DNA from: Patescibacteria group bacterium
GTDB lineage: Bacteria > Patescibacteriota > Patescibacteriia > Patescibacteriales > BM507
DNA length: 64,000 bases
Direction: 5' to 3'
NCBI GenBank assembly: GCA_027858235.1
Contig: JAQIDC010000072.1
Coordinates: 9,499 to 73,498, forward strand
The position numbers and the translations under genes were made by a program. Below the pieces are notes generated by a model. That model saw only the letters and a list, made by a program, of their open reading frames with translations. It had not been told where the DNA came from and did not search any database. Positions 1-64,000 of the stretch are shown here, one piece after another (position 1 is the stretch's first letter; each line of letters opens with the position of its first letter).

Positions 1-221
1 CCCGAAAAAGGATTTGCTGATCTTCTGAGATTTTTTATTTTTACACTTTCAATCCCCTCTTCTTCTAACTTAATTGGCAAATAGCCATCTTCGCCATATG
101 CGACTGTCACGGTCTGCCCTGATTCTTTTAAGCATCTCGCTAAATTCAAAAGAAAAACCTGAGCACCGCCAAGTTCACCCTTTGTTATTACTAATAAAAT
201 ATTTTTTAGAGTCTTTTCCAT
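1..221 (-). CDS. glycosyltransferase (GT4-like), N-terminal part; 3' end lies outside the window
   Basis: Not in the ORF track. Reverse translation from ATG at 221..219 gives MEKTLKNILLVITKGELGGAQVFLLNLARCLKESGQTVTVAYGEDG... The frame stays open to position 1. The 'GGAQ...L...G..V.V' N-terminus is typical of GT-B family 4 enzymes. Confidence 0.5.
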   Translation of the reverse strand, partial: MEKTLKNILLVITKGELGGAQVFLLNLARCLKESGQTVTVAYGEDGYLPIKLEEEGIESVKIKNLRRSANPFS

Positions 222-226
222 TGTTT

Positions 227-640
227 TTAAAGTAATTTATCTTGATTGTTTTTTTCTTTAAAATAGTTCTCAGATTTATTAAATACTTCTTCGATCCATA
301 GAATTGTCTCCTGCGCGTCTTTATCAGAAACTGCTAGTCCGCCAGAATATAAATCATAATTTCTTTTTTTTCTTATCTTGTTCCCAACAGATTTAATATC
401 CTTCTTTTTAAGTACTATTGCTAATTCATCTATCAACTCTTTATGGTGACCTCTATTTGAATCAACTCTCAATCCTTCTTTTGCACAAACCGATATAGCT
501 AGCTTCAAGAGAGCATCATAGGCAAATCTAAATTTAACGTCATTGTTGTCGCTTCTTTTTGCTATCTTAAAATCTTTGTTTGCTGCACTAAAATATTTTG
601 TAATTTGATTCTCAGTAAATTTAAACTTTTTGAATGTCAT
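227..640 (-). CDS. HEPN-like helical protein, putative toxin partner of the upstream nucleotidyltransferase
   Basis: 137-aa ORF with a 4-nt overlap with the upstream NTase ORF. Predicted helical protein with 'AYDALLKLAISVCAKEGLRVDSNRGHHKEL' and a later 'RKKRNYDLY' segment, resembling HEPN proteins paired with MNT. Confidence 0.5.
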   Translation of the reverse strand: MTFKKFKFTENQITKYFSAANKDFKIAKRSDNNDVKFRFAYDALLKLAISVCAKEGLRVDSNRGHHKELIDELAIVLKKKDIKSVGNKIRKKRNYDLYSGGLAVSDKDAQETILWIEEVFNKSENYFKEKNNQDKLL

Positions 641-1179
641 ATTATTTTTAAATACTCGTTTGCGAAGATATTTTTTAAAAAATCATCTTCCCCTTTTTTC
701 TCTAAAAAATCTTTTTTGGAATAATTTACAACATTTATTTCTCTTCCAAAATCTTCCTCAAGACTAGACATTGCCTTAATGATTTCTATTGAAGAATGTT
801 TTCCAACAAGCAATAAATCAATATCGCTATTTTTGTTAAAATCACTTCTTAAAAATGATCCAAAAATATAGGCCAAATCTATCCCTGAAATTTTTTTCAA
901 TTCTTCTTTGATTCTGTTTTCAAAACCATACTTAAATATATAAATTTTTTTATATTCTTCGATAAGCGGAAAATTATTATTTAAAAAATATATTTTTCTA
1001 TTTCCATCCACCTCGCTACTTAGTAATTTTTCATCTTCTAGTTCTTTAAGTTTCTTACTTAAATTACTCACATCCAGCTTTAGAACACCTGCCAAATCGT
1101 GAAGATGTTTCCTTGTCTCTGGATTCATAAAAAAATATCCCAGCACCTTTATTATTATTTGAGATTTTTTATTAAACAT
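637..1179 (-). CDS. wHTH + minimal nucleotidyltransferase (MNT-type, putative antitoxin)
   Basis: N-terminal winged-helix-like segment, then 'YIFGSFLRSDFNKNSDIDLLLVG' (GS...DxD polbeta-NTase motif). Overlaps the downstream HEPN-like ORF by 4 nt. Confidence 0.65.
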   Translation of the reverse strand: MFNKKSQIIIKVLGYFFMNPETRKHLHDLAGVLKLDVSNLSKKLKELEDEKLLSSEVDGNRKIYFLNNNFPLIEEYKKIYIFKYGFENRIKEELKKISGIDLAYIFGSFLRSDFNKNSDIDLLLVGKHSSIEIIKAMSSLEEDFGREINVVNYSKKDFLEKKGEDDFLKNIFANEYLKII

Positions 1180-1254
1180 ATTGTGGTAAATAATTACTAT
1201 GATTATGGTATAAATATACCATGTTTTTATTTTTTGTCAACTCTAAAAGATAAA

Positions 1255-2025
1255 CTATATACCCTCCGCTCTAAAGAGTACATTCACAGTTTTATAGATT
1301 ATCTTCATGTCAAACATCAATATCTTCAGGGCTGAATTGTTGCGACAAAAATCTATATATTCATTATCCAGCTCAATATGACTTTTTTTTGCTATTCCTT
1401 TTTGTGACTGATAATTACCTGTCAAACCTGCCTTAATAACTTTCTTGCAATCATCCCCCCTGTCGAGTAAAACTTGATACACTTCAAGATTCACTGGTCT
1501 TGGCCCAACAAAGCTAATATCACCTATCAGAATGGCTAAAAACTGCGGAAATTCGTCGATATAGGTCTTTTGTAGAAGTTTACCCATATACGTCAAACTA
1601 TGGCCATTATGCTCCAAGGTTTTCGTGTGAATAAGAACTCCTCTTTTTCTTAAATCTTCTATTACTCTTGGTTTAAATATATTAAATTTTATCAGATTGA
1701 ATGGTTTTCCTTGAGATATTCTCTTTTCCACATAAAACAAAGACGCAAAAGTACGGTGGAGTGTAATATGTTCAATAAATACAAGAATCGCAATAAGAAG
1801 TGTAAACGGTAATGTTGCAATAATAATAATCAAAGAAAAAACAATATCAAGTATTCTTTTTGATATTGGCATATTTACTTGTATATTTTGGTTGTTATTT
1901 TTATTCATTCTTAATATTTTAACATATTTAACATACATGTCACTAGTTTGTTGGGTTGGATTGGGTTTGGATTGACATTTTAAAAGCCCATCGTTTTCTG
2001 ATGGGCTTTTTTTGCTCTGTTTCAT
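1255..2025 (-). CDS. polyprenyl-phosphate sugar phosphotransferase (bacterial sugar transferase family)
   Basis: TM helix followed by 'DEFPQFLAILIGDISFVGPRPV', the signature of WbaP/EpsL-type initiating transferases. Confidence 0.8.
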   Translation of the reverse strand: MKQSKKSPSENDGLLKCQSKPNPTQQTSDMYVKYVKILRMNKNNNQNIQVNMPISKRILDIVFSLIIIIATLPFTLLIAILVFIEHITLHRTFASLFYVEKRISQGKPFNLIKFNIFKPRVIEDLRKRGVLIHTKTLEHNGHSLTYMGKLLQKTYIDEFPQFLAILIGDISFVGPRPVNLEVYQVLLDRGDDCKKVIKAGLTGNYQSQKGIAKKSHIELDNEYIDFCRNNSALKILMFDMKIIYKTVNVLFRAEGI

Positions 2026-2327
2026 AAGTCTTCCTTTTTAAGAACGTCATTCCATAGATAGTCTACTATGCAATACTCTCCGTTGTCGTCATCCCTGAAC
2101 TTAAAAAATATCTTTTTTGGAGATGGGAATAAAAGTACGCAACCATTCTTTTTTTCAATTTCAACCATATATTCAGAAAATTTCGAAGGATGTACATACA
2201 TGAAAGTATCCAACAATTCATCTAGTGAAAAAATATTGTCTTGTGGTATGAATTTGTTTCCTGAATTGTTGTCTTCTGGAGTTGATATTTTTGATATATC
2301 AATATTATTTTTATTGATCTGTCTCAT
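2022..2327 (-). CDS. hypothetical protein
   Basis: 101-aa ORF, 4-nt overlap with the sugar transferase start. No motif recognised. Confidence 0.45.
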   Translation of the reverse strand: MRQINKNNIDISKISTPEDNNSGNKFIPQDNIFSLDELLDTFMYVHPSKFSEYMVEIEKKNGCVLLFPSPKKIFFKFRDDDNGEYCIVDYLWNDVLKKEDL

Positions 2328-2425
2328 AACAAACTCCTTTCAAAGGTTGGGTTAAAAAGGGCTAGCTACTTTCATTATGACATAGTTAAGCTTATTGGCC
2401 TATGACACAGAAGTTTGGCTTCCAA

Positions 2426-2454
2426 GACAAAAAGCCCCGTTTCTCAAGGGCTTT
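2426..2454 (-). terminator. intrinsic terminator candidate downstream of 2594..3052
   Basis: Minus strand reads AAAGCCC-uugagaaacg-GGGCUUU followed by UUUUUGUC. Confidence 0.5.
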
Positions 2455-2593
2455 ATTTATTAAAATTCATCAACTTCATCATTAGGAACTGAATTTGCTA
2501 CATAGAAAATGTTATTTTAAATATTCATCAAAGGATTTATCATTTTATATTCTGTTCATTTTGCCCTCCTTCTGAAAAGAGTTTAGGGTTCTG

Positions 2594-3052
2594 TTACCTG
2601 TTCTTGTCTTTCAATATATCAATTTTCTTTTTTACTTCATGAGGTTTCTCTATACTGCTTAAAAAAACCTCCTCCTGACTTGTTCCAGCAGTATTTATGG
2701 AAAGATGTCCTGTGTGAGTTATTATTCTTTCAAAAAAAGGTTCTCCTACATTTATATCAGTAATTTTTGAATAATCTATGCTGGTCAAATTGGTTGACAG
2801 CCAACCCCTGTGAATCAATATCCGTTTGTTCGTGAGTGCATAGGCATTGGCCACTCGGAAATAAAAACCAAAGAAAAACCAAACAGAAAGCAGAAGCATC
2901 GTTGCTGAATACACCTCAATGAACATCATCAAAACAGAAATAACAGTCAAGACGACAAGGCCAATCTTGAGATATCTTTCCCCTATTGAGAATTCATATT
3001 CTATCTTTTCATCAGTTCCCAAAACTTTTTTCCAAATTTTTTCGTAATTCAT
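2594..3052 (-). CDS. membrane protein with bacterial PH (bPH_2/YdbT-like) domain
   Basis: Two N-terminal TM helices, then 'YALTNKRILIHRGWLSTNLTSIDYSKITDINV', typical of bPH domains. Confidence 0.6.
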   Translation of the reverse strand: MNYEKIWKKVLGTDEKIEYEFSIGERYLKIGLVVLTVISVLMMFIEVYSATMLLLSVWFFFGFYFRVANAYALTNKRILIHRGWLSTNLTSIDYSKITDINVGEPFFERIITHTGHLSINTAGTSQEEVFLSSIEKPHEVKKKIDILKDKNR

Positions 3053-3057
3053 AAATT

Positions 3058-3684
3058 TTAAATATTAACTCTTTTACTATCGAGTAGCCCAATTAAAAAC
3101 TTTTTGACTTTTTCTAACTCGACCTTATTGTCGTGTTTAAACATAATAGGCTCAGTATCTATGTCATCGAAATATACCAAACTTTTCAAGATTAAATTAA
3201 CATCAATATCCTCAAACTTTTTCTGACATAAATCTAAAATTTCTTCAAAATCATGCTCTTTGAAAATAAAATATAAATCAATATAATCTTTATTTGTAGC
3301 TCTGCTTAAGATAGCTGACAACTTCATGCAGGCAATATCCTCGATTGAGGCTAGGGCCAAATAATCTTCTTCAATCAAATTCTTTAGCAGTTTATATCTA
3401 TAGGAAAAAAAACTCAATTTAACATCACCGTCAATCAAGACAGTTAGCGTATTTTTATCTTCTTGAATTTTCAAAACTTTATAATCAACAAACACCTCTT
3501 TTATTGCTGTGAATAATTCCGTGGTATCAATATTTCCTTGTTTAAAGAAATCAAAATCAACACTATCTCTGTGCCCGATTTGCAAAGCCAAAGAAGTCCC
3601 TCCAGCCAAGTAAAACTCTTTTTTAAAAAAACTTAAAAGAGGTAAAATCTTAATTCTTTTTTTATCTAAAATGTCGTAAAACAT
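3058..3684 (-). CDS. nucleotidyltransferase, AbiEii/AbiGii toxin-like family
   Basis: 'YLAGGTSLALQIGHRDSVDFDFF' N-terminal NTase motif characteristic of the AbiEii-like (DUF1814) family. Confidence 0.65.
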   Translation of the reverse strand: MFYDILDKKRIKILPLLSFFKKEFYLAGGTSLALQIGHRDSVDFDFFKQGNIDTTELFTAIKEVFVDYKVLKIQEDKNTLTVLIDGDVKLSFFSYRYKLLKNLIEEDYLALASIEDIACMKLSAILSRATNKDYIDLYFIFKEHDFEEILDLCQKKFEDIDVNLILKSLVYFDDIDTEPIMFKHDNKVELEKVKKFLIGLLDSKRVNI

Positions 3685-3955
3685 GTTTTGTTTTTTTAGG
3701 TTCTAACTTGAAAATAATTGACCAATAATTTAATGATTTATTGTTCCATTCACCGGGTAAGGGGTTTTCGACTTGCTCTTTTATGTCTTTTTTGCCATAA
3801 ATACTAAACAATAAATCAGTTGTTTCTTTTGTGCCTAGATTTAAAATATTGGTAATAATCCTTTTTTTATTTTTATAAATATCCATTTTGGAAACATCAA
3901 ATGACCAAAGAAATGGCTTAAATTTTTTTAAAATTTCTGTTTGATTTTGTTCCAT
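3662..3955 (-). CDS. small partner protein of the AbiEii-like NTase (antitoxin candidate)
   Basis: 97-aa ORF overlapping the NTase start by 23 nt. The 'FKPFLWSFDVSKMDIYKNKKRIITNILNLG' pattern resembles small proteins commonly found upstream of AbiEii-like genes (family name recalled from memory only, not verified). Confidence 0.45.
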   Translation of the reverse strand: MEQNQTEILKKFKPFLWSFDVSKMDIYKNKKRIITNILNLGTKETTDLLFSIYGKKDIKEQVENPLPGEWNNKSLNYWSIIFKLEPKKTKHVLRHFR

Positions 3956-4059
3956 ATAACGCTATATTATCACATATTTAACCAAAAATCAAGAAAGAAT
4001 TTATACTTTTTTAAACAAAAATTCCCCTACAACTAGGGGAATTTTAAGAGTTTGTTATG

Positions 4060-4115
4060 CGGAGAGGACGAGATTCGAACTCGTGGTACCTTTGACAGCA
4101 CACACGCTTTCTCCG
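4060..4115 (-). other. tRNA-like 3' fragment (T-arm + acceptor 3' strand of a Ser-type tRNA), no complete cloverleaf
   Basis: Minus strand: CGGAGA-aagcgtgtgtgctgtcaaaggtacc-ACGAG-TTCGAAT-CTCGT-CCTCTCC-G. It has a perfect T-arm and the acceptor 3' strand CCTCTCCG. No matching 5' strand (GGAGAGG), D-arm or anticodon arm could be found upstream. Confidence 0.4.
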
Positions 4116-4163
4116 TTCAGCTAGCTTTGCTAGTGAACGGATCCGTTCGCTCTGCCGAACGGA
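4112..4163 (-). repeat. two abutting hairpins sharing the same arms (TCCGTTC / GAACGGA)
   Basis: 4112..4141 = TCCGTTCAGCTAGC-TTT-GCTAGTGAACGGA. 4142..4163 = TCCGTTCG-CTCTGC-CGAACGGA. The arms are interchangeable, so alternative or cruciform pairings are possible. Confidence 0.55.
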
Positions 4164-4181
4164 CAAGCATAGGTTTTCCTG

Positions 4182-4265
4182 CGGAAGGAGAGGGATTCGA
4201 ACCCTCGTGGGCTTTCACCCACCTGCTTTCCAAGCAGGCGCCATAGGCCACTAGGCGACCCTTCC
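4182..4265 (-). tRNA. tRNA-Ser (anticodon GGA)
   Basis: Reverse complement: GGAAGGG-TC-GCC-TAGTGGCCTAT-GGC-G-CCTGC-TTGGAAA-GCAGG-TGGGTGAAAGCCCAC-GAGGG-TTCGAAT-CCCTC-TCCTTCC-G. Full class II cloverleaf with long variable arm. CCA is not encoded. Confidence 0.93.
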
Positions 4266-4270
4266 AAATA

Positions 4271-4519
4271 CTATTTTAAAAAATATAACCTTTTATCCAA
4301 AATACGTCTACCCTGACTTGTCTTATAAAAAATTTCTTGATCTCTTGCCGCTTTTTCGTCTATAAATGCTTCATAATAAACAAGTTTTAATGGTCTTCTG
4401 TTTTTAGTGATTTCGATTCTTCCTTTTTGATGATCTTCTATTCTCTTTTTCAAGTCTGAACTAAACCCAGTGTATCTATTCCCATCTTTTTCGCTATTTA
4501 GAACATAAACATAAAACAT
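4271..4519 (-). CDS. GIY-YIG nuclease family protein (small, UPF0213-like)
   Basis: 'MFYVYVLNSEKDGNRYTGFSSDLKKRIEDHQKG' = GIY...YTG motif block. 82 aa. Confidence 0.8.
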   Translation of the reverse strand: MFYVYVLNSEKDGNRYTGFSSDLKKRIEDHQKGRIEITKNRRPLKLVYYEAFIDEKAARDQEIFYKTSQGRRILDKRLYFLK

Positions 4520-4543
4520 ATTTTTCCTTTGTTTTCAATTTTT

Positions 4544-5296
4544 TTATCTTCTCAACCCTTCCTCAACTATAGTTTTTAATCCTTTTTTTTCTTTCCCTAA
4601 CTGATCAACGAAATCATCATATGGATAAGCCCCTGCTAATGGTTTGCCGTTTATAAAAGTAGTTGGGGTTCCAGTCACTCCGTAACTCTTTGCTTCTTGG
4701 ACTAATTTTTCAATTTTATTTTTATACTTTTCTGATTCAAGGCATTCTGTAAATTGCTCAACATTTAACTCAAGCTCTTCTGCGTCTTTTATATATTCTA
4801 ATCTACTTTGTAATTTATTCGCACTGTCTTCATAGAGTTTATCATACATTCCCCATGTACTGCCTTGCTCAACTGCACATTCAAATGCAAATGCAGCATC
4901 AAGAGCTAGACTATGGTTACTTAAAATAAAATGTCTAAAAGCGAACACAACATTATCGGCATATTCTTCACTAATTCTTTTTAAGTCACTAACATATGTA
5001 TTACAAAAAGGACATTCAAAATCTGAATAATATATTATTTTTACTGGGGCGTCCAAATTACCAATATAATTATCATCTTCGCTAATTGGTCTCATTTGTA
5101 ACTGTTGAACCCTCTTGGCTGCATCAATTGCTTGCATATATGGATTTTCGGATTCGGAATCATCAATCAATCCAGTGTCTCCCAATATATTTTCAACGGC
5201 CACCTTGTCTTCTCTAAAAGAGTAGGCATAAGCAAGACCTATTAACGCAAAAACTACCAATAAAACAACTATTGAATAACCTTTATTATTTTTCAT
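4544..5296 (-). CDS. DsbA-like thioredoxin-fold oxidoreductase, membrane anchored
   Basis: N-terminal TM helix, 'YSDFECPFCNTY' CxxC active site, and a C-terminal 'GTPTTFINGK' block typical of the DsbA/thioredoxin_4 family. Confidence 0.75.
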   Translation of the reverse strand: MKNNKGYSIVVLLVVFALIGLAYAYSFREDKVAVENILGDTGLIDDSESENPYMQAIDAAKRVQQLQMRPISEDDNYIGNLDAPVKIIYYSDFECPFCNTYVSDLKRISEEYADNVVFAFRHFILSNHSLALDAAFAFECAVEQGSTWGMYDKLYEDSANKLQSRLEYIKDAEELELNVEQFTECLESEKYKNKIEKLVQEAKSYGVTGTPTTFINGKPLAGAYPYDDFVDQLGKEKKGLKTIVEEGLRR

Positions 5297-5323
5297 ACAC
5301 TTTATTTAGATAATAAATAATAT

Positions 5324-6775
5324 TTAAAAACTAATTTCTGGTTTTGTGATATTATAATTCTTCTCAAAATTCCCCGCAACTCTCAAAATTGTTTTTTCAT
5401 CAAACCTAGCACCAATCAATTGCATCCCTATGGGAAGCCCTTCCGAAAAACCACATGGAACCGATACAGCTGGCAAACCAGCCAATGATGCACTCGTCAC
5501 GTAAATATCTTCCAAATACATTTTGAGTGGATCATTTGATTGCTCCCCTATCTTAAAAGCTGTATGAGGTGAAGTTGGGGTAAGAATAACATCTACTTTT
5601 TTTAAAGCCTCATCCATTTCATTCTTAATTAATGTTCTGACTTTTTGAGCTTTCAAATAATAAGCATCGTAATAGCCGGCCGACAAAGCATATGTTCCAA
5701 GCATTATCCTTCTCTTTGCTTCTGGCCCAAAACCCCTACCCCTGCTTTTTGAATATATTTCAAACAAATCATTTCCATTTTGCTCAGATAGGCCGTATCG
5801 AATGCCGTCAAAACGAGCGAGATTCGAACTTATTTCCGAAGGAGTTATAATATAATAAACAGGAACAGCATATTTTGTGTGAGGCAAACTAATATCAACA
5901 AATTCTGCTCCTAGCTCTTTTAGTTTTTCAATAGAATTGTTTAGCGCTTCTGCAACATCCCCTTCCATTCCTTCTTCAAAATATTCTTTTGGTAGGCCGA
6001 TTTTTAATCCTTTAATGTCTTTTGACAATTCTTCGCTATACTTATCTATTTTTTCGTCTACTGTTGTTAAATCATTTTTATCTATTCCAGAAATAATTTC
6101 CTGAACAATAGCAGCGTCTTCGACTGTTTTTGTGAGAGGTCCCGGAACGTCAGTAGAACTAGTCATTGCAATAAGCCCAAAACGTGAAGCTCTCCCATAG
6201 GTTGGTTTCAATCCAACTACACCGCAAAAAGATGCTGGACAGCGAACTGAACCTCCGGTGTCTGTTCCTAGTGCAAATACGCACATGTCAGAAGCCACGG
6301 CAGCTGCTGAGCCACCAGAAGATCCACCTGGAACTCGTGTTAAATCCCATGGATTGTGAGTGGTCCCAAAAGCAGAGTTTTCTGTTGAAGCCCCATGAGC
6401 AAACTCATCTAGATTTGATTTGGCTAGCAAAATTGCCCCTGCTTCCTTGAGTTTTTTTATAATCGTTGCATCATACGGAGCAATATATTTTTCTAATATT
6501 TTTGATGAAGCAGTTGTTTTCACTCCTTTTGTTAGAATATTGTCTTTTGCAATAAATGGAATACCCAAAAGTTCTGTCCATTCACCTTTCGCTATTTTTT
6601 CATCGGCAATGCTAGCTTCCTCTAAAGCCTCTTTTTCCAAAACAGTAATAAGGGCCTTTATTTTTCCGTCTTCTTTTTTTATCCTATCAAGACAAGCGGT
6701 CACTAATTCAACAGAAGTTATTTCTCTGCTTTTTAGTTTAGTTTGCGCTTGAGTTAAGCTAAGTTCATTTAACAT
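5324..6775 (-). CDS. gatA: Asp-tRNA(Asn)/Glu-tRNA(Gln) amidotransferase subunit A
   Basis: Amidase signature 'GGSSGGSAAAVA' and 'GTDTGGSVRCPASFCG'. 483 aa. Lies next to gatC. Confidence 0.93.
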   Translation of the reverse strand: MLNELSLTQAQTKLKSREITSVELVTACLDRIKKEDGKIKALITVLEKEALEEASIADEKIAKGEWTELLGIPFIAKDNILTKGVKTTASSKILEKYIAPYDATIIKKLKEAGAILLAKSNLDEFAHGASTENSAFGTTHNPWDLTRVPGGSSGGSAAAVASDMCVFALGTDTGGSVRCPASFCGVVGLKPTYGRASRFGLIAMTSSTDVPGPLTKTVEDAAIVQEIISGIDKNDLTTVDEKIDKYSEELSKDIKGLKIGLPKEYFEEGMEGDVAEALNNSIEKLKELGAEFVDISLPHTKYAVPVYYIITPSEISSNLARFDGIRYGLSEQNGNDLFEIYSKSRGRGFGPEAKRRIMLGTYALSAGYYDAYYLKAQKVRTLIKNEMDEALKKVDVILTPTSPHTAFKIGEQSNDPLKMYLEDIYVTSASLAGLPAVSVPCGFSEGLPIGMQLIGARFDEKTILRVAGNFEKNYNITKPEISF

Positions 6776-6779
6776 AGAT

Positions 6780-6811
6780 CATGTAGCATGTAACACAAAA
6801 CATGTAACATA
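6780..6811. repeat. left arm of the inverted repeat bracketing the four-helix-bundle gene
   Basis: CATGTAGCATGTAACACAAAACATGTAACATA. Its reverse complement matches TATGTTACATGTTTTGTG...CTACATG at 7172..7196 (18 + 7 nt identical, one 7-nt indel). Confidence 0.7.
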
Positions 6812-6819
6812 CAAAAAAT

Positions 6820-7164
6820 TTATTTTATTATTTTATATACCATAGCCCCTATCTCTTCTGACAATACTAGTGCTTTTTCATAATCACTCTTTTGTAAATA
6901 CTTTTCTACTAGACAGAAATGCAGTAAATATTTTGATTCCTTTAGGGATCCGTAAGATATTTCTAAGAAATTTTTATAAACTTTACAATTATCACCTTTC
7001 CTCCTAGCATAGCCCTCAATGTAGTTGAGAACAACCGACAAAGATGATCTTCTTAATTGAGATGTAATCCCGTAAATTTCATCTTTAGGAAAATTTTTAG
7101 TAAATCCATAAACCAAATGAGCATATTCATCCATTCTAATTCTTAGTTTTTCATGATATGTCAT
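6820..7164 (-). CDS. four-helix-bundle protein ('23S rRNA intervening-sequence protein' / Avd-like family)
   Basis: 114 aa. 'LVYGFTKNFPKDEIYGITSQLRRSSLSVVLNYIEGYARRKG...SLKESKYLLHF' matches the hallmark blocks of this family. Confidence 0.8.
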   Translation of the reverse strand: MTYHEKLRIRMDEYAHLVYGFTKNFPKDEIYGITSQLRRSSLSVVLNYIEGYARRKGDNCKVYKNFLEISYGSLKESKYLLHFCLVEKYLQKSDYEKALVLSEEIGAMVYKIIK

Positions 7165-7171
7165 ATGTTTT

Positions 7172-7196
7172 TATGTTACATGTTTTGTGCTACATG
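7172..7196. repeat. right arm of the inverted repeat bracketing the four-helix-bundle gene
   Basis: TATGTTACATGTTTTGTGCTACATG, complementary to 6780..6811. Confidence 0.7.
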
Positions 7197-7205
7197 TTTT
7201 GTGCA

Positions 7206-7496
7206 CTATAGTACTCTCTTTACCTTCACTTGATGATTTTCTAACTCAGGTGCTTGGCTCAAAGCATCCTCTCTTTCGTCATTAAGCCATTGTTCATCTT
7301 TGTCTTCTCTTAGTCCATTTAAAAGTCCTGTCACTTGAGCAGTTGGCTCGACTTGACTTGTATCGACTTCCTGAAGCTGGTCAATATAACCTAGAATATC
7401 TGACAATTGATCACCATACTGTATAAATTCTGCTTCGCTTAACTCAAGACGAGCTAATTTTGCAATATGTTCTATATCTTTTTTCTCTAATTTCAT
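7206..7496 (-). CDS. gatC: Asp-tRNA(Asn)/Glu-tRNA(Gln) amidotransferase subunit C
   Basis: 96 aa. 'IEHIAKLARLELSEAE...LSDILGYIDQLQEVDTSQVEP' is the typical GatC sequence. Confidence 0.9.
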   Translation of the reverse strand: MKLEKKDIEHIAKLARLELSEAEFIQYGDQLSDILGYIDQLQEVDTSQVEPTAQVTGLLNGLREDKDEQWLNDEREDALSQAPELENHQVKVKRVL

Positions 7497-7555
7497 AGTT
7501 TTAGTTAATAGTTAAAAGATGAAAGTTAAAAGTTACTTATTAATTCTTTATATTT

Positions 7556-9670
<2,115 letters not shown>

Positions 9671-10102
9671 CTAATAGACTAGACGCACTGCTCTTCTGGT
9701 TCCCCTATATTCTCCGAAGTTAGTTAATGTTGTTGTGGCATCAACTGTATCGTAATTATATAAAATATAATATTCGGCACCATCAAAGAGAGTTGATCTT
9801 TGTTCAGTGCCCACACAGCCATCAAAGCCTGTATTTATATACTCTCCATCTTCACAAGTTGGCGTCCCAGTTGGCGGATCAAATACCCCTTTCCTAACCT
9901 CCCAAAGGAACTTCTCTGCGCCAGCCTCAGCCGCAAAATAAGCTTGTGTCGCATTGGCCTGAGTCTTAGACACTTTCAATCCATTTATAACAACACTACC
10001 AAGAGACAAGCCCACTGTCAAAATACTAGTCATTATCAACAATGTTATCATCAATAAAGTAGCACCTCTTTTGTTTGTTAATATTTTTTTTAAATTATTC
10101 AT
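9671..10102 (-). CDS. PilX-N-like pseudopilin / pilus-associated protein
   Basis: 'KRGATLLMITLLIMTSILTVGLSL' hydrophobic N-terminus resembling the PilX N-terminal domain. Last gene of the minor-pilin block. Confidence 0.5.
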   Translation of the reverse strand: MNNLKKILTNKRGATLLMITLLIMTSILTVGLSLGSVVINGLKVSKTQANATQAYFAAEAGAEKFLWEVRKGVFDPPTGTPTCEDGEYINTGFDGCVGTEQRSTLFDGAEYYILYNYDTVDATTTLTNFGEYRGTRRAVRLVY

Positions 10103-10721
10103 AATATCTTGAAGTTATTGTCGTCTGCAAAGTTGTTTTTTGTTTATGAATTTCTCTTCCCTTGCTTGTTTCAACATCCACCTTTAATGTCACTGAGGGT
10201 TGCCTTGAATGAAAAGCACCAATCTCATCATCCCAGACATTGAAATATAAATTCTCCAAACTTATCTCATTGGGAGTCACGAACATCTCTTCATCATCCA
10301 ATCCTTTTACTCTTCTAATTGTCCAACTATCTACATCGCCATTATTTCCAATAGCATATGAAACACACTCTTCTTTTCTATTCATAAAATAGAGAACATG
10401 ATAGCCAGGAAATGTTGTAGAATCTATATTAAAAATTTTATTTGGTACAGTTGCTGGAGCAATAATATCGGCAGTCAACCCAAGGGTCGCTGCACAAGAG
10501 TCTTCACTTTTCACTGCTGTTCTTATTTCTTTACTTACCATCTCAAAAACAAATTTCATACTTTCTTGAATATTCTGAGTCGCTATAACGCTTTTTTGAG
10601 ACTCAATCATTGACAGATAAATACTTGTTATCATTAAAAAAACGACCGCAAATATGGCAATAGCCACTATCATTTCCAGTAGAGAATACCCCCTTTCATT
10701 TTTAATAATATTTTTTATCAT
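10095..10721 (-). CDS. prepilin-type N-terminal cleavage/methylation domain protein (minor pilin)
   Basis: 'ERGYSLLEMIVAIAIFAVV' class III signal peptide motif (G|xxLxE). Confidence 0.65.
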   Translation of the reverse strand: MIKNIIKNERGYSLLEMIVAIAIFAVVFLMITSIYLSMIESQKSVIATQNIQESMKFVFEMVSKEIRTAVKSEDSCAATLGLTADIIAPATVPNKIFNIDSTTFPGYHVLYFMNRKEECVSYAIGNNGDVDSWTIRRVKGLDDEEMFVTPNEISLENLYFNVWDDEIGAFHSRQPSVTLKVDVETSKGREIHKQKTTLQTTITSRYYE

Positions 10722-11282
10722 TTATCTCCAATTATATAATAATGTTTTTGCGATATAGTCATTCGATTTTCCAGAAGTCACCCAATTGACCCTAGACTCA
10801 ACCTCCCAACAATCTGAACTAGAGGGAGTGCAATCACTTACAGTTATTAATCTTCTATAAGTCGAAGGTGCCCCTCCTGCTACATGGTCATAAAAATTAC
10901 CATTATATCTCAGAATGGTGTCAGAGTCATTGATTGAGGCCACATCATTGGTCGTGATACTGTCACCATAGTAAATAGTAAAAGTTCTATCAGTCCCTCC
11001 AAAATTATCATCCCAATCAGGAAGGGATGAATTGAGCCAATTCTCATCTCTGTAACCCCGAACCAGTTCTAGGCCCTCTTGAGCAAACAAGGACGCCTTT
11101 AGATAACCAGCATTTAATGATTCCGCTCGCATAGTCATGAGCATAAGAGATGATATTCCAACTAAGCCAAAAGAGAACATAGCCAAAACAACAATAATTT
11201 CCATAAGAGAAAAACCTCTTTTGTTTGAGGGGGGGAATAAGAATATTTTTTTAGAAATATTAGTCAACATCAACAAGGCCAA
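10722..11282 (-). CDS. prepilin-type minor pilin (PilV-like)
   Basis: 'KRGFSLMEIIVVLAMFSFGL' prepilin motif. The true start may be an internal Met. Confidence 0.65.
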   Translation of the reverse strand: MALLMLTNISKKIFLFPPSNKRGFSLMEIIVVLAMFSFGLVGISSLMLMTMRAESLNAGYLKASLFAQEGLELVRGYRDENWLNSSLPDWDDNFGGTDRTFTIYYGDSITTNDVASINDSDTILRYNGNFYDHVAGGAPSTYRRLITVSDCTPSSSDCWEVESRVNWVTSGKSNDYIAKTLLYNWR

Positions 11283-11850
11283 ATTTATTTAATATAATAG
11301 ATTTTGTAGCACCCCTGGAGTGCTCCAAGGTTATTGTTACTTCAATAGCGCTATCAGTGGCTCCAAAAACAAAGCTCCCGTCTGTTGGGTGATCACTCCC
11401 TCTTAGCATAATTATTGGATCAGGAGGATAAAAAATTGCCCAGAAGTAGCTGGAGTGATCTGTCCCATCACTAATATCTGAAACATGTACATTTTTCCCA
11501 ATAACCTTATTAACAAAAACTTCATTCGTTGGTAATATATCTGATTTTCCAGAATTACTGAGATCAAAAAATAAGATAAAATTCTCTGGGTTGCCAGCAG
11601 TATCATCTGTGAGCCTTATTCCCCACCCTCCTACATCAGAAATGCTCCCAGCATATTCCTTATAGCTCAAAGCATATCCCTGAGCTTTTCTTATTTCACT
11701 AACAAGATTCTGAGTGGCGATATTAAGCTCTTCAGATGATCCTCCTTGGCGATAATTAGCGACCATTATACCAGATATAAGACCAATAATAGCAATAGAA
11801 ACTATAAGTTCAATTAGAGTAAAACCGTTGCTGTTTTTAAATATATTCAT
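11260..11850 (-). CDS. prepilin-type minor pilin (GspH/FimT-like)
   Basis: 'SNGFTLIELIVSIAIIGLISG' prepilin motif. Confidence 0.65.
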   Translation of the reverse strand: MNIFKNSNGFTLIELIVSIAIIGLISGIMVANYRQGGSSEELNIATQNLVSEIRKAQGYALSYKEYAGSISDVGGWGIRLTDDTAGNPENFILFFDLSNSGKSDILPTNEVFVNKVIGKNVHVSDISDGTDHSSYFWAIFYPPDPIIMLRGSDHPTDGSFVFGATDSAIEVTITLEHSRGATKSIILNKFGLVDVD

Positions 11851-11962
11851 TTAAAAAAATTATAATATTATCTATTATACCACAAAACACGCTCCCTGTA
11901 ACACAAAAAAACGCCCTAAAGAGAACGGCGTAAGGTCATGGCATGAAGAATAAAAATATACT

Positions 11963-12766
11963 TTACAACAAAGCAATATACCAACTAAGTATTTGATTAC
12001 CCCAAAAAAGAGTTATAATTGAAGCTGTCGTCAAAAATATCCCAAGAGGGACTTCCGACCCCCACTTTTTCATCCCAAAAACAACCAAGAAAATAGAAAT
12101 AACTGAACCAATAAGATAGGCCAAAAGGATGGCAAGTAAAATCATGGGCCAAGAAAACATCACACCCATCAACAAACCAAGACGAATATCCCCTCCCCCA
12201 ATCCAGCGACCCCTCGAAACAATGAACTGAGCCAAGAAAAATCCCCCACCAATAAATGCCCCAATTAGAAGATTTGTCCAAGACAAGCCAAGAAATAAAT
12301 TAATCCCAAATATTATTGCAATGGCCGGCAAGGTAACTCTATCTAGAATCAAATACCACTTTAAGTCATAGATAAAAATGATAATCATGATTGAGATAAA
12401 AAATAAATCGCGAGCGAGAGTTAAAAGATGAAAGTTAAAAGTAGAAAGAAAATAGGCTATATCGAAATTCAAAATTCGAAATTCAAAAATATTCCAAAAT
12501 GCATATAAAAACAATATCCCAGTTATAAATTCAACCGCTGGATATTGCCAACTGATTTTTTCATGACATTTTCGGCACTTGCCTCTCAAAAATATAAAAC
12601 TAAAAACTGGAATATTGTCATACCAAGCAATCTGTTTTTTGCATTTCGGGCAATAAGAGCGACCCATTATAGTTTCCCCTTCATGTAAACGATAAAGCAA
12701 TGCATTCAAAAAAGAACCGATAATAAGGCCGAGAGTTAAAATGTAGAATAGTATTAAATATGTCAT
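11963..12766 (-). CDS. pilD: prepilin peptidase (A24 family)
   Basis: Polytopic membrane protein with the N-terminal 'CPKCKKQIAWYDNIPVFSFIFLRGKCRKC' Zn-binding segment typical of PilD/GspO. Confidence 0.85.
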   Translation of the reverse strand: MTYLILFYILTLGLIIGSFLNALLYRLHEGETIMGRSYCPKCKKQIAWYDNIPVFSFIFLRGKCRKCHEKISWQYPAVEFITGILFLYAFWNIFEFRILNFDIAYFLSTFNFHLLTLARDLFFISIMIIIFIYDLKWYLILDRVTLPAIAIIFGINLFLGLSWTNLLIGAFIGGGFFLAQFIVSRGRWIGGGDIRLGLLMGVMFSWPMILLAILLAYLIGSVISIFLVVFGMKKWGSEVPLGIFLTTASIITLFWGNQILSWYIALL

Positions 12767-13651
12767 TTATTTATATTTACCCATTTTACCAAGCAAAAAA
12801 TCTCTCACTCCCAATATCATACCATATACCATTTTATTTTTCCCTTGAATCGTCCACTGAATAATTCTAATCGGGACAACTATAAATAATAGAAAAAAAC
12901 CGCCTATATAATTATTAATTCTCTTAAAAGCAAAATATAATCTATTTCTAGTTCCATAATATCCGTTTGAAAAAGAAAATTCCCCATCTCTTGAAAAACT
13001 TACTTTGTGCCAAATCATTGAATCAAGAGCTACTTTTATCTTCCAGCCAGCTTTTTTTGCTAAAATAGAGAAATCTAAATCTTCAACCGTCAAAAAATAT
13101 GGCTCAAATAAGTAACCGATGTCTTCAAGGACTTCTTTTCTTATTAGCATTGAACAGCCAGTTATAAAGTCTGCTTCCTCTTCCCCAATTAAAACTTTAT
13201 TTTCATCTCTCATCCATAGCTTATGTTGCCCAGAAACTCTCCACCAAATATATCTCCCCCCAGCAAACCAAATCTTTTTTGGTTCGTCATAGTAGTATAT
13301 TTTAGAACCAACTATCCCGACTTTATCATCTTCTAGAGCCTCAACCATTTTGGTTATAAAATCAGGGTCTACTACTGTATCGTTATTCAACAAGAGAGCT
13401 GCTTCTGCTCCATTATCAAATGCATATTTTATTCCCTGATTGCAAGCTGCAGAAAAACCTAAATTTTCACTATTCTTGACTAAAATAACTTCTGGATAAT
13501 TATTACTTATTAAATCGAGAGAACCATCCAAGGAACCATTGTCAACAATAATTGTATCAAAATTGTCAAAATTAACTTTTCTTAGTGAATCAAGACAATC
13601 TCCTAAAAAATTTTTTCCATTCCAATTAGGAATTATTACTGATATTTTCAT
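12767..13651 (-). CDS. glycosyltransferase family 2
   Basis: 'ISVIIPNWNGKNFL...IVDNGSLDGS' GT-A fold N-terminus with a DxD-type region. Confidence 0.8.
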   Translation of the reverse strand: MKISVIIPNWNGKNFLGDCLDSLRKVNFDNFDTIIVDNGSLDGSLDLISNNYPEVILVKNSENLGFSAACNQGIKYAFDNGAEAALLLNNDTVVDPDFITKMVEALEDDKVGIVGSKIYYYDEPKKIWFAGGRYIWWRVSGQHKLWMRDENKVLIGEEEADFITGCSMLIRKEVLEDIGYLFEPYFLTVEDLDFSILAKKAGWKIKVALDSMIWHKVSFSRDGEFSFSNGYYGTRNRLYFAFKRINNYIGGFFLLFIVVPIRIIQWTIQGKNKMVYGMILGVRDFLLGKMGKYK

Positions 13652-14535
13652 TTTTTTATTATGTTATTTATAAATATTCTGTACCTTTTAAGATTAAACG
13701 GATATAAGTAAATTGAATAAAAAAATAGCTCAAAAAATAAAATAATTTTCTTTAGCCTTATAGCTGGACTTAACCCATCTAACAGTTTTACGGACATCTC
13801 TTTTCTCGTTAAATTGCAAAATCCACTTTTTTTTCTCCTCCTGTAAGCATTCCTTTCAGCTAAAACTCCAGAAAGTCTCCCTAGGTTTTTCAAATTAACA
13901 TCAGGAGTTTTTGAGATACCATTTTGATGAATTCTATAATAATATAAGGGAATTTTTATATATTTTAACCTACCTTTTTCTTCTAGTTTATATATAATAT
14001 CTTTATCGACAGCTGATTTAAGCTCAGGATTATAACCTTCTGTTTTTTTATATAATACTTTCTTAAAAGTTCTTAGCTGGCAAACTTTGAAAGTATGTAA
14101 GTTTGTTTTCCCACTCTCAAGCTCACCGACCCATGGTAGAACCCTTTTAACAGCTAAATTTTCATCGCATTCATAAGTATCGCTATATACAAAATCAACC
14201 TCCGGGTTCTCTCTGTATTCTCTTTCCATGGTAAGTAATGCGTTCTTATCTAAAACATCATCAATATCCAAAACTGCAAAGATATCCCCGGTAGCCATTT
14301 CAGCACATTTTCTTTTTGTTGCCCCGACTCCAAGATTTTTTTTATTTTGAAAAAACTTTATTCTTTTATCTCCTAAATATTCTCTAATTATTACAGCAGA
14401 CCTATCGTTTGAAGCATCATCAACAATCAATAACTCCCAATTCTGATAACTTTGTGCCAAGACACTTTCTATAGCATCTCGCGCAAAATTGGCATTATTA
14501 TAGCTTGCCATTATAATAGAAAATTTTATATCCAT
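13648..14535 (-). CDS. glycosyltransferase family 2
   Basis: 'FSIIMASYNNANFARDAIESVLAQSY...LLIVDDASNDRS'. Confidence 0.8.
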   Translation of the reverse strand: MDIKFSIIMASYNNANFARDAIESVLAQSYQNWELLIVDDASNDRSAVIIREYLGDKRIKFFQNKKNLGVGATKRKCAEMATGDIFAVLDIDDVLDKNALLTMEREYRENPEVDFVYSDTYECDENLAVKRVLPWVGELESGKTNLHTFKVCQLRTFKKVLYKKTEGYNPELKSAVDKDIIYKLEEKGRLKYIKIPLYYYRIHQNGISKTPDVNLKNLGRLSGVLAERNAYRRRKKSGFCNLTRKEMSVKLLDGLSPAIRLKKIILFFELFFYSIYLYPFNLKRYRIFINNIIKK

Positions 14536-15434
14536 ATCTTTTTAAATATTTTTGCAAATGGGAATTTAACAATCCTAAACAAAAAAATTAACCATGCTTT
14601 AAAATTGTATGGATAAATTTTAAATATTTCTGTTAAATAATATTTAAATTTTCCCCAATTTCTCTTCTTCAAATAATATGGAAGAATATCAATCAAAATA
14701 CTTGTTATCTCTTTTTTTGATAAATTATTTTTTTTTCTTCTTTTAAAAGAGTTGAGTTTATTTCTTAAGTTATATAATTTTGCTTCTACTGCATTTTTTT
14801 TCTGAGATATACCTCCGGTATGTATTCTGTATTTATACAAGGGTTTATTGATAAAATAAAAGCCTGTCACTTCTTCTAATTTATATATAATATCCCTATC
14901 GACTGATTTTTTTTGCTTAATATCAAATCCAGCAGTTTTATAGTAGGCGTCTTTTTTAAAAGATTTTATATGTCCTACTTTAATCTCATGCAAATTTGTG
15001 CTGCCATCTTTAATCTCACCAATCCAGGGATTAATTTCTACAATATTTAAATGCTCATCACAGTTATAACAAGTAGAATAAACAAACCCAATATTTTTGT
15101 TTTTTTTATAGGCTTTATCCAGTTCTTCCAGGGAAGAATTAATTAGTGCATCATCAGAATCAAGAATAACGACAACATCACCGCTAGAGAGCTCCACCCC
15201 TCTTTTTAGAGAGGCGGCATAACCAACGTTGGAAGTATTTTTAAAAAATGTTATTCTATCATCATTTAAATATTTTTCAATAACAGAAAAAGAATCGTCA
15301 AAAGAGCAGTCATCAATTATAACTAGTTCCCAGTGCACGAAGGTCTGTTCAAGAACTGACTCTATGGCCTCTGAAATAAAAGCAGCATTATTGTAATTTG
15401 CTAAAATAATTGAAAATTTTAATTCCTTAGCCAT
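14526..15434 (-). CDS. glycosyltransferase family 2 (paralog of 13648..14535)
   Basis: 'FSIILANYNNAAFISEAIESVLEQTF...LVIIDDCSFDDS'. Clearly paralogous to the previous gene. Confidence 0.8.
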   Translation of the reverse strand: MAKELKFSIILANYNNAAFISEAIESVLEQTFVHWELVIIDDCSFDDSFSVIEKYLNDDRITFFKNTSNVGYAASLKRGVELSSGDVVVILDSDDALINSSLEELDKAYKKNKNIGFVYSTCYNCDEHLNIVEINPWIGEIKDGSTNLHEIKVGHIKSFKKDAYYKTAGFDIKQKKSVDRDIIYKLEEVTGFYFINKPLYKYRIHTGGISQKKNAVEAKLYNLRNKLNSFKRRKKNNLSKKEITSILIDILPYYLKKRNWGKFKYYLTEIFKIYPYNFKAWLIFLFRIVKFPFAKIFKKIWI

Positions 15435-16045
15435 CCTTTTAATTTTTTAATAAATATATCTCTCTTAAATGCTTGTAATAAAAATTCATCTTTTTTATTA
15501 TTCCCTACTACTTTGATATTATTTTTTTTAAATTTTTTTATATAAGTCCTGTGTTCTTCAATGGTCATATTAATCCTATTAAAATGCCATTCACAATAAA
15601 TTTTGTTAATTAATTTAATTGCTCCAGACTCTATCATGTCTTCAAGTATTTCATACTCTTTCCCCTCAATATCTATTTTCAATACAAGATAATCCTTCTT
15701 CTCAAAATTTTTTAATAAAAAATCTGAAAAATTTATTGTGTTAACCAGCTCAAATTTTTCAATATCACAATTTATTTTTTCCTTAAGTAAGGAGTTCCCT
15801 TCTTCCCCGTATGTGTCGCCATAATAAAGCTTTACTCCCTCTTGATTTTTTATATCTACAGCTGAATTGTATAATAAAAATCTTTGATCTCTTCCAAATT
15901 TTTCTTTAAGAATTAAAAAATTATTTTTTGTTGGTTCAAACAAATAAAATTTTTCAAAATCATTATATATCTCAAGCGCTTTTTCAGCGCTATCTCCGTT
16001 ATATGCACCTAGGTCTATAAATATCTTTCTTCTATTTTTTTTCAT
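15419..16045 (-). CDS. FkbM-family methyltransferase
   Basis: 'IFIDLGAYNGDSA' SAM-binding start and a size typical of FkbM-type enzymes. Sits in the glycan cluster. Confidence 0.65.
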   Translation of the reverse strand: MKKNRRKIFIDLGAYNGDSAEKALEIYNDFEKFYLFEPTKNNFLILKEKFGRDQRFLLYNSAVDIKNQEGVKLYYGDTYGEEGNSLLKEKINCDIEKFELVNTINFSDFLLKNFEKKDYLVLKIDIEGKEYEILEDMIESGAIKLINKIYCEWHFNRINMTIEEHRTYIKKFKKNNIKVVGNNKKDEFLLQAFKRDIFIKKLKGWLRN

Positions 16046-16610
16046 CTTCTCTATTTTTTATAAATTTAGCTGGAACACCAGCGTAAACAGAATTTTTTTT
16101 AACATTTTTATTGACTACTGCCCCAGCGCCAATGATTGCTCCACTCCCTATTTTAACTCCGTCCAAAATCTTGACATTTGCCCCCAGCCAAACATTGTCT
16201 TCAATGAGAATTCCCTTTTTTGTTATCCCTTGTCTCGATATTTTTTTACTTAGATCGCCATATAAATGATTAGCTGGAATTATAATTGTCTGAACCGCTA
16301 TCCTTACAAAATCACCAATAACGACTCCGCCATGTCCATACACTACACAAAAAGGATTAACGGATGAATTCTCACCTATCTTTATATCACCTCCATAACA
16401 AAGTAAATTAACTAAATCGTGTAATTCAGAATTATCTCCGATGTTAATCATCCCACCTTTAGAGGTATCTAATTTAATACTTTTACCAAAATAAACATTT
16501 TTACCAATAATAATATTACTATTAAATAAGAATTTAAGGCTTCTTGCTTTACTTAAAATTTTATTAAAAAAACTATCATTCATGATTTTATATTTCCCAT
16601 TTATGATCAA
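16032..16610 (-). CDS. hexapeptide-repeat (LbH) O-acetyltransferase
   Basis: 'VWLGANVKILDGVKIGSGAIIGAGAVVNKNV' left-handed beta-helix repeats. Confidence 0.75.
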   Translation of the reverse strand: MIINGKYKIMNDSFFNKILSKARSLKFLFNSNIIIGKNVYFGKSIKLDTSKGGMINIGDNSELHDLVNLLCYGGDIKIGENSSVNPFCVVYGHGGVVIGDFVRIAVQTIIIPANHLYGDLSKKISRQGITKKGILIEDNVWLGANVKILDGVKIGSGAIIGAGAVVNKNVKKNSVYAGVPAKFIKNREDEKK

Positions 16611-17820
16611 CTAAAACACCCTTGTTTTTATATCCGCTAGGAAACTGGCATTCTCCAGAGTAAAAATTACCACTTTTAACATCAAAAACAATGGCATATT
16701 TTACCCAATCTTCAACTTCTTTATTTACTTCGAAAAACAAATCAATGACATATTCTCCTTCAGGTAGTGGCAGCCTCTCTATTTTGCAAACTAATTTTCC
16801 TTTTGGTTCTATGGATTTACCCTTTATCTCACTATGAACCTCCGTTAAACAAGCAAACAAATAATCGCCATTCTGGTTGTTAAATTTAATGCCGACTCTA
16901 TAATTATTTAAAGTATTTTTTAAGTTTGAATTATAATTAATTTCAATTTCTAATTCTTCCCCTGTAACGACTTGATTACCTTTGTTTAATTTTATCCCAG
17001 CAAAAAATATATTATTTTTTCCTTTTCTATCACTTCTTTCAAGGAGGCCTATTTTAGATATTGATTTATTGTTTTTTAAATATCTTTCTACTGTCTCATT
17101 AGTATCCCCAATATAGGAAACCTCCCCATTTGAAAGCAAAAGACTTTTATTACAAAGTTTTTTTATTGAAGACATGTCATGACTTACAAAAATAACAGTC
17201 TTACCATTTCCTTTTGTTATTTTATCAATTTTATTTAAAGACTTTTTTTGAAAATCTACATCACCCACCGCTAAAACTTCGTCAATTAACAAAACGTCTG
17301 AATCAAGGTGTGCTGCTATAGAGAAAGCCAATCTAACAGACATCCCTGAGGAGTAGTATTTAATTGGAGTATCTAAAAATTTCTCAATTCCAGAAAAGTC
17401 AACGATTTCATCTAATTTTTTATAAACGTCTTTCTTGGTCATTCCCAATAAAATAGCATTTATAAAAATATTTTCTCTCCCGGTTAGCTCGGGATGGAAC
17501 CCAGTGCCAACCTCTAGCATAGAGGAAATTCTCCCCTTTATTGAAATATTACCAGATGTTGGCATAGTGATTCTTGATAAAATTTTTAAAAGAGTCGATT
17601 TTCCAGCTCCGTTTGGCCCAATTACACCAAGAACCTCGCCGGCGTTAACATGAAAATTTATATTATTAAGTGCGATGAAGTTTTTTTTTCTTTTTTCGCT
17701 TAAAAAATCTTTCGGGGAAAGAACCATTTTTGAAAATTTATCACGCAAAGACAAGTAACTAGATTCCGCTAAAACCTGATAGTATATTTTTGATAAATTA
17801 TTTACATCTATAACTTTCAT
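16588..17820 (-). CDS. polysaccharide/teichoic-acid-type ABC exporter ATPase (Wzt/TagH-like) with C-terminal extension
   Basis: Walker A 'GPNGAGKST', signature 'YSSGMSVRLAF', Walker B 'LLIDEVLAVGD'. An additional ~150 aa of C-terminal domain follows, as in Wzt. Confidence 0.85.
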   Translation of the reverse strand: MKVIDVNNLSKIYYQVLAESSYLSLRDKFSKMVLSPKDFLSEKRKKNFIALNNINFHVNAGEVLGVIGPNGAGKSTLLKILSRITMPTSGNISIKGRISSMLEVGTGFHPELTGRENIFINAILLGMTKKDVYKKLDEIVDFSGIEKFLDTPIKYYSSGMSVRLAFSIAAHLDSDVLLIDEVLAVGDVDFQKKSLNKIDKITKGNGKTVIFVSHDMSSIKKLCNKSLLLSNGEVSYIGDTNETVERYLKNNKSISKIGLLERSDRKGKNNIFFAGIKLNKGNQVVTGEELEIEINYNSNLKNTLNNYRVGIKFNNQNGDYLFACLTEVHSEIKGKSIEPKGKLVCKIERLPLPEGEYVIDLFFEVNKEVEDWVKYAIVFDVKSGNFYSGECQFPSGYKNKGVLVDHKWEI

Positions 17821-17879
17821 AAAATAAACAACATCTTATATAAATAATTAAATAAGATGTTGAAGGTCAATTAAAATTA

Positions 17880-18410
17880 CTATTTTAATATTATTTCTTT
17901 TGCAATAAATTCTTTTTTTTCTTTTACGTCTTCGCTAGAGAAAACATCTATTCTACTTCCAACCTTTAAATTGTTTAAGTTTATTTTATCTTTGATGAAT
18001 GCCAGAGGTGGTACGATAGATGATTCGGGTGAAAAATTCTCAGCTTTTATTTTCTCAAGATATTCATTCATTTCCATATTATATTCATCCTCTGCTTTAG
18101 AAACTATTTTATATATCGTAGAATTATTAGAAATAAGAACATTTCTTTCATTTAGCGTAGGTGACGAAAAAGGAGAAACTGGATTAAATTTTACTAAAAG
18201 ATGATCAGCAAAAACTTCCAGAACCGTTCCACTCAAAGAAGTAACGGGCGCGTTATTTAATGTGTCTGAAAAATAGCCATTTTCCTCAACTGTTTTTTTT
18301 AAATCAAGCAGGCAATTTGTTTTTTGCTTTTTTTCTCCTAAAAATAACCCTAACAAAAAAGAAGAAACAAGGAATAGAATAAACACTAAAATTATTATAT
18401 TTTTTTTCAT
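17880..18410 (-). CDS. hypothetical secreted/membrane-anchored protein
   Basis: N-terminal hydrophobic helix. No recognisable motif. Confidence 0.45.
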   Translation of the reverse strand: MKKNIIILVFILFLVSSFLLGLFLGEKKQKTNCLLDLKKTVEENGYFSDTLNNAPVTSLSGTVLEVFADHLLVKFNPVSPFSSPTLNERNVLISNNSTIYKIVSKAEDEYNMEMNEYLEKIKAENFSPESSIVPPLAFIKDKINLNNLKVGSRIDVFSSEDVKEKKEFIAKEIILK

Positions 18411-18428
18411 AAATTTATAATATAGATT

Positions 18429-19097
18429 TTAATAACCAACTCCGCACCATCTAATGTTCCATTGCCATGTATTAGCATCCGTAGGAGACCATGCTCCGTC
18501 AGTATACATAACATAAAGTCTAAAAGTTGAAGAACCAGGATTAAAGATACTGTTTGATCCAGTTGTTCTATGGTGATAACCGCTTCCATTTAAACTGACA
18601 AAATAATTTGGTGTCGTCGTAAAACCAGCTAAAGATGTATCTACATCAACATAAACTGCGTCAATTGTATGAACTTGCCAATTTGTTAAACCTGGAACCG
18701 TTCCTCCACAAACTACTTTCAATGGGTTCCCTGATGTGTCAACTAACGTTGGAGAAGGAATTGCTGAGATTGCGGTTGCGATAGAAGTATTCATAGATCC
18801 TCTACTTACTGCGTCAGAATCGACCGCTGGATTGTTTAGATTAGTTATTCTATTGTTCCCCATGTCTATATTTCCACCCATAGTATCACCACTCTTTGCT
18901 ACAAAATCAGCGTCCAATCTATTCCAGTCAACCACGCCCAAGGAATCTCCTGTTAATTTGTTGTAATCTGATGGATTTAGGGCCTTAGCAATATTAATAA
19001 ATGAAATTGGACTAAAAATGAGAATACTCACAGAGAAAGAAAAAAAGATTATTAGAGAAAAGACTAAAAAATGATTTTTATTGCTATTTTTTATCAT
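18429..19097 (-). CDS. membrane-anchored protein with phage-tail-fibre-like N-terminal motif
   Basis: TM anchor, then 'KSGDTMGGNIDMGNNRITNLNNPAVDSDAVSRGSMN', the motif seen at tail-fibre/collar domains (...M.G.L.M..N.I.NL..P....DAVN..). Confidence 0.5.
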   Translation of the reverse strand: MIKNSNKNHFLVFSLIIFFSFSVSILIFSPISFINIAKALNPSDYNKLTGDSLGVVDWNRLDADFVAKSGDTMGGNIDMGNNRITNLNNPAVDSDAVSRGSMNTSIATAISAIPSPTLVDTSGNPLKVVCGGTVPGLTNWQVHTIDAVYVDVDTSLAGFTTTPNYFVSLNGSGYHHRTTGSNSIFNPGSSTFRLYVMYTDGAWSPTDANTWQWNIRWCGVGY

Positions 19098-19143
19098 GTT
19101 TTTAAGTTAATTTATAACTACATTATAGCACATAATGAATACT

Positions 19144-19965
19144 CTAAACAATATCCGCAAAGAATTCTTCTGTTTTTCTAAAATAGTAATAACCAACAGC
19201 CAGCAGAATTAAACAAGCCATTGTTGAAATACCCAGGAGTGGCCAGTTTATTGGAAAATTACCCAAAAGAGCGGCCCTAGCTGCCTTTATTACTCCTGTC
19301 ATTGGATTCATTGCAAGAAACCAAGACCAAATACCTGTAATTGAGGCTGGGTAAATAACAGGGGTTAGGAATAACATGATTTGGATAAAAAATGGCAGTA
19401 TATATCTGACATCCCTATATTTTACATTGAGCGCTGCTAAAAAAAGTCCGAGACCCAGTGCTGCAATAAAAGTAATTAACAATAACAGGGGAAGTATCAA
19501 AAAACCGCTTAAATGAGGCAAGTAACCATAATATATCATTAAAAAAATCAAAATTACAGATGCTATTAAAAAATCTATAAATTTTGTTATGGTTGCTGAA
19601 ATCGGCAAAATTATTCTCGGAAAATAAACCTTAGTAATAATGTCTTTATTGTTTATCAAGCTATTACTGATTTCTGTTACTGACCCAGAGAAAAATTGCC
19701 ACAAAAGAAGTCCTACATAAACAAAAATAGGATAAGGGATATCATCGGATGGCATTTGAGCAAATTTGCCAAAAAAAATCGAAAAAATAATCATGGTCAT
19801 AAGTGGCTGGAATATAGCCCAGGCTACTCCAATTACTGTTTGCTTGTAGCGAACCTTTAAATCACGCCAGGTGAAGAAATACAAAAGTTCTCTATACTCC
19901 CAGATTTCTTTTAGGTCAGAAAAATCGAATGCCGTTCTTGGTTTTATTATTGTTATTTTTTCCAT
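19144..19965 (-). CDS. ABC-2 type exporter permease (Wzm/TagG-like)
   Basis: Six predicted TM helices. 'FTWRDLKVRYKQTVIGVAWAIFQPL' is the ABC-2 N-terminal signature. Confidence 0.8.
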   Translation of the reverse strand: MEKITIIKPRTAFDFSDLKEIWEYRELLYFFTWRDLKVRYKQTVIGVAWAIFQPLMTMIIFSIFFGKFAQMPSDDIPYPIFVYVGLLLWQFFSGSVTEISNSLINNKDIITKVYFPRIILPISATITKFIDFLIASVILIFLMIYYGYLPHLSGFLILPLLLLITFIAALGLGLFLAALNVKYRDVRYILPFFIQIMLFLTPVIYPASITGIWSWFLAMNPMTGVIKAARAALLGNFPINWPLLGISTMACLILLAVGYYYFRKTEEFFADIV

Positions 19966-19996
19966 GTTTTAATTTTATATTTCTAGATTCTGGATC

Positions 19997-20021
19997 CCCA
20001 GTCAAGCTGAGGATGACTGGG
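19997..20021 (-). other. GC-rich hairpin 3' of the ligase-TPR gene (possible terminator, no U-tract)
   Basis: CCCAGTCA-agctgagga-TGACTGGG, a perfect 8-bp stem. Confidence 0.35.
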
Positions 20022-20042
20022 TTGTTCTTGTTTTTATTATTG

Positions 20043-22346
20043 TTATTTTCCCCATTTATTCTCTATGTCTTTTTTTAGATTGATTGCCTCCTGATAATCA
20101 GGGAAGATATCGAGGGATTTATTGACTTCGAATAAAGCATTTTCAAAATCACTGGCCTCGAAATATGATTTTGCAAGATAGTAGCTCCAAAGATGACCCC
20201 CGTCTCCTATTTCCACTGCCTTTTTATTATACCAGATAGCCTCTTCAAAATCACCTTTTTCTTGATACAAATTTGCCATTTTGTTATAGACTCCCGGCAA
20301 CTCAATGATTTGATTAGCTTCTTCAAAATATCTCACAGCTATACCAATATCTCCCCTTTTACCATTTATTTCTCCAAGAAGAATCTTATTTAAAAGAATT
20401 TCACCCTCAACTTGTTGGAGGTGGTCACGATTAATATTTTCGTTGTTTCTATCTGGAATTTTACTAAAATGAATATTGGATAGCTTTTCAGCTTTTTCTA
20501 GTTTATTGTTTTTAAAATAAATATTAGCTAACTTATAATAGTTTCTGGGTATTCCTGGATAATCTAATATTAAATTCTCATATTCCTTTATTGCTTTGGC
20601 AAAATATTCTTCATCCCCATTTGAAAGGTAAGAATATATGTTTGCCCGAGCTAATCTCTCTTCGTATTTATCTCTATCTATATTTTTGATTATTTCTTTT
20701 AAATACTCTGTCCCCTTAAAACTATACACTAAACCATATTTTTCTACCTTTGGAGTCCATTCAGCGAGCATCTCGCCGAAACCTATATCATAGGTATTTG
20801 TTTTTGGTTCTAATTCTTTTATGTAATCAAACAAAAGGAGGGCTTTGAAATATTCTTCATTGACTCTCGCCTGTCTAATCTCCAGATAATATTGATCGGC
20901 AATTATTTTGTTTATTTCTATTCTTAATTGTCCAAAAAGGAAAAATATTAACAAAAAAACAATCATTAATTTTAATAAAGTTTTGAACAAGACATTCTTC
21001 TCGTTTTTTATATTTTGTCCCTTATCTTCATTCTCATCCTCTTGAAAATTTATCCATAAAATAATTGCGAAATAAAACCAAAAGATAATCTCTGATGTGA
21101 TAAATGAAAAATTAAACAAAAGATAAACAAAATATGAGGCAAAAGCTATTCCAAGGGAAATATTTAAAAATTTTTCTCTATTTTTTTTAATATTTTCAAT
21201 TATTAAGCTAAAAAATAAGTAGAGAAGAAGAATATAGGAAATAAGTCCAAAAATACCTGTTGTTAATAAAGTATCAAGAAATATATTATGAGCCCTACTT
21301 GGTCTAACCCCAATGCTAGAGTGGACCGCCCAATTCGTTTCATAATATTTAGGTATAATTTCTCCTTGTGAATCGAGTCCATGCCCAAAAAATGGTTTTT
21401 CTCCTATCCCATCAATGCCCGCTTTCCAAAAATCAACTCTTGCAGCAGTGCTTCCGTTCTCAAAATTAAAAACGGAGCTTATTTTTGTTTTAAACACAGA
21501 GGAAGCACTAATAAACAAAAATAAAATGACTACAATTATACTTGCAATTGTAAGATTTTTTTTGTTTAAAAATTTTAGTTTTGAATTATAAATAAAATAC
21601 AATCCCAAAAGAAAAAGTCCAAATAAAAATCCCAACCAAGAAGCTATGCTATATGTATAGCCGAGAGAAAGAATATTTAAAAATAATACTAGAAGATAGA
21701 AATATCTAAAATATTGTTTTGTTTCTCTAAATAAATATATATTCAACGGAATTACAAGGAGAAGGAATGCACCCAAGAAATTTGGTTGACCGAAAGTCGA
21801 CGTCACTCTTAGCTCTGTAGATTCGATCCAACGAAAAGGGTCGAGACCAAAAGCTTGAGCAATGGCATAGGTGGACACAAAAAATGAAGAAAATATCAAT
21901 GCAATGAGCCCCCGATTGATGCTCCTTTTGTCTTTTAGGTTTAAAAAGGTTAAGCAGAAAAACAGGAAGAAAAATACAATTGATTCAAGCCCGAACAATC
22001 TATCATAAGAGCCCCATATGCTAATGCTATAAAATCGTGAAAAAACAGTTGACACAAATAGAGAGGTAAAATATATGACAAAAATTATGATTGCCATTCT
22101 GTATTTCTTAACCTTATCCCAAAACAAGTTTATGCTTTCTGGGTTACCATAGAAAAAAAATCTAATAAAACTAAAAAATAGTAAAAATATTACAGAAATC
22201 TTGAAAAGAATAAATTTATTTAACTCAAAAACATTATTTGTTTTAACAACAAAAGAAAAAAATAATGGTGTTAAAAACAATATTTCTAATATAAAAAATT
22301 GAATTAAGATATCCAATATTTTCTTATAGCTTAAGTATTTTTTCAT
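20043..22346 (-). CDS. O-antigen ligase/polymerase-like (Wzy_C) polytopic membrane protein fused to C-terminal TPR repeats
   Basis: More than 10 TM helices with a periplasmic loop 'FFGHGLDSQGEI'. The C-terminal ~300 aa carries repeated 'A..YY.LA..Y...g....A' TPR units. Confidence 0.7.
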   Translation of the reverse strand: MKKYLSYKKILDILIQFFILEILFLTPLFFSFVVKTNNVFELNKFILFKISVIFLLFFSFIRFFFYGNPESINLFWDKVKKYRMAIIIFVIYFTSLFVSTVFSRFYSISIWGSYDRLFGLESIVFFFLFFCLTFLNLKDKRSINRGLIALIFSSFFVSTYAIAQAFGLDPFRWIESTELRVTSTFGQPNFLGAFLLLVIPLNIYLFRETKQYFRYFYLLVLFLNILSLGYTYSIASWLGFLFGLFLLGLYFIYNSKLKFLNKKNLTIASIIVVILFLFISASSVFKTKISSVFNFENGSTAARVDFWKAGIDGIGEKPFFGHGLDSQGEIIPKYYETNWAVHSSIGVRPSRAHNIFLDTLLTTGIFGLISYILLLYLFFSLIIENIKKNREKFLNISLGIAFASYFVYLLFNFSFITSEIIFWFYFAIILWINFQEDENEDKGQNIKNEKNVLFKTLLKLMIVFLLIFFLFGQLRIEINKIIADQYYLEIRQARVNEEYFKALLLFDYIKELEPKTNTYDIGFGEMLAEWTPKVEKYGLVYSFKGTEYLKEIIKNIDRDKYEERLARANIYSYLSNGDEEYFAKAIKEYENLILDYPGIPRNYYKLANIYFKNNKLEKAEKLSNIHFSKIPDRNNENINRDHLQQVEGEILLNKILLGEINGKRGDIGIAVRYFEEANQIIELPGVYNKMANLYQEKGDFEEAIWYNKKAVEIGDGGHLWSYYLAKSYFEASDFENALFEVNKSLDIFPDYQEAINLKKDIENKWGK

Positions 22347-22440
22347 GTTTGTATTATAACAGGTAATAAGAGATAGGAGAAAGACTAGCGATTATATTTT
22401 TTACACCTCACCATGTGTATATTATCAGTTTATCTATATA

Positions 22441-22467
22441 AAAAAACCCCCGTTGGGAGGTTTTTTT
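22441..22467 (-). terminator. intrinsic terminator after the major pilin gene
   Basis: Minus strand: CCUCC-CAAC-GGGGG followed by U7, flanked by an A-run (bidirectional shape). Lies 23 nt after the stop at 22490. Confidence 0.6.
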
Positions 22468-22489
22468 ATATAGAATTCGAAATCTTTTA

Positions 22490-22972
22490 TTAGTCGTCTA
22501 CAATACCTGCTGGAGTAGCATAATGACCAGTTACACCAGTAACAACTGCACCAGTTACAGAGCCTGCTGTTTGACCAATACAATAACGTAGTGTGTAACT
22601 ACCGTGAATCACTGATGAGCCACAGTTGCTACCATCTACATCACATGATAAATAAGCGTAATCTACATTAGGACAGCCTTGGTCAGTTCTTGGTGTTGGA
22701 TTATCCGGAATAACACCCATGTAGGTAATACTTGATGACGCAATAGGACTCCCCGTAGCGAACTCTCCTGTTGGAGGATATTGACTCATGTCAGTAAAGT
22801 AAAGCTCCAGTGCTGTCTGGATTTGCTTGATGTCAGATAGACGTCTTGCATCTCTAGCTTTTGCTCTGGCGTTATTTAGAGAAACAACAGCCAGTGTTGA
22901 TAGTAATCCGATAATAGCGATTACTACTAACAACTCAATAAGTGTAAAACCTTTTTGATTAATTTTTTTCAT
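22490..22972 (-). CDS. type IV pilin (major pilin candidate)
   Basis: 'KGFTLIELLVVIAIIGLLSTLAVVSLNNARAKARDARRLSDIKQIQTALELY' is the canonical type IVa pilin N-terminus. AGGAGG RBS, own terminator. Confidence 0.85.
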   Translation of the reverse strand: MKKINQKGFTLIELLVVIAIIGLLSTLAVVSLNNARAKARDARRLSDIKQIQTALELYFTDMSQYPPTGEFATGSPIASSSITYMGVIPDNPTPRTDQGCPNVDYAYLSCDVDGSNCGSSVIHGSYTLRYCIGQTAGSVTGAVVTGVTGHYATPAGIVDD

Positions 22973-23062
22973 AATTCACCTCCTAGCTAATTTACATACT
23001 ATATTCATTTAATCCTAGAATTTAAATAAACAAGCATGGGGATTTAATTAATTAAATTTTAT

Positions 23063-23126
23063 AATTTAAAATTTAGAATTTAAAACGCAAGTATAATTTC
23101 ATGCTCTAAATTCTAAATTTTAAATT
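23063..23126. repeat. 20-bp perfect inverted repeat between pilC and the pilin gene
   Basis: AATTTAAAATTTAGAATTTA (23063..23082) and its exact reverse complement (23107..23126), separated by 24 nt. Confidence 0.6.
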
Positions 23127-23190
23127 TCCAAAACTTATCCACATTATACCACAAAATGTTATATACTAAAACAGCCTATGAACTAATGAG

Positions 23191-24390
23191 CTAAGCGGCC
23201 ATTTGATACATTGGCATAATAATTGCTGCTACCATTATCCCAACACCAATTCCCATGATAACCATAATAATTGGTTCCATTAGAGTCATTAAATTGGCCA
23301 CAATATTGTCAATTTCTCTGGTATAAAATTCTGTAATTTTTTCTAAAATAACATCAAGCTTTCCTGTTTTTTCACCAATGCTCATCATCTGACTAACCAT
23401 TTTTGGTATTTGATCACTTTGGGAAAATTCCTTAGAAATAGAATGTCCATCTTCGATGCTCACAATAGTTTTATCTATCAAATTTTTATAAACTGAATTG
23501 TTTACAATATCTCCTGTAATTTTAAGAGCATGAGTCATAGTAACGCCACCGATTAAAAGAGTATTAAAAGAACGCGTAAAGCGAGTCAAGTATATTAATT
23601 TAAAAAGTCTTCCAAATATCGGAAGTCTTAAAACAATATTATCAAAAATAGTTTTGCCTACTTTTGTTCTGAGAAATGCTTTTAAGCCAAAAAATGCTCC
23701 CAATAACAAAATAATAATTAACCACCAATAATTCTGCAGGACACTTGAGGTGGCAATAAGAATTTTTGTAGCCATGGGTAGCTCTCCTCCACTCTCCTCA
23801 AGAACTGTTGTTAACTTAGGAACAACAAAAACCATCATAACAATCCCGACGGTGCCAAGTCCCGCCATAACGAAGGCTGGGTAGATCATTGCTCCTTTAA
23901 CTTTGCTTATCATGTCGTATTCTTTTTCTATCTCATTGGCCAAATAATCAAGAACTTCATCTAGCTTACCAGAATTTTCACCAGATTTTATAATATTTAC
24001 AAAAAAATTATCAAAGACCTTAGGCCTCTTTGCTAGAGATCCCGAAAGAGTTGATCCTCCATCAATCTCGTCAACAACTTCAGATAATATCATTTTTAGC
24101 TTCATATTCTCTGTTTGGTCGACCAATATCCGCAAAGCTTGAACGATGGCAACATTAGCTGAAATCAAAACAGAAAATTGACGAGAAAAAATAACCATAT
24201 CTTTCGGCTTGACTCTATCTATCACAAAAGCCCCCTTGGCTTGCTCCCCACTAGACTCAAGATAAAGAGAGACAATCGAATAACCCTTTTCTCGCAAGGT
24301 ATCGGCCGCCATATCCTCAGTAACAGCATCAACAAGGCCTGCTAAGGCTTTCCCCGACGGATCTAATACTTTGTATTTATATAATGACAT
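23191..24390 (-). CDS. pilC: type IV pilus platform protein (GspF/PilC family)
   Basis: 399 aa. Two T2SSF repeats and three TM segments, in pilus-cluster context. Confidence 0.85.
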   Translation of the reverse strand: MSLYKYKVLDPSGKALAGLVDAVTEDMAADTLREKGYSIVSLYLESSGEQAKGAFVIDRVKPKDMVIFSRQFSVLISANVAIVQALRILVDQTENMKLKMILSEVVDEIDGGSTLSGSLAKRPKVFDNFFVNIIKSGENSGKLDEVLDYLANEIEKEYDMISKVKGAMIYPAFVMAGLGTVGIVMMVFVVPKLTTVLEESGGELPMATKILIATSSVLQNYWWLIIILLLGAFFGLKAFLRTKVGKTIFDNIVLRLPIFGRLFKLIYLTRFTRSFNTLLIGGVTMTHALKITGDIVNNSVYKNLIDKTIVSIEDGHSISKEFSQSDQIPKMVSQMMSIGEKTGKLDVILEKITEFYTREIDNIVANLMTLMEPIIMVIMGIGVGIMVAAIIMPMYQMAA

Positions 24391-24392
24391 AT

Positions 24393-25427
24393 TTAATAGA
24401 TTTCTGATTCTCTTATTTCCCCAGAATAAATCAAGGCATCAATCGATTTGCTCATACTTATCATTCCTTCTTTTCTAGAGGTTTGGATAATATTGTCTAG
24501 TTGAAAATATCTACCTTCCCTGATTAAAGATTGGATGGCTGAATTATTTATCATCACCTCGTAAGCCATGGCTCTCCCGGAAGGTTTTTTGAAGAATGAT
24601 TTTTGAACAACAATCGCAGTCAAAATATCAGCTAGCATAAAACGGGCGGCTTCTTCATTGTATTTTGATTCAAGGGCGTTTATTAATTTTTCAATTACTT
24701 GAACTGAACTCGGTGCATTTAATTCAAGTATTACAAAAGCATTTCCGGAAGAAAGTTCGGCCATCAGAGGAAAGGCAAGTTCAAAATGTTGTTTGAATTC
24801 ACTAACATAAACGAGGTCAACATCGTCATTCAAGCAGTAGTTAAGAGCGTCTTCAGCAGTTTTTACATCACGACCAATCTGTCTTTGTTCTATTAGAGAT
24901 TTTTTGCGAACGAAAATATTCTCAATTGGTTCTTCTATAGTTACTATGTGTCCGCCTTTATTATTATTTATTTCTTCAACCAAAGCACTACAGGTCGCTG
25001 TTTTTCCTGAACCATAAGGACCAGCAACAACCAAAAGGCCGGCTTTCCTGTCTACTATACGAGAAACTATTTCTGGCAGATTAATCTCTTTTGTTGTTTT
25101 AATTTTATTTGGAACATAATAAAAAGAAATTGAGTATGATGATTTTTGTTTAAAAATATTTATGCGAAACCGAAGCTCTCCAGCCAAGTCTTTTGAAATG
25201 GTTATTTCTTTTTTCTCACCTAAAATTGTCAATTCATCTTCAAATAAAATTGATTTTATAACACCCATCAAGAAATCATTTTCAAGCTTCTCTTCCCCTT
25301 CAAGCTCTATTAACTCATTATGAACTCGAATTATAGGAACACTATCAGCGCTTAAATGAAGAGAAGCTGCTCTCTTTTTTTTACCAGCGAGTAATATTCT
25401 ATTTAAAAATATTGATACAACTTCCAT
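24393..25427 (-). CDS. pilT: PilT-like retraction ATPase
   Basis: 344 aa. Walker A 'GPYGSGKTAT', Asp box 'TIEEPIE'. The size and lack of an N-terminal GspE_N domain fit the PilT/PilU class. Confidence 0.7.
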   Translation of the reverse strand: MEVVSIFLNRILLAGKKKRAASLHLSADSVPIIRVHNELIELEGEEKLENDFLMGVIKSILFEDELTILGEKKEITISKDLAGELRFRINIFKQKSSYSISFYYVPNKIKTTKEINLPEIVSRIVDRKAGLLVVAGPYGSGKTATCSALVEEINNNKGGHIVTIEEPIENIFVRKKSLIEQRQIGRDVKTAEDALNYCLNDDVDLVYVSEFKQHFELAFPLMAELSSGNAFVILELNAPSSVQVIEKLINALESKYNEEAARFMLADILTAIVVQKSFFKKPSGRAMAYEVMINNSAIQSLIREGRYFQLDNIIQTSRKEGMISMSKSIDALIYSGEIRESEIY

Positions 25428-25430
25428 ATT

Positions 25431-25808
25431 TTATTGACCTAATAAGCGATTTATTTTATCTACCACCTCGGAAGGCATAAAGTGTGCTTTTACTAAATAA
25501 TCATCGGCCCCCATTGAAAGACCTTGTTCGACGTCTTGTTTTTGACTTAGATTGGTCAAAAGAATAACAGGGATAGCGCTCGTTGTTGTGTCTGCTTTTA
25601 GCTTTTTCAAAACATCAAAACCATCCATATTCGGAAGCATGATATCCAGAAGAATAATACCTGGTTTTTCCTTCTGAGCCTTTTCAACTCCCATTTCTCC
25701 ATCGCTAGCCATTACGACTTCGTAACCCTCAATTTCAAACTTTGTTGAATACATACTCAATAAAAATTCATCGTCCTCCACTATTAAGATTTTTTTATTA
25801 ATAGACAT
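25431..25808 (-). CDS. single-domain response regulator (CheY/PilH-like receiver)
   Basis: 'ILIVEDDEF...ILLDIMLPNMDGFDVLKKLK...PVILLTN' receiver motifs including the phospho-acceptor Asp. Confidence 0.85.
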   Translation of the reverse strand: MSINKKILIVEDDEFLLSMYSTKFEIEGYEVVMASDGEMGVEKAQKEKPGIILLDIMLPNMDGFDVLKKLKADTTTSAIPVILLTNLSQKQDVEQGLSMGADDYLVKAHFMPSEVVDKINRLLGQ

Positions 25809-25816
25809 ATATTTAT

Positions 25817-27556
25817 TTAATCCTGGGTAACCCTCAAAACATCCTCCATTGTAGTTTTACCCTGAATTATTTTAATTAAACCATCCTCAGTGATGGTGAT
25901 ATATTTTTGATTTTCTCTTATTTCTTCTGTAGAAAAATATTTTTTTCCATCCAAAATTTGTTCTTGCATTTTTTTATTAACATCAATTACTTCTGAAATA
26001 GCGACACGACCTTTATATCCGGTATTGCCACACTTTACACATCCCATCCCTTTAAACATTTTTAAATTATCTACATCATATTCTGGAATAATTTCCTTTA
26101 CATAATCACTTGGAATCTTTTTTAATTCTTTTCTTAGGGATTCACTAACTTCTTTTGTCATTTTAATTTCCTCACGACAATTCTCGCATATTTTACGGGC
26201 CAACCTTTGTGAAACAATTATTCTAAGTGTTGTCCCTACCAAAAATGGCTCTACTCCGATATCAACTAGTCTAGTAATGGCGCCCACAGCGCTAATGGTG
26301 TGGACAGTCGAGAGAACAAAATGTCCAGTCATGGCGGCATGGATTGATAATTCAGCTGTTTCTGTATCTCTAATCTCACCAACCATTATAATGTCTGGAT
26401 CTTGTCTTAAAAAAGAACGTAAACCACTTGAAAAAGTATATCCTATTTCTGGTCTAACTTGAGACTGATTTGCTCCAGGTAAGTGATACTCTACGGGATC
26501 TTCTAGGGTTGATATATTTATTCCTTCTTTATTCAGACTACTTAAGACAGAAAAAAGTGTTGTTGATTTACCAGAACCAGTTGGACCTGTTACTAGGAAA
26601 AGACCTTCTGTTTTTTTTATTCCTTCTTCAATAACCCTTAGGGCATGTCCCTGAAAACCAAGGTCAACTAAGCTAGGGGCTCCCTTGTTGGTATCTAGAA
26701 TTCTCATTACAACCTTTTCAGAACCGGTTAAGGGGAGAATAGAAACACGAAAATCGTACTCCTTGTCATCTATTGCCATTCTAATACGACCATCCTGGGG
26801 TATTCTAGTTTCATCTAATTTCAAATTTGCCATTACTTTAACCCTCGCCACAATAGCCGTATGAATATTTCTAGGTAAAACTAAAGAAGTATGTAGAATA
26901 CCATCAATCCTATACCGAATTCTCGTTTCCTTATCCAATGGTTCTATATGAATATCTGATGCCTTTCCCTCAACTGCATGCCTTATAATAACAGAAACAA
27001 TTTTGGCTACAGGAGCACTCTTGGTTATCTCTTCCATTCCCCCTGAGTCATCTTCTTCTTTTTTCTTCTCCTTTTCCTCCGACTCCTCTTTGCTTTCTAG
27101 GGCACTGGTTAATTCTTTCGATAAAATTTTGTATTTTTTAAATGCAGAATTGAAACTTTTTTTTGATATTAAAAAATATTCTGCTAAGAGACCTCCCCGC
27201 TTGGCTAAAAAATCAACCGCCTCTATCGCTTTGAAATTATTCGTATCAATAATTCCAACTTTAATTTTTTTATCTTCCTTAGCAAAACAAATTATCTTAT
27301 AATTTTGGGCAACCTCACTAGGAATCGTCTGGAGCGCATCATCTGATAAGTCCTTGTCCAAAAGATTTTTATAGGGAAACCCATATGTCTCTGCTTTTAT
27401 TTTTGTTAAACCCTCTATGTCTATTATTTTTTTTCTTTCCAGAAGATCTTCTATTAAAATTTTCTGACTTTCAGCTTCTTCTCTTATACTTATCACGTCC
27501 TTTGCGCCGAGTATTTCTTTTTCAGCCAAAATGTCTAGAATATCTTTATTTTTCAT
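25817..27556 (-). CDS. pilB: type IV pilus assembly ATPase (GspE/PilB family)
   Basis: Walker A 'GPTGSGKSTT', 'LRQDPDIIMVGEIRD', tetracysteine 'CENC...CVKCGNTG'. I place the start at the internal Met (MKNKDILDIL), which removes the overlap with 27567..27869. Confidence 0.85.
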   Translation of the reverse strand: MKNKDILDILAEKEILGAKDVISIREEAESQKILIEDLLERKKIIDIEGLTKIKAETYGFPYKNLLDKDLSDDALQTIPSEVAQNYKIICFAKEDKKIKVGIIDTNNFKAIEAVDFLAKRGGLLAEYFLISKKSFNSAFKKYKILSKELTSALESKEESEEKEKKKEEDDSGGMEEITKSAPVAKIVSVIIRHAVEGKASDIHIEPLDKETRIRYRIDGILHTSLVLPRNIHTAIVARVKVMANLKLDETRIPQDGRIRMAIDDKEYDFRVSILPLTGSEKVVMRILDTNKGAPSLVDLGFQGHALRVIEEGIKKTEGLFLVTGPTGSGKSTTLFSVLSSLNKEGINISTLEDPVEYHLPGANQSQVRPEIGYTFSSGLRSFLRQDPDIIMVGEIRDTETAELSIHAAMTGHFVLSTVHTISAVGAITRLVDIGVEPFLVGTTLRIIVSQRLARKICENCREEIKMTKEVSESLRKELKKIPSDYVKEIIPEYDVDNLKMFKGMGCVKCGNTGYKGRVAISEVIDVNKKMQEQILDGKKYFSTEEIRENQKYITITEDGLIKIIQGKTTMEDVLRVTQD

Positions 27557-27566
27557 AATTTTCAAT

Positions 27567-27869
27567 TTATTCCGCACTAAATGGATTAGAATTACCTTTT
27601 TTAAAATTCGGGCGGAAACCCTCTGGCATTTCAACTAGATCTTTATATCTTTTATCTTCAAAAATATCTAAGCTTATTTTCTTTAAATTGCTATACTTAA
27701 TAACAACGGGAACCGGACCACCTGCATCAGTTGCTAAGGGATTTTCTTCTTCACTTGAACCAAATGACCCAAAATTAGATATCAATAAATATGCAATTAG
27801 ACCAAAAACAACAACAAGAACTACGATATTGATATACATTTTTTTCTTATTTGCTTTTTGAATAATCAT
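27567..27869 (-). CDS. small single-pass membrane protein of the pilus cluster
   Basis: 100 aa with an N-terminal TM helix. Its position between the pilO-like gene and pilB suggests a PilP-like accessory role (context only). Confidence 0.4.
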   Translation of the reverse strand: MIIQKANKKKMYINIVVLVVVFGLIAYLLISNFGSFGSSEEENPLATDAGGPVPVVIKYSNLKKISLDIFEDKRYKDLVEMPEGFRPNFKKGNSNPFSAE

Positions 27870-27871
27870 AT

Positions 27872-28504
27872 TTACAAACTATAATAATAGGCACTTAAGA
27901 CCAAACTAACACCCTCTCCGTCTGAGTAGCTAACATTTTTTATATCCATCAATCTAAGATTTTTTTCAAAATCAGAGATTAAATTTTTCATTGTCATATA
28001 ATCGGTCTCTGAAACACTTAAATTTAAAACAATTTCTTTTACTCCCTTAGACAATGCAGTACTAGTAGTACTCTTGGGGACTGCTCTTGACCTCGAGGCC
28101 CCAGACGCCTGTTCATCTGAATTGATTGTTACGGAATTTAATATTAAACCCCTGTTTTTGATTATATCCTCTACACTAATAACAAGGTCTTCGTAGTCAT
28201 TTTCGCTGGGAATTATTTTATTTATTCTTTCTCTGTCTAAATCGGAAACTTTTTTATATGATTGATTAAAAATTCTTAAACGCTCTAAATAAGTTTCAAG
28301 CTTTTGCAGTTCATCTATTTTTATTTCTGTTAACTCCTCTGAAATACTTTTCATTTTATTGTATTTCGGTTTTATAATAAAGATATAACCTAAAATGAAT
28401 ATAAATAAAAGAAAAATAATTGTAAGGAATTTTGAATATCTAAATAGAAGAAGGGAAAATTTTCTTTTATTCAAACTATTTATATTTTTAAAAGCACTAC
28501 TCAT
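27872..28504 (-). CDS. PilO-like pilus assembly protein
   Basis: N-terminal TM helix plus a coiled-coil segment. Position after the PilN-like gene. Confidence 0.45.
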   Translation of the reverse strand: MSSAFKNINSLNKRKFSLLLFRYSKFLTIIFLLFIFILGYIFIIKPKYNKMKSISEELTEIKIDELQKLETYLERLRIFNQSYKKVSDLDRERINKIIPSENDYEDLVISVEDIIKNRGLILNSVTINSDEQASGASRSRAVPKSTTSTALSKGVKEIVLNLSVSETDYMTMKNLISDFEKNLRLMDIKNVSYSDGEGVSLVLSAYYYSL

Positions 28505-28509
28505 AGTCT

Positions 28510-29280
28510 TTATTTTTTATAAAATATTTCTGGATCAACTTCCAAATTTAGATTAAAATCGACATTTGTTTCACCTGTTTTTTCATCTTCATTTAAGGTT
28601 ATAGATGAGAAAACAACTTTTTTAGTATTTTCATCTTCTTCATAAATTTTAATTTGCTCGGTGGCAATAAAATATGAATCTTTGGCCTTGGATGTAAATC
28701 CATAACTCCCGCTTGTATCTCCAGAAAAACCACTAAAACTAACTTCTTCTAGGGTATTTTTTTCTAAATACGAAAACAAATTTGACCAATAGACATGTTT
28801 ATCCAATAAAGATTCAAGGGCAAATATCTTTTCTTGAAATTTTATTCCTTCATCTACTAACAATTCTTCTTTTGCAATACCCTCTTTTGCATTTAAAATA
28901 TTCTCGTCATATATGCTTGCTTTTTTATTCTCTTCTTTTTCAAGAAACGTCAAATAGGCCAAGCTACCACTAAGGAGCAAAAGGAACACTAGAAAATAAC
29001 TTACAAACACACTCAAATTTGATTTCCAATCAACAAATGTCGCTACGTCATCATTATCGATTAAATTGGTTTTTATCCCCGAACTAGCAGAGAACCCGTC
29101 CCCTAAACCAAGCTTATTCTTTAGCATTTCTAGCTTACTAATATAGGCTCCTTTTTCTTCATTTTCCTTATTCAAAACTTCATCATATTCTGCAATGACC
29201 TCCTTGTTTTTTATTACTCCTCCTTTGGATATGTCTTTTTTTTCTTCTAAATTGTCGTTTTCTCCTTGTTTCTCAAACAT
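28510..29280 (-). CDS. PilN-like pilus assembly protein
   Basis: Single central TM helix ('VFVSYFLVFLLLLSGSLAYLTFL'), immediately downstream of pilM. Confidence 0.45.
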   Translation of the reverse strand: MFEKQGENDNLEEKKDISKGGVIKNKEVIAEYDEVLNKENEEKGAYISKLEMLKNKLGLGDGFSASSGIKTNLIDNDDVATFVDWKSNLSVFVSYFLVFLLLLSGSLAYLTFLEKEENKKASIYDENILNAKEGIAKEELLVDEGIKFQEKIFALESLLDKHVYWSNLFSYLEKNTLEEVSFSGFSGDTSGSYGFTSKAKDSYFIATEQIKIYEEDENTKKVVFSSITLNEDEKTGETNVDFNLNLEVDPEIFYKK

Positions 29281-29288
29281 ATTTCTAC

Positions 29289-30326
29289 TTAATAAATGCT
29301 TCTAAGAGCTAGTCCAGCTGCAACAGCCAATTTTGGGCCAACTTCGCCCAGAAGTGGCTTTAATTCTTCTTGGTAGGAAATCCTGTCCCAAGGGTCACCT
29401 ATAATAACCTTTATATCCAATACCTTGGATAAGTAGTTGGAAAGATTGACAAGCAAAGCACCTCCTCCTGATAAAATTATTTTCTCAACTTTTTTATTAT
29501 CCTTATTTTGATAAAGATTAATGGCGTATTTTATCTCATTTACTACAGGTGATATAACGTCCTCAATTACCTTTGGGATAGTTGCATCTTCGTTCTTAAT
29601 AGAACTTATCCCCAAATCATATTTAAACTGTTCAGCCATCTCTAGTTCCATCGACCCTTTTTCGCTTATCTCTTGAGTGATAGTAAGCCCTCCCACTTCT
29701 ACACTCCTGCTAAAAGAAGGGATTCCATTATCAGCTATTGTAATATCTGAAGTACTATCTCCAATTTCAACTATCATTACTGTTGATTTGTCATGCCCCA
29801 TAAGAGATCTTATCAAGGAAAAAGTTTCTGTTTCAAGACTAAGCAGGTTCATTTGTGCTACCTTAAATATCTCAACATATTTTTTCACTAGAGTTTTTGG
29901 AGCACCAGTTAAAAGAACTTTTATGTTTTTATTATCTTTTTTTTCTGGTTCTTCTATCACTTTCCAGTCCAATATCATTTCTTCAAGTGGAAGAGGAATA
30001 ACTTTTTTAGCCTCCCAGTGAACAGCTGAGGCCATGTCTTTGTTTGCCACATTAGAGAGGCTTAGAATAGAAGAAAAAACAGCATATGTTGGCAGAGCAG
30101 CAACAGCAGCCTTATTGTGAATACCAGCATCATTACAAACCTTATTTAAAAGCTGGGCAGCATAAGAAACATCATCCATTAAGCCTGGTTTTATTTTTGA
30201 GTTTTCCGAAAAACCGTATGAAACAAGTTTTGCCCCTCTTCCCTCTTTCTTTAACTCCACTACTTTTATCCCAGAACTACCAATATCAACTCCGAGATAT
30301 GAATCAACTGAAGAAAATAAACCCAT
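29289..30326 (-). CDS. pilM: type IV pilus assembly protein PilM (actin-like ATPase fold)
   Basis: 'YLGVDIGSSGIKVVEL' phosphate-1 motif and 'ILSGGGALL' phosphate-2 motif. ATG at 30326 preferred over the TTG at 30338. Confidence 0.8.
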   Translation of the reverse strand: MGLFSSVDSYLGVDIGSSGIKVVELKKEGRGAKLVSYGFSENSKIKPGLMDDVSYAAQLLNKVCNDAGIHNKAAVAALPTYAVFSSILSLSNVANKDMASAVHWEAKKVIPLPLEEMILDWKVIEEPEKKDNKNIKVLLTGAPKTLVKKYVEIFKVAQMNLLSLETETFSLIRSLMGHDKSTVMIVEIGDSTSDITIADNGIPSFSRSVEVGGLTITQEISEKGSMELEMAEQFKYDLGISSIKNEDATIPKVIEDVISPVVNEIKYAINLYQNKDNKKVEKIILSGGGALLVNLSNYLSKVLDIKVIIGDPWDRISYQEELKPLLGEVGPKLAVAAGLALRSIY

Positions 30327-30458
30327 AAATATTTGCAATAATTAATTTCTTTACTTTACAGTATTTATATAAAATTATATAATAATAATATATTTAAATA
30401 TGTTGTAGCTATTATAACATATTTCACTCATTAGAGGCAAAATTTTAATCCCCAATAA

Positions 30459-31706
30459 ATGCTTAGTCAAAATCAAAAAAAAATATTAATGATTCTCGGT
30501 TTTACTTCCTTGATTATTTTTCTTGGTTTTCTTTTATATTTAACTTTTTTTCGACAAATGTTGGATGAACCTGTTGCCCAACAGGTCTCCACCACCACCC
30601 CGAGCACTGGATCTCTCCCAATTGCAAATGAAGGTGGTGACCCCAATGTAGTAAGCACTCCAAACAACGACTATACTCAGGATTTAAAAACCAATGATTT
30701 TCCCCAACTAATAGCCAGTGAAGTAGCTCGAGGAGGCTTAACAAAAACGACTAAGTTAAACAAAACAGAAAGTTCTGATGTTGTTCTTAGCTCTGATGGA
30801 AAAAAACTTCAATTCTACGACAACAGTGATGGAAAGTTTTATTATATTGATTCGAAAGGAAACATTACTCCAATGTCGGATAAAGTTTTTCACAATGTTG
30901 AAAAAACTACTTGGTCAAGTAAAAGAAATGAAGCTATTCTAGAATATCCAGACGGTTCAAACATAGTCTACAACTTCGAAACAGGTAAACAAGTAACTCT
31001 CCCGAAACATTGGGAAGATTTTCAATTTTCCTCAAGCGGTGACAAAATTACAATGAAAAGTATTGGGCTTGACCCAAGTAATAGATACTTGGCAGTGGCT
31101 AACACTGACGGTTCAATGGCAAAAACTATTGATAAGATAGGAAACAATGCCGACGATGTTTATCCTTCGTGGTCGCCTAATGACCAAGTTGTTGCTCTAT
31201 TTACCGAAGGAATAGATTTTAATAGACAAGAAGTATTTTTCATTGGACAAAATAACGAGAATTTTAAATCCACCGTTATCGAAGGTAGAGGCTTCCAACC
31301 AAAATGGTCCCCCGATGGTGATCAACTACTCTACAGCGTTTATTCTTCCGACAATGAAATGAAACCATCTCTATGGCTAGTTAACTCCCAAGGAGAAGAT
31401 ATTGGCTCTAACAGAAAAAGTCTGCGTATTGATACCTGGGCAGAAAAATGTAATTTCTCTAGCGCCAATGAAGTATATTGTGCTGTACCAAACGAGCTTG
31501 AAGAAGGGGCGGGTCTTTTCCCAGAACTTGCTAAAAATACTGTGGACAAACTATACAGGATAGACACAAACACTGGAGCTAAAAAAATAATAGCTATCCC
31601 TGAGAATGATTACAATATTTCAAACATAATAATAAGTGAAGATGAAAGTTATCTTTATTTTACTGATGAAACAACAAGTAGAATCCACAGGATAAACCTT
31701 AAATAA
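30459..31706 (+). CDS. membrane-anchored TolB-like beta-propeller (PD40 repeat) protein
   Basis: N-terminal TM helix. Repeated 'YPSWSPNDQ' / 'QPKWSPDGDQLLYS' PD40 motifs. Confidence 0.65.
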   Translation: MLSQNQKKILMILGFTSLIIFLGFLLYLTFFRQMLDEPVAQQVSTTTPSTGSLPIANEGGDPNVVSTPNNDYTQDLKTNDFPQLIASEVARGGLTKTTKLNKTESSDVVLSSDGKKLQFYDNSDGKFYYIDSKGNITPMSDKVFHNVEKTTWSSKRNEAILEYPDGSNIVYNFETGKQVTLPKHWEDFQFSSSGDKITMKSIGLDPSNRYLAVANTDGSMAKTIDKIGNNADDVYPSWSPNDQVVALFTEGIDFNRQEVFFIGQNNENFKSTVIEGRGFQPKWSPDGDQLLYSVYSSDNEMKPSLWLVNSQGEDIGSNRKSLRIDTWAEKCNFSSANEVYCAVPNELEEGAGLFPELAKNTVDKLYRIDTNTGAKKIIAIPENDYNISNIIISEDESYLYFTDETTSRIHRINLK

Positions 31707-32482
31707 TGCTTAGTCGTGCTTTAAATACTGCAAAAAATTACGTCACAATTTGGCGTAATTTTTTATTAGATTTAATTTTCCCCATTGAATGCTTGTCTTG
31801 CTCAATTGAATCCAAGTGGATATGTAATAATTGCTATAAAGATATTATTATAAAACAAACCCAGCAATGCCTTTCTTGCGGTAAAAATAATCTTCTCGGA
31901 TCATTCTGTAAAAAATGTAAAAATAACAACTTTCTTGACGGAGTATTGGTTGCCTCAAATTATGACGATAAATTATTGTCTCAAGCAATAAAATCCTACA
32001 AGTATAAACTTGTAAAAGGCTTATCCATTCCCCTCTCTCAACTATTAATTGACTTGCTTACTCAAATTTTAGAAGATCCTGAAAAAAATTATTTTTGGCA
32101 TGGTTCACAAAAAAATATTATAAATAATTTTACAAAAAATATTGTCATTCCCGTTCCTCTTCACAAAAAAAGATTTAGATGGAGGGGCTTCAATCAATCG
32201 GAAGAATTAGCAAAAATAGTTGCTGAACATTTTAAACTAAGAATAAACGCAGAAAATCTAAAAAGAATAATATTCAAAAAACCACAAACAGCCCTAGATA
32301 AAGATGAAAGATTTAATAACATAAAAAACAGTTTTATCTGGAACGGTAGTGAAATAGATAAAAAAAACATCATACTTATTGATGATGTTAGTACTAGCAC
32401 TGCCACTCTCAATGAGTGCGCTAAAGTTTTAAAAAAAGCTGGAGCCAACAAAGTCTGGGGTTTAGTTATTGCTCATGGATAA
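31706..32482 (+). CDS. comF: ComF-family phosphoribosyltransferase-domain protein
   Basis: N-terminal Cys pairs ('CLSCSIE...CNNC', 'CLSCGK...CKKC') and a C-terminal PRTase loop 'ILIDDVSTSTATL'. Start overlaps the upstream stop (ATGA). Confidence 0.8.
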   Translation: MLSRALNTAKNYVTIWRNFLLDLIFPIECLSCSIESKWICNNCYKDIIIKQTQQCLSCGKNNLLGSFCKKCKNNNFLDGVLVASNYDDKLLSQAIKSYKYKLVKGLSIPLSQLLIDLLTQILEDPEKNYFWHGSQKNIINNFTKNIVIPVPLHKKRFRWRGFNQSEELAKIVAEHFKLRINAENLKRIIFKKPQTALDKDERFNNIKNSFIWNGSEIDKKNIILIDDVSTSTATLNECAKVLKKAGANKVWGLVIAHG

Positions 32483-32483
32483 A

Positions 32484-34367
32484 CTACTGCTTGCTGTTTT
32501 GGTTAGTATTATTATCTAATTTCAGAACAATTCGTCCTTCTTGAATTTCTTCTATTTGATTTATTCCACTAGACCAGCTTATAAAATTTTGCAAAAACTC
32601 ATTCTTTTCTTTCCCGAGCATTAAATCAATCTGACTCATATTTGATTTTAGAGGATAGAGAAATAATGCAAGTTTGTCGCTCTCATAGCTTATACCAATT
32701 GCAAGACCCTCTTGTGTATCCTTGGAAAAATATTGATCAAAAACAAAATTACCCAAAGAATAAAAAATCGGTTTTCCTTTATACATTTCCATCCCTTGAA
32801 CAACGTGTGGATGGTGGCCAATAATAACATCTGATCCGGCATCAATCAGCTCATGTCCAACCATTCTTTGTGTCTGATTGAAATTGTGTTGATATTCTAC
32901 TCCCCAGTGGACATTGGTAATCACAAAATCCGATTTGCTCCTAAGCTCTTCAATAGTTGCCTTAGCTGCCTCTTGGTCAAACAGACCATATACCATGCTG
33001 AACCCAGCCATCCCTATTTTTTTTCCACCGATTTCAATTATTTTCGTGCTACACTCTCCAATTTCTTTATCTCGACAACCAACATAAGAAAAATCTAGCT
33101 TGTCTAGGTTCTCTCTGGTTTCTTCCTCCCCCTGTCTTCCTTGATCAGCAAAATGATTATTAGCTAGATTGAAAAAATTGAAATTGTACTTTTTTATTTG
33201 AAATATTTTTTCTGGGCCAAATGCAAAATCAAAAATATTTTGTGGCATATAATGTTCACCATCATCACTTACGACTCCTTCAAGATTGGCTCCGACAACA
33301 TCTATCCCCTGAAAAAATCTATTCTCATCCCCCGCCAGTTTCTCAAATATATAATCAATTCCCTTATCATCAATCCTCTCGGCAACATGACGATCAAGCA
33401 TCAAGTCTCCTAAAAAAAGAAAATTTACTAGAGGAGTGTCGGTCTTTTCTCCTTCGCTAAAATAATATAAATTGTGACTAGTCGTGGGCTCGTCAGGCAG
33501 ACCAACTAATCTTCCAGAATTAGTAGAAAAAATATTTTCCGAATGTCGAAAGCCCTGCAAATCAAGATATTTAAGCAAAACATAAATAGATGAAGGAGAA
33601 TCAATCTCCAGGTCATAGACTCGTTCAAAATCAAAACTTTCTATAACAGCCCTACTTTTTTCGTCATGAAAATCAGCTACAGAGACTGGCTGATAGTGAG
33701 AGAAATCAACACTTGAGATAACAAGAACATTCTTTTTTTCAATACTTTTAGATAAAACGCTAGCCAAGACTTCAGACTCTTTTTCACTAGTCCCTACTTT
33801 CAAAATAACTGGAACAAATTTTGCATTTGGAAAACTTTTTTTTACAAAAGATACAAGCCCAGAAATGGAGTGTTCTTGAACAAATGGTTTTTCTTCTATT
33901 TTCAAGATGTCACTATCTCTCAAAAAATCAATCAATTCTAAATCTGGCTCTAGAACACCGTAAGGTGTTTTCCAATTTGCAACTGAGGAAATTATATTAG
34001 ACTCCCCTACCGAGAAATGATTTGGGCCAATTAAAACAACGGTCTCGTAAGAAGTGCCCTCTATTCCAGCAAAAAATGCTGCTATTTTATCTTTTACTAT
34101 GAGATGATGCGGTATAATACCACCTGAAACAAATCCTGCTGGCTTTTTTATTTGCAATTTTGCATTCTGGTAGGCCTCATCAAAAAATTCTTTTTTTGAA
34201 AAATACGAATAGTGGTTCGGAAGCACTCGCTCTACATTTTTGAATAACTTTGAAAGCCATATTTTCTGTTCGACCGAATCACTACTACTCCTAGCTGTCA
34301 AAATTCCAATTTGTATCAAAAAAAGAATAAGGAGAAAATATATAACTATTTTACCAATCTTTTCCAT
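32484..34367 (-). CDS. fusion protein: Memo/AmmeMemoRadiSam-B-like N-domain + CapA-type metallophosphatase C-domain
   Basis: N-half 'GGIIPHHL...VLIGPNH...SVDFSH' (Memo-like). C-half 'LFLGDLMLDR...ANLEG...ANNHFADQG...HWGVEYQ...IIGHHPHVVQG...YSLGNFVFDQ' (CapA/PGA_cap). Start placed at the internal Met (MEKIGKIV). Confidence 0.7.
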   Translation of the reverse strand: MEKIGKIVIYFLLILFLIQIGILTARSSSDSVEQKIWLSKLFKNVERVLPNHYSYFSKKEFFDEAYQNAKLQIKKPAGFVSGGIIPHHLIVKDKIAAFFAGIEGTSYETVVLIGPNHFSVGESNIISSVANWKTPYGVLEPDLELIDFLRDSDILKIEEKPFVQEHSISGLVSFVKKSFPNAKFVPVILKVGTSEKESEVLASVLSKSIEKKNVLVISSVDFSHYQPVSVADFHDEKSRAVIESFDFERVYDLEIDSPSSIYVLLKYLDLQGFRHSENIFSTNSGRLVGLPDEPTTSHNLYYFSEGEKTDTPLVNFLFLGDLMLDRHVAERIDDKGIDYIFEKLAGDENRFFQGIDVVGANLEGVVSDDGEHYMPQNIFDFAFGPEKIFQIKKYNFNFFNLANNHFADQGRQGEEETRENLDKLDFSYVGCRDKEIGECSTKIIEIGGKKIGMAGFSMVYGLFDQEAAKATIEELRSKSDFVITNVHWGVEYQHNFNQTQRMVGHELIDAGSDVIIGHHPHVVQGMEMYKGKPIFYSLGNFVFDQYFSKDTQEGLAIGISYESDKLALFLYPLKSNMSQIDLMLGKEKNEFLQNFISWSSGINQIEEIQEGRIVLKLDNNTNQNSKQ

Positions 34368-34368
34368 T

Positions 34369-36186
34369 TTATTTATGGAGAGCTCCGCCCCACTCAACTA
34401 CAGTAAATCCTAGCCTTTCTTTTCTTTCAATTTTTTGTTCTGTAACTTGAGTATAATTATCTAGCCCTTCAAAGTCCATAAAGACTCTAATGACTGTATC
34501 TGGTTTTGGGTTGACTGTTAATGGTGCCATCTTCTCAAAATCAACTTGGGGCATAAAGGTTATAAAATAAAAATCACTAGCTTGCATTCGAGGTAACCAA
34601 AATTCTACAAAATCATCGTATTCTTTTTTAATTAAGTTCATCTCGGAAAGTTTCTCTTCTAAAAATGATTTAACATTTTCTTTCTTCACGACGAAGCCCT
34701 CGTCTGGACGAATATAATCCATCCCATAACCCTCCCAAAAAAGATAAGGATAAACATTGTCATCACCGTAATTATATATATCGCTATCAGGTGTAGCGCG
34801 AACATTCCAGCCATTGTTATAAGCTGGTTCTGTCACCGTAAATCCACCACTTGGTTCTACCCAAACCGACACGTTCATTTCCTGCTCTGGATAAAGATAA
34901 ATAACAGGCTTACCACATTCAGCCATTGGAATAAATGCAGCATTGCTATATTCTATAAAATCCCCAAAAGGGTCTTGCCAATATATAATTGGTTTTTTTG
35001 TTAAAAAATCTTCGTAGCTCAGCTTCTCACTTTGCTCTGGGACATAATACATGTCATACATTTCTTGGAGCAATGACTTATCTCTTCCCTCCATAGTAAA
35101 TGCTATGTCCTTAAGATAGTAATATTTTCCAGATGGGCCTTCTCCTATTAATGCTAAGTCATCAATACCTACGTAATCAACATAATTATAACAAGTACCA
35201 AAACTACATCCGCCTGCCTTTGATATATACTCATCAATATTTTTCTCACCATTTTTCCAAACAATATCTAGTACCGCAGGAACACTAGGAGCTATATCTC
35301 CGGAAGTTTTATCAAGTTTAGCAGTAGCTGAGTCAATATTATAATATCTGATAGTCCCATCGCCCTCTTCGGTAAAAAAGCAATCTGCTTGCGTGTCTCT
35401 ATAAACAACTCCTCCCTCATAACTAAACATTTCTTTGGGGTTATCAACATTCATTTTTAATAAAAAAGGTTCCTCTTCTCTTTTTATTAAAAATATATCC
35501 GAATCAGGAATTTGGATTTTTTCTGGGGAGCTGTAGTTCAATATTTTTGTCCCACTGTCCTTCACGTATAAATCTTCATATATTCCCCACGGAGCATCTG
35601 AATAATTAGCTAACAAAACTAGTCTGCCTTCGTCTTTGACTACCCGGCTCATACTATCTCTATGAACTGGACCCTCTGGCCTATAAGTAACTATAAACAA
35701 ATCTTTTCCTGAATAAGGACCATTATCAATCACTCCGACCTTGTATATAGTGTGTATTCTTGAAAATTCTTCAATTGCTATTGGGTTATATTTATTCTCA
35801 CTTTTGTTATTATGAGTCTCCAATAAACCATAGATTTTATTATAATCGAACAAATCATAAAAAGTGCTAACAACTGGCCACTTGTTCCAGGTTACGGTTA
35901 TCTCATCTCCCTTTAAAACTAGTTTATCATCATCACTATTCACTTCTTCAATATCCTCCGAGCTAGTCGCTACTTCATCTTGAATTTCATCGACGACATT
36001 ATTATCTTGCACAACTTCATCTGAATCTAGATTAGTATTAACATTTTCAACAACGCTGTTTTTATTTAATCCTGAAAACAAAAAATAAAATGCAACAACG
36101 TTACTAATTAAAAGAAGGGCTACTATAACATATAATAAAACATTGCTCTTGTTTGTTTTTACTTCCGTTGTTTCAATATTTTCCAT
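34369..36186 (-). CDS. hypothetical membrane-anchored protein
   Basis: 605 aa. N-terminal TM helix, acidic low-complexity linker, and a large C-terminal region without a motif I recognise. Confidence 0.45.
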   Translation of the reverse strand: MENIETTEVKTNKSNVLLYVIVALLLISNVVAFYFLFSGLNKNSVVENVNTNLDSDEVVQDNNVVDEIQDEVATSSEDIEEVNSDDDKLVLKGDEITVTWNKWPVVSTFYDLFDYNKIYGLLETHNNKSENKYNPIAIEEFSRIHTIYKVGVIDNGPYSGKDLFIVTYRPEGPVHRDSMSRVVKDEGRLVLLANYSDAPWGIYEDLYVKDSGTKILNYSSPEKIQIPDSDIFLIKREEEPFLLKMNVDNPKEMFSYEGGVVYRDTQADCFFTEEGDGTIRYYNIDSATAKLDKTSGDIAPSVPAVLDIVWKNGEKNIDEYISKAGGCSFGTCYNYVDYVGIDDLALIGEGPSGKYYYLKDIAFTMEGRDKSLLQEMYDMYYVPEQSEKLSYEDFLTKKPIIYWQDPFGDFIEYSNAAFIPMAECGKPVIYLYPEQEMNVSVWVEPSGGFTVTEPAYNNGWNVRATPDSDIYNYGDDNVYPYLFWEGYGMDYIRPDEGFVVKKENVKSFLEEKLSEMNLIKKEYDDFVEFWLPRMQASDFYFITFMPQVDFEKMAPLTVNPKPDTVIRVFMDFEGLDNYTQVTEQKIERKERLGFTVVEWGGALHK

Positions 36187-36248
36187 ATTAATAACTTAAT
36201 ATTTATATTTATATTTATATAATATACCCTATCTATAATACAGTAAAG

Positions 36249-36284
36249 AAAAAAGCCTACACAAAGATTTGCGTAGGCTTTTTA
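36249..36284 (-). terminator. intrinsic terminator after tyrS (bidirectional shape)
   Basis: AGCCTAC(A/G)CA-aagattt-GCGTAGGCT flanked by A5 and T5 runs, 16 nt after the tyrS stop. Confidence 0.6.
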
Positions 36285-36299
36285 TATGTAAACCAAGAA

Positions 36300-37556
36300 T
36301 TAAAAACTTAAAATAATCTTATTTTTCTTCCCTCTCTTTAAAATCGCAATTGTATTTGTAGTTAGTTTGGGATTTAGTCTAAACATTGTATCTGTAACTT
36401 TATCATTATCAACACTAACAGCTCCATTTTCTATAAATTCTCTAGCCTCTCTCTTACTTGAGGCAAGTTTTGAATCAACCAGAATATCCACAAGACTCAT
36501 ATCTTCATAGACATTGAAACTTGGTGCTTCTTTTAGTAAAAGCTCTTTTTCATCTTCATTCAAATTATTAGTTCCCTCTCCGCTAAACAAAATTTCAGCT
36601 ATTTTTTTAATGGACCCGGCCAATTCCTCTCCATGAACAAACTTTGTCACCTCATAAGCCAGACTTTTTTGAGCCATTCTTTGCTCTGGATAATTTTTCA
36701 TTTCATTTTCAATGTCTTTAATTTCTTCCAAAGACATTATTGTAAACAGCTTTAAATATTCAATGGAATTTTCATCATTTGAATTAAGCCAAAATTGATA
36801 AAATTCATATGGACTGGTTTTCTCTGGATCAAGCCAAACAGAATTCCCCTCACTCTTACCAAACTTTCTTCCTGTATTTTTATCAACTAGCAGTGGCACG
36901 GTTATTCCAAAGGATTCTTTTCCTGTTTTTCTTCTGATTAATTCAACTCCGGAAACAATATTTCCCCATTGGTCAGAACCACCAATCTGCAAATCACACT
37001 TTTTTTCTTGGTTTAGGTAAAAATAATCATATCCCTGAAGCAAGGTATAAGAAAATTCTGTAAAAGATATTCCGTTTTCTCCCTCCACTCTTCTGGCAAC
37101 AGATTCTTTTTTAATCATATTGTTAACTGTAAAATGCTTTCCAACCTCCCTCAAAAACTCCATAACATTCATTTTAGAAAACCAATCATAGTTATTTACC
37201 ATTTCAATATTGTCAATTTTCAAAAGTCCTTCAATTTGTTTTGTTAAACTTAGGGCATTTCTAGCCACATCATCTTCCTTCAGAAATTGTCTTTCCATGT
37301 CTTTCCCGGAAGGATCTCCAATCAAAGCAGTAGCACCACCGATAAGCAAGATAACCTTGTGCCCAGCCTGAAGCAAGTGATAAGTCAACATATAAACCAC
37401 TAGATGTCCAACATGAATAGAACCAGCAGTTGGATCAACTCCAAGATAAATAGTCCTTTTTTCTTTTTCGTTCAAAATATCTTCCAACTTATCTGTTGAA
37501 TATTGATATATATATCCTCGTTCTTTTAATTCATCTGCTAAACTGATTTTTATCAT
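36300..37556 (-). CDS. tyrS: tyrosyl-tRNA synthetase
   Basis: 'GVDPTAGSIHVGHLV' (HIGH), 'KFGKSEGN' (KMSKS-type), and a C-terminal S4 domain 'SKREAREFIENGAVSVD'. Confidence 0.93.
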   Translation of the reverse strand: MIKISLADELKERGYIYQYSTDKLEDILNEKEKRTIYLGVDPTAGSIHVGHLVVYMLTYHLLQAGHKVILLIGGATALIGDPSGKDMERQFLKEDDVARNALSLTKQIEGLLKIDNIEMVNNYDWFSKMNVMEFLREVGKHFTVNNMIKKESVARRVEGENGISFTEFSYTLLQGYDYFYLNQEKKCDLQIGGSDQWGNIVSGVELIRRKTGKESFGITVPLLVDKNTGRKFGKSEGNSVWLDPEKTSPYEFYQFWLNSNDENSIEYLKLFTIMSLEEIKDIENEMKNYPEQRMAQKSLAYEVTKFVHGEELAGSIKKIAEILFSGEGTNNLNEDEKELLLKEAPSFNVYEDMSLVDILVDSKLASSKREAREFIENGAVSVDNDKVTDTMFRLNPKLTTNTIAILKRGKKNKIILSF

Positions 37557-37631
37557 ATAATGTTTTTAATAATATTAATATAATAATAGCTTTTTTTGGT
37601 TATTTTAGTCAAATTACTCAAAAAACAATTA

Positions 37632-39125
37632 TCATCCATGTGAAATATTTTTTAATTTTTCATAGATTCTCACCATTGCCCAAGTATCCAATTTACAATA
37701 TTCAAGTAAATCTCTTTTTATCATTTCTTTTTCTTCCTCGGAAGTATCAGGGGAAATCATTCTCTCCCATCGTTCACTGGCTTGGTCGCCTTTTGAAATA
37801 TTTAGATTCTTGTATGTAAACTCTGGAACAATGACTGGTAGAACTTTTTTAATACTAGAACTCCCCATAAAGGCTGGATGAACATAATAATTATTTGAAA
37901 AAATTGTCATCAAATCAAACATCTTTTCGTTTATCACTTCAAAGAATTCCGCATGTTCAGGATGTAACTCGGCTAATTTTTGATTACGCTGTTTTTCGTA
38001 TGTTTTATACCAAGAAACTACCGTCCCTTTTGTTTTTATATCTTCAACAATTCTTTCAACCAAGGGTTTAGTAATATCACCAACTGGTTCAGTTATCAAA
38101 AATTCTCTGTGTTCAATACTTCCATCCGCCTGCATAATGTGCAAGGAATACTGAAAAGGCACTTGTTCATATGCTCCAAATCCATCAAACATCGGAACGG
38201 CCGAGACAAAGCCTTCATAATCAAAAAAGTACAGGGGAAATTCTAGAGCATCGAGTTCTTGCTTAATGGCGACAGGATCAATTATGGGACGACCTAGGAT
38301 ATAGGCATCGTACTGCATTTTTTTGGCACCAGTTAATGCTTCTGGATTATCAATATCATCGAGAGAAAAAATCCGCCTATCTATCCAATCAAATAAAAGT
38401 TTTTTACTATTACCAATACGAGCGATATCATGGACAGAGTATTCGGGCACTTCTGGGTTTGAATATTGAAAAGTCGTACAATGATTATTCCTCCCTCGAT
38501 ACAAACACTCACAACCTTTTTCTTCCTCCATGGATAAATATTCTTTCATATCACTCATTTGATTTTGAACTCCCTCCAAAGAATCAGCCACCTCATCGCT
38601 CAGATCTTCAATAATAAAAAGTTCCCTATAATTTACCTCGCCATTCTTTTTATACTCTCTATTGAGATAAATAACTCCTGCTTTAATAATATTTATTCCA
38701 CTTTTTTCTATAACACTTTTCTGAAAAGCAAGATCATGAATATAGTGATGAGGCTCTTTTCTTTTTATCTCATTGGATGCCTTCACCTCATAAAGTTCAT
38801 AACCATCATTTTTCTTATCGTAGACAAGAATATCAGCTCGAATAAAAAAAGACTCTTCCGAAAAAGTAGCCTGAAAGATAACACTCTCTTTTTTTTCTAA
38901 ATATTGCTTAGTATCCAAAACAGCATCATTACCCTGAGAATCAACCAATACCCCTTCCGGGAAAAGATTCCTAGCCTCAGCATCCGCCATATTCCCCTCC
39001 TCAATAATCTTCTTCTCAAAAGCAGACAATTCCACCCCCTCAAAAAGACTCGGTTTATGTTTCTTCAACCAAAGATTCTTTTTACAAAATGTATATTCAA
39101 GATAATCTGTTTTTGTTATGAACAT
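37632..39125 (-). CDS. DUF2779-family protein (PD-(D/E)xK / Cas4-like nuclease fold suspected)
   Basis: N-terminus 'ITKTDYLEYTFCKKNLWLKKHKP' matches the DUF2779 signature as I recall it. Cys cluster 'CECLYRGRNNHC'. Confidence 0.6.
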   Translation of the reverse strand: MFITKTDYLEYTFCKKNLWLKKHKPSLFEGVELSAFEKKIIEEGNMADAEARNLFPEGVLVDSQGNDAVLDTKQYLEKKESVIFQATFSEESFFIRADILVYDKKNDGYELYEVKASNEIKRKEPHHYIHDLAFQKSVIEKSGINIIKAGVIYLNREYKKNGEVNYRELFIIEDLSDEVADSLEGVQNQMSDMKEYLSMEEEKGCECLYRGRNNHCTTFQYSNPEVPEYSVHDIARIGNSKKLLFDWIDRRIFSLDDIDNPEALTGAKKMQYDAYILGRPIIDPVAIKQELDALEFPLYFFDYEGFVSAVPMFDGFGAYEQVPFQYSLHIMQADGSIEHREFLITEPVGDITKPLVERIVEDIKTKGTVVSWYKTYEKQRNQKLAELHPEHAEFFEVINEKMFDLMTIFSNNYYVHPAFMGSSSIKKVLPVIVPEFTYKNLNISKGDQASERWERMISPDTSEEEKEMIKRDLLEYCKLDTWAMVRIYEKLKNISHG

Positions 39126-39150
39126 TTTTTTTAAATTTTAAATCTTTAAA

Positions 39151-39187
39151 TAGGGTACTCTATAGAGTACCCTATAGAGTACCCTAT
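39151..39187. repeat. perfect 22-bp palindrome plus tandem 12-mer
   Basis: AGGGTACTCTATAGAGTACCCT (39152..39173) is self-complementary. ATAGAGTACCCT is then repeated once more. Confidence 0.6.
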
Positions 39188-39275
39188 TTTTATTTCGATA
39201 TCAACAGGTCATGAATGTGGGAAAGATGGACCTAACCCCAATTATTGTAATTATTTTATATTTTCATAAATATCT

Positions 39276-40037
39276 TTATGAAATAATTAGTTTAAGGATT
39301 TCATTATTTATAATTTTTATCTCTTTATCGTTGTGGCGATAATTATGACCAATCTCAGAAATATTTACAAACTTTTTTGGATCATTGGCATTGTCATAGA
39401 GTTTTTTAACATTCTCTGGTAATATCATTTCATCCAATTCTCCTGCAATTAGAATAATTGGTACTTTAACATTTTTTATGTCTACTAAAGCGCTGTATTT
39501 ATCTCCATCAATTACATGGGCAAATGGAAGTTGAAATTCTATATATTTTTCCACATTAGCTGGCAAATCTCGCTTTGCAACAAGAAGCCCTCTATCTTCC
39601 CATTCTCTGCGCCACTGTCCATCTCTTATTGGACCAGAAGATGGCATAATACCGAGAACTGTAGTTATCCTTGAATCTCGTGCCGCATACAAAATAGAGA
39701 GTTGTCCACCACGACTATGACCACCAAGCAAAATCTTCTTATACTCATTCTCTTTATTCATATATTCAAAAACATTTTCTATGTCTTTTAAACACTGAGA
39801 ATTGGTATATTCGGATATGTTTCCATCGCTTTCCCATGTTCCTATTGGATCAAATCTGACTGTAGTATATCCATTCTCACTCAGTAACACAGCTAATTTT
39901 TCTAAATGATTATAATCTTTTGAATCTAAAAAACCGGGGCACAAAATAGCTAGCTGATCTGTTTTAGAGCTAGACTTATTTATGACCGCAGAAATATTTC
40001 CTTTCTCAGTTGGAATTTTTATTTTATTTACTTCCAT
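39276..40037 (-). CDS. alpha/beta-fold hydrolase
   Basis: Nucleophile elbow 'LGGHSRGG' and a C-terminal 'GHNY' His region. 253 aa. Confidence 0.75.
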   Translation of the reverse strand: MEVNKIKIPTEKGNISAVINKSSSKTDQLAILCPGFLDSKDYNHLEKLAVLLSENGYTTVRFDPIGTWESDGNISEYTNSQCLKDIENVFEYMNKENEYKKILLGGHSRGGQLSILYAARDSRITTVLGIMPSSGPIRDGQWRREWEDRGLLVAKRDLPANVEKYIEFQLPFAHVIDGDKYSALVDIKNVKVPIILIAGELDEMILPENVKKLYDNANDPKKFVNISEIGHNYRHNDKEIKIINNEILKLIIS

Positions 40038-40142
40038 AGGCTATAATCCTAAATTTATTATCAATATTCAAGATAATATGTTTTCGTTACGAACATCTAT
40101 AATACTTTAAATATTTTCTTAATATCTATATATTAGCATATT

Positions 40143-40760
40143 CTATAAAATTTTATTACTATTAGAAATTTCGAAAAATTCCATTATCTTTTTTTCTTGT
40201 TTTATGAATTTATTTATTAACTTGGGATTATTCCCGAGAAAATATTTGTTGAGATTTTGGATTTGATATATTTTTATAAAAAATGTATGAGAGAGACACA
40301 AAATATTTTTATATTCTTTTGAGAGTTCTTCAAGTTCAGTATTTAATAAATTTATTCTTCCTATTAGTTGTTCTCTTTTTTCAAGAAGATTATTATTTAT
40401 AAATTGTTTGATAAATATTCTTCTCACTTCATTGCTTCCTTCTTTTTCATAGCTTTCCTTTGTGCAGTCTTGTGATATGTCAAAATGTATTTCTTTTAAC
40501 AAGTCAGTTTTCCTGTATTTAACTTCTGTGTTTAAATAATTGTTTTTTAAATATTCAAAACTCTGCGTTGATCTACCCAGACTTGAAAAGAGAACAAAAT
40601 CAATTTTAGCCAAGCTCTCCCTGTCTAGCTGAAAATCTTTTATCAGGTCTTTATCAAGAGGTGGATTATATTTATTCTGAGTCAATAATTTGACGCTTTC
40701 GAATTTTGATAAATTATTTTTTGTTGGACTATATGGTCCTATTTTTATAAATTTGAACAT
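40143..40760 (-). CDS. hypothetical protein, weak histidine-phosphatase-like features
   Basis: 'LFSSLGRSTQS' and 'LCLSHTFFI' resemble histidine phosphatase blocks, but the N-terminal RHG motif is absent. Confidence 0.35.
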   Translation of the reverse strand: MFKFIKIGPYSPTKNNLSKFESVKLLTQNKYNPPLDKDLIKDFQLDRESLAKIDFVLFSSLGRSTQSFEYLKNNYLNTEVKYRKTDLLKEIHFDISQDCTKESYEKEGSNEVRRIFIKQFINNNLLEKREQLIGRINLLNTELEELSKEYKNILCLSHTFFIKIYQIQNLNKYFLGNNPKLINKFIKQEKKIMEFFEISNSNKIL

Positions 40761-40766
40761 AGCTTT

Positions 40767-40798
40767 TATACTGCCTCATCCGAAGATAAGGCAGTATA
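40767..40798 (-). other. 10-bp perfect hairpin between the T-box-controlled ORF and the next ORF
   Basis: TATACTGCCT-catccgaagata-AGGCAGTATA. No U-tract. Confidence 0.4.
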
Positions 40799-40801
40799 TA
40801 A

Positions 40802-41602
40802 TTAATACATTTGGCTATCAATTATTCCCAGAGGGATTTTAGGAGTATTCTCAAGACTTTCATGTCCTTTGAAAAACTTAGCAAGATGAAAGTTCGTCAG
40901 ATTAGTTGTTAAGTGATTAACAATAATAACATTATCACCCAAAAACCTCTCTCTAATCAGTGTACCATGAGTTACATACAAACTCATGCCATGTGCAGCT
41001 GCTTCACGCAACTCATCTCTAGAGAGCGCTCGTCCTCGAAAAAGTTTTGCCAGCTCAGCTCTCTCAGCTACAAATGAATTGAACTTTGAACTGAAATCAC
41101 TATGCTCTGCAGCAGCTAATATATTTCTAGCTACCTCTTCCTGATGAAACAAATAATCAATCTCTGAATAAAACTGACTAAAGGTCATTACACCGCATTT
41201 CCTCGTAGCCATTTTCTCTATATTTATTACTGAGTGACAACACCTTCTGATATATTCCTCCTTACTTCCCGCTACCCTTTCAAAAAATTCTTTTTGAGCA
41301 TCAACCAGTTCTGGTAAATCAGCGACCAAAATCGTCCAATCGACCTCGAGTCCAATCTCACTGAGACTATCCAGAAAACCAGGTACTGCACGCAAATGTC
41401 TAATAGCTGTCAGACTCGCACTCTCCCCTAGGTCCCCATTAAAAACATATTTCTCTCCATCATGGGGATAATCTGGACATACCGTAGAAACAACACGTAC
41501 TCTCCCGTTCATCTTTCTTATTCTTCTCTCATCTTTTCTTGAGAAATATATTGGTAATCCGAACTCACTAAATGCACTGTAGTTATCAAGATTAATCTTC
41601 AT
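40802..41602 (-). CDS. uncharacterised 266-aa protein under T-box control
   Basis: ORF with AGAGGAG RBS, directly downstream of the T-box terminator. Visibly less AT-rich than its neighbours. I cannot assign 'VVSTVCPDYPHDG' or the other blocks to any family. Confidence 0.6.
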   Translation of the reverse strand: MKINLDNYSAFSEFGLPIYFSRKDERRIRKMNGRVRVVSTVCPDYPHDGEKYVFNGDLGESASLTAIRHLRAVPGFLDSLSEIGLEVDWTILVADLPELVDAQKEFFERVAGSKEEYIRRCCHSVINIEKMATRKCGVMTFSQFYSEIDYLFHQEEVARNILAAAEHSDFSSKFNSFVAERAELAKLFRGRALSRDELREAAAHGMSLYVTHGTLIRERFLGDNVIIVNHLTTNLTNFHLAKFFKGHESLENTPKIPLGIIDSQMY

Positions 41603-41643
41603 AGCTAACTCCTCTCTTGGTTAGTATTGATAGTTTAAAAGAA

Positions 41644-41702
41644 CAAAAAAATCCCTCATCTCTTTGCCAATTACAAAAGTAATTGACAAAAGGACGAGGG
41701 AT
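41644..41702 (-). terminator. T-box terminator hairpin
   Basis: Minus strand: AUCCCUCGUCCUUUUGUCAAUUAC-UUUU-GUAAUUGGCAAAGAGAUGAGGGAU (~22 bp) followed by U7. Its 5' arm overlaps the 3' arm of the antiterminator. Confidence 0.8.
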
Positions 41703-41905
41703 CAAGACCACCCGCGGTACCACCTTTATTATTTTGAATCAAACTAACGAATTAAAAAATCCGTCAGTAAAACGGATTCAAAATCACTTTTACTGACTCA
41801 TGACCTTCATATGAAGCGACATCAGATATCCCATGATTACGGAGGAAACCGAGCTTTCACTAACGCAAAAGCCATCCTGCAAAATTTGCCAACTAGTCCC
41901 AACCC
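41644..41905 (-). promoter_or_regulatory. T-box riboswitch leader
   Basis: Reverse complement of 41711..41727 = AAAGGUGGUACCGCGGG (T-box core). Antiterminator: AAAGG/CCUUU helix, 7-nt bulge UGGUACC, GCGGG/CUCGU helix. 'AGUGAAAGCU' (rc 41852..41861) resembles the Stem I distal-loop motif, and 'CCGUUUUAC' is F-box-like. Confidence 0.8.
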
Positions 41906-41962
41906 CCGGCAAACCCGAGGAACTAATTATGGATTTTCTAATTTTTAATTAACTAAAAATAG

Positions 41963-41989
41963 ATTATCATTATATCAATTTTTTGTCAA
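41963..41989 (-). promoter_or_regulatory. possible promoter of the T-box leader
   Basis: Minus strand TTGACA (rc 41984..41989), 15 nt, GATAAT (rc 41963..41968). The spacing is suboptimal. Confidence 0.3.
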
Positions 41990-42043
41990 AAACTGGACTA
42001 CTATATTTAAAAGTCTTAATTCAAAATCTTTCCTCAATCATTC

Positions 42044-43405
42044 CTAATAACGTGCTGTAAACAATCCCCCAACTGAATTACTTTCTTTATTGTTTTGTAA
42101 AAATGATTGTTGCATTTTCTTTACAGCAATCTTACCAAGCTCGCTGTATTCTTTCAAATCTTTTTTGGAATTTTTAATCAATTTTTTATTAAAATCAATG
42201 GCCTTGTCATTAACTTTTAAGGCTTGGTCGTTGATGCCAACTAGTTTTATTCCATCAAGTGAACGAACACGAGAAAGAGCAACGTAGCCCATTCCGTATT
42301 CAAAGGTTTTACTTAGGTCAATTTCGGCACAATCCAAACTCATTCCTTGACTCTTGTGAATAGTTATAGCCCAGGCCAAACGCAGGGGAACTTGGCTAAC
42401 AGAGGCAACAGTCTCTCCCCCTTCTTCAATTATCCATTTCTCCTGAAAAGCGGTAATAAGATCGCCAGAAAAAGTTTCAATAATGGGGTAGTGATTATCA
42501 TCATCAAAGCCGACAACACGACCCAGAGTACCATTTACAAATTTTTTGACAAAATTATTTTTAACAAACATCACCACTGCTCCAAGTTTCAATTTTAAAG
42601 CTTCAGGAGCAAGGCAGTATCCATTTTTTAAACTCTCGACCAAATATGGAACGCCTTCTGAATGCATCTCGTAAATATATCCGTCCTCCTCTAGTTTATC
42701 CAACTCAATATTATTGTGTGTATCAACATTTATATTGTGGGTGTGAAGTATTGTTGGTTTAATTTTTGATTTAATTTCTTTGTTCAATCTTCCCTGTAAT
42801 AACTCGTGAGTTTTTAGGTTAGCGGTATTGTTTCTAATATCGCTAAGCACACTTAAAAACTTTTTATCTTCCTGTCTATGCTGTTCTTCGAGATAACATA
42901 TTTTCAAATCCATATTTTTCCAAATTTTTGATTCCGTGACAAATCTATCGTCTTCCTTGCCTCTAGACACCGGGGGAAGTTGAAAAAAATCTCCACATAA
43001 AACAACTTGCATGCCACCAAATGGTCTCAAATCTTGTTTAAATACTTTGCAAACTTGGTCAATCAAGTCGAGTCTATTAGCATTCAGCATTGATATCTCA
43101 TCAATAATCAAAACCTTAGCGGGAATAATTCTAGAAGACAGATTATCTTTTTCTTTTAAACCTTTTAGCTGTGAATCTGTAAGTTTTTCATTTATCCCAA
43201 TTCCACACCATGAATGAATTGTCCGACCATTGATGTGTGAGGCCGCAATGCCAGTTGAGGCTGTTACTGAAACTTTAATTTTGTTCTTCTTTAAATATTC
43301 AATGTATTTATTTAACAAAAAAGTCTTACCAGACCCAGCTGGACCAGTAAGAAAAACATTGTTCCCCTGTTTTAAAATGTCGATAGCATCCTTTTGTTTC
43401 ATCAT
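42044..43405 (-). CDS. PIF1/RecD-like SF1B helicase
   Basis: Walker A 'GPAGSGKTFLL', 'LIIDEISML', and a C-terminal 'AITIHKSQGMSLD' block. Confidence 0.8.
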   Translation of the reverse strand: MMKQKDAIDILKQGNNVFLTGPAGSGKTFLLNKYIEYLKKNKIKVSVTASTGIAASHINGRTIHSWCGIGINEKLTDSQLKGLKEKDNLSSRIIPAKVLIIDEISMLNANRLDLIDQVCKVFKQDLRPFGGMQVVLCGDFFQLPPVSRGKEDDRFVTESKIWKNMDLKICYLEEQHRQEDKKFLSVLSDIRNNTANLKTHELLQGRLNKEIKSKIKPTILHTHNINVDTHNNIELDKLEEDGYIYEMHSEGVPYLVESLKNGYCLAPEALKLKLGAVVMFVKNNFVKKFVNGTLGRVVGFDDDNHYPIIETFSGDLITAFQEKWIIEEGGETVASVSQVPLRLAWAITIHKSQGMSLDCAEIDLSKTFEYGMGYVALSRVRSLDGIKLVGINDQALKVNDKAIDFNKKLIKNSKKDLKEYSELGKIAVKKMQQSFLQNNKESNSVGGLFTARY

Positions 43406-43457
43406 TCAAATATATTTATGTCAATATTAATCAACCATAAAAGGCTCAATTCTAAAT

Positions 43458-45014
43458 CTAGACCGAGAAAATTGTTCTTTCTAATTCATCTCTGATTTCA
43501 AAACTTTTAGTCTCCAAATCAGCTTTTAGACTCAAGCTTTTCCCGTTTTTTCTCCAAGTGATGCCAATAATATTTTCAGACGTATTGTCTAATTTATATT
43601 TTCCTCTAAACACTGGGTTCGAATTCCTTAATTTACAAAGCTTAAATAATTTCTTCACCACTTCTCTTTCTTTTTCCTGTTCTATCTCAGCTAAAGTATA
43701 ATAGTGGCGGTTCACATCTCGGCCATTTTTTGTTTTATTTAAAAGCTTTTTGTCATTAGCCCCGACAAAAAGTCCTACATAATAAATTTGTGGGATGCCC
43801 GGCAAAAACAACTGGATAGCACGAGCTAGCAGATAGGCTTTATCATTTTTATCCAATGCGCTGTAATAAGTGCAATTAATCTGATAAACATCAACATTCA
43901 CAGAACTACTGCCAGATGCTCGCGTGGCTGCGTTACCACCGTTTCGATAGACTTGATCTGTGGTCTTTTGAATTTCTTCTGGCGGTAATAAGTCTTCCAC
44001 ATCAACTACACCAATACCGTCATGTGTATCTAGGTTCGAGATACTGTTCTGCGGTCTAATCTTAAACCAATTTTTCAGATACTGCCCCCGTCCGCTAAAT
44101 AGTGCATTCAGCATTAAAAAAGGTAGAGCAAAATCATAAACATAATCCACCCCATTCAAATGAGCTAGTGAGATTTGTGTTTTGTAGTGAAAATGAACTT
44201 CTGGCACAACCTTCATACCATGATGATGAGCATGTCGAGCCAACCATTTAATAAAAATATAGGTTCTCGGTATCAAAAAACTATTTGTACTCCTTTGTTT
44301 GCCAGCATAAGCAACTGCATCCAGACGCAAATATTTCACTCCCAGAGTTTCCAAAAACCGAATGTCCCGACGGAATTTACGACGGACCGCCAAGCTTTTA
44401 ATATTCAAATCAATCTGTTCGGGAGAAAAAGTGCACCAAAGGTAGCGTTTACTACCATCAGCACGGATGAATTTCACAAAAGGAGAACCAGGACGTGGAC
44501 GATAAATCTTTTTCAATATCAAACGGTTTACACCTTGCTCATGAAAAATGAAATCCAGGTTTCGCATAATTGTCACAATCTGACCAATGCTAAAATAGAA
44601 AAACCGACCTAATTTCGATTTCGGTCTTTTGTACCAACGCCGGGAAAAATATCTAGCATTGATAAAAAAATTATGATACTTGGACCTATCCCCTTTGGCC
44701 AAATAATCTTGAAAATATTTTGATTCTTTGGAAACATGATTAACAATCAAATCAGCCATGAGATTGTAATCAGCACTGATAGCAGAAAGATCCTCAACTC
44801 GTCCGAAAGCTGGATCAATCTTTCTATGCGTCAAAGGCGCAAAACCTCTATCCCCAGAGGATGGATAAAAAGGCAAAATATGAACACCTTTCACCACACT
44901 TTTAAGATGAGTATCTAGAACGTATTTCAAGTCATTCAAATTATTACCCAATGAGTCTGCGTAAGTAATTAACTGTACGCCCGAATTTTCTTTATATTCA
45001 ATGTTATCTTTCAT
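43458..45014 (-). CDS. GH13 sucrose-phosphorylase-like glycoside phosphorylase
   Basis: 'VQLITYADSLG...GVHILPFYPSSGDRGFAP', 'DLIVNHVS', 'YLRLDAVAYA' (nucleophile Asp), 'VPEVH'. Confidence 0.75.
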   Translation of the reverse strand: MKDNIEYKENSGVQLITYADSLGNNLNDLKYVLDTHLKSVVKGVHILPFYPSSGDRGFAPLTHRKIDPAFGRVEDLSAISADYNLMADLIVNHVSKESKYFQDYLAKGDRSKYHNFFINARYFSRRWYKRPKSKLGRFFYFSIGQIVTIMRNLDFIFHEQGVNRLILKKIYRPRPGSPFVKFIRADGSKRYLWCTFSPEQIDLNIKSLAVRRKFRRDIRFLETLGVKYLRLDAVAYAGKQRSTNSFLIPRTYIFIKWLARHAHHHGMKVVPEVHFHYKTQISLAHLNGVDYVYDFALPFLMLNALFSGRGQYLKNWFKIRPQNSISNLDTHDGIGVVDVEDLLPPEEIQKTTDQVYRNGGNAATRASGSSSVNVDVYQINCTYYSALDKNDKAYLLARAIQLFLPGIPQIYYVGLFVGANDKKLLNKTKNGRDVNRHYYTLAEIEQEKEREVVKKLFKLCKLRNSNPVFRGKYKLDNTSENIIGITWRKNGKSLSLKADLETKSFEIRDELERTIFSV

Positions 45015-45134
45015 AATATCATTTTAACATATGTCAGATAATTTAAAAAACGCCACTCAATAAAGTGACGTAATCAAGTTTTTGATATTTTTTTAAAAAA
45101 TTATAGAAAAGAGAAAAGAAAGGCCTGTCCCCAA

Positions 45135-45455
45135 CTACTCGCAAAGAATATTAAATGCAGCAGTATAATAAGCTGGCTTCATCTTTATTTCAATTTCAGA
45201 AGCATTATTTATCATTTCCGCAATACTCACTCTTGAAGATTTTTTCAAAAGATCATAAGCATTCACATAGGTATCTGAAGATTTATTTACGGGATTCCCT
45301 TTTTTTAAGTTCACCATAAAATCAAACCTATCCCTAAACAATGTGTTTATTGCAGTTCTTTCGTCAAAACTTGAAAAATCAGGACTCTCTTCAGATTCCT
45401 TGATTGGTTCTTTTTTTTCTCTCCCACCACCTGGAAATTGTAATAATTCACCCAT
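45135..45455 (-). CDS. hypothetical protein
   Basis: 106-aa ORF. No motif recognised. Confidence 0.45.
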   Translation of the reverse strand: MGELLQFPGGGREKKEPIKESEESPDFSSFDERTAINTLFRDRFDFMVNLKKGNPVNKSSDTYVNAYDLLKKSSRVSIAEMINNASEIEIKMKPAYYTAAFNILCE

Positions 45456-45600
45456 TCTTATTATTTCAATTACTTATTATGATTTTTTCTTTATCTTTAG
45501 AATATCACATTCTACATTATATGAAATCCTTTGTTTTATTTCAATATAATAAATTATGAAAGACTGGAAGCTAGATCTGGCCCAGTTGCTACATAATTAT

Positions 45601-48498
45601 TTATATCTTTATATTTCTCGGACCAAACACAACGACGGACATTTTCTTTATATCTCCTGGCAAATAATTCTTAACAACTTTTTTTATCTTTGCCGGGTTA
45701 ACTCTAAAAATTGCGTCACGAAAGTTTTGCTTTATCTCAATATCATAACCAGCATATTCATCAAAATAGTCACTTTGAGCTTTTTCGGTTTTGGTTTTGG
45801 CTTTGTCAAGTTTTGAAATAGACATTATAATCGCCTCGGTCATCATTTCTTTACTTATGCTAAGGTCTAAAATATAATCACGAGCTCTAGCATAAGTTTT
45901 TAAAGTATTTTCGACGTTCGGGTCTCTATATGATCCAAAAGAAAAAATATTTTCAAAAATTGAGAACTCTGCAAAGCCTCCATAAGCTCCGCCTTTTTCT
46001 CTTATTTCATTGTGCAAAAAACCTCTTGCAAGCATTTTGGCCAAGACAAAGAAAGTCGCTTTTTGTTCAATGTTTATTTCAGGTATTTTAATTGATGCAG
46101 CCACGAAAGAAACCGCTGAAGGGACTTCTTTAGTTTCTTTCAAATTTTTCGAGCTAAAAACTTGTTTATCTTTTTCTATAAAGTTAACTTTGGGAAAATT
46201 ACTTAAGATCTCTTTTACATAATTATCAACTTTATCGTCCTCTTTATAACTAAAAATAACAAACTTCACCTTATTGCTTGATATAAAACTCTTGGCGATT
46301 TTTTCGAGTCTTAAAGATAGAGCTTTCAAGTTTTCTAGACTCAAATCCTTTGCCAATTCTTTCAAAAAATCCAACTGGCTAATACCATGTAGACGCTCAT
46401 TAGTCTCTGCCACTTCCCCCAAACTACTCTCTGCCCTGGTTATAGCATATGTATGGCCGCTACTTATAACTTGTGACTCAATCCCTGCTATTTTTTCTAG
46501 TAAAAATCTTTTTAGCAAGCTTGAGTTACTGAAATCAGTTTGCAAAATGATCTCCTCAAAAATTTCAAGCAACTTTGTTTTATTCACTTCAAGACTTTTC
46601 CCCTTAACCACGAAAGGGGAAACAAGATCACCTGTCGCTTTATTTGAAGTAATAGGAGTAGAAAAATTTATTCCGCCAGTATTAATTTCAAGATAATTAG
46701 CTAAATCTTTATACCCCCTCTTCTTTGTCCCCATTCTCGAAAAAAGATAGCAAAGTAATGGCAAATAGTTTTCTTCTTTTTTTTCAATTCCTTTAACGTC
46801 AAAAAGGCAGGAAAAATAAAACAAACCGTTTGTGTCAACTCTATATTTCACAAAATTTTCTGATATTCTTTTTGACTTCTCCAGTTTTTCAACAGTTTTA
46901 TCAATATCTTCAAGCTCAATAATAGGAAGAACATTTAACTCTTCTTTACTAGATTGTAGTATTTCTAAATTTTTTGCGAGATCTTTTATCTCTTTAATTT
47001 CCTTATTAGATAAACTCTTCCTAGCTTGATCTAACTGAAAATTTTCCTTTTTAATTAATTCCTCTTGCAACTCCTTGCTGGGTTTTAAAATAACTTGAGA
47101 GCAATGTTTATTTTTTAACAAATACTCATCTATTAAATTTTCGAAGAATCTACCTTTCTTTATTTCTTTTTTTAATTTTGCAATATTTTTTTCTTGTTCA
47201 ATTAAAGTTAAAGGATCACAAGAATGAATCCAGGGTGTAATCATATCAAGCCAAACATTTAAACCATGGGGATAAGGTAGGTTTGAAATATCTTTCCTGC
47301 TTATCTCTAATTTATGCATAGCCGCCTTAACTAAATCTTCTTCAATTCCCTTTTCTTTTATCCCCTCCAAAGTTTCATAGATCAAATTTTTCACTTTTGA
47401 AACATCTCCCTTTTTAATTTCTTTGAGACCAACACTAAAAAGTGTGTCTCTAAGTTCAGAATCATATCCAGTATTATCAGACATGTCATTACCAAGACCC
47501 GACTCAATCAAAGAATGTCTTAAGGGAGCAGCCGTATTTCCTATCAAAATATCAAACAATAGATTGGCAGACATTACACGATAAGTATCTTCTCCAGGAC
47601 AAATGAGCCAATTGACACAAGTTTGATATTTTTTGGATGCTTCTTCTTCTCGATCAACAGGAAATTCTATAGTTAATTTATTTTCTTCTTGGCGACGAGG
47701 TTCAAGAATAAATTCATTATTTTGTTCTTCTCTTTTAAAACGACTTAAAACATTTATTGAAACTTGTTCTAGAGTTTTTTTCAGTGGTAAATTTCCATAA
47801 CTAAAAAACCAAGCATTGCTGGGATGATAAAATTTCTTATGAAAAGCTTTTAAATCTTCGTATGCAAGATTAACAATTTTTACAGGTTCTCCTCCTGAAT
47901 TAACTCTATAACTTGATTTATCAAAAAGTGATTGTTTTATTGCTTCGGCCATGATGCGGTCTGGAGAGGACATTACGCCTTTCATCTCGTTAAAGACAAC
48001 TCCCTTGTGGACCAATCGCTTCCCTTCAAAATCATAACGCCACCCTTCTTGTCGAAAACTTAATTCGGAAATTTTTGGAAAAAAACTTGCATCAAGATAA
48101 ACTGATAAAAGATTATAAAAATCTTTTTTGTTTTGTGTAGAAAAAGGATAGGCTGTCCAATCCTCAGAAGTAAAAGCATTCATGAAGGTTTGCAAGCTCC
48201 TCTTAAGCATAGAGAAAAAAGGATCTCTTACGGGGTATTTTTCTGAACCAGTGAGGACGGTATGTTCAAGAATATGAGCCACACCAGTTGAATCTTCTGG
48301 CTTTGTTTTAAAAGTTACAGCAAAAGCATTGTTTTTATCATCTGCTTCCAAGTGAACATATCTCGCACCAGTTTCATTGTGTTCTAATTCATAAAAAATC
48401 ATTGAATCATTCTTAATATTTTCTATTCTTTTTACAGTCCAACCAAAATAACTTTTCTGAAGTTTAAGATTTTTATTTTTACTTTCTTTTTTTGTCAT
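45601..48498 (-). CDS. M16-family (pitrilysin/PreP-like) zinc metallopeptidase
   Basis: Inverted zinc motif 'HILEHTVLTGSEKYP' (HxxEH). ~965 aa, four-domain size typical of M16C. Confidence 0.85.
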   Translation of the reverse strand: MTKKESKNKNLKLQKSYFGWTVKRIENIKNDSMIFYELEHNETGARYVHLEADDKNNAFAVTFKTKPEDSTGVAHILEHTVLTGSEKYPVRDPFFSMLKRSLQTFMNAFTSEDWTAYPFSTQNKKDFYNLLSVYLDASFFPKISELSFRQEGWRYDFEGKRLVHKGVVFNEMKGVMSSPDRIMAEAIKQSLFDKSSYRVNSGGEPVKIVNLAYEDLKAFHKKFYHPSNAWFFSYGNLPLKKTLEQVSINVLSRFKREEQNNEFILEPRRQEENKLTIEFPVDREEEASKKYQTCVNWLICPGEDTYRVMSANLLFDILIGNTAAPLRHSLIESGLGNDMSDNTGYDSELRDTLFSVGLKEIKKGDVSKVKNLIYETLEGIKEKGIEEDLVKAAMHKLEISRKDISNLPYPHGLNVWLDMITPWIHSCDPLTLIEQEKNIAKLKKEIKKGRFFENLIDEYLLKNKHCSQVILKPSKELQEELIKKENFQLDQARKSLSNKEIKEIKDLAKNLEILQSSKEELNVLPIIELEDIDKTVEKLEKSKRISENFVKYRVDTNGLFYFSCLFDVKGIEKKEENYLPLLCYLFSRMGTKKRGYKDLANYLEINTGGINFSTPITSNKATGDLVSPFVVKGKSLEVNKTKLLEIFEEIILQTDFSNSSLLKRFLLEKIAGIESQVISSGHTYAITRAESSLGEVAETNERLHGISQLDFLKELAKDLSLENLKALSLRLEKIAKSFISSNKVKFVIFSYKEDDKVDNYVKEILSNFPKVNFIEKDKQVFSSKNLKETKEVPSAVSFVAASIKIPEINIEQKATFFVLAKMLARGFLHNEIREKGGAYGGFAEFSIFENIFSFGSYRDPNVENTLKTYARARDYILDLSISKEMMTEAIIMSISKLDKAKTKTEKAQSDYFDEYAGYDIEIKQNFRDAIFRVNPAKIKKVVKNYLPGDIKKMSVVVFGPRNIKI

Positions 48499-48574
48499 AT
48501 TTTGAAATTCATATTATTAAATGCTTATTTATTCAAGATTTGACCCCAATTTCCCACTACCGTAGTTTTAATTA

Positions 48575-49051
48575 TTAAACAAAAACATGAGAAACCCAAT
48601 GTCCAATATAATAAGTTGCAGCTATAACAAAAGTTGCAATAGTTAGGTGCTCTGAGATTATTTTCCAACATGGTGTTTTTGCTCCCTTCGATATACTATA
48701 ACTCAAATATCCAAGCAAGAAATATCCCCAAACAATATCAACAATAATGGCAGTTTTCATTTCAAAAAACATAAACGGAATTGCATAGGTAAGGGCAAAG
48801 AAGAATTTTGATAGTAATGTAAAAATAGTTAAAGCCCAAATCTCTTTTTCAGTGGAATTGTTTTTCGACTCTTCTGCAACGTGCACACCGAGAGAATCAG
48901 AAAAAGCGTCAGCTAAGGCAATAATTAAAATACCTCCAAAAACAACTGATTTAGAATTAGTACTTGAATACAGACCAATTATCAAGCCAAGAGTTGTAAT
49001 AGTAGCAGAAGTTAAACCAAAGCTCACCCCACTTTTAAAAATTTTTCTCAT
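48575..49051 (-). CDS. VIT1/CCC1-like membrane protein (TM part only)
   Basis: Five TM helices. 'ALADAFSDSLGVHVAEES' resembles VIT-family helix motifs. Confidence 0.55.
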   Translation of the reverse strand: MRKIFKSGVSFGLTSATITTLGLIIGLYSSTNSKSVVFGGILIIALADAFSDSLGVHVAEESKNNSTEKEIWALTIFTLLSKFFFALTYAIPFMFFEMKTAIIVDIVWGYFLLGYLSYSISKGAKTPCWKIISEHLTIATFVIAATYYIGHWVSHVFV

Positions 49052-49159
49052 ATATATTTTATTTCCGATAGTTATTTTACTATTTTGTTTTTGCTAATGC
49101 AGAGGGTAAGGTCTGACTTCGATTATTCCTATATTTTAATTATATCAAATATTAGTCCA

Positions 49160-51328
49160 TTACTCCACAAAAACATCTCTCGGTTTATTTTGAATACTTG
49201 GCCCGACCACTCCTTGTTTTTCTAAATTATCGAGTATCCTATTTGCTCTTGGATATCCTATTCCTAGTCTTGATTGAAGCATTGTTGCTGACGCTTTGCC
49301 GGAATCTAGAATCATCTTTCTTGCCTCCTCCATCATGACATCTCCTTCTTCATCTTCTCCTCCAAAATCAAAATCAGACTGCCCTTTCCCTTCGAATTCA
49401 ACTTCATAGTCAGCGACACCTGATTTCTTCTTTATATATCTAACCACTTCTTTTATTTCTGCTTTATCTATGTAAGTTCCTTGTATTCTCACCGGTTTGC
49501 TCATGGCAGAATTGATATACAACATATCACCATGACCGAGTAATTTTTCTGCTCCTGTATGCTCTAAAATAGTTTTTGAGTTAACTGACGATGTCACTGA
49601 AAAGGCCGCTCTAGCAGGTAAATTTGCCTTAATTAACCCTGATAATATATCAACTGATGGTCTTTGAGTGGCTAGGACCAAGTGAATTCCCGCTGCTCTA
49701 GACTTTTGACCAAGCCGGATTATCGCCCCTTCTGCCTCTTTTTTAGAAGTAGATAAAAGGTCACCAAGCTCATCAACCACAACCACCAAACACGGCATAC
49801 TGTCATTTGGTTTTCTTTTATTATAGTCAAGCATATTCTGACAACCCGCTTTGTTTATTATCGTTAGTCTCTTATCCATCTCTTCAACACACCATTGCAA
49901 AGCTCTTATCGCTCTTTTGTGTTCCGTGATAACTGGAGCTATGAGGTATGGAATTTTGTCATACATACTTAGCTCAACTTGTTTTTGATCTATCATGACA
50001 AACTTTAGGTCGTCAGGATTGTTTTGAAACATTAAACTAATTATAAGTGAATGCAAGAAAACGGACTTCCCAGATGCGGTCTGTCCAGCAATTAAAACAT
50101 GAGGCATCTTCACAAGATCATCAAGCCAAACCTTTCCAGTCACATCTCTACCCATAGGAATTATTGTATTTGATTTACGACTAGTAAATACTTTTGATTT
50201 TAAAACTTCCTTCAAACTGACTAATACTTTTGTTTGATTTGGTATTTCAAGACCAACAAAAGGCTTTCCTGGAATTGGAGCTTCGATACGAACTGGGTGG
50301 ACGGCTAGATTCATAGCCAAGTCATCTGCATAAAATTTTACCCTGCTAACAGATATTCCATTAGCTGGCTTGAAAGTGTATTGAGTAATAGTTGGCCCAA
50401 CGGTAACATCCCCCATATTTATAGGAATGCCAAAATCAGCCAAAGTTTGTTTTATAATTTCTTGATATCTAACAATATTTCCACTGGTTGGTTTTTTTGT
50501 TTTGCTTCTCAATAAGTCTAGCGGTATATTTATTTTTAAATTAGTTTTCTTCCAATTAAAATTCTTCTTATCCTTCTCATTCAAATCATGTGATGACGAT
50601 TCATCTGACAACTCAAAATTATTTTCAAGGGAATGCCCCTTGTCGTCTTCTTCAATATCATATTCTTTTATAACCGCTCCCTTGTCATCCTCAAACTCAA
50701 GATCATATCCATCATCCTCAATCCTCTCCACCTTTGTCATTCCGGGTTTAGCCCGGAACACAGAAACAAGGGGATAAAATATTATCCCAAAAAGAAAAAT
50801 TAGCATTCTAAACAAAATACTCCCCTCTCCAATAATATTTGAAAGACTAGTGTTGAGAATCAATATCAAAGATATCAATACCAAAGAAGAAAGAAGCACT
50901 GCACTCACAGGAGAACCGAGATAATCAATAAGTAGTGGCGAAATAGCTGAGCCTAAAATCCCTCCTCCTATTTCAGTATTCCAAAAATACAATAATCCAG
51001 AGATACTAATCAAAAACAGTCCAATCCCAAAAACATTAGCACCATCAAAATCATCGTCATCATTGCGAGCCAAAGCTATAACAGTTAAAAACAATAAAAC
51101 CGGAACACTCCATTTAGCATAACCAAAAAACACACCAAGATAGATACTAGCAAGACTACCTAATTCACCAGCCTTACCCAGATAACCAAACAAACACAAA
51201 AGACCAAGCAACAAAAAAAAGATCAAGAAAATCCCTTTCCTAGCACCACGAGAAAGACTCCAACTTGGAATAAACACCCCAAGAAGTCTTTTAAAAATAC
51301 TTTTTCTTTTTTTCTTTTTTTTAAACAT
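49160..51328 (-). CDS. ftsK: DNA translocase FtsK/SpoIIIE
   Basis: N-terminal TM helices. Motor domain 'LIAGQTASGKSVFL' (Walker A) and 'LVVVVDELGDL' (Walker B). C-terminal gamma wHTH 'ASATMLQSRLGIGYPRANRILDNLEKQGVV'. Confidence 0.93.
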   Translation of the reverse strand: MFKKKKKRKSIFKRLLGVFIPSWSLSRGARKGIFLIFFLLLGLLCLFGYLGKAGELGSLASIYLGVFFGYAKWSVPVLLFLTVIALARNDDDDFDGANVFGIGLFLISISGLLYFWNTEIGGGILGSAISPLLIDYLGSPVSAVLLSSLVLISLILILNTSLSNIIGEGSILFRMLIFLFGIIFYPLVSVFRAKPGMTKVERIEDDGYDLEFEDDKGAVIKEYDIEEDDKGHSLENNFELSDESSSHDLNEKDKKNFNWKKTNLKINIPLDLLRSKTKKPTSGNIVRYQEIIKQTLADFGIPINMGDVTVGPTITQYTFKPANGISVSRVKFYADDLAMNLAVHPVRIEAPIPGKPFVGLEIPNQTKVLVSLKEVLKSKVFTSRKSNTIIPMGRDVTGKVWLDDLVKMPHVLIAGQTASGKSVFLHSLIISLMFQNNPDDLKFVMIDQKQVELSMYDKIPYLIAPVITEHKRAIRALQWCVEEMDKRLTIINKAGCQNMLDYNKRKPNDSMPCLVVVVDELGDLLSTSKKEAEGAIIRLGQKSRAAGIHLVLATQRPSVDILSGLIKANLPARAAFSVTSSVNSKTILEHTGAEKLLGHGDMLYINSAMSKPVRIQGTYIDKAEIKEVVRYIKKKSGVADYEVEFEGKGQSDFDFGGEDEEGDVMMEEARKMILDSGKASATMLQSRLGIGYPRANRILDNLEKQGVVGPSIQNKPRDVFVE

Positions 51329-51470
51329 ATTAGCAATCCCCTCCTTTTATATTCTCCTCTCGAGACAAGGTGAATCGCTACCAAGCGAGAGAGAGTGCCC
51401 TGGGGTAGGAGTACCCGCCAGGGGGAGGTGTGTTAAAAATAGTGTGTAATAGTCCTGCCTTTAAATCAAT

Positions 51471-51527
51471 AAAAAAAGCGACCAAAAGTCTTATCTAAAT
51501 AAAATTTAGACAAAACTTCCAACCGCT
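51471..51527 (-). terminator. intrinsic terminator (23-bp helix + U7)
   Basis: Minus strand: GCGGUUGGAAGUUUUGUCUAAAU-UUU-AUUUAGAUAAGACUUUUGGUCGC followed by UUUUUUU. All 23 positions pair (Watson-Crick or G-U). Confidence 0.75.
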
Positions 51528-51680
51528 TTAACACTAACGTGTAAGTGATGGACAATTATTTCATTCTCGTGTCATTCTGAAGTTAATTCAGAATCCAGAA
51601 AATAATATTCAGTAAAAGGTGCGACTTGCCCCGCTTTGCGGGAAGAAATAAGTGTGCGGCATAACCGCAGGGGAACTTAT
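51471..51680 (-). ncRNA. candidate ~210-nt non-coding RNA or attenuating leader (unclassified)
   Basis: Bounded by a near-consensus promoter and a very strong terminator. Contains only tiny ORFs without RBS. Several local hairpins: AUAAGU..ACUUAU enclosing UGCGG/CCGCA; CCCGC-AAA-GCGGG; AUUCUGAA-UUAAC-UUCAGAAU. The 5' end is estimated from the -10 box. Confidence 0.5.
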
Positions 51681-51686
51681 AATACC

Positions 51687-51714
51687 ATTATAACACAAAT
51701 ATAGCGTTTGTCAA
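51687..51714 (-). promoter_or_regulatory. sigma70-type promoter with extended -10
   Basis: Minus strand: TTGACA-16 nt-TGtTATAAT. The -35 box sits inside the palindrome TGTCAAcaTTGACA. Confidence 0.6.
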
Positions 51715-51739
51715 TGTTGACAGGATTTTTTTCTTTAAA

Positions 51740-51839
51740 AAAAGATGAAATCTAGATTTATCCCGTTAAATTATTTCCATTTAACTGGTATTCATACCGT
51801 GAAACCCTTTTTGTTTAACTGGTACCTGATCCCAATTAC
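51740..51839 (-). repeat. cassette repeat copy 1
   Basis: Plus strand: ...AGATTTATCCCGTTAAATTATTTCCATTTAACTGGTATTCATACCGTGAAACCCTTTTTGTTTAACTGGTACCTGATCCCAATTAC. Ends 2 nt before the stop codon at 51842. Shares extra flanks (AAAAAGATGAAATCT / AATTAC) with copy 2. Confidence 0.9.
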
Positions 51840-51841
51840 TT

Positions 51842-52678
51842 TTATTTCTTAGTTAACACCAAAACATCTTGATCCATTTCTTCCCCTTCCTGGACTTCTT
51901 TATTTAGAAGCCCCTTCCAATCTCCTAAATATATCTCAAACCCGTGAGCTTCGGCTAATTCTTTTATTTTATCAGCTGAATGATAATATTTAACAGTTTC
52001 GGCTCCCTCAAGATATCCCGAGTTTGGCTCACCAGAAATTTTGAAAAGTTTAACAGTAAAATTATCGCCATCTTTTAAGATCTTTATCTTATTATCGGAA
52101 AACAGCTCACCGTTATATAGATATCTGGCATTGGTTGAATAGCTTTTTAGTTCTGGGCTTAAATTCCCCATCGTAGCTACCAATTTTCCTTTTTGTTTTA
52201 ATTTTTTTGATAATAATTCAAACAAGGCATCAAGATTGTCTAAATGATCAATAGTGTATTTCATGATGCTGATATCAAGCTTCTCATCATCCAGTACACG
52301 CAAATATTCTAAAATATCACTTTTTATAAAGCTTGTCACTTCTTTGCGCTTTTCATATTCTTCTGTTTCCAAATACTTCTTAGCCAATTCAAGCATATAG
52401 GAAGATACATCCACCCAGTCAATGTGACCTCTGGGTTCGTTCAGTAGCTTGGCAAAAAATTCATGATATCTGTCCGGATGAGCACCTCCGCCCAGCTCAG
52501 CTGAATATACAGGTCTATCTAACTCTTTCGTTTCTTGCATTATTATCCCATCAACAATTTGAGCTACTCTAAAATTTTTGTCGTTCTGTTCAAGCTCAGC
52601 AAATTTTTCTGCTATCTCGGGAGAGAAATACATACCTAGCCCTTCTTTTTTATTTTGATTTATTTTTTCTTGATTCAT
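51842..52678 (-). CDS. class I SAM-dependent methyltransferase (cassette A)
   Basis: 'VYSAELGGGAHPDRY' (motif I, ExGxGxG-like) and 'IDWVDVSSYMLELAK' (motif II). Confidence 0.65.
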   Translation of the reverse strand: MNQEKINQNKKEGLGMYFSPEIAEKFAELEQNDKNFRVAQIVDGIIMQETKELDRPVYSAELGGGAHPDRYHEFFAKLLNEPRGHIDWVDVSSYMLELAKKYLETEEYEKRKEVTSFIKSDILEYLRVLDDEKLDISIMKYTIDHLDNLDALFELLSKKLKQKGKLVATMGNLSPELKSYSTNARYLYNGELFSDNKIKILKDGDNFTVKLFKISGEPNSGYLEGAETVKYYHSADKIKELAEAHGFEIYLGDWKGLLNKEVQEGEEMDQDVLVLTKK

Positions 52679-52705
52679 ATCTTTATTTTTAATATTTTTT
52701 TTATG

Positions 52706-52806
52706 AAAAAGATGAAATCTAGATTTATCCCGTTAAATTATTTCCATTTAACTGGTATTCATACCGTGAAACCCTTTTTGTTTAACTGGTACCTGACCCC
52801 AATTAC
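52706..52806 (-). repeat. cassette repeat copy 2
   Basis: Near-identical to copy 1, including the extended flanks. Lies 6 nt after the stop at 52813 and 27 nt before the start at 52678. Confidence 0.9.
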
Positions 52807-52812
52807 CTTCAA

Positions 52813-53679
52813 TTAACTCTTCATATCATTTTCCAGTTGATTCTCCCAGTTTGGAATAATTTTTTTCATTTTCTTTTGCCAATCTGGTGGAATGCTAGCA
52901 TGACGGATAAACAGAAGCTGCGGATCTGGAATTGAATACATAACATCATAAAAAGCCGTTGTCCCTGATCCCGCTACTCCATTGCTTGATTTCCATTTTC
53001 CGAGTTCTGACAAATCCTTATTTGTATAATTGCAAATAGCTAGATTTGTCATTCCTTCATTAAATCTTTTCAGGACATAAAGAGATATGGCTGCCAACTT
53101 TTTTGCTGAATTTTTGTAAACATTGAATGGAACGAGTCGAAAATACCAATTAAGAATATAATGAGCAATTGAGTCAACATTCTGATCTCTTGCATCTTTT
53201 TCCATCTCATCAGTAATTCCTTGTTTTTTAAGTATTTTTTCAATCTCAATAATTCTTTTATTTGACTCTTCTTCAATATTCACTAAATACTTATCAATTT
53301 CTATATGAGCACTATAAAGAAGCTCGACAAAGGCCTTATAGTCAGTTGGTTGTTTCATTCTACACTCATGTTTTGACAAATCAACACCATACAAGAAACG
53401 AGAAACGGGCTCACCGTTTGGCATTATGTTTACATAGTAACTTGAAAAAACCTGGAAATCCCTCACGTAAGGGTTTAAATCATCATAAACCTTTAAAGCA
53501 CCTTTAGCAAATATTTTTTTAACACTATCAAGAAAAGCTTTTTCTGATATTTGAATATCAGTAAACATTAACAACCTCTCAATATCATTAATATCTTTTT
53601 CATCCAAAGCAAAACTACTCGCTGTCTTGCAAAACCTATTCCTTGCGGAACTATATAATTTTTTTAATATTATTTCCAT
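52813..53679 (-). CDS. hypothetical protein (cassette B)
   Basis: 288-aa ORF filling the interval between copies 3 and 2. No motif recognised. Confidence 0.5.
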   Translation of the reverse strand: MEIILKKLYSSARNRFCKTASSFALDEKDINDIERLLMFTDIQISEKAFLDSVKKIFAKGALKVYDDLNPYVRDFQVFSSYYVNIMPNGEPVSRFLYGVDLSKHECRMKQPTDYKAFVELLYSAHIEIDKYLVNIEEESNKRIIEIEKILKKQGITDEMEKDARDQNVDSIAHYILNWYFRLVPFNVYKNSAKKLAAISLYVLKRFNEGMTNLAICNYTNKDLSELGKWKSSNGVAGSGTTAFYDVMYSIPDPQLLFIRHASIPPDWQKKMKKIIPNWENQLENDMKS

Positions 53680-53726
53680 AAGACATATATCTTAATTTAA
53701 TTTATATATTATTTAAACAAAAAACA

Positions 53727-53840
53727 AGATTTATCCCGTTAAATTATTTCCATTTAACTGGTATTCATACCGTGAAACCCTCTTTGTTTAACTGGTATTC
53801 ATACCGTGAAACCCTCTTTGTTTAACTGGTACCTGACCCC
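53727..53840 (-). repeat. cassette repeat copy 3 (with internal 34-nt tandem duplication)
   Basis: Same unit, but AACTGGTATTCATACCGTGAAACCCTCTTTGTTT occurs twice. This gives three TTTAACTGG half-sites at 53753, 53787 and 53821, 34 nt apart. Confidence 0.9.
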
Positions 53841-53925
53841 CACTAGCTTTTCAGCTAATATTCAGATATTTTAAATATTCTAATTGACTTATAATAAAAA
53901 TATGTAATATTATAAGTATCAAGAT

Positions 53926-53969
53926 AAAAGGGTCGCTGAAGCTGTGAGGCAGATGGCCCCCTTTTTTTT
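53926..53969. terminator. GC-rich hairpin flanked by A-run and T8 (bidirectional terminator shape)
   Basis: AAAA-GGGTCGCTGAAGCTGTGAGGCAGATGGCCCCC-TTTTTTTT. The T8 is on the plus strand and a T4 on the minus strand. Confidence 0.45.
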
Positions 53970-54010
53970 ATTCTCTTTTAATCTTATTTTTTAAATTCAA
54001 AATTCAAGAT

Positions 54011-54364
54011 TTATTTAATTTCTTTTTTAAACATTTCTCTTACTAAGTTATCAAAGTCTTTATTTTTCTTCCATATAATTTTCATTTTATCATATGTTTT
54101 ATCAAAACCCATATATGGTTTAAATTCTTCTGTTCCTTTGTATTTAGCTATTTCTCTCCAATATTTTTCATTCTCCAAAAGCAAATTAAACGCCTCAGTG
54201 AATTCCCAAAATAGCCGGTCATTATCATGGCATTCTTTTGGTTCTAACTTATATTTCTTCTCAAGATAGTCATAAGTAATAAAATGTAACATTTCATGAG
54301 CAATAACAATATTAGAAGAACCCGGTTTATTTATTGGAAATGAAAACTCTTTTTCTTCTATCAT
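54011..54364 (-). CDS. HExxH zinc-metallopeptidase-like protein, probably 5'-truncated
   Basis: 'IVIAHEMLHFITYD' HExxH motif. The reading frame stays open for 42 codons upstream of the ATG without any start codon. Confidence 0.45.
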   Translation of the reverse strand: MIEEKEFSFPINKPGSSNIVIAHEMLHFITYDYLEKKYKLEPKECHDNDRLFWEFTEAFNLLLENEKYWREIAKYKGTEEFKPYMGFDKTYDKMKIIWKKNKDFDNLVREMFKKEIK

Positions 54365-54531
54365 TCTTGGATAAACTTCTAGAATAGAAGCACTCCCCGT
54401 ATATTCACCTTCTGGCCAATCATAACCTTTGAATATTCTATCTACTTCTTTTAGGAAACTACCCTCTACTTCCTTCCATCTCTCGTTGGCTTCATTTAAC
54501 TTTAGCTCAAAGCTATCGTTGTTTTTTTTAT

Positions 54532-54708
54532 ACTAATCAAATATAAAATTTTTCGCCTCCTTTTCAATTTTCTCTTTTTCTTTATACTTTTCTAGATATT
54601 TCAAATCAGAAAGAATAGCCCTGTTGTCCTCCTCTAAAAAAGAAAGAAAAAATCCTAAATCATCTTCCTTGTTTAAAACTAAATTTAATTTTGGTTTTTT
54701 ATTAGTCA
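54532..54708 (-). CDS. small ORF (58 aa), possibly the detached N-terminus of the HExxH gene
   Basis: Not in the track. MTNKKPKLNLVLNKEDDLGFFLSFLEEDNRAILSDLKYLEKYKEKEKIEKEAKNFIFD*. Ends at a TAG, in a different frame from 54011..54364. Confidence 0.3.
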
Positions 54709-54748
54709 TATTAAAGATTACTTTTTATAAAAGTCTTTCAATGCAAGA

Positions 54749-54846
54749 AACAAGATTTGACCACGTTAATCTGTTAAAAAAGGATAAAAGCTAGACCTCG
54801 TATATTAACTTTTAAAAGCCTGAAAAATGGATCAAAACCCTTTTAC
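54749..54846 (-). repeat. decayed copy of the cassette repeat
   Basis: AAACAAGATTTGACCACGTTAAT...TCAAAACCCTTTTACTA retains the two ends of the unit (AAACAAGATTTATCCCGTTAAAT...GAAACCCTCTTTG). It sits exactly at the 3' end of ORF 54846..55472. Confidence 0.4.
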
Positions 54847-55472
54847 TACAATTCTTCATTAGTTTTAAACCACCAATCAAACTCATCGGAATATTTTTTG
54901 ACATTCCTATTGAACCAATCTGACATTTTAAAAGCATCAAGTGCCCCTGGGAAACTATTTTTAGCTTGAAATGGTCTACTCCACTTATCTTCATCTAATC
55001 CGAGTCGAATAGCTAGAATATAATGCCTAATGCCTTGATTATCCAAAGGGTTTGCTCTCAAAAGTTTTCTAAATATAAACAAAGCCTGTTCAGTCTTCCC
55101 TTTTCGCCAGCATAAAAATCCATAGGCTTCAATGACTCTCATAAGATGACGATTTTCCAAATAACCCCAACGCAATTCTTTTGGCCAATTTCCATCTTTA
55201 TCAACTATTTTCATTAATGCTTTTGTATAAGCAGCCTGTAACAGCTCATCCGCCTCCTCTACCCTATTACTATGAGACAATATATCAGCCAAGCTGATAT
55301 AAGAATCAAAAAAATATTCATCCACCTCAATAAGTCTTCTCAACTCAATCTCCACTTCATTATCAGACATTTCGCTCTCGTAAATATCGTAAAAATCATC
55401 CATTACTTCATGGTGATTATCATCAACAAATTCTTTTAGTTGTTTTTTTCGCAATGAATTTTTGATTTCCAT
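54846..55472 (-). CDS. hypothetical helical-repeat (TPR-like) protein
   Basis: 208 aa. Segments such as 'EQALFIFRKLLRANPLDNQGIRHYILAI' look TPR-like. No catalytic motif. Confidence 0.5.
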   Translation of the reverse strand: MEIKNSLRKKQLKEFVDDNHHEVMDDFYDIYESEMSDNEVEIELRRLIEVDEYFFDSYISLADILSHSNRVEEADELLQAAYTKALMKIVDKDGNWPKELRWGYLENRHLMRVIEAYGFLCWRKGKTEQALFIFRKLLRANPLDNQGIRHYILAIRLGLDEDKWSRPFQAKNSFPGALDAFKMSDWFNRNVKKYSDEFDWWFKTNEEL

Positions 55473-55799
55473 AGTTTTCTAAATTATTTTTTATACAAAA
55501 TTTATTTAAATACAAAACTTTAATTTAAAGTTCGAGACTTGCTCCGATTATAGTCAATAATTTCACCAAAAATAATCTCAGCACAGCCAGAACCTAATTT
55601 GAATATAAGGTGAAGAAGGTGCATTGCGGATGCAAATGAGGCCGGCCTGGGTCGTACGGAAGCAGAGAGGGTGCTCTGGGGTGCTTTTCGGACATTTCTG
55701 TCCTCAATTTTTCTCCTTGTTATATATTTTTTAATCTATATTATAATCATGGTTATAATATAGATTACTTTTTATTGAAATTTACTTATTCAAAAAACA

Positions 55800-55879
55800 A
55801 GATTTATCCCGTTAAATTATTTCCATTTAACTGGTATTCATACCGTGAAACCCTCTTTGTTTAACTGGTACCTGACCCC
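55800..55879 (-). repeat. cassette repeat copy 4
   Basis: AGATTTATCCCGTTAAATTATTTCCATTTAACTGGTATTCATACCGTGAAACCCTCTTTGTTTAACTGGTACCTGACCCC. Confidence 0.9.
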
Positions 55880-55880
55880 A

Positions 55881-56041
55881 GGAGTCACTTGCGTCTTGAG
55901 TTGTTTAATAAAAGCACGTTCCAGTTCTGCTTCGCTTTAACAAGAAACACTATCCTGAACTCGGTCTGCATGTCTTCGGTATTCAGCGACAACTGTGCTG
56001 TGAGAATTTTCCGCAACTAGATTGTATTTATTGTATGACAT
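55881..56041 (-). pseudogene. hsdR: 5' remnant of a type I restriction enzyme R-subunit gene (hsdR), cut off at repeat copy 4
   Basis: Minus-strand translation: MSYNKYNLVAENSHSTVVAEYRRHADRVQDSVSC*SEAELERAFIKQLKTQ.. This matches the HsdR N-terminus pattern (...ESNNFIVLDKY........YQSE.DLER..I..L..QGY). It has an in-frame TAA where YQ is expected, and the homology ends at the repeat. Confidence 0.6.
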
Positions 56042-56078
56042 ATTTCATAAATTTTATAATTACATTACATCACATTTT

Positions 56079-56957
56079 CTAATCTTCTTCTTCATAATAA
56101 TAAGAGTAGTCTATTCCTTTCATAAACATTTCACGATTGTTAATTTTACTAGTAAGAGCATTTTTAAATAAATTTTTTATTTTTATACTATTTTTGGAGC
56201 TATGTGTCATTGCATTTATATAATCTTTTTTGCCTATTTTACTCCACTCCACACATTTTTTAAGGCTTTTTTTCAATATTAAATCAAGCCAAATACGAGT
56301 ACTTCTTCCATTGCCTTCCATGAAGGGATGAGCGACATTCATTTCTACATATTTATCGGCAATTTGTTCAAAATTATTTTCAGGCATTTGTTCAATTTGT
56401 TTAAGCGTGTTTTCTAAATATTGTGCCATCGCAAATTGAAAACCATTTTTTGAAATATTTTTCTGTCGTATTTTTCCTGCAAAATTATACAAACCGCCAA
56501 ATAAATAAGCATGAATTTGTTGCAAGCCCTTGGTTGTGCCGATTTCAATGCTATTAATAAGAGAACTTTCAAACAAGGCATAAGCTTTTGTTTTACTTTT
56601 TCCATCGATACTCTCATCACCATGAATAAACCAGTCAATAAATCGGTTAGCTTTAGTCCCGGGGAATGTTTTACCTAGGGCAATAATCCCGTCATAGTCT
56701 AACGTATCAGTTAAATATCGTTTCCCATCACTTGCCAAAAGTTTCAGTTGGGTAGTAGCACTAACCACCTGACTGTTCTCTTTCTTGAGCTTGGCTTTGA
56801 GATATTTCCAATAATTGCGGGCTTTGGCGTAGTCGTCTTGATCAGTGAGAACGGCGATGATGTCTAACACACTAAACCACCATTTATTATTTTTTTCATC
56901 CCAAACGGCACGAACTTCTCGATCGTCAAAGAAACGAATTGAAATTTTATGATTCAT
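56079..56957 (-). CDS. Bro-N-like DNA-binding domain fused to a Fic (AMPylase-type) domain
   Basis: N-terminal '[31 protein letters not shown]' (Bro-N/antirepressor-like). C-terminal '[14 protein letters not shown]' = Fic motif HPFx(D/E)GNGRxxR. Confidence 0.8.
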
Positions 56958-56993
56958 ATTTTTTAAAAGTTAATAATTTTACCTCGATAATAT

Positions 56994-57254
56994 TCATATT
57001 GCTTCTTTCTCATAGCAAGCCCTGCATTTAACTGACTTTTCAATAGAACTTCGGTGTCCTATTGGTAACACCCAAAAAAAACCATCAATCGAACCCCATG
57101 CTTCCGCTGGCATTTCGTAATCTATTTCTGCACTTAGAGGCTCAAAATCGATACAAAAAGTTTGGATCCGTTCTCCTTCACTTGTATAATGCGCTGGCAT
57201 TTTTCTTCTAGCCGTATAAACAAGGTGAAGTGTTTTCCTTAAAATTTCATTCAT
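56994..57254 (-). CDS. hypothetical 86-aa protein downstream of the AbrB-like gene (toxin candidate by position only)
   Basis: ORF starts 35 nt after the AbrB-like stop. No motif recognised. Confidence 0.4.
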   Translation of the reverse strand: MNEILRKTLHLVYTARRKMPAHYTSEGERIQTFCIDFEPLSAEIDYEMPAEAWGSIDGFFWVLPIGHRSSIEKSVKCRACYEKEAI

Positions 57255-57289
57255 AATATTTTTATAAATAATCCTTTGGTGTCATATTT

Positions 57290-57448
57290 TTATTTCCAAT
57301 CCTCAATAATTATCTTCTTCCCACTCCGACGTATTGTTAATTTTTGTCTTTCCCTTATTTTCAACTCGGAAACAATATCAGCAGGGATAACAACAGACAA
57401 ACTCCTCTGCCCAACACGAGTAACTTTTCTAATATATTTTTTTATCAT
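57290..57448 (-). CDS. AbrB/MazE/SpoVT-type DNA-binding protein (antitoxin-like)
   Basis: Not in the track (52 aa): MIKKYIRKVTRVGQRSLSVVIPADIVSELKIRERQKLTIRRSGKKIIIEDWK. 'VGQRSLSVVIPADIV..L.I' is the swapped-hairpin barrel signature. The plus-strand ORF 57276..57485 is its antisense artefact. Confidence 0.7.
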   Translation of the reverse strand: MIKKYIRKVTRVGQRSLSVVIPADIVSELKIRERQKLTIRRSGKKIIIEDWK

Positions 57449-57457
57449 ATTTTTCTT

Positions 57458-57481
57458 GTTACGTAACATGCTACGTAACAG
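57458..57481 (-). promoter_or_regulatory. operator-like paired palindromes just upstream of the AbrB-like gene
   Basis: GTTACGTAAC (57458..57467, perfect palindrome) and CTACGTAACAG (57471..57481), 10-33 nt upstream of the start codon. Confidence 0.4.
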
Positions 57482-57601
57482 ATAATTTCAAATTATTTTT
57501 TCACTATATAATACTTGGTAATCTATCTATACTATACTCTTAATTCACAATTCCGGATCCAAATCACCCTATCAACTACCTCTTTAAAAACTTATTCCAT
57601 G

Positions 57602-57949
57602 TCACCGTTTCTTTAAATAACCATCAATTCTCCCTCTATCTTCATTCTCTTTATCCCCTTTAAAATACACTTCAATAAATTCAATACTTATTAACTCAAA
57701 ACGACTACAATCCTTATTACAAGAGTATATAATTCGTAGGGAGCTCTTTTTTAAGCTTTTAGAAAACAGTCTTGCCTTAATTATTAGCAAGTCATCAGTT
57801 TTGGTTAAAATATTGGAATGTCTTCCATTGCCGAAAGGAAATTTTTTTAAAATATCTTTAAACAATTCAATATCATCTTTCAGAGTTTTAAATTTCTTTG
57901 AAAGTTTTTTAAAGTCTTTTTCAAATTCTTTTGTGCAACTATAATTCAT
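57602..57949 (-). CDS. small toxin candidate (RelE/ParE-superfamily-like) paired with the Panacea antitoxin
   Basis: 115 aa, overlapping the upstream antitoxin gene by 11 nt. The 'FEKDFKKLSKKFKTLKDDIELFKDIL' N-terminus and beta-rich C-half are reminiscent of RelE/YafQ-type toxins. The assignment is weak. Confidence 0.4.
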   Translation of the reverse strand: MNYSCTKEFEKDFKKLSKKFKTLKDDIELFKDILKKFPFGNGRHSNILTKTDDLLIIKARLFSKSLKKSSLRIIYSCNKDCSRFELISIEFIEVYFKGDKENEDRGRIDGYLKKR

Positions 57950-58712
57950 CCTCGTAATTTCTTACGGAATGATCATTGTCGCGATAAAAGACAGATTCAT
58001 ATCGAATCTTCTCACCATCTTCATGTATCATCCATGGTGTATCAGTATGTGAATAAGCACTTAACTCTTTGGCAGATTTGCCTGCAAGACGAGATAAAAC
58101 ATCATCGATATGTGATGTCTCCTGAGCTGACAAATTCTTTAAGTTGGCGGACTTTAAGGGTAGATATTTTTTTTGCTCGTACTGAAAATGTTTTGACTTT
58201 ATCATTTCTAGTTCACCATCTTTCTGCATTTTATCAACTATTTTTTTAAACTCCACTGGCGTTGGACCGTAATGATTTTTTATATAAGTTGCGCCCATTA
58301 AGTTTTCTTCAAACTTCTCGTAATAATCAAAATCAATAAAATATAGAAGTTTGTAAACAACTGTCTCTCCAACGTTTGGTTTTGCTCCAACTTTCTCTAA
58401 TATATAAAGTAGAACTTGTTTAAACTTTTTCAAATCCTTCTCCTCAACACGAATCTCAATATCTTTGTTAGATTTCTTCTTTTTACTCTCTATTATTTTA
58501 ACTTTTACAGATTCTTCCCTGTTGGCTAAAAGATCCTGTAAGCTCATCCCAAAAAGTCTAGACAATTTCTCCGCTTCAGATATCCTGAGTTCAGTCTCAC
58601 CATTCTCAATCTTTTCATAGGTTGGTCGAGAGACTCCAATTTTCTCTGCAACAAAAGACTGGCTAAAGCCATTCTTTTTTCTTAACTTTTGGACAAGTAG
58701 ATGCTTAATCAT
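57939..58712 (-). CDS. XRE-family HTH + Panacea (DUF4065/SocA-like) domain antitoxin
   Basis: 'LRKKNGFSQSFVAEKIGVSRPTYEKIENGE' HTH_XRE. 'VVYKLLYFIDFDYYEKFEENLMGATYIKNHYGPTPVEF' DUF4065 core. Confidence 0.8.
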   Translation of the reverse strand: MIKHLLVQKLRKKNGFSQSFVAEKIGVSRPTYEKIENGETELRISEAEKLSRLFGMSLQDLLANREESVKVKIIESKKKKSNKDIEIRVEEKDLKKFKQVLLYILEKVGAKPNVGETVVYKLLYFIDFDYYEKFEENLMGATYIKNHYGPTPVEFKKIVDKMQKDGELEMIKSKHFQYEQKKYLPLKSANLKNLSAQETSHIDDVLSRLAGKSAKELSAYSHTDTPWMIHEDGEKIRYESVFYRDNDHSVRNYEDEL

Positions 58713-58740
58713 AAATTTAAACTATTTTTCCTATGACAAT

Positions 58741-58769
58741 ATTATACATAATGTAAAATATTTTGTCAA
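58741..58769 (-). promoter_or_regulatory. consensus sigma70 promoter of the Panacea TA operon
   Basis: Minus strand: TTGACA-17 nt-TATAAT (rc of 58764..58769 and 58741..58746), ~30 nt upstream of the start at 58712. Confidence 0.6.
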
Positions 58770-58929
58770 TATCAATGTAATATTTATTTACATATTAACC
58801 TATCAACATTAGAAAATTATTAAACCCTATTTTTCTTGATTGCTCAACCTCATCAGAGATTTTCTACCTCCTCATAAATATTTAAACTACAGCTAGTTTA
58901 TCTATATTATAATCACAATTCACAATTTA

Positions 58930-59009
58930 AGATTTATACCGTTAAATTATTTCCATTTAACTGGTATTCATACCGTGAAACCCTCTTTGTTTAACTGGTA
59001 CCTGTCCCC
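58930..59009 (-). repeat. cassette repeat copy 5
   Basis: AGATTTATACCGTTAAAT...GTTTAACTGGTACCTGTCCCC. Followed by a C10-T8 homopolymer junction running into the methyltransferase stop codon at 59022. Confidence 0.9.
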
Positions 59010-59021
59010 CCCCCCTTTTTT

Positions 59022-60269
59022 TTATATAAAATCTCTTAATGCTTCTCCTATTTTTTTCACAACCCCAACAACAAGAGCATTCCCCATAATATAGGCTCTC
59101 TTCGTGTCTGGGACACCTTCTGTGTGGTTATCTGGAAACATATTTAATCTCTCTAATTCTATCGGAAGTAATCTTCGTAAACGTCCATTTTTTATTTTAA
59201 TTACATGCTTAAATCTTGAAGGGGATGACCCTCCTTCTCCTGTAACAATTGTTCGAGATGCGTTATTCAAATTATCAGGAAAAATCATTCCACCTTCAGA
59301 ATAGTTATACTCAAAACCATCTTTTGTTTTTCTATTTTCAGTTTTCCCATTTTTTAAATATTTCCAACGCTCAAGGGTGTTTTTCTTAATAAAAAACTCT
59401 TCTGGCACCTCTTTATCATTCACAAGAACGTCTTTTAACATAATCTTTTTACCATCATACTTTGAAGTTACTTTTTTTGTATAAATTTTACTATTAATCA
59501 TTATCCCTGCGTTATGGAAAGGACTAATTTTTGGAGAATCGCTAGAAAAATCCCTTGAAACAATAGCAGGGTCTGCATCTAGAGTAAAAAAATCAACTTC
59601 AACATCATCCTTATTAACAGGGAAACCAGATGCTATTATGCCTTTTGAATTTATCCATTCTTTAGGATTTGTATTTTTAGCTTCTTTATATGCAGTGGTT
59701 CCTTTTTTGTAGGCTAAAATAAAAACTCGTCTTCTTCGTTGAGGAAAACCATATTCTGCTGCATTAATTATTCTCCATTCTACAATGTACCCCAAAGAAG
59801 CTAAAGATGAAAGCATTACTGCAAAGTCTCGTCCTCTTTGTTTAGTTGGAGATTTAAGAAGTCTATCAACATTCTCTAACAATAAAAAATTAGGTGAGTT
59901 TTTACCACTTTTTTTCAAAATATTAAAAATAGACCACCACAAAACACCCTTTTTACCAACTAAACCGTTTGCCTGATTTGCTGTACGTGCAACAGAATAA
60001 TCCTGGCAAGGAAAACCACCGACCAATAAATCGTGTTGTGGTATTGTCTTAAATTTGCTTTTTACAACAAGCTGAATATCTTCACAAGAGTGACCCTCTG
60101 TACCAAAACGTTCTTTATATATATCTGAAGCATGCTGAGTCTTTGTGCTTGGCTCCCATTGGCTATTCCAAACAGTTTGATATTTAATTTTCTTATTACT
60201 TGCTTGGTCAAGGCCTATTCTAAAGCCTCCAACTCCCGCAAATAATTCAACTACTTTTATTGTTTTCAT
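59022..60269 (-). CDS. DNA (cytosine-5) methyltransferase, M.Sau3AI-like
   Basis: Motif I 'ELFAGVGGF', motif IV 'GGFPCQDYS', motif VI 'LLENVDRLL', motif VIII 'QRRRRVFIL', motif X 'GNALVVGV'. Confidence 0.9.
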   Translation of the reverse strand: MKTIKVVELFAGVGGFRIGLDQASNKKIKYQTVWNSQWEPSTKTQHASDIYKERFGTEGHSCEDIQLVVKSKFKTIPQHDLLVGGFPCQDYSVARTANQANGLVGKKGVLWWSIFNILKKSGKNSPNFLLLENVDRLLKSPTKQRGRDFAVMLSSLASLGYIVEWRIINAAEYGFPQRRRRVFILAYKKGTTAYKEAKNTNPKEWINSKGIIASGFPVNKDDVEVDFFTLDADPAIVSRDFSSDSPKISPFHNAGIMINSKIYTKKVTSKYDGKKIMLKDVLVNDKEVPEEFFIKKNTLERWKYLKNGKTENRKTKDGFEYNYSEGGMIFPDNLNNASRTIVTGEGGSSPSRFKHVIKIKNGRLRRLLPIELERLNMFPDNHTEGVPDTKRAYIMGNALVVGVVKKIGEALRDFI

Positions 60270-60326
60270 ATTTTAAAAATTACTATCTATATAATAGCAA
60301 AATTATCAATTTTGATCAAATTTTAA

Positions 60327-61736
60327 CTAACTTATATTTTCTAACACTTTTTGAATATATTTTGCATTCAACCAAAAAGATTTTTTCATCTCTTGCGTTC
60401 CTTGGGGTGTTTCAGCGGTATCCCTAGAATCTTTTCCATGTGGGCGCACATGTGCCACGTCATTATCACTAATCTTTGGTAAGTCCTCATATCGGTCTTC
60501 ATTTATACAATCAATTGTTTTATTCCAGACATCCTCTGCTTCAGACATGTCTTCTATGGGAAAATTCCAAAACAAAAATTTCTTGAATACAATTTCTTCA
60601 CTGCCCTTTTGTTTTTGAAATACAGCAAATAAAAATCGCTTTGTTTCTAGTTGCGCGTGAAATTCACTCATTTCCTCCTCTTCTTCGTCATACCAAACTT
60701 GCGTTACTAAATCCTTATAGTCAAAAGCAGGGAACGACAATGATTCTGTAAGTACTCCAGTGTGTTCCAAGGTAATTGCCTTAAGTGTAATATTCGCTTT
60801 TTCTAACTCTTCAATCCTATTTGATTTAACTCCAAGCATTCTGTTTACCAATAATCGTTTCCATTGTTTTGGTTCTTTCTTAAGATCCCATTTTACAGCT
60901 TTCTTTATTTCGGTATCAGTTTTTCCAATGAATTGTGCAAATTTTTCTTTCACAACGTCTTCAACAGTAGCCAGCCGTCGCTTTTTTTTAAAGATTGACT
61001 CAGTGCTAATATCTTTTCCAAGCAACTCTTTTTGGATTAAGAAATTAAGATATTGTTGTTTAAAAGAAAAAGCTCTTGGCTTAGCAGGTGTCCTCGCCAT
61101 AGGCTGGTCGCGCACAACTCTACTATTTGCAGCTTTCGTGCAAGCTCCCAAGTAATATGTATCTCCTTCAGACAATAAATGTGCCTCTCCTCGTTTTATT
61201 TTTCCAACAATATATTCCCAGTCTTTTTGTATTTGGTAAATATCTTCCTCGGAAATATCATCGAGTAAATCAAGTAAATGCACAAACTTAAATTTATAGT
61301 CTAGGATGTCTTGCTCTTTAAGCCACAGATAGAACATTAACAAAAGAACTTTGTTCTTCTTGAGAAATGAGCTTGTCTCCCACGATTCATTAATCACCTC
61401 ATCATAGTTAATCATTGAAAAAACAAGTCTTTCCTTTGAAACATATTTTTTCACCGCATGCGCTTTGAGTGGGTTTGTCTTTAATTCTATTCCCGCAATT
61501 TTGAAATCTGCCTCTGCTCTATTATTAACATCCAAACCAAATACAAACTCTTCCACCAACTCACCGAGAAGACCCTTTCTTCGGCTTCCATATTTCAAAA
61601 GTCTTTGCTCAATTTCTTCTAGGTCAACTCCATCGTCAGACATTACTGAACGCAAAGATCGCCCAAGAATTTTTTGAGCTTCGGTAAGTACTGATTCTTT
61701 TGTGGTGTATGTTTTAGTCATTATTACTCTTTCCAT
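60327..61736 (-). CDS. Sau3AI/MutH-family type II restriction endonuclease
   Basis: MutH-type catalytic block 'EADFKIAGIELKTNPLK' (D...E.K), 'SKERLVFSMINYDEV', 'EAHLLSEGDTYYLGACTKAAN', and a C-terminal 'HVRPHGKDSRDT'. Length ~470 aa, as for two-domain Sau3AI. Confidence 0.8.
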   Translation of the reverse strand: MERVIMTKTYTTKESVLTEAQKILGRSLRSVMSDDGVDLEEIEQRLLKYGSRRKGLLGELVEEFVFGLDVNNRAEADFKIAGIELKTNPLKAHAVKKYVSKERLVFSMINYDEVINESWETSSFLKKNKVLLLMFYLWLKEQDILDYKFKFVHLLDLLDDISEEDIYQIQKDWEYIVGKIKRGEAHLLSEGDTYYLGACTKAANSRVVRDQPMARTPAKPRAFSFKQQYLNFLIQKELLGKDISTESIFKKKRRLATVEDVVKEKFAQFIGKTDTEIKKAVKWDLKKEPKQWKRLLVNRMLGVKSNRIEELEKANITLKAITLEHTGVLTESLSFPAFDYKDLVTQVWYDEEEEEMSEFHAQLETKRFLFAVFQKQKGSEEIVFKKFLFWNFPIEDMSEAEDVWNKTIDCINEDRYEDLPKISDNDVAHVRPHGKDSRDTAETPQGTQEMKKSFWLNAKYIQKVLENIS

Positions 61737-63460
61737 TTTTTAATAATCTCTTCAAACTGAACTTCTTTCCATTTTTCTTTCCATTTTTCTAAATATTTCA
61801 CATCATTTGATGATGGCTGTCTGTCTTCATCACATTTTTCTATTTTAACCAAAGAAGGCATTATAATTGATTCTCCAAGTAAAAGACCCTCGCCAGATTG
61901 TAATGACGGCAAATTATCAATCAAATTTCCAAGTGTGTCAGGCAACAATCTTTTCACATAATTTTGATCGGTTGGATTTGTTAGCCTCATGGCAATGAAA
62001 TTATTACATTGAGAAAAAATAGTTTCTGATATTTCAGATGGTCTTTGGCTCACAATTCCTAGTGTTACTCCATATTTTCTTCCTTCTTTAGCTATTCTTT
62101 CAATAGCATTTCTAGATGCTCTAAATTTTGCAGAATCATTTTTGGGCACATACTTATGCGCTTCCTCATACACAAGCAATAATGGAGTTTCTAAATCAAT
62201 ACCATCATTTAAATATTTTTTATAGAAATATCCATAATCGAACAGTATTCTTGAGATTAAAGAAACTGTAATACTAAGAACTTCAAAAGGAACCCCACTT
62301 AGATCAATGACTGTTACATTCGATTTATTGGCATCTTTATATCCAATAAATTGTTTAATAGCATTTTCAAAAGAAATACTTTTTGAATTATTCCCTAATA
62401 AAAATTCAAATCTCTTGTCATTTAATTTATTTTCTAATCTACTTACAAAATTTGTTAATTGTCCGTACAAACTTCCTTGCACTGTTTTTGGCTGACCTTT
62501 TTTGACACCAGAGGCATATACCTCCCCTGTATCAATAGTTTCATTATTTTTATTTTGAGCAAACTCCAAAACTTTTTGAATATCAAATGGAACAGGAGAA
62601 TCATAATGGATTTTCTCCTTTCTGTTGCTAAATGCTTCATCGCTTTCATCTTTTTCCGATATTAAGCCGTCTTTTTTATTAATTACGATCGATTCCTTAA
62701 AAACATTTTTTTGATTGTGGTCGTTAGCTTCTGTATCAATAAAAAGTTCTTCTAATTCTTCACTATTAAGCAACCAGTAAGGCAGGGTCAGATTGTTAAT
62801 ATTCAAAAAATTAGCCTCTGGGAAAGCTGTTTTGTATTCATTGTGAATATCAAATACGACAATATGAGAGTTATTTAATTCAAATTCACCATTTTTCTCT
62901 GCGATAGCTTTTTGTATAATTTTAGCGATCGTATGTGATTTTCCTGAACCGCTGGATCCGACAATTGCGAAATGCTTATTAAAAAATTTATTTCCATTTA
63001 CTGGAACCTCAATATTTCCATCTTGAACTAATTTTGCAAATAAGAATTTCTCTTCTGGCTTAAATCCATTTTCATAAATTAATTTTATATTAGCCTCACT
63101 TGCTGGCTTAACTTCTGTAGGGGGGATAGTTAAAGCATCACCACCTCTTACAAATTTTTCATCAGTAATCGTACCAAGCGGGCTGGCTTCAAGAACATAA
63201 GCATTGTAGACCTCTTTTACCTTGCTTCCTTGACCATCTTCAACGACTCTTTCTTTAAGTTCTATTTGGTAACTTTCAATAATAGCAATAAGCACGCACC
63301 CGTCATTGTCAGAAATTTCAAGATAAGACCCAATTTTTAGATCTCCAAGAGCATCATCTATACTATCTTTAAAAGCCGTCAAATTTTCGACTTCGATTTT
63401 TACTTTGTTAGGATAAACAGAAGTTACAAAGGCTAATTTTTCATCTGTAGAATTTGGCAT
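61724..63460 (-). CDS. herA: HerA-like (DUF87) hexameric ATPase
   Basis: N-terminal HAS-barrel-like segment. Walker A 'IVGSSGSGKSHT', Walker B 'LLLVYEEAHKYVP', and 'RKYGVTLGIVSQRPSEISETIFSQCNNFIAMRL'. The stop overlaps the endonuclease start by 13 nt. Confidence 0.85.
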   Translation of the reverse strand: MPNSTDEKLAFVTSVYPNKVKIEVENLTAFKDSIDDALGDLKIGSYLEISDNDGCVLIAIIESYQIELKERVVEDGQGSKVKEVYNAYVLEASPLGTITDEKFVRGGDALTIPPTEVKPASEANIKLIYENGFKPEEKFLFAKLVQDGNIEVPVNGNKFFNKHFAIVGSSGSGKSHTIAKIIQKAIAEKNGEFELNNSHIVVFDIHNEYKTAFPEANFLNINNLTLPYWLLNSEELEELFIDTEANDHNQKNVFKESIVINKKDGLISEKDESDEAFSNRKEKIHYDSPVPFDIQKVLEFAQNKNNETIDTGEVYASGVKKGQPKTVQGSLYGQLTNFVSRLENKLNDKRFEFLLGNNSKSISFENAIKQFIGYKDANKSNVTVIDLSGVPFEVLSITVSLISRILFDYGYFYKKYLNDGIDLETPLLLVYEEAHKYVPKNDSAKFRASRNAIERIAKEGRKYGVTLGIVSQRPSEISETIFSQCNNFIAMRLTNPTDQNYVKRLLPDTLGNLIDNLPSLQSGEGLLLGESIIMPSLVKIEKCDEDRQPSSNDVKYLEKWKEKWKEVQFEEIIKKWKE

Positions 63461-63470
63461 AATGTTGGGG

Positions 63471-64000
63471 TTAAAGAATAAATTTTATATCTGATATGTT
63501 TTTTATTTGTATCTCTACATTTTTTATATTTGGTTGATTCGTAATACTTTCACTTATAAAAAACTGATAGATTTCTTTCGGTTTTGCGAAACTCTCACTT
63601 ATCAAGCTATTTAATATATCTTCATTATTAACTAGTTTTAAGCAAAGATTATTATGTATTGTAGAATCTTCTTTTATAGAGACTAAAGAAAAAGGAGCGC
63701 CAGAAAAATCAAAACCATCCTTAAAAATAATTTTCTCATCTAATAACTCCTTTTTTAATTGTATTAGGTTTTCTTCAGAGATACCTTTTAAGAATATATA
63801 CGGTGCAGGAGATTTTATTCTCTCAAATTTCCATGTTCCTGACTTATTATAGAATTTATCTTTAATTTTAAAAATAACTTCTTTTATCTCTGCGATACCT
63901 TCATTTCCACATAACTCGACTATCAAAAATCGTTCAATATAATCTATATTTCTATTGGAAAAATGTTGTTTTTTAATAAACTTGAAATAACCCTCATCTC
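63471..64000 (-). CDS. C-terminal part of the HerA partner protein (5' end outside the window)
   Basis: The frame is open from 63471 to the window edge; the 'M' at 63926 in the track is only a TTG inside the open frame. Stop lies 10 nt before the herA start. No motif recognised in the visible ~176 aa. Confidence 0.6.
   Translation of the reverse strand, partial: DEGYFKFIKKQHFSNRNIDYIERFLIVELCGNEGIAEIKEVIFKIKDKFYNKSGTWKFERIKSPAPYIFLKGISEENLIQLKKELLDEKIIFKDGFDFSGAPFSLVSIKEDSTIHNNLCLKLVNNEDILNSLISESFAKPKEIYQFFISESITNQPNIKNVEIQIKNISDIKFIL

Follow-up and report, generated by a model that had tools for sequence, protein, structure and literature searches.

Two independent, already described defence systems appear to have been joined in this Patescibacteria genome: a DUF4297-HerA pair lies nested in a RadC-Sau3AI-M.C5 restriction-modification (R-M) operon, at a slot that is used recurrently in Patescibacteria. 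We give this reading a probability of about 80%. The RadC-Sau3AI-M.C5 genes would represent an R-M operon typical of the lineage and DUF4297-HerA a canonical pair within it. Elsewhere the interval from radC to the nuclease gene is empty, is filled by Gabija, PDC-S53 or probably a HamB-like helicase pair, or bears a deletion scar.

CRISPR is absent from most Patescibacteria, and these bacteria are difficult to study. The locus illustrates in compact form the organisation and exchange of defence genes in these ultra-small cells, with whole defence systems swapped in, exchanged and deleted at one position of a radC-headed three-gene R-M operon. New defence genes of Patescibacteria lineages might also be sought by way of the radC-nuclease interval. 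The literature searched, which was covered in part, gave no description of a radC-headed R-M operon with a defence slot, and a prior description is possible.

Gene content and spacing of the five-gene string

Five co-directional, tightly spaced genes make up the string: radC, DUF4297, herA, the Sau3AI-family nuclease gene and the C5 methyltransferase gene (Table 1). The window, that is, the whole stretch of 64,000 nucleotides analysed, covers the distal four-fifths of it and leaves radC outside. The window's own contig (L001) was recovered, and a window position equals 73461 minus the L001 position. The first-pass annotation had described four co-directional ORFs on the minus strand. These were borne out at their coordinates, with Pfam, PADLOC and NCBIfam agreeing on the families; as an account of the operon's extent the four genes stand, while the first gene, radC, one further upstream, had been missed.

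Table 1. Features of the five-gene string and its 3' border (window positions unless L001 is given)
Feature	Size	Position	Strand	Match or remark
radC	217 aa	L001:8147-8800, outside window	 	NF000642 228 bits vs cutoff 180; upstream of DUF4297
DUF4297 gene, 3' part	176 codons of 397 aa	63471..64000	(-)	PADLOC 233-404/404, E 4.7e-36
herA	578 aa	61724..63460	(-)	Pfam DUF87 E 1.8e-34; PADLOC PDLC02188 E 2.5e-243
Sau3AI-family type II restriction endonuclease	464 aa from ATG 61721	60327..61721	(-)	Pfam MutH E 4.3e-25; PADLOC REase_II E 1.4e-72
Promoter-like site	TTGATC, 17 nt, TATTAT, TG before it	60291..60319 (L001 13142-13170)	(-)	consensus match only
C5 cytosine DNA methyltransferase	415 aa	59022..60269	(-)	Pfam DNA_methylase E 5.7e-62; PADLOC MTase_II E 7.8e-166; TIGR00675 dcm
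Conserved intergenic repeat copy	core ~80 nt	58901..59023	(-)	abuts methyltransferase stop codon

On the window's own contig the DUF4297 gene overlaps radC by 4 nt, and the 10 nt first reported between the partner's stop codon and the herA ATG were confirmed. The 13-nt overlap of herA with the nuclease gene holds only if ATG 61736 is the start, as in the ORF first called (60327-61736, 469 aa), and disappears with the conserved start. The nuclease N-terminus is conserved from ATG 61721 (MTKTY...), 2 nt past the herA stop, in 16/16 related loci compared, and this conserved start, ATGACTAAAACATACAC, is found in the related loci; the overlap is therefore probably an ORF-calling artefact. With either start the two genes are closely packed. 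A spacer of 57 nt separates the nuclease and methyltransferase genes. It contains the promoter-like site, with a GATC inside, which may be the methyltransferase's own promoter; the promoter scan gave 34 such sites for the region against 29 expected, which is no enrichment. The terminator scan found no credible terminator inside the block. Since intergenic space and terminators are lacking, co-transcription from upstream of radC is probable.

The partner of HerA, in which no motif could at first be named, proved to be a standard 397-aa DUF4297 protein by PADLOC and PDB once the sequence past position 64000 was obtained. The complete gene (L001:8797-9990) reaches window-equivalent position 64664. 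Its product matches PADLOC PDLC02187 at model positions 8-404/404 (E 1.8e-53) and PDB 8xav_G over its full length (residues 14-396, E 6.7e-20), so that both the N-terminal PD-(D/E)xK-type nuclease domain and the C-terminal domain of the family are present. The segment IQDID...IQVK aligns with IEDVD...IQCK of 8xav_G, which carries the D...QxK residues. SIR2, NurA, TIR and Cap4 were considered as identities and rejected, with Pfam blank and PADLOC and PDB both giving DUF4297.

HerA aligns with PDB 8xau_A over residues 10-577 (E 3.7e-178), has Walker A (GSSGSGKS) and Walker B (LLLVYEE) motifs, and matches the DUF4297-type HerA far better than other HerA types. By homology it is the DUF4297-type hexameric ATPase of an anti-phage system. 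In NCBIfam it scores 814 bits with NF042944 HerA_antiphage_2, narrowly below the cutoff of 850, and the partner 210 bits with DUF4297_antiphage, below the cutoff of 300; we read these scores as divergence and not as non-membership, because both alignments are full length. The layout is that of DUF4297-HerA, adjacent and co-directional with DUF4297 upstream of herA across the short gap.

DUF4297-HerA is a two-gene operon that functions in E. coli. The E. coli system (8xau-8xay, cryo-EM; An et al. 2024, PMC11291478) shares with the window's pair the two-gene unit, full-length matches, Walker motifs and D...QxK. In contrast, the window's proteins are divergent from it (8xav at the E-value above; scores below the NCBIfam cutoffs), and their genes do not stand free but sit between radC and the gene of a restriction nuclease. 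A complex of ~1 MDa, dsDNA nuclease and ATPase activity, and phage protection are known for the E. coli homologue only (An et al. 2024, PMC11291478), and the copy described here would act like it. Two further systems, HerA-NurA and SIR2-HerA, likewise combine a hexameric FtsK/HerA-type ATPase with a neighbouring effector gene, but the window's partner is DUF4297, and neither Pfam nor PADLOC gave a NurA or SIR2 match.

The nuclease scores 417 bits with NF040973 restrict_Sau3AI (cutoff 300), its residues 5-460 covering model positions 1-474/475; with the NCBIfam model covered end to end, no extra domain is present. Its catalytic domain, MutH-like, is N-terminal, and a second domain of the Sau3AI type forms the C-terminal part; residues 48-428 align with PDB 4pxg, and the C-terminal domain matches 2reu and 7xm0. 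The catalytic motif D-x6-E-L-K is present as ADFKIAGIELK and aligns with PDMAEAGVALK of Sau3AI, where the solved chain has A at the window's E, presumably an engineered active-site mutation. The methyltransferase carries the motifs FAGVGG, PCQ, ENV, QRRRR and GNA. By family assignment the two proteins form a complete Sau3AI-family R-M pair, in which the nuclease would cut unmethylated GATC and the methyltransferase would protect the host DNA. GATC has an observed/expected ratio of 0.62 in the window, and among the 16 palindromic tetranucleotides only one is more depleted. This shortage fits GATC recognition without proving it. Both protein domains, D-x6-E-x-K and the adjacent C5 methyltransferase gene are shared with the type II system of R.Sau3AI (4pxg). 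However, the Firmicutes plasmid Sau3AI systems examined have R and M in convergent or divergent orientation and no RadC, whereas the Patescibacteria operons are co-directional, begin with radC and have a variable slot before the nuclease gene.

The interval between radC and the nuclease gene in related loci

The RadC-Sau3AI-M.C5 operon was detected in at least 18 distinct loci among the matches listed, in nuclease-centred and RadC-centred surveys together, a small sample that makes all frequencies rough. Every related locus of sufficient length has a methyltransferase homologue behind the nuclease gene. The RadC-centred look-ups reached R-M genes in 5/5 cases, four of them directly and one through an assumed join over an assembly gap. 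At least 24 of the best 120 RadC homologues agree in the length of their longest contig with a best-120 nuclease homologue. In at least nine loci radC abuts the nuclease gene at 3-55 nt; RadC is followed directly by Sau3AI-M.C5 in L065, L066, L069, L072, L075-77, L089 and L091, among others.

The order RadC-DUF4297-HerA-Sau3AI-M.C5 occurs in at least four genomic contexts, all from Patescibacteria (the window/L001, L057, L058 and L079-82), and is kept despite divergence, with 61-96% protein identity between contexts. In L070 the slot is occupied by PDC-S53 (E = 0) and in L087 by Gabija (GajA 5.8e-190, GajB 1.1e-191). In L085, a locus split by an assembly gap, there is a match to a HamB-like helicase (5e-42), which this locus probably holds. 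A 148-aa ORF of L083 was tried as the C-terminus of the L085 gene and rejected on account of stops upstream in its frame, and because of these stops the join of the L083 and L085 contig ends is only probable. At least three loci have 140-455 nt between radC and the nuclease gene. The 140-nt gap of L063 consists of the first ~38 nt of a PDC-S53 gene fused to its last ~60 nt and is, on this sequence evidence, a deletion scar of PDC-S53.

How far has DUF4297-HerA travelled apart from its flanks? Against L079 the DNA identity is 76-84% in radC. Over the final ~150 nt of this gene and on across DUF4297 and herA it rises to 95-100%, apart from one segment inside herA; it then drops to ~80% (nuclease gene) and 59-79% (methyltransferase gene). 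The identity steps coincide with the slot borders. Because near-identical DNA lies between more diverged flanks (95-100% for the DUF4297-HerA segment vs ~60-85% for the flanking genes in the two contexts), we regard DUF4297-HerA as exchangeable cargo, and the profile indicates that it moved as a unit separately from the flanking genes. Such cargo would be swapped by recombination through the conserved flanking genes. A difficulty for the slot is that the gap available for the first entry of cargo is only 2-50 nt.

More distant HerA relatives (26-77% identity) were compared in 52 genome loci; in 49 of these the gene directly upstream is DUF4297, and these are plain DUF4297-HerA pairs. None of the 52 has a Sau3AI-like gene near the HerA relative, with 1.9 kb or more of sequence available downstream in 45. 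A general HerA-Sau3AI association was thus rejected (0/52), as was RadC as a general partner of DUF4297-HerA, a RadC match occurring in only 2/52 loci and being adjacent in neither. In L059 and L060, close HerA relatives adjoin a different RadC-led R-M system with an AlwI-like enzyme, and the L059 RadC is fused to the R-M methyltransferase. Because the five-gene order persists through divergence and a second RadC-led R-M type is found in L059/L060, a selective or functional link between DUF4297-HerA cargo and RadC-led R-M operons is possible.

Independent layers or coupling, and the place of RadC

The function of RadC has long been disputed. The protein encoded here is full length, is matched by both UPF0758_N and RadC of Pfam, and has an intact JAMM metal-binding motif, HNHPSGDTEPSKDD. 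Is it part of the R-M unit, or is radC a housekeeping gene whose downstream DNA is an integration hotspot, into which R-M and other genes were inserted independently? The housekeeping explanation agrees with the canonical full-length sequence, which scores above the NF000642 cutoff, and with the Firmicutes plasmid Sau3AI systems that do without RadC. We consider it doubtful, however. The genes flanking the triple are wholly different between loci (serine recombinase, zeta toxin, sigma factors, GltX), and L058 has a second RadC paralogue, 46% identical, 2.2 kb upstream of the block's radC. The divergence of RadC and the nuclease is correlated, their identities to the window's proteins giving r = 0.87, and the L059 fusion also ties RadC to an R-M methyltransferase. 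In L085 vsr lies upstream of radC, and vsr is the usual companion of C5 methyltransferases. RadC thereby gains a reproducible genomic partner. A literature search for RadC linked to Sau3AI or to CPR defence found nothing relevant; in PMC516771, an apparent match, RadC is absent from the main text.

The other option of the first-pass annotation was a single new system, in which the HerA motor would feed DNA to the MutH-type nuclease, with DUF4297 as third component. Tight packing (a 2-nt gap or 13-nt overlap), the recurrence of HerA-Sau3AI adjacency in four contexts and the partnership of HerA with nucleases elsewhere (NurA, DUF4297) are in its favour. Yet the canonical partner of HerA is already present directly upstream, the nuclease is an ordinary full-length member of the Sau3AI family that usually has no HerA neighbour, and the identity step at the herA/nuclease border points to separate histories. 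Both modules often occur alone, Gabija or PDC-S53 stands in the same place elsewhere, the nuclease has no additional domain and DUF4297-HerA is exchanged apart from its flanks. We regard a single system as strongly disfavoured and very improbable. The alternative option, two known defence systems in one gene string, was essentially right, as the PADLOC, PDB and NCBIfam identities indicate. Simple juxtaposition had been expected to show itself by a standard effector as partner together with HerA/Sau3AI adjacency unique to this genome; the partner is indeed a standard DUF4297, but the adjacency recurs in four contexts.

Defence hotspots with a conserved frame are known from the variable loci of P2 prophages and P4-like satellites and from hotspot 5 of SXT ICEs. 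They resemble the Patescibacteria operon in having one position with replaceable defence systems and cargo that moves by recombination through the flanks. They differ from it in that the frame here is a three-gene R-M operon and not a phage, satellite or ICE, that there is almost no intergenic DNA, and that the hosts are Patescibacteria. BrxU, in turn, is encoded inside a BREX island (PMC12707154), and PrrC in the EcoprrI type IC system is likewise a second defence function inside an R-M cluster (PMC12707154). PrrC is controlled physically and functionally by the R-M enzyme, whereas the host system of the window is type II and its cargo varies between genomes.

Could the cargo here be wired to the R-M system or to RadC in a similar way, silent during restriction and set free once a phage has blocked or evaded it? 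Such coupling has a precedent in PrrC, whose gene lies within a type IC R-M locus and for which inhibition of EcoPrrI by phage Stp is the activating event (PMC12707154), and the DUF4297-HerA complex shows constitutive activity and toxicity in vitro, so that it needs restraint (PMC11291478). The fitting of the cargo genes into the operon nearly without intergenic DNA, and the occurrence of one HerA clade with two different RadC-led R-M types, also agree with it. Against this, DUF4297-HerA is functional in E. coli as an operon of two genes and has no nearby Sau3AI R-M system in 49/52 genomes; the acceptance of four unrelated systems by the slot points to an effect of position and not to a specific partnership between proteins, and neither the nuclease nor HerA has an added interaction domain. 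We therefore find guard-type coupling rather improbable. A broader proposal, which we also rate as unlikely, is that RadC-Sau3AI-M.C5 serves in Patescibacteria as a dedicated docking and expression platform for second-line defence, with RadC, fused in L059 to an R-M methyltransferase, a working component of type II R-M operons and the cargo tied to restriction. Its cargo list would be DUF4297-HerA, Gabija, PDC-S53 and Hachiman-like systems, activated, for example, upon evaded or blocked restriction like PrrC by EcoprrI; if true, it would give a lead on the trigger of DUF4297-HerA. Most likely the two systems are independent layers, in which R-M would act first and DUF4297-HerA would be a back-up that kills the infected cell.

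The repeat behind the methyltransferase gene

In the first-pass annotation the block formed a single large cassette with a repeat copy at its end. A repeat copy does lie right after the methyltransferase stop, but it does not bound a cassette. The repeat has five loci in the window, all at 51.7-59.0 kb; no further copy was found in the 14.5 kb of the window's own contig upstream of the one at the methyltransferase stop, and the block is therefore not bracketed by the repeat. An integron-like or repeat-bounded cassette is not supported, the repeat being at the 3' side only and no integrase being present among the neighbours examined. None of the other loci with the block contains the repeat, which for this reason was discarded as part of the mobile block; it belongs only to the downstream array of this genome, adjacent to the five genes. 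It was not found in viral contigs and had no Rfam match at E <= 1. Its RNA fold is no better than that of shuffled sequences (z = -1.5), and its DNA hairpin is modestly better (z = -3.0). The arm order of attC sites is R''...R', and the order in the repeat, GTTAAAT...ATTTAAC, is the reverse of it.

Composition of the block

The four co-directional minus-strand ORFs of the first-pass annotation are present where it placed them, and Pfam, PADLOC and NCBIfam agree on their families. The ORF ahead of herA indeed stops 10 nt before it. The 13-nt overlap claimed between herA and the nuclease gene holds only with ATG 61736 as the start; in all 16 related loci compared, the conserved start is the N-terminus ATGACTAAAACATACAC (MTKTY...), which in the window corresponds to ATG 61721, 2 nt past the herA stop. 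ORF calling thus probably created the overlap, and the packing is tight either way.

The partner of HerA was followed past 64000 by profile search, as had been proposed, on L001, the window's own contig. This 96-kb JGI metagenome contig (sample 3300051640) was reached through an exact-protein search with HerA, and a window position equals 73461 minus the L001 position. By the names of the closest homologues, the source falls in Patescibacteria, close to Candidatus Magasanikbacteria. The full partner protein has 397 aa and covers the PADLOC DUF4297 model from one end to the other (8-404 of 404, E 1.8e-53); it also aligns over its full length with a solved DUF4297 chain (PDB 8xav_G). HerA itself is of the DUF4297 type (PADLOC PDLC02188, E 2.5e-243; PDB 8xau_A, E 3.7e-178). 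One gene upstream of DUF4297 on L001, and overlapping it by 4 nt, lies radC. Its product is canonical (NF000642, 228 bits against a cutoff of 180), with UPF0758_N and JAB domains and an intact HNHPSG...S..D motif. With these two genes the string therefore comprises radC, DUF4297, herA, the Sau3AI-family nuclease gene and the C5 methyltransferase gene (M.C5).

The nuclease scores 417 bits against the NCBIfam Sau3AI model (cutoff 300), spans the whole model and carries no extra domain. Full-length Sau3AI (4pxg) and the C-terminal domain on its own (2reu, 7xm0) both align with it, and the D-x6-E-L-K motif is retained. The usual C5 motifs are visible in the methyltransferase. Both systems, DUF4297-HerA and the restriction-modification (R-M) pair, are complete. 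The observed/expected ratio of GATC in the window is 0.62, the second lowest among the 16 palindromic tetranucleotides, which is compatible with GATC restriction but no proof of it.

Features of the block, its recurrence and the position between radC and the nuclease gene (slot). Coordinates are window positions; L-numbers denote other contigs or loci with related genes; frame, RadC...Sau3AI-M.C5.
Feature	Location	Strand	Size or remark
DUF4297 partner ORF, in-window part	63471-64000, open at window edge	minus	176 codons
HerA	61724-63460	minus	578 aa
MutH/Sau3AI-like nuclease ORF	60327-61736	minus	469 aa
C5 methyltransferase	59022-60269	minus	415 aa
Repeat copies	51725, 52692, 53698/53732, 55771, 58901 (array 51725-59023)	minus	near-invariant
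Five-gene order	L057, Ca. Magasanikbacteria chromosome		between PBP gene and HU + RNase Y genes
Five-gene order	L058		
Five-gene order	L079-L082		adjoining Y1 transposase gene
RadC-nuclease distance 3-55 nt	9 frames		empty
RadC-nuclease distance 140-455 nt	3 frames		short remnants or small ORFs
RadC-nuclease distance 2.7-4.0 kb	6 frames		whole defence systems
Slot cargo DUF4297-HerA	four frames		
Slot cargo PDC-S53 helicase gene	L070		full length, PADLOC E = 0
Slot cargo Gabija	L087		complete; GajA 5.8e-190, GajB 1.1e-191

Separate occurrence of the two systems and the RadC-led frame

How widely is HerA accompanied by a Sau3AI-like gene? In a distant set of 52 genome loci, with HerA identities of 26-77% to that of the window, DUF4297 lies directly upstream of HerA in 49, and the flanks of all 52 contained no Sau3AI-like gene, with at least 1.9 kb of downstream sequence in 45. 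The neighbourhood survey suggested by the first-pass annotation thus found the adjacency only among close relatives, where the five-gene order recurs in three contexts besides the window, with different flanking genes in each and block proteins 61 to 96% identical to the window's. Even close HerA relatives may lack the nuclease: in L061 nothing comparable lies downstream, and in L059 and L060 DUF4297-HerA sits behind a different R-M system. The RadC there (L059:29-7350, and L060) forms a 603-aa fusion with a D12-class N6-adenine methyltransferase; behind it come an AlwI-like enzyme, an N6/N4 methyltransferase and DUF4297-HerA, the HerA of the L059 locus being 88% identical to that of the window. 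So a second type of RadC-led R-M system carries the same cargo, and the gene fusion ties RadC to R-M.

The R-M pair likewise occurs independently of HerA. In a nuclease-centred survey of metagenome contigs, the common arrangement was RadC directly followed by Sau3AI-M.C5, without HerA. Approached from the side of RadC, all five homologue loci lead to the same R-M, four directly and the fifth only if two contig ends from one assembly are joined, as is probable. Of the best 120 RadC homologues, at least 24 match a best-120 nuclease homologue in the size of the longest contig, the identities of RadC and nuclease to the window are correlated (r = 0.87), and the genes flanking the RadC-Sau3AI-M.C5 triple vary from locus to locus. 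RadC is therefore tied to the nuclease. It could instead be a housekeeping gene that marks a hotspot, an explanation weakened by these variable flanks and the correlated divergence, as well as by a second RadC paralogue in L058 and the RadC-methyltransferase fusion in L059. Earlier analyses of RadC contexts proposed a nuclease or DNA-processing function and noted fusions to anti-restriction modules (PMC3239186, PMC5512222). Sau3AI-family systems of Firmicutes plasmids are plain R + dcm pairs without RadC, whereas the Patescibacteria frame is RadC-led.

The surroundings of the block are defence-island-like. RhuM (PDC-S05), a Bro-N protein (PDC-S13) and Fic (PDC-S04) are encoded upstream (L001:4084-7655), and a Bro-N/Fic fusion downstream (56079-56957). 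RhuM also precedes radC in L057, with 43% identity.

Contents and exchange of the slot

The 18 distinct frames form three groups by the spacing between RadC and the nuclease start, and the contents of the slot are variable. Intergenic DNA around inserted cargo is almost nil, whatever the cargo. In L063 the gap of 140 nt (L063:581-721 vs L070:3246-5978) is a deletion scar of PDC-S53: all that is left of the gene is ~38 nt from its start and ~60 nt from its end, which meet at a short direct repeat resembling AAATAAAAC. In the additional locus L085, a 254-aa gene and a HamB-like helicase gene (E 5e-42) follow RadC, and vsr stands in front. This set (L085:5571-9230; the 254-aa gene without known family) lies at a contig end, and L083:1-3305, at a contig start, carries a 148-aa ORF without known family, then Sau3AI and M.C5. 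Both contigs belong to assembly GCA_034660175.1 and are probably one locus cut by an assembly gap; if the join is true, the slot holds a Hachiman-like cargo. A homologous stretch of ~450 nt is common to L068:466-921, L062:1-360 and L064:1-151, in the slot or upstream of the nuclease gene. The L068 copy can be read as a small frameshifted ORF of about 150 aa, and the stretch may be a further small cargo, or a decaying one.

Comparison of the window block with L079 by sliding nucleotide identity gave 76-84% for radC. In its last ~150 nt the identity rises to 95-100%, a level that extends through DUF4297 and herA, and then falls to about 80% (nuclease gene) and 59-79% (methyltransferase gene). 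These steps fall on the slot borders; therefore DUF4297-HerA was swapped as a whole between diverged frames in the recent past, most simply, we infer, by recombination via the conserved flanks, and its history is separate from that of the abutting nuclease. One segment of the otherwise near-identical herA is hypervariable (window about 62330-62920, HerA residues ~181-375; L079:5778-6360): the helical insertion separating the Walker A and B motifs shows strong divergence and indels, while identity to L079 is 97-99% over residues 1-180 and 375-578. The pattern suggests local recombination or diversifying selection.

The first-pass annotation had offered either two defence systems joined in one operon or a new machine in which HerA works with a MutH-type nuclease. 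A single HerA-MutH machine is strongly disfavoured by the adjacency survey, the frame, the slot contents and the cargo exchange alike; the joining of two known systems stands. Judging from family membership, the R-M system would cut unmethylated GATC, its methyltransferase shielding the host's own DNA. DUF4297-HerA would form a nuclease-ATPase complex that breaks down DNA and leads to abortive infection, as described in E. coli (PMC11291478). The five genes may be co-transcribed from upstream of radC, with a candidate site at 60291-60319 in the 57-nt spacer as a possible separate methyltransferase promoter, and the two systems would work as independent layers. A guard-type link of the embedded cargo to the R-M system, like that of PrrC-EcoprrI (PMC12707154), seems improbable: it would offer a lead on what triggers DUF4297-HerA, and the arrangement has been kept through divergence, but a slot that tolerates unrelated cargo and the free-standing DUF4297-HerA elsewhere speak against a specific partnership. 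Defence hotspots are already known, as are defence genes lying inside R-M loci; what is new is how the parts are arranged, with a defence slot of exchangeable content inside a type II R-M operon of Patescibacteria that is led by RadC. The literature searched contained no description of such an operon.

The downstream repeat array

Just past the methyltransferase stop begins a conserved repeat of ~80 nt, at which the first-pass annotation had ended one large cassette. The repeat is no boundary of the block, and the one-cassette reading is not supported: no copy lies in the 14.5 kb upstream of the block, and the repeat is absent from all other loci carrying the block and from viral contigs. It belongs to the downstream array of this genome, which has five places between 51.7 and 59.0 kb, every copy just behind a gene or gene set, and other assemblies of the same sequence break at the repeat. 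It gave no match in Rfam, and no integrase was found among the examined neighbours of the array.

The repeat reads GGGGTCAGGTACCAGTTAAAC...ATACCAGTTAAATGGAAATAATTTAACGGGATAAATCT, with the TACCAGTTAAA motif twice direct and once inverted; copy 3 has an internal 34-nt duplication. Ahead of copies stand a methyltransferase-like gene, a 288-aa unassigned gene, a 117-aa unassigned gene with a TPR protein gene, and a set of Fic/Bro, an 86-aa ORF, a 115-aa ORF and HTH-Panacea. Downstream of the last copy, ftsK follows after ~400 nt. The ~400-nt intergenic stretch upstream of ftsK (51329-51725, minus strand) is relatively GC-rich by eye, without an Rfam match at E <= 1, and contains self-complementary segments, e.g. 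CCCCTGCGG...CCGCAAAGCGGGG.

The HTH + SocA/Panacea antitoxin-like gene (257 aa) overlaps the 115-aa ORF, which has no known family (57602-58712, minus strand), and together they look like a toxin-antitoxin pair. A perfect TTGACA-17-TATAAT promoter-like site stands ahead of them (about 58742-58770, minus strand). A similar HTH-Panacea pair is present in L091, 1.8 kb downstream of the R-M genes.
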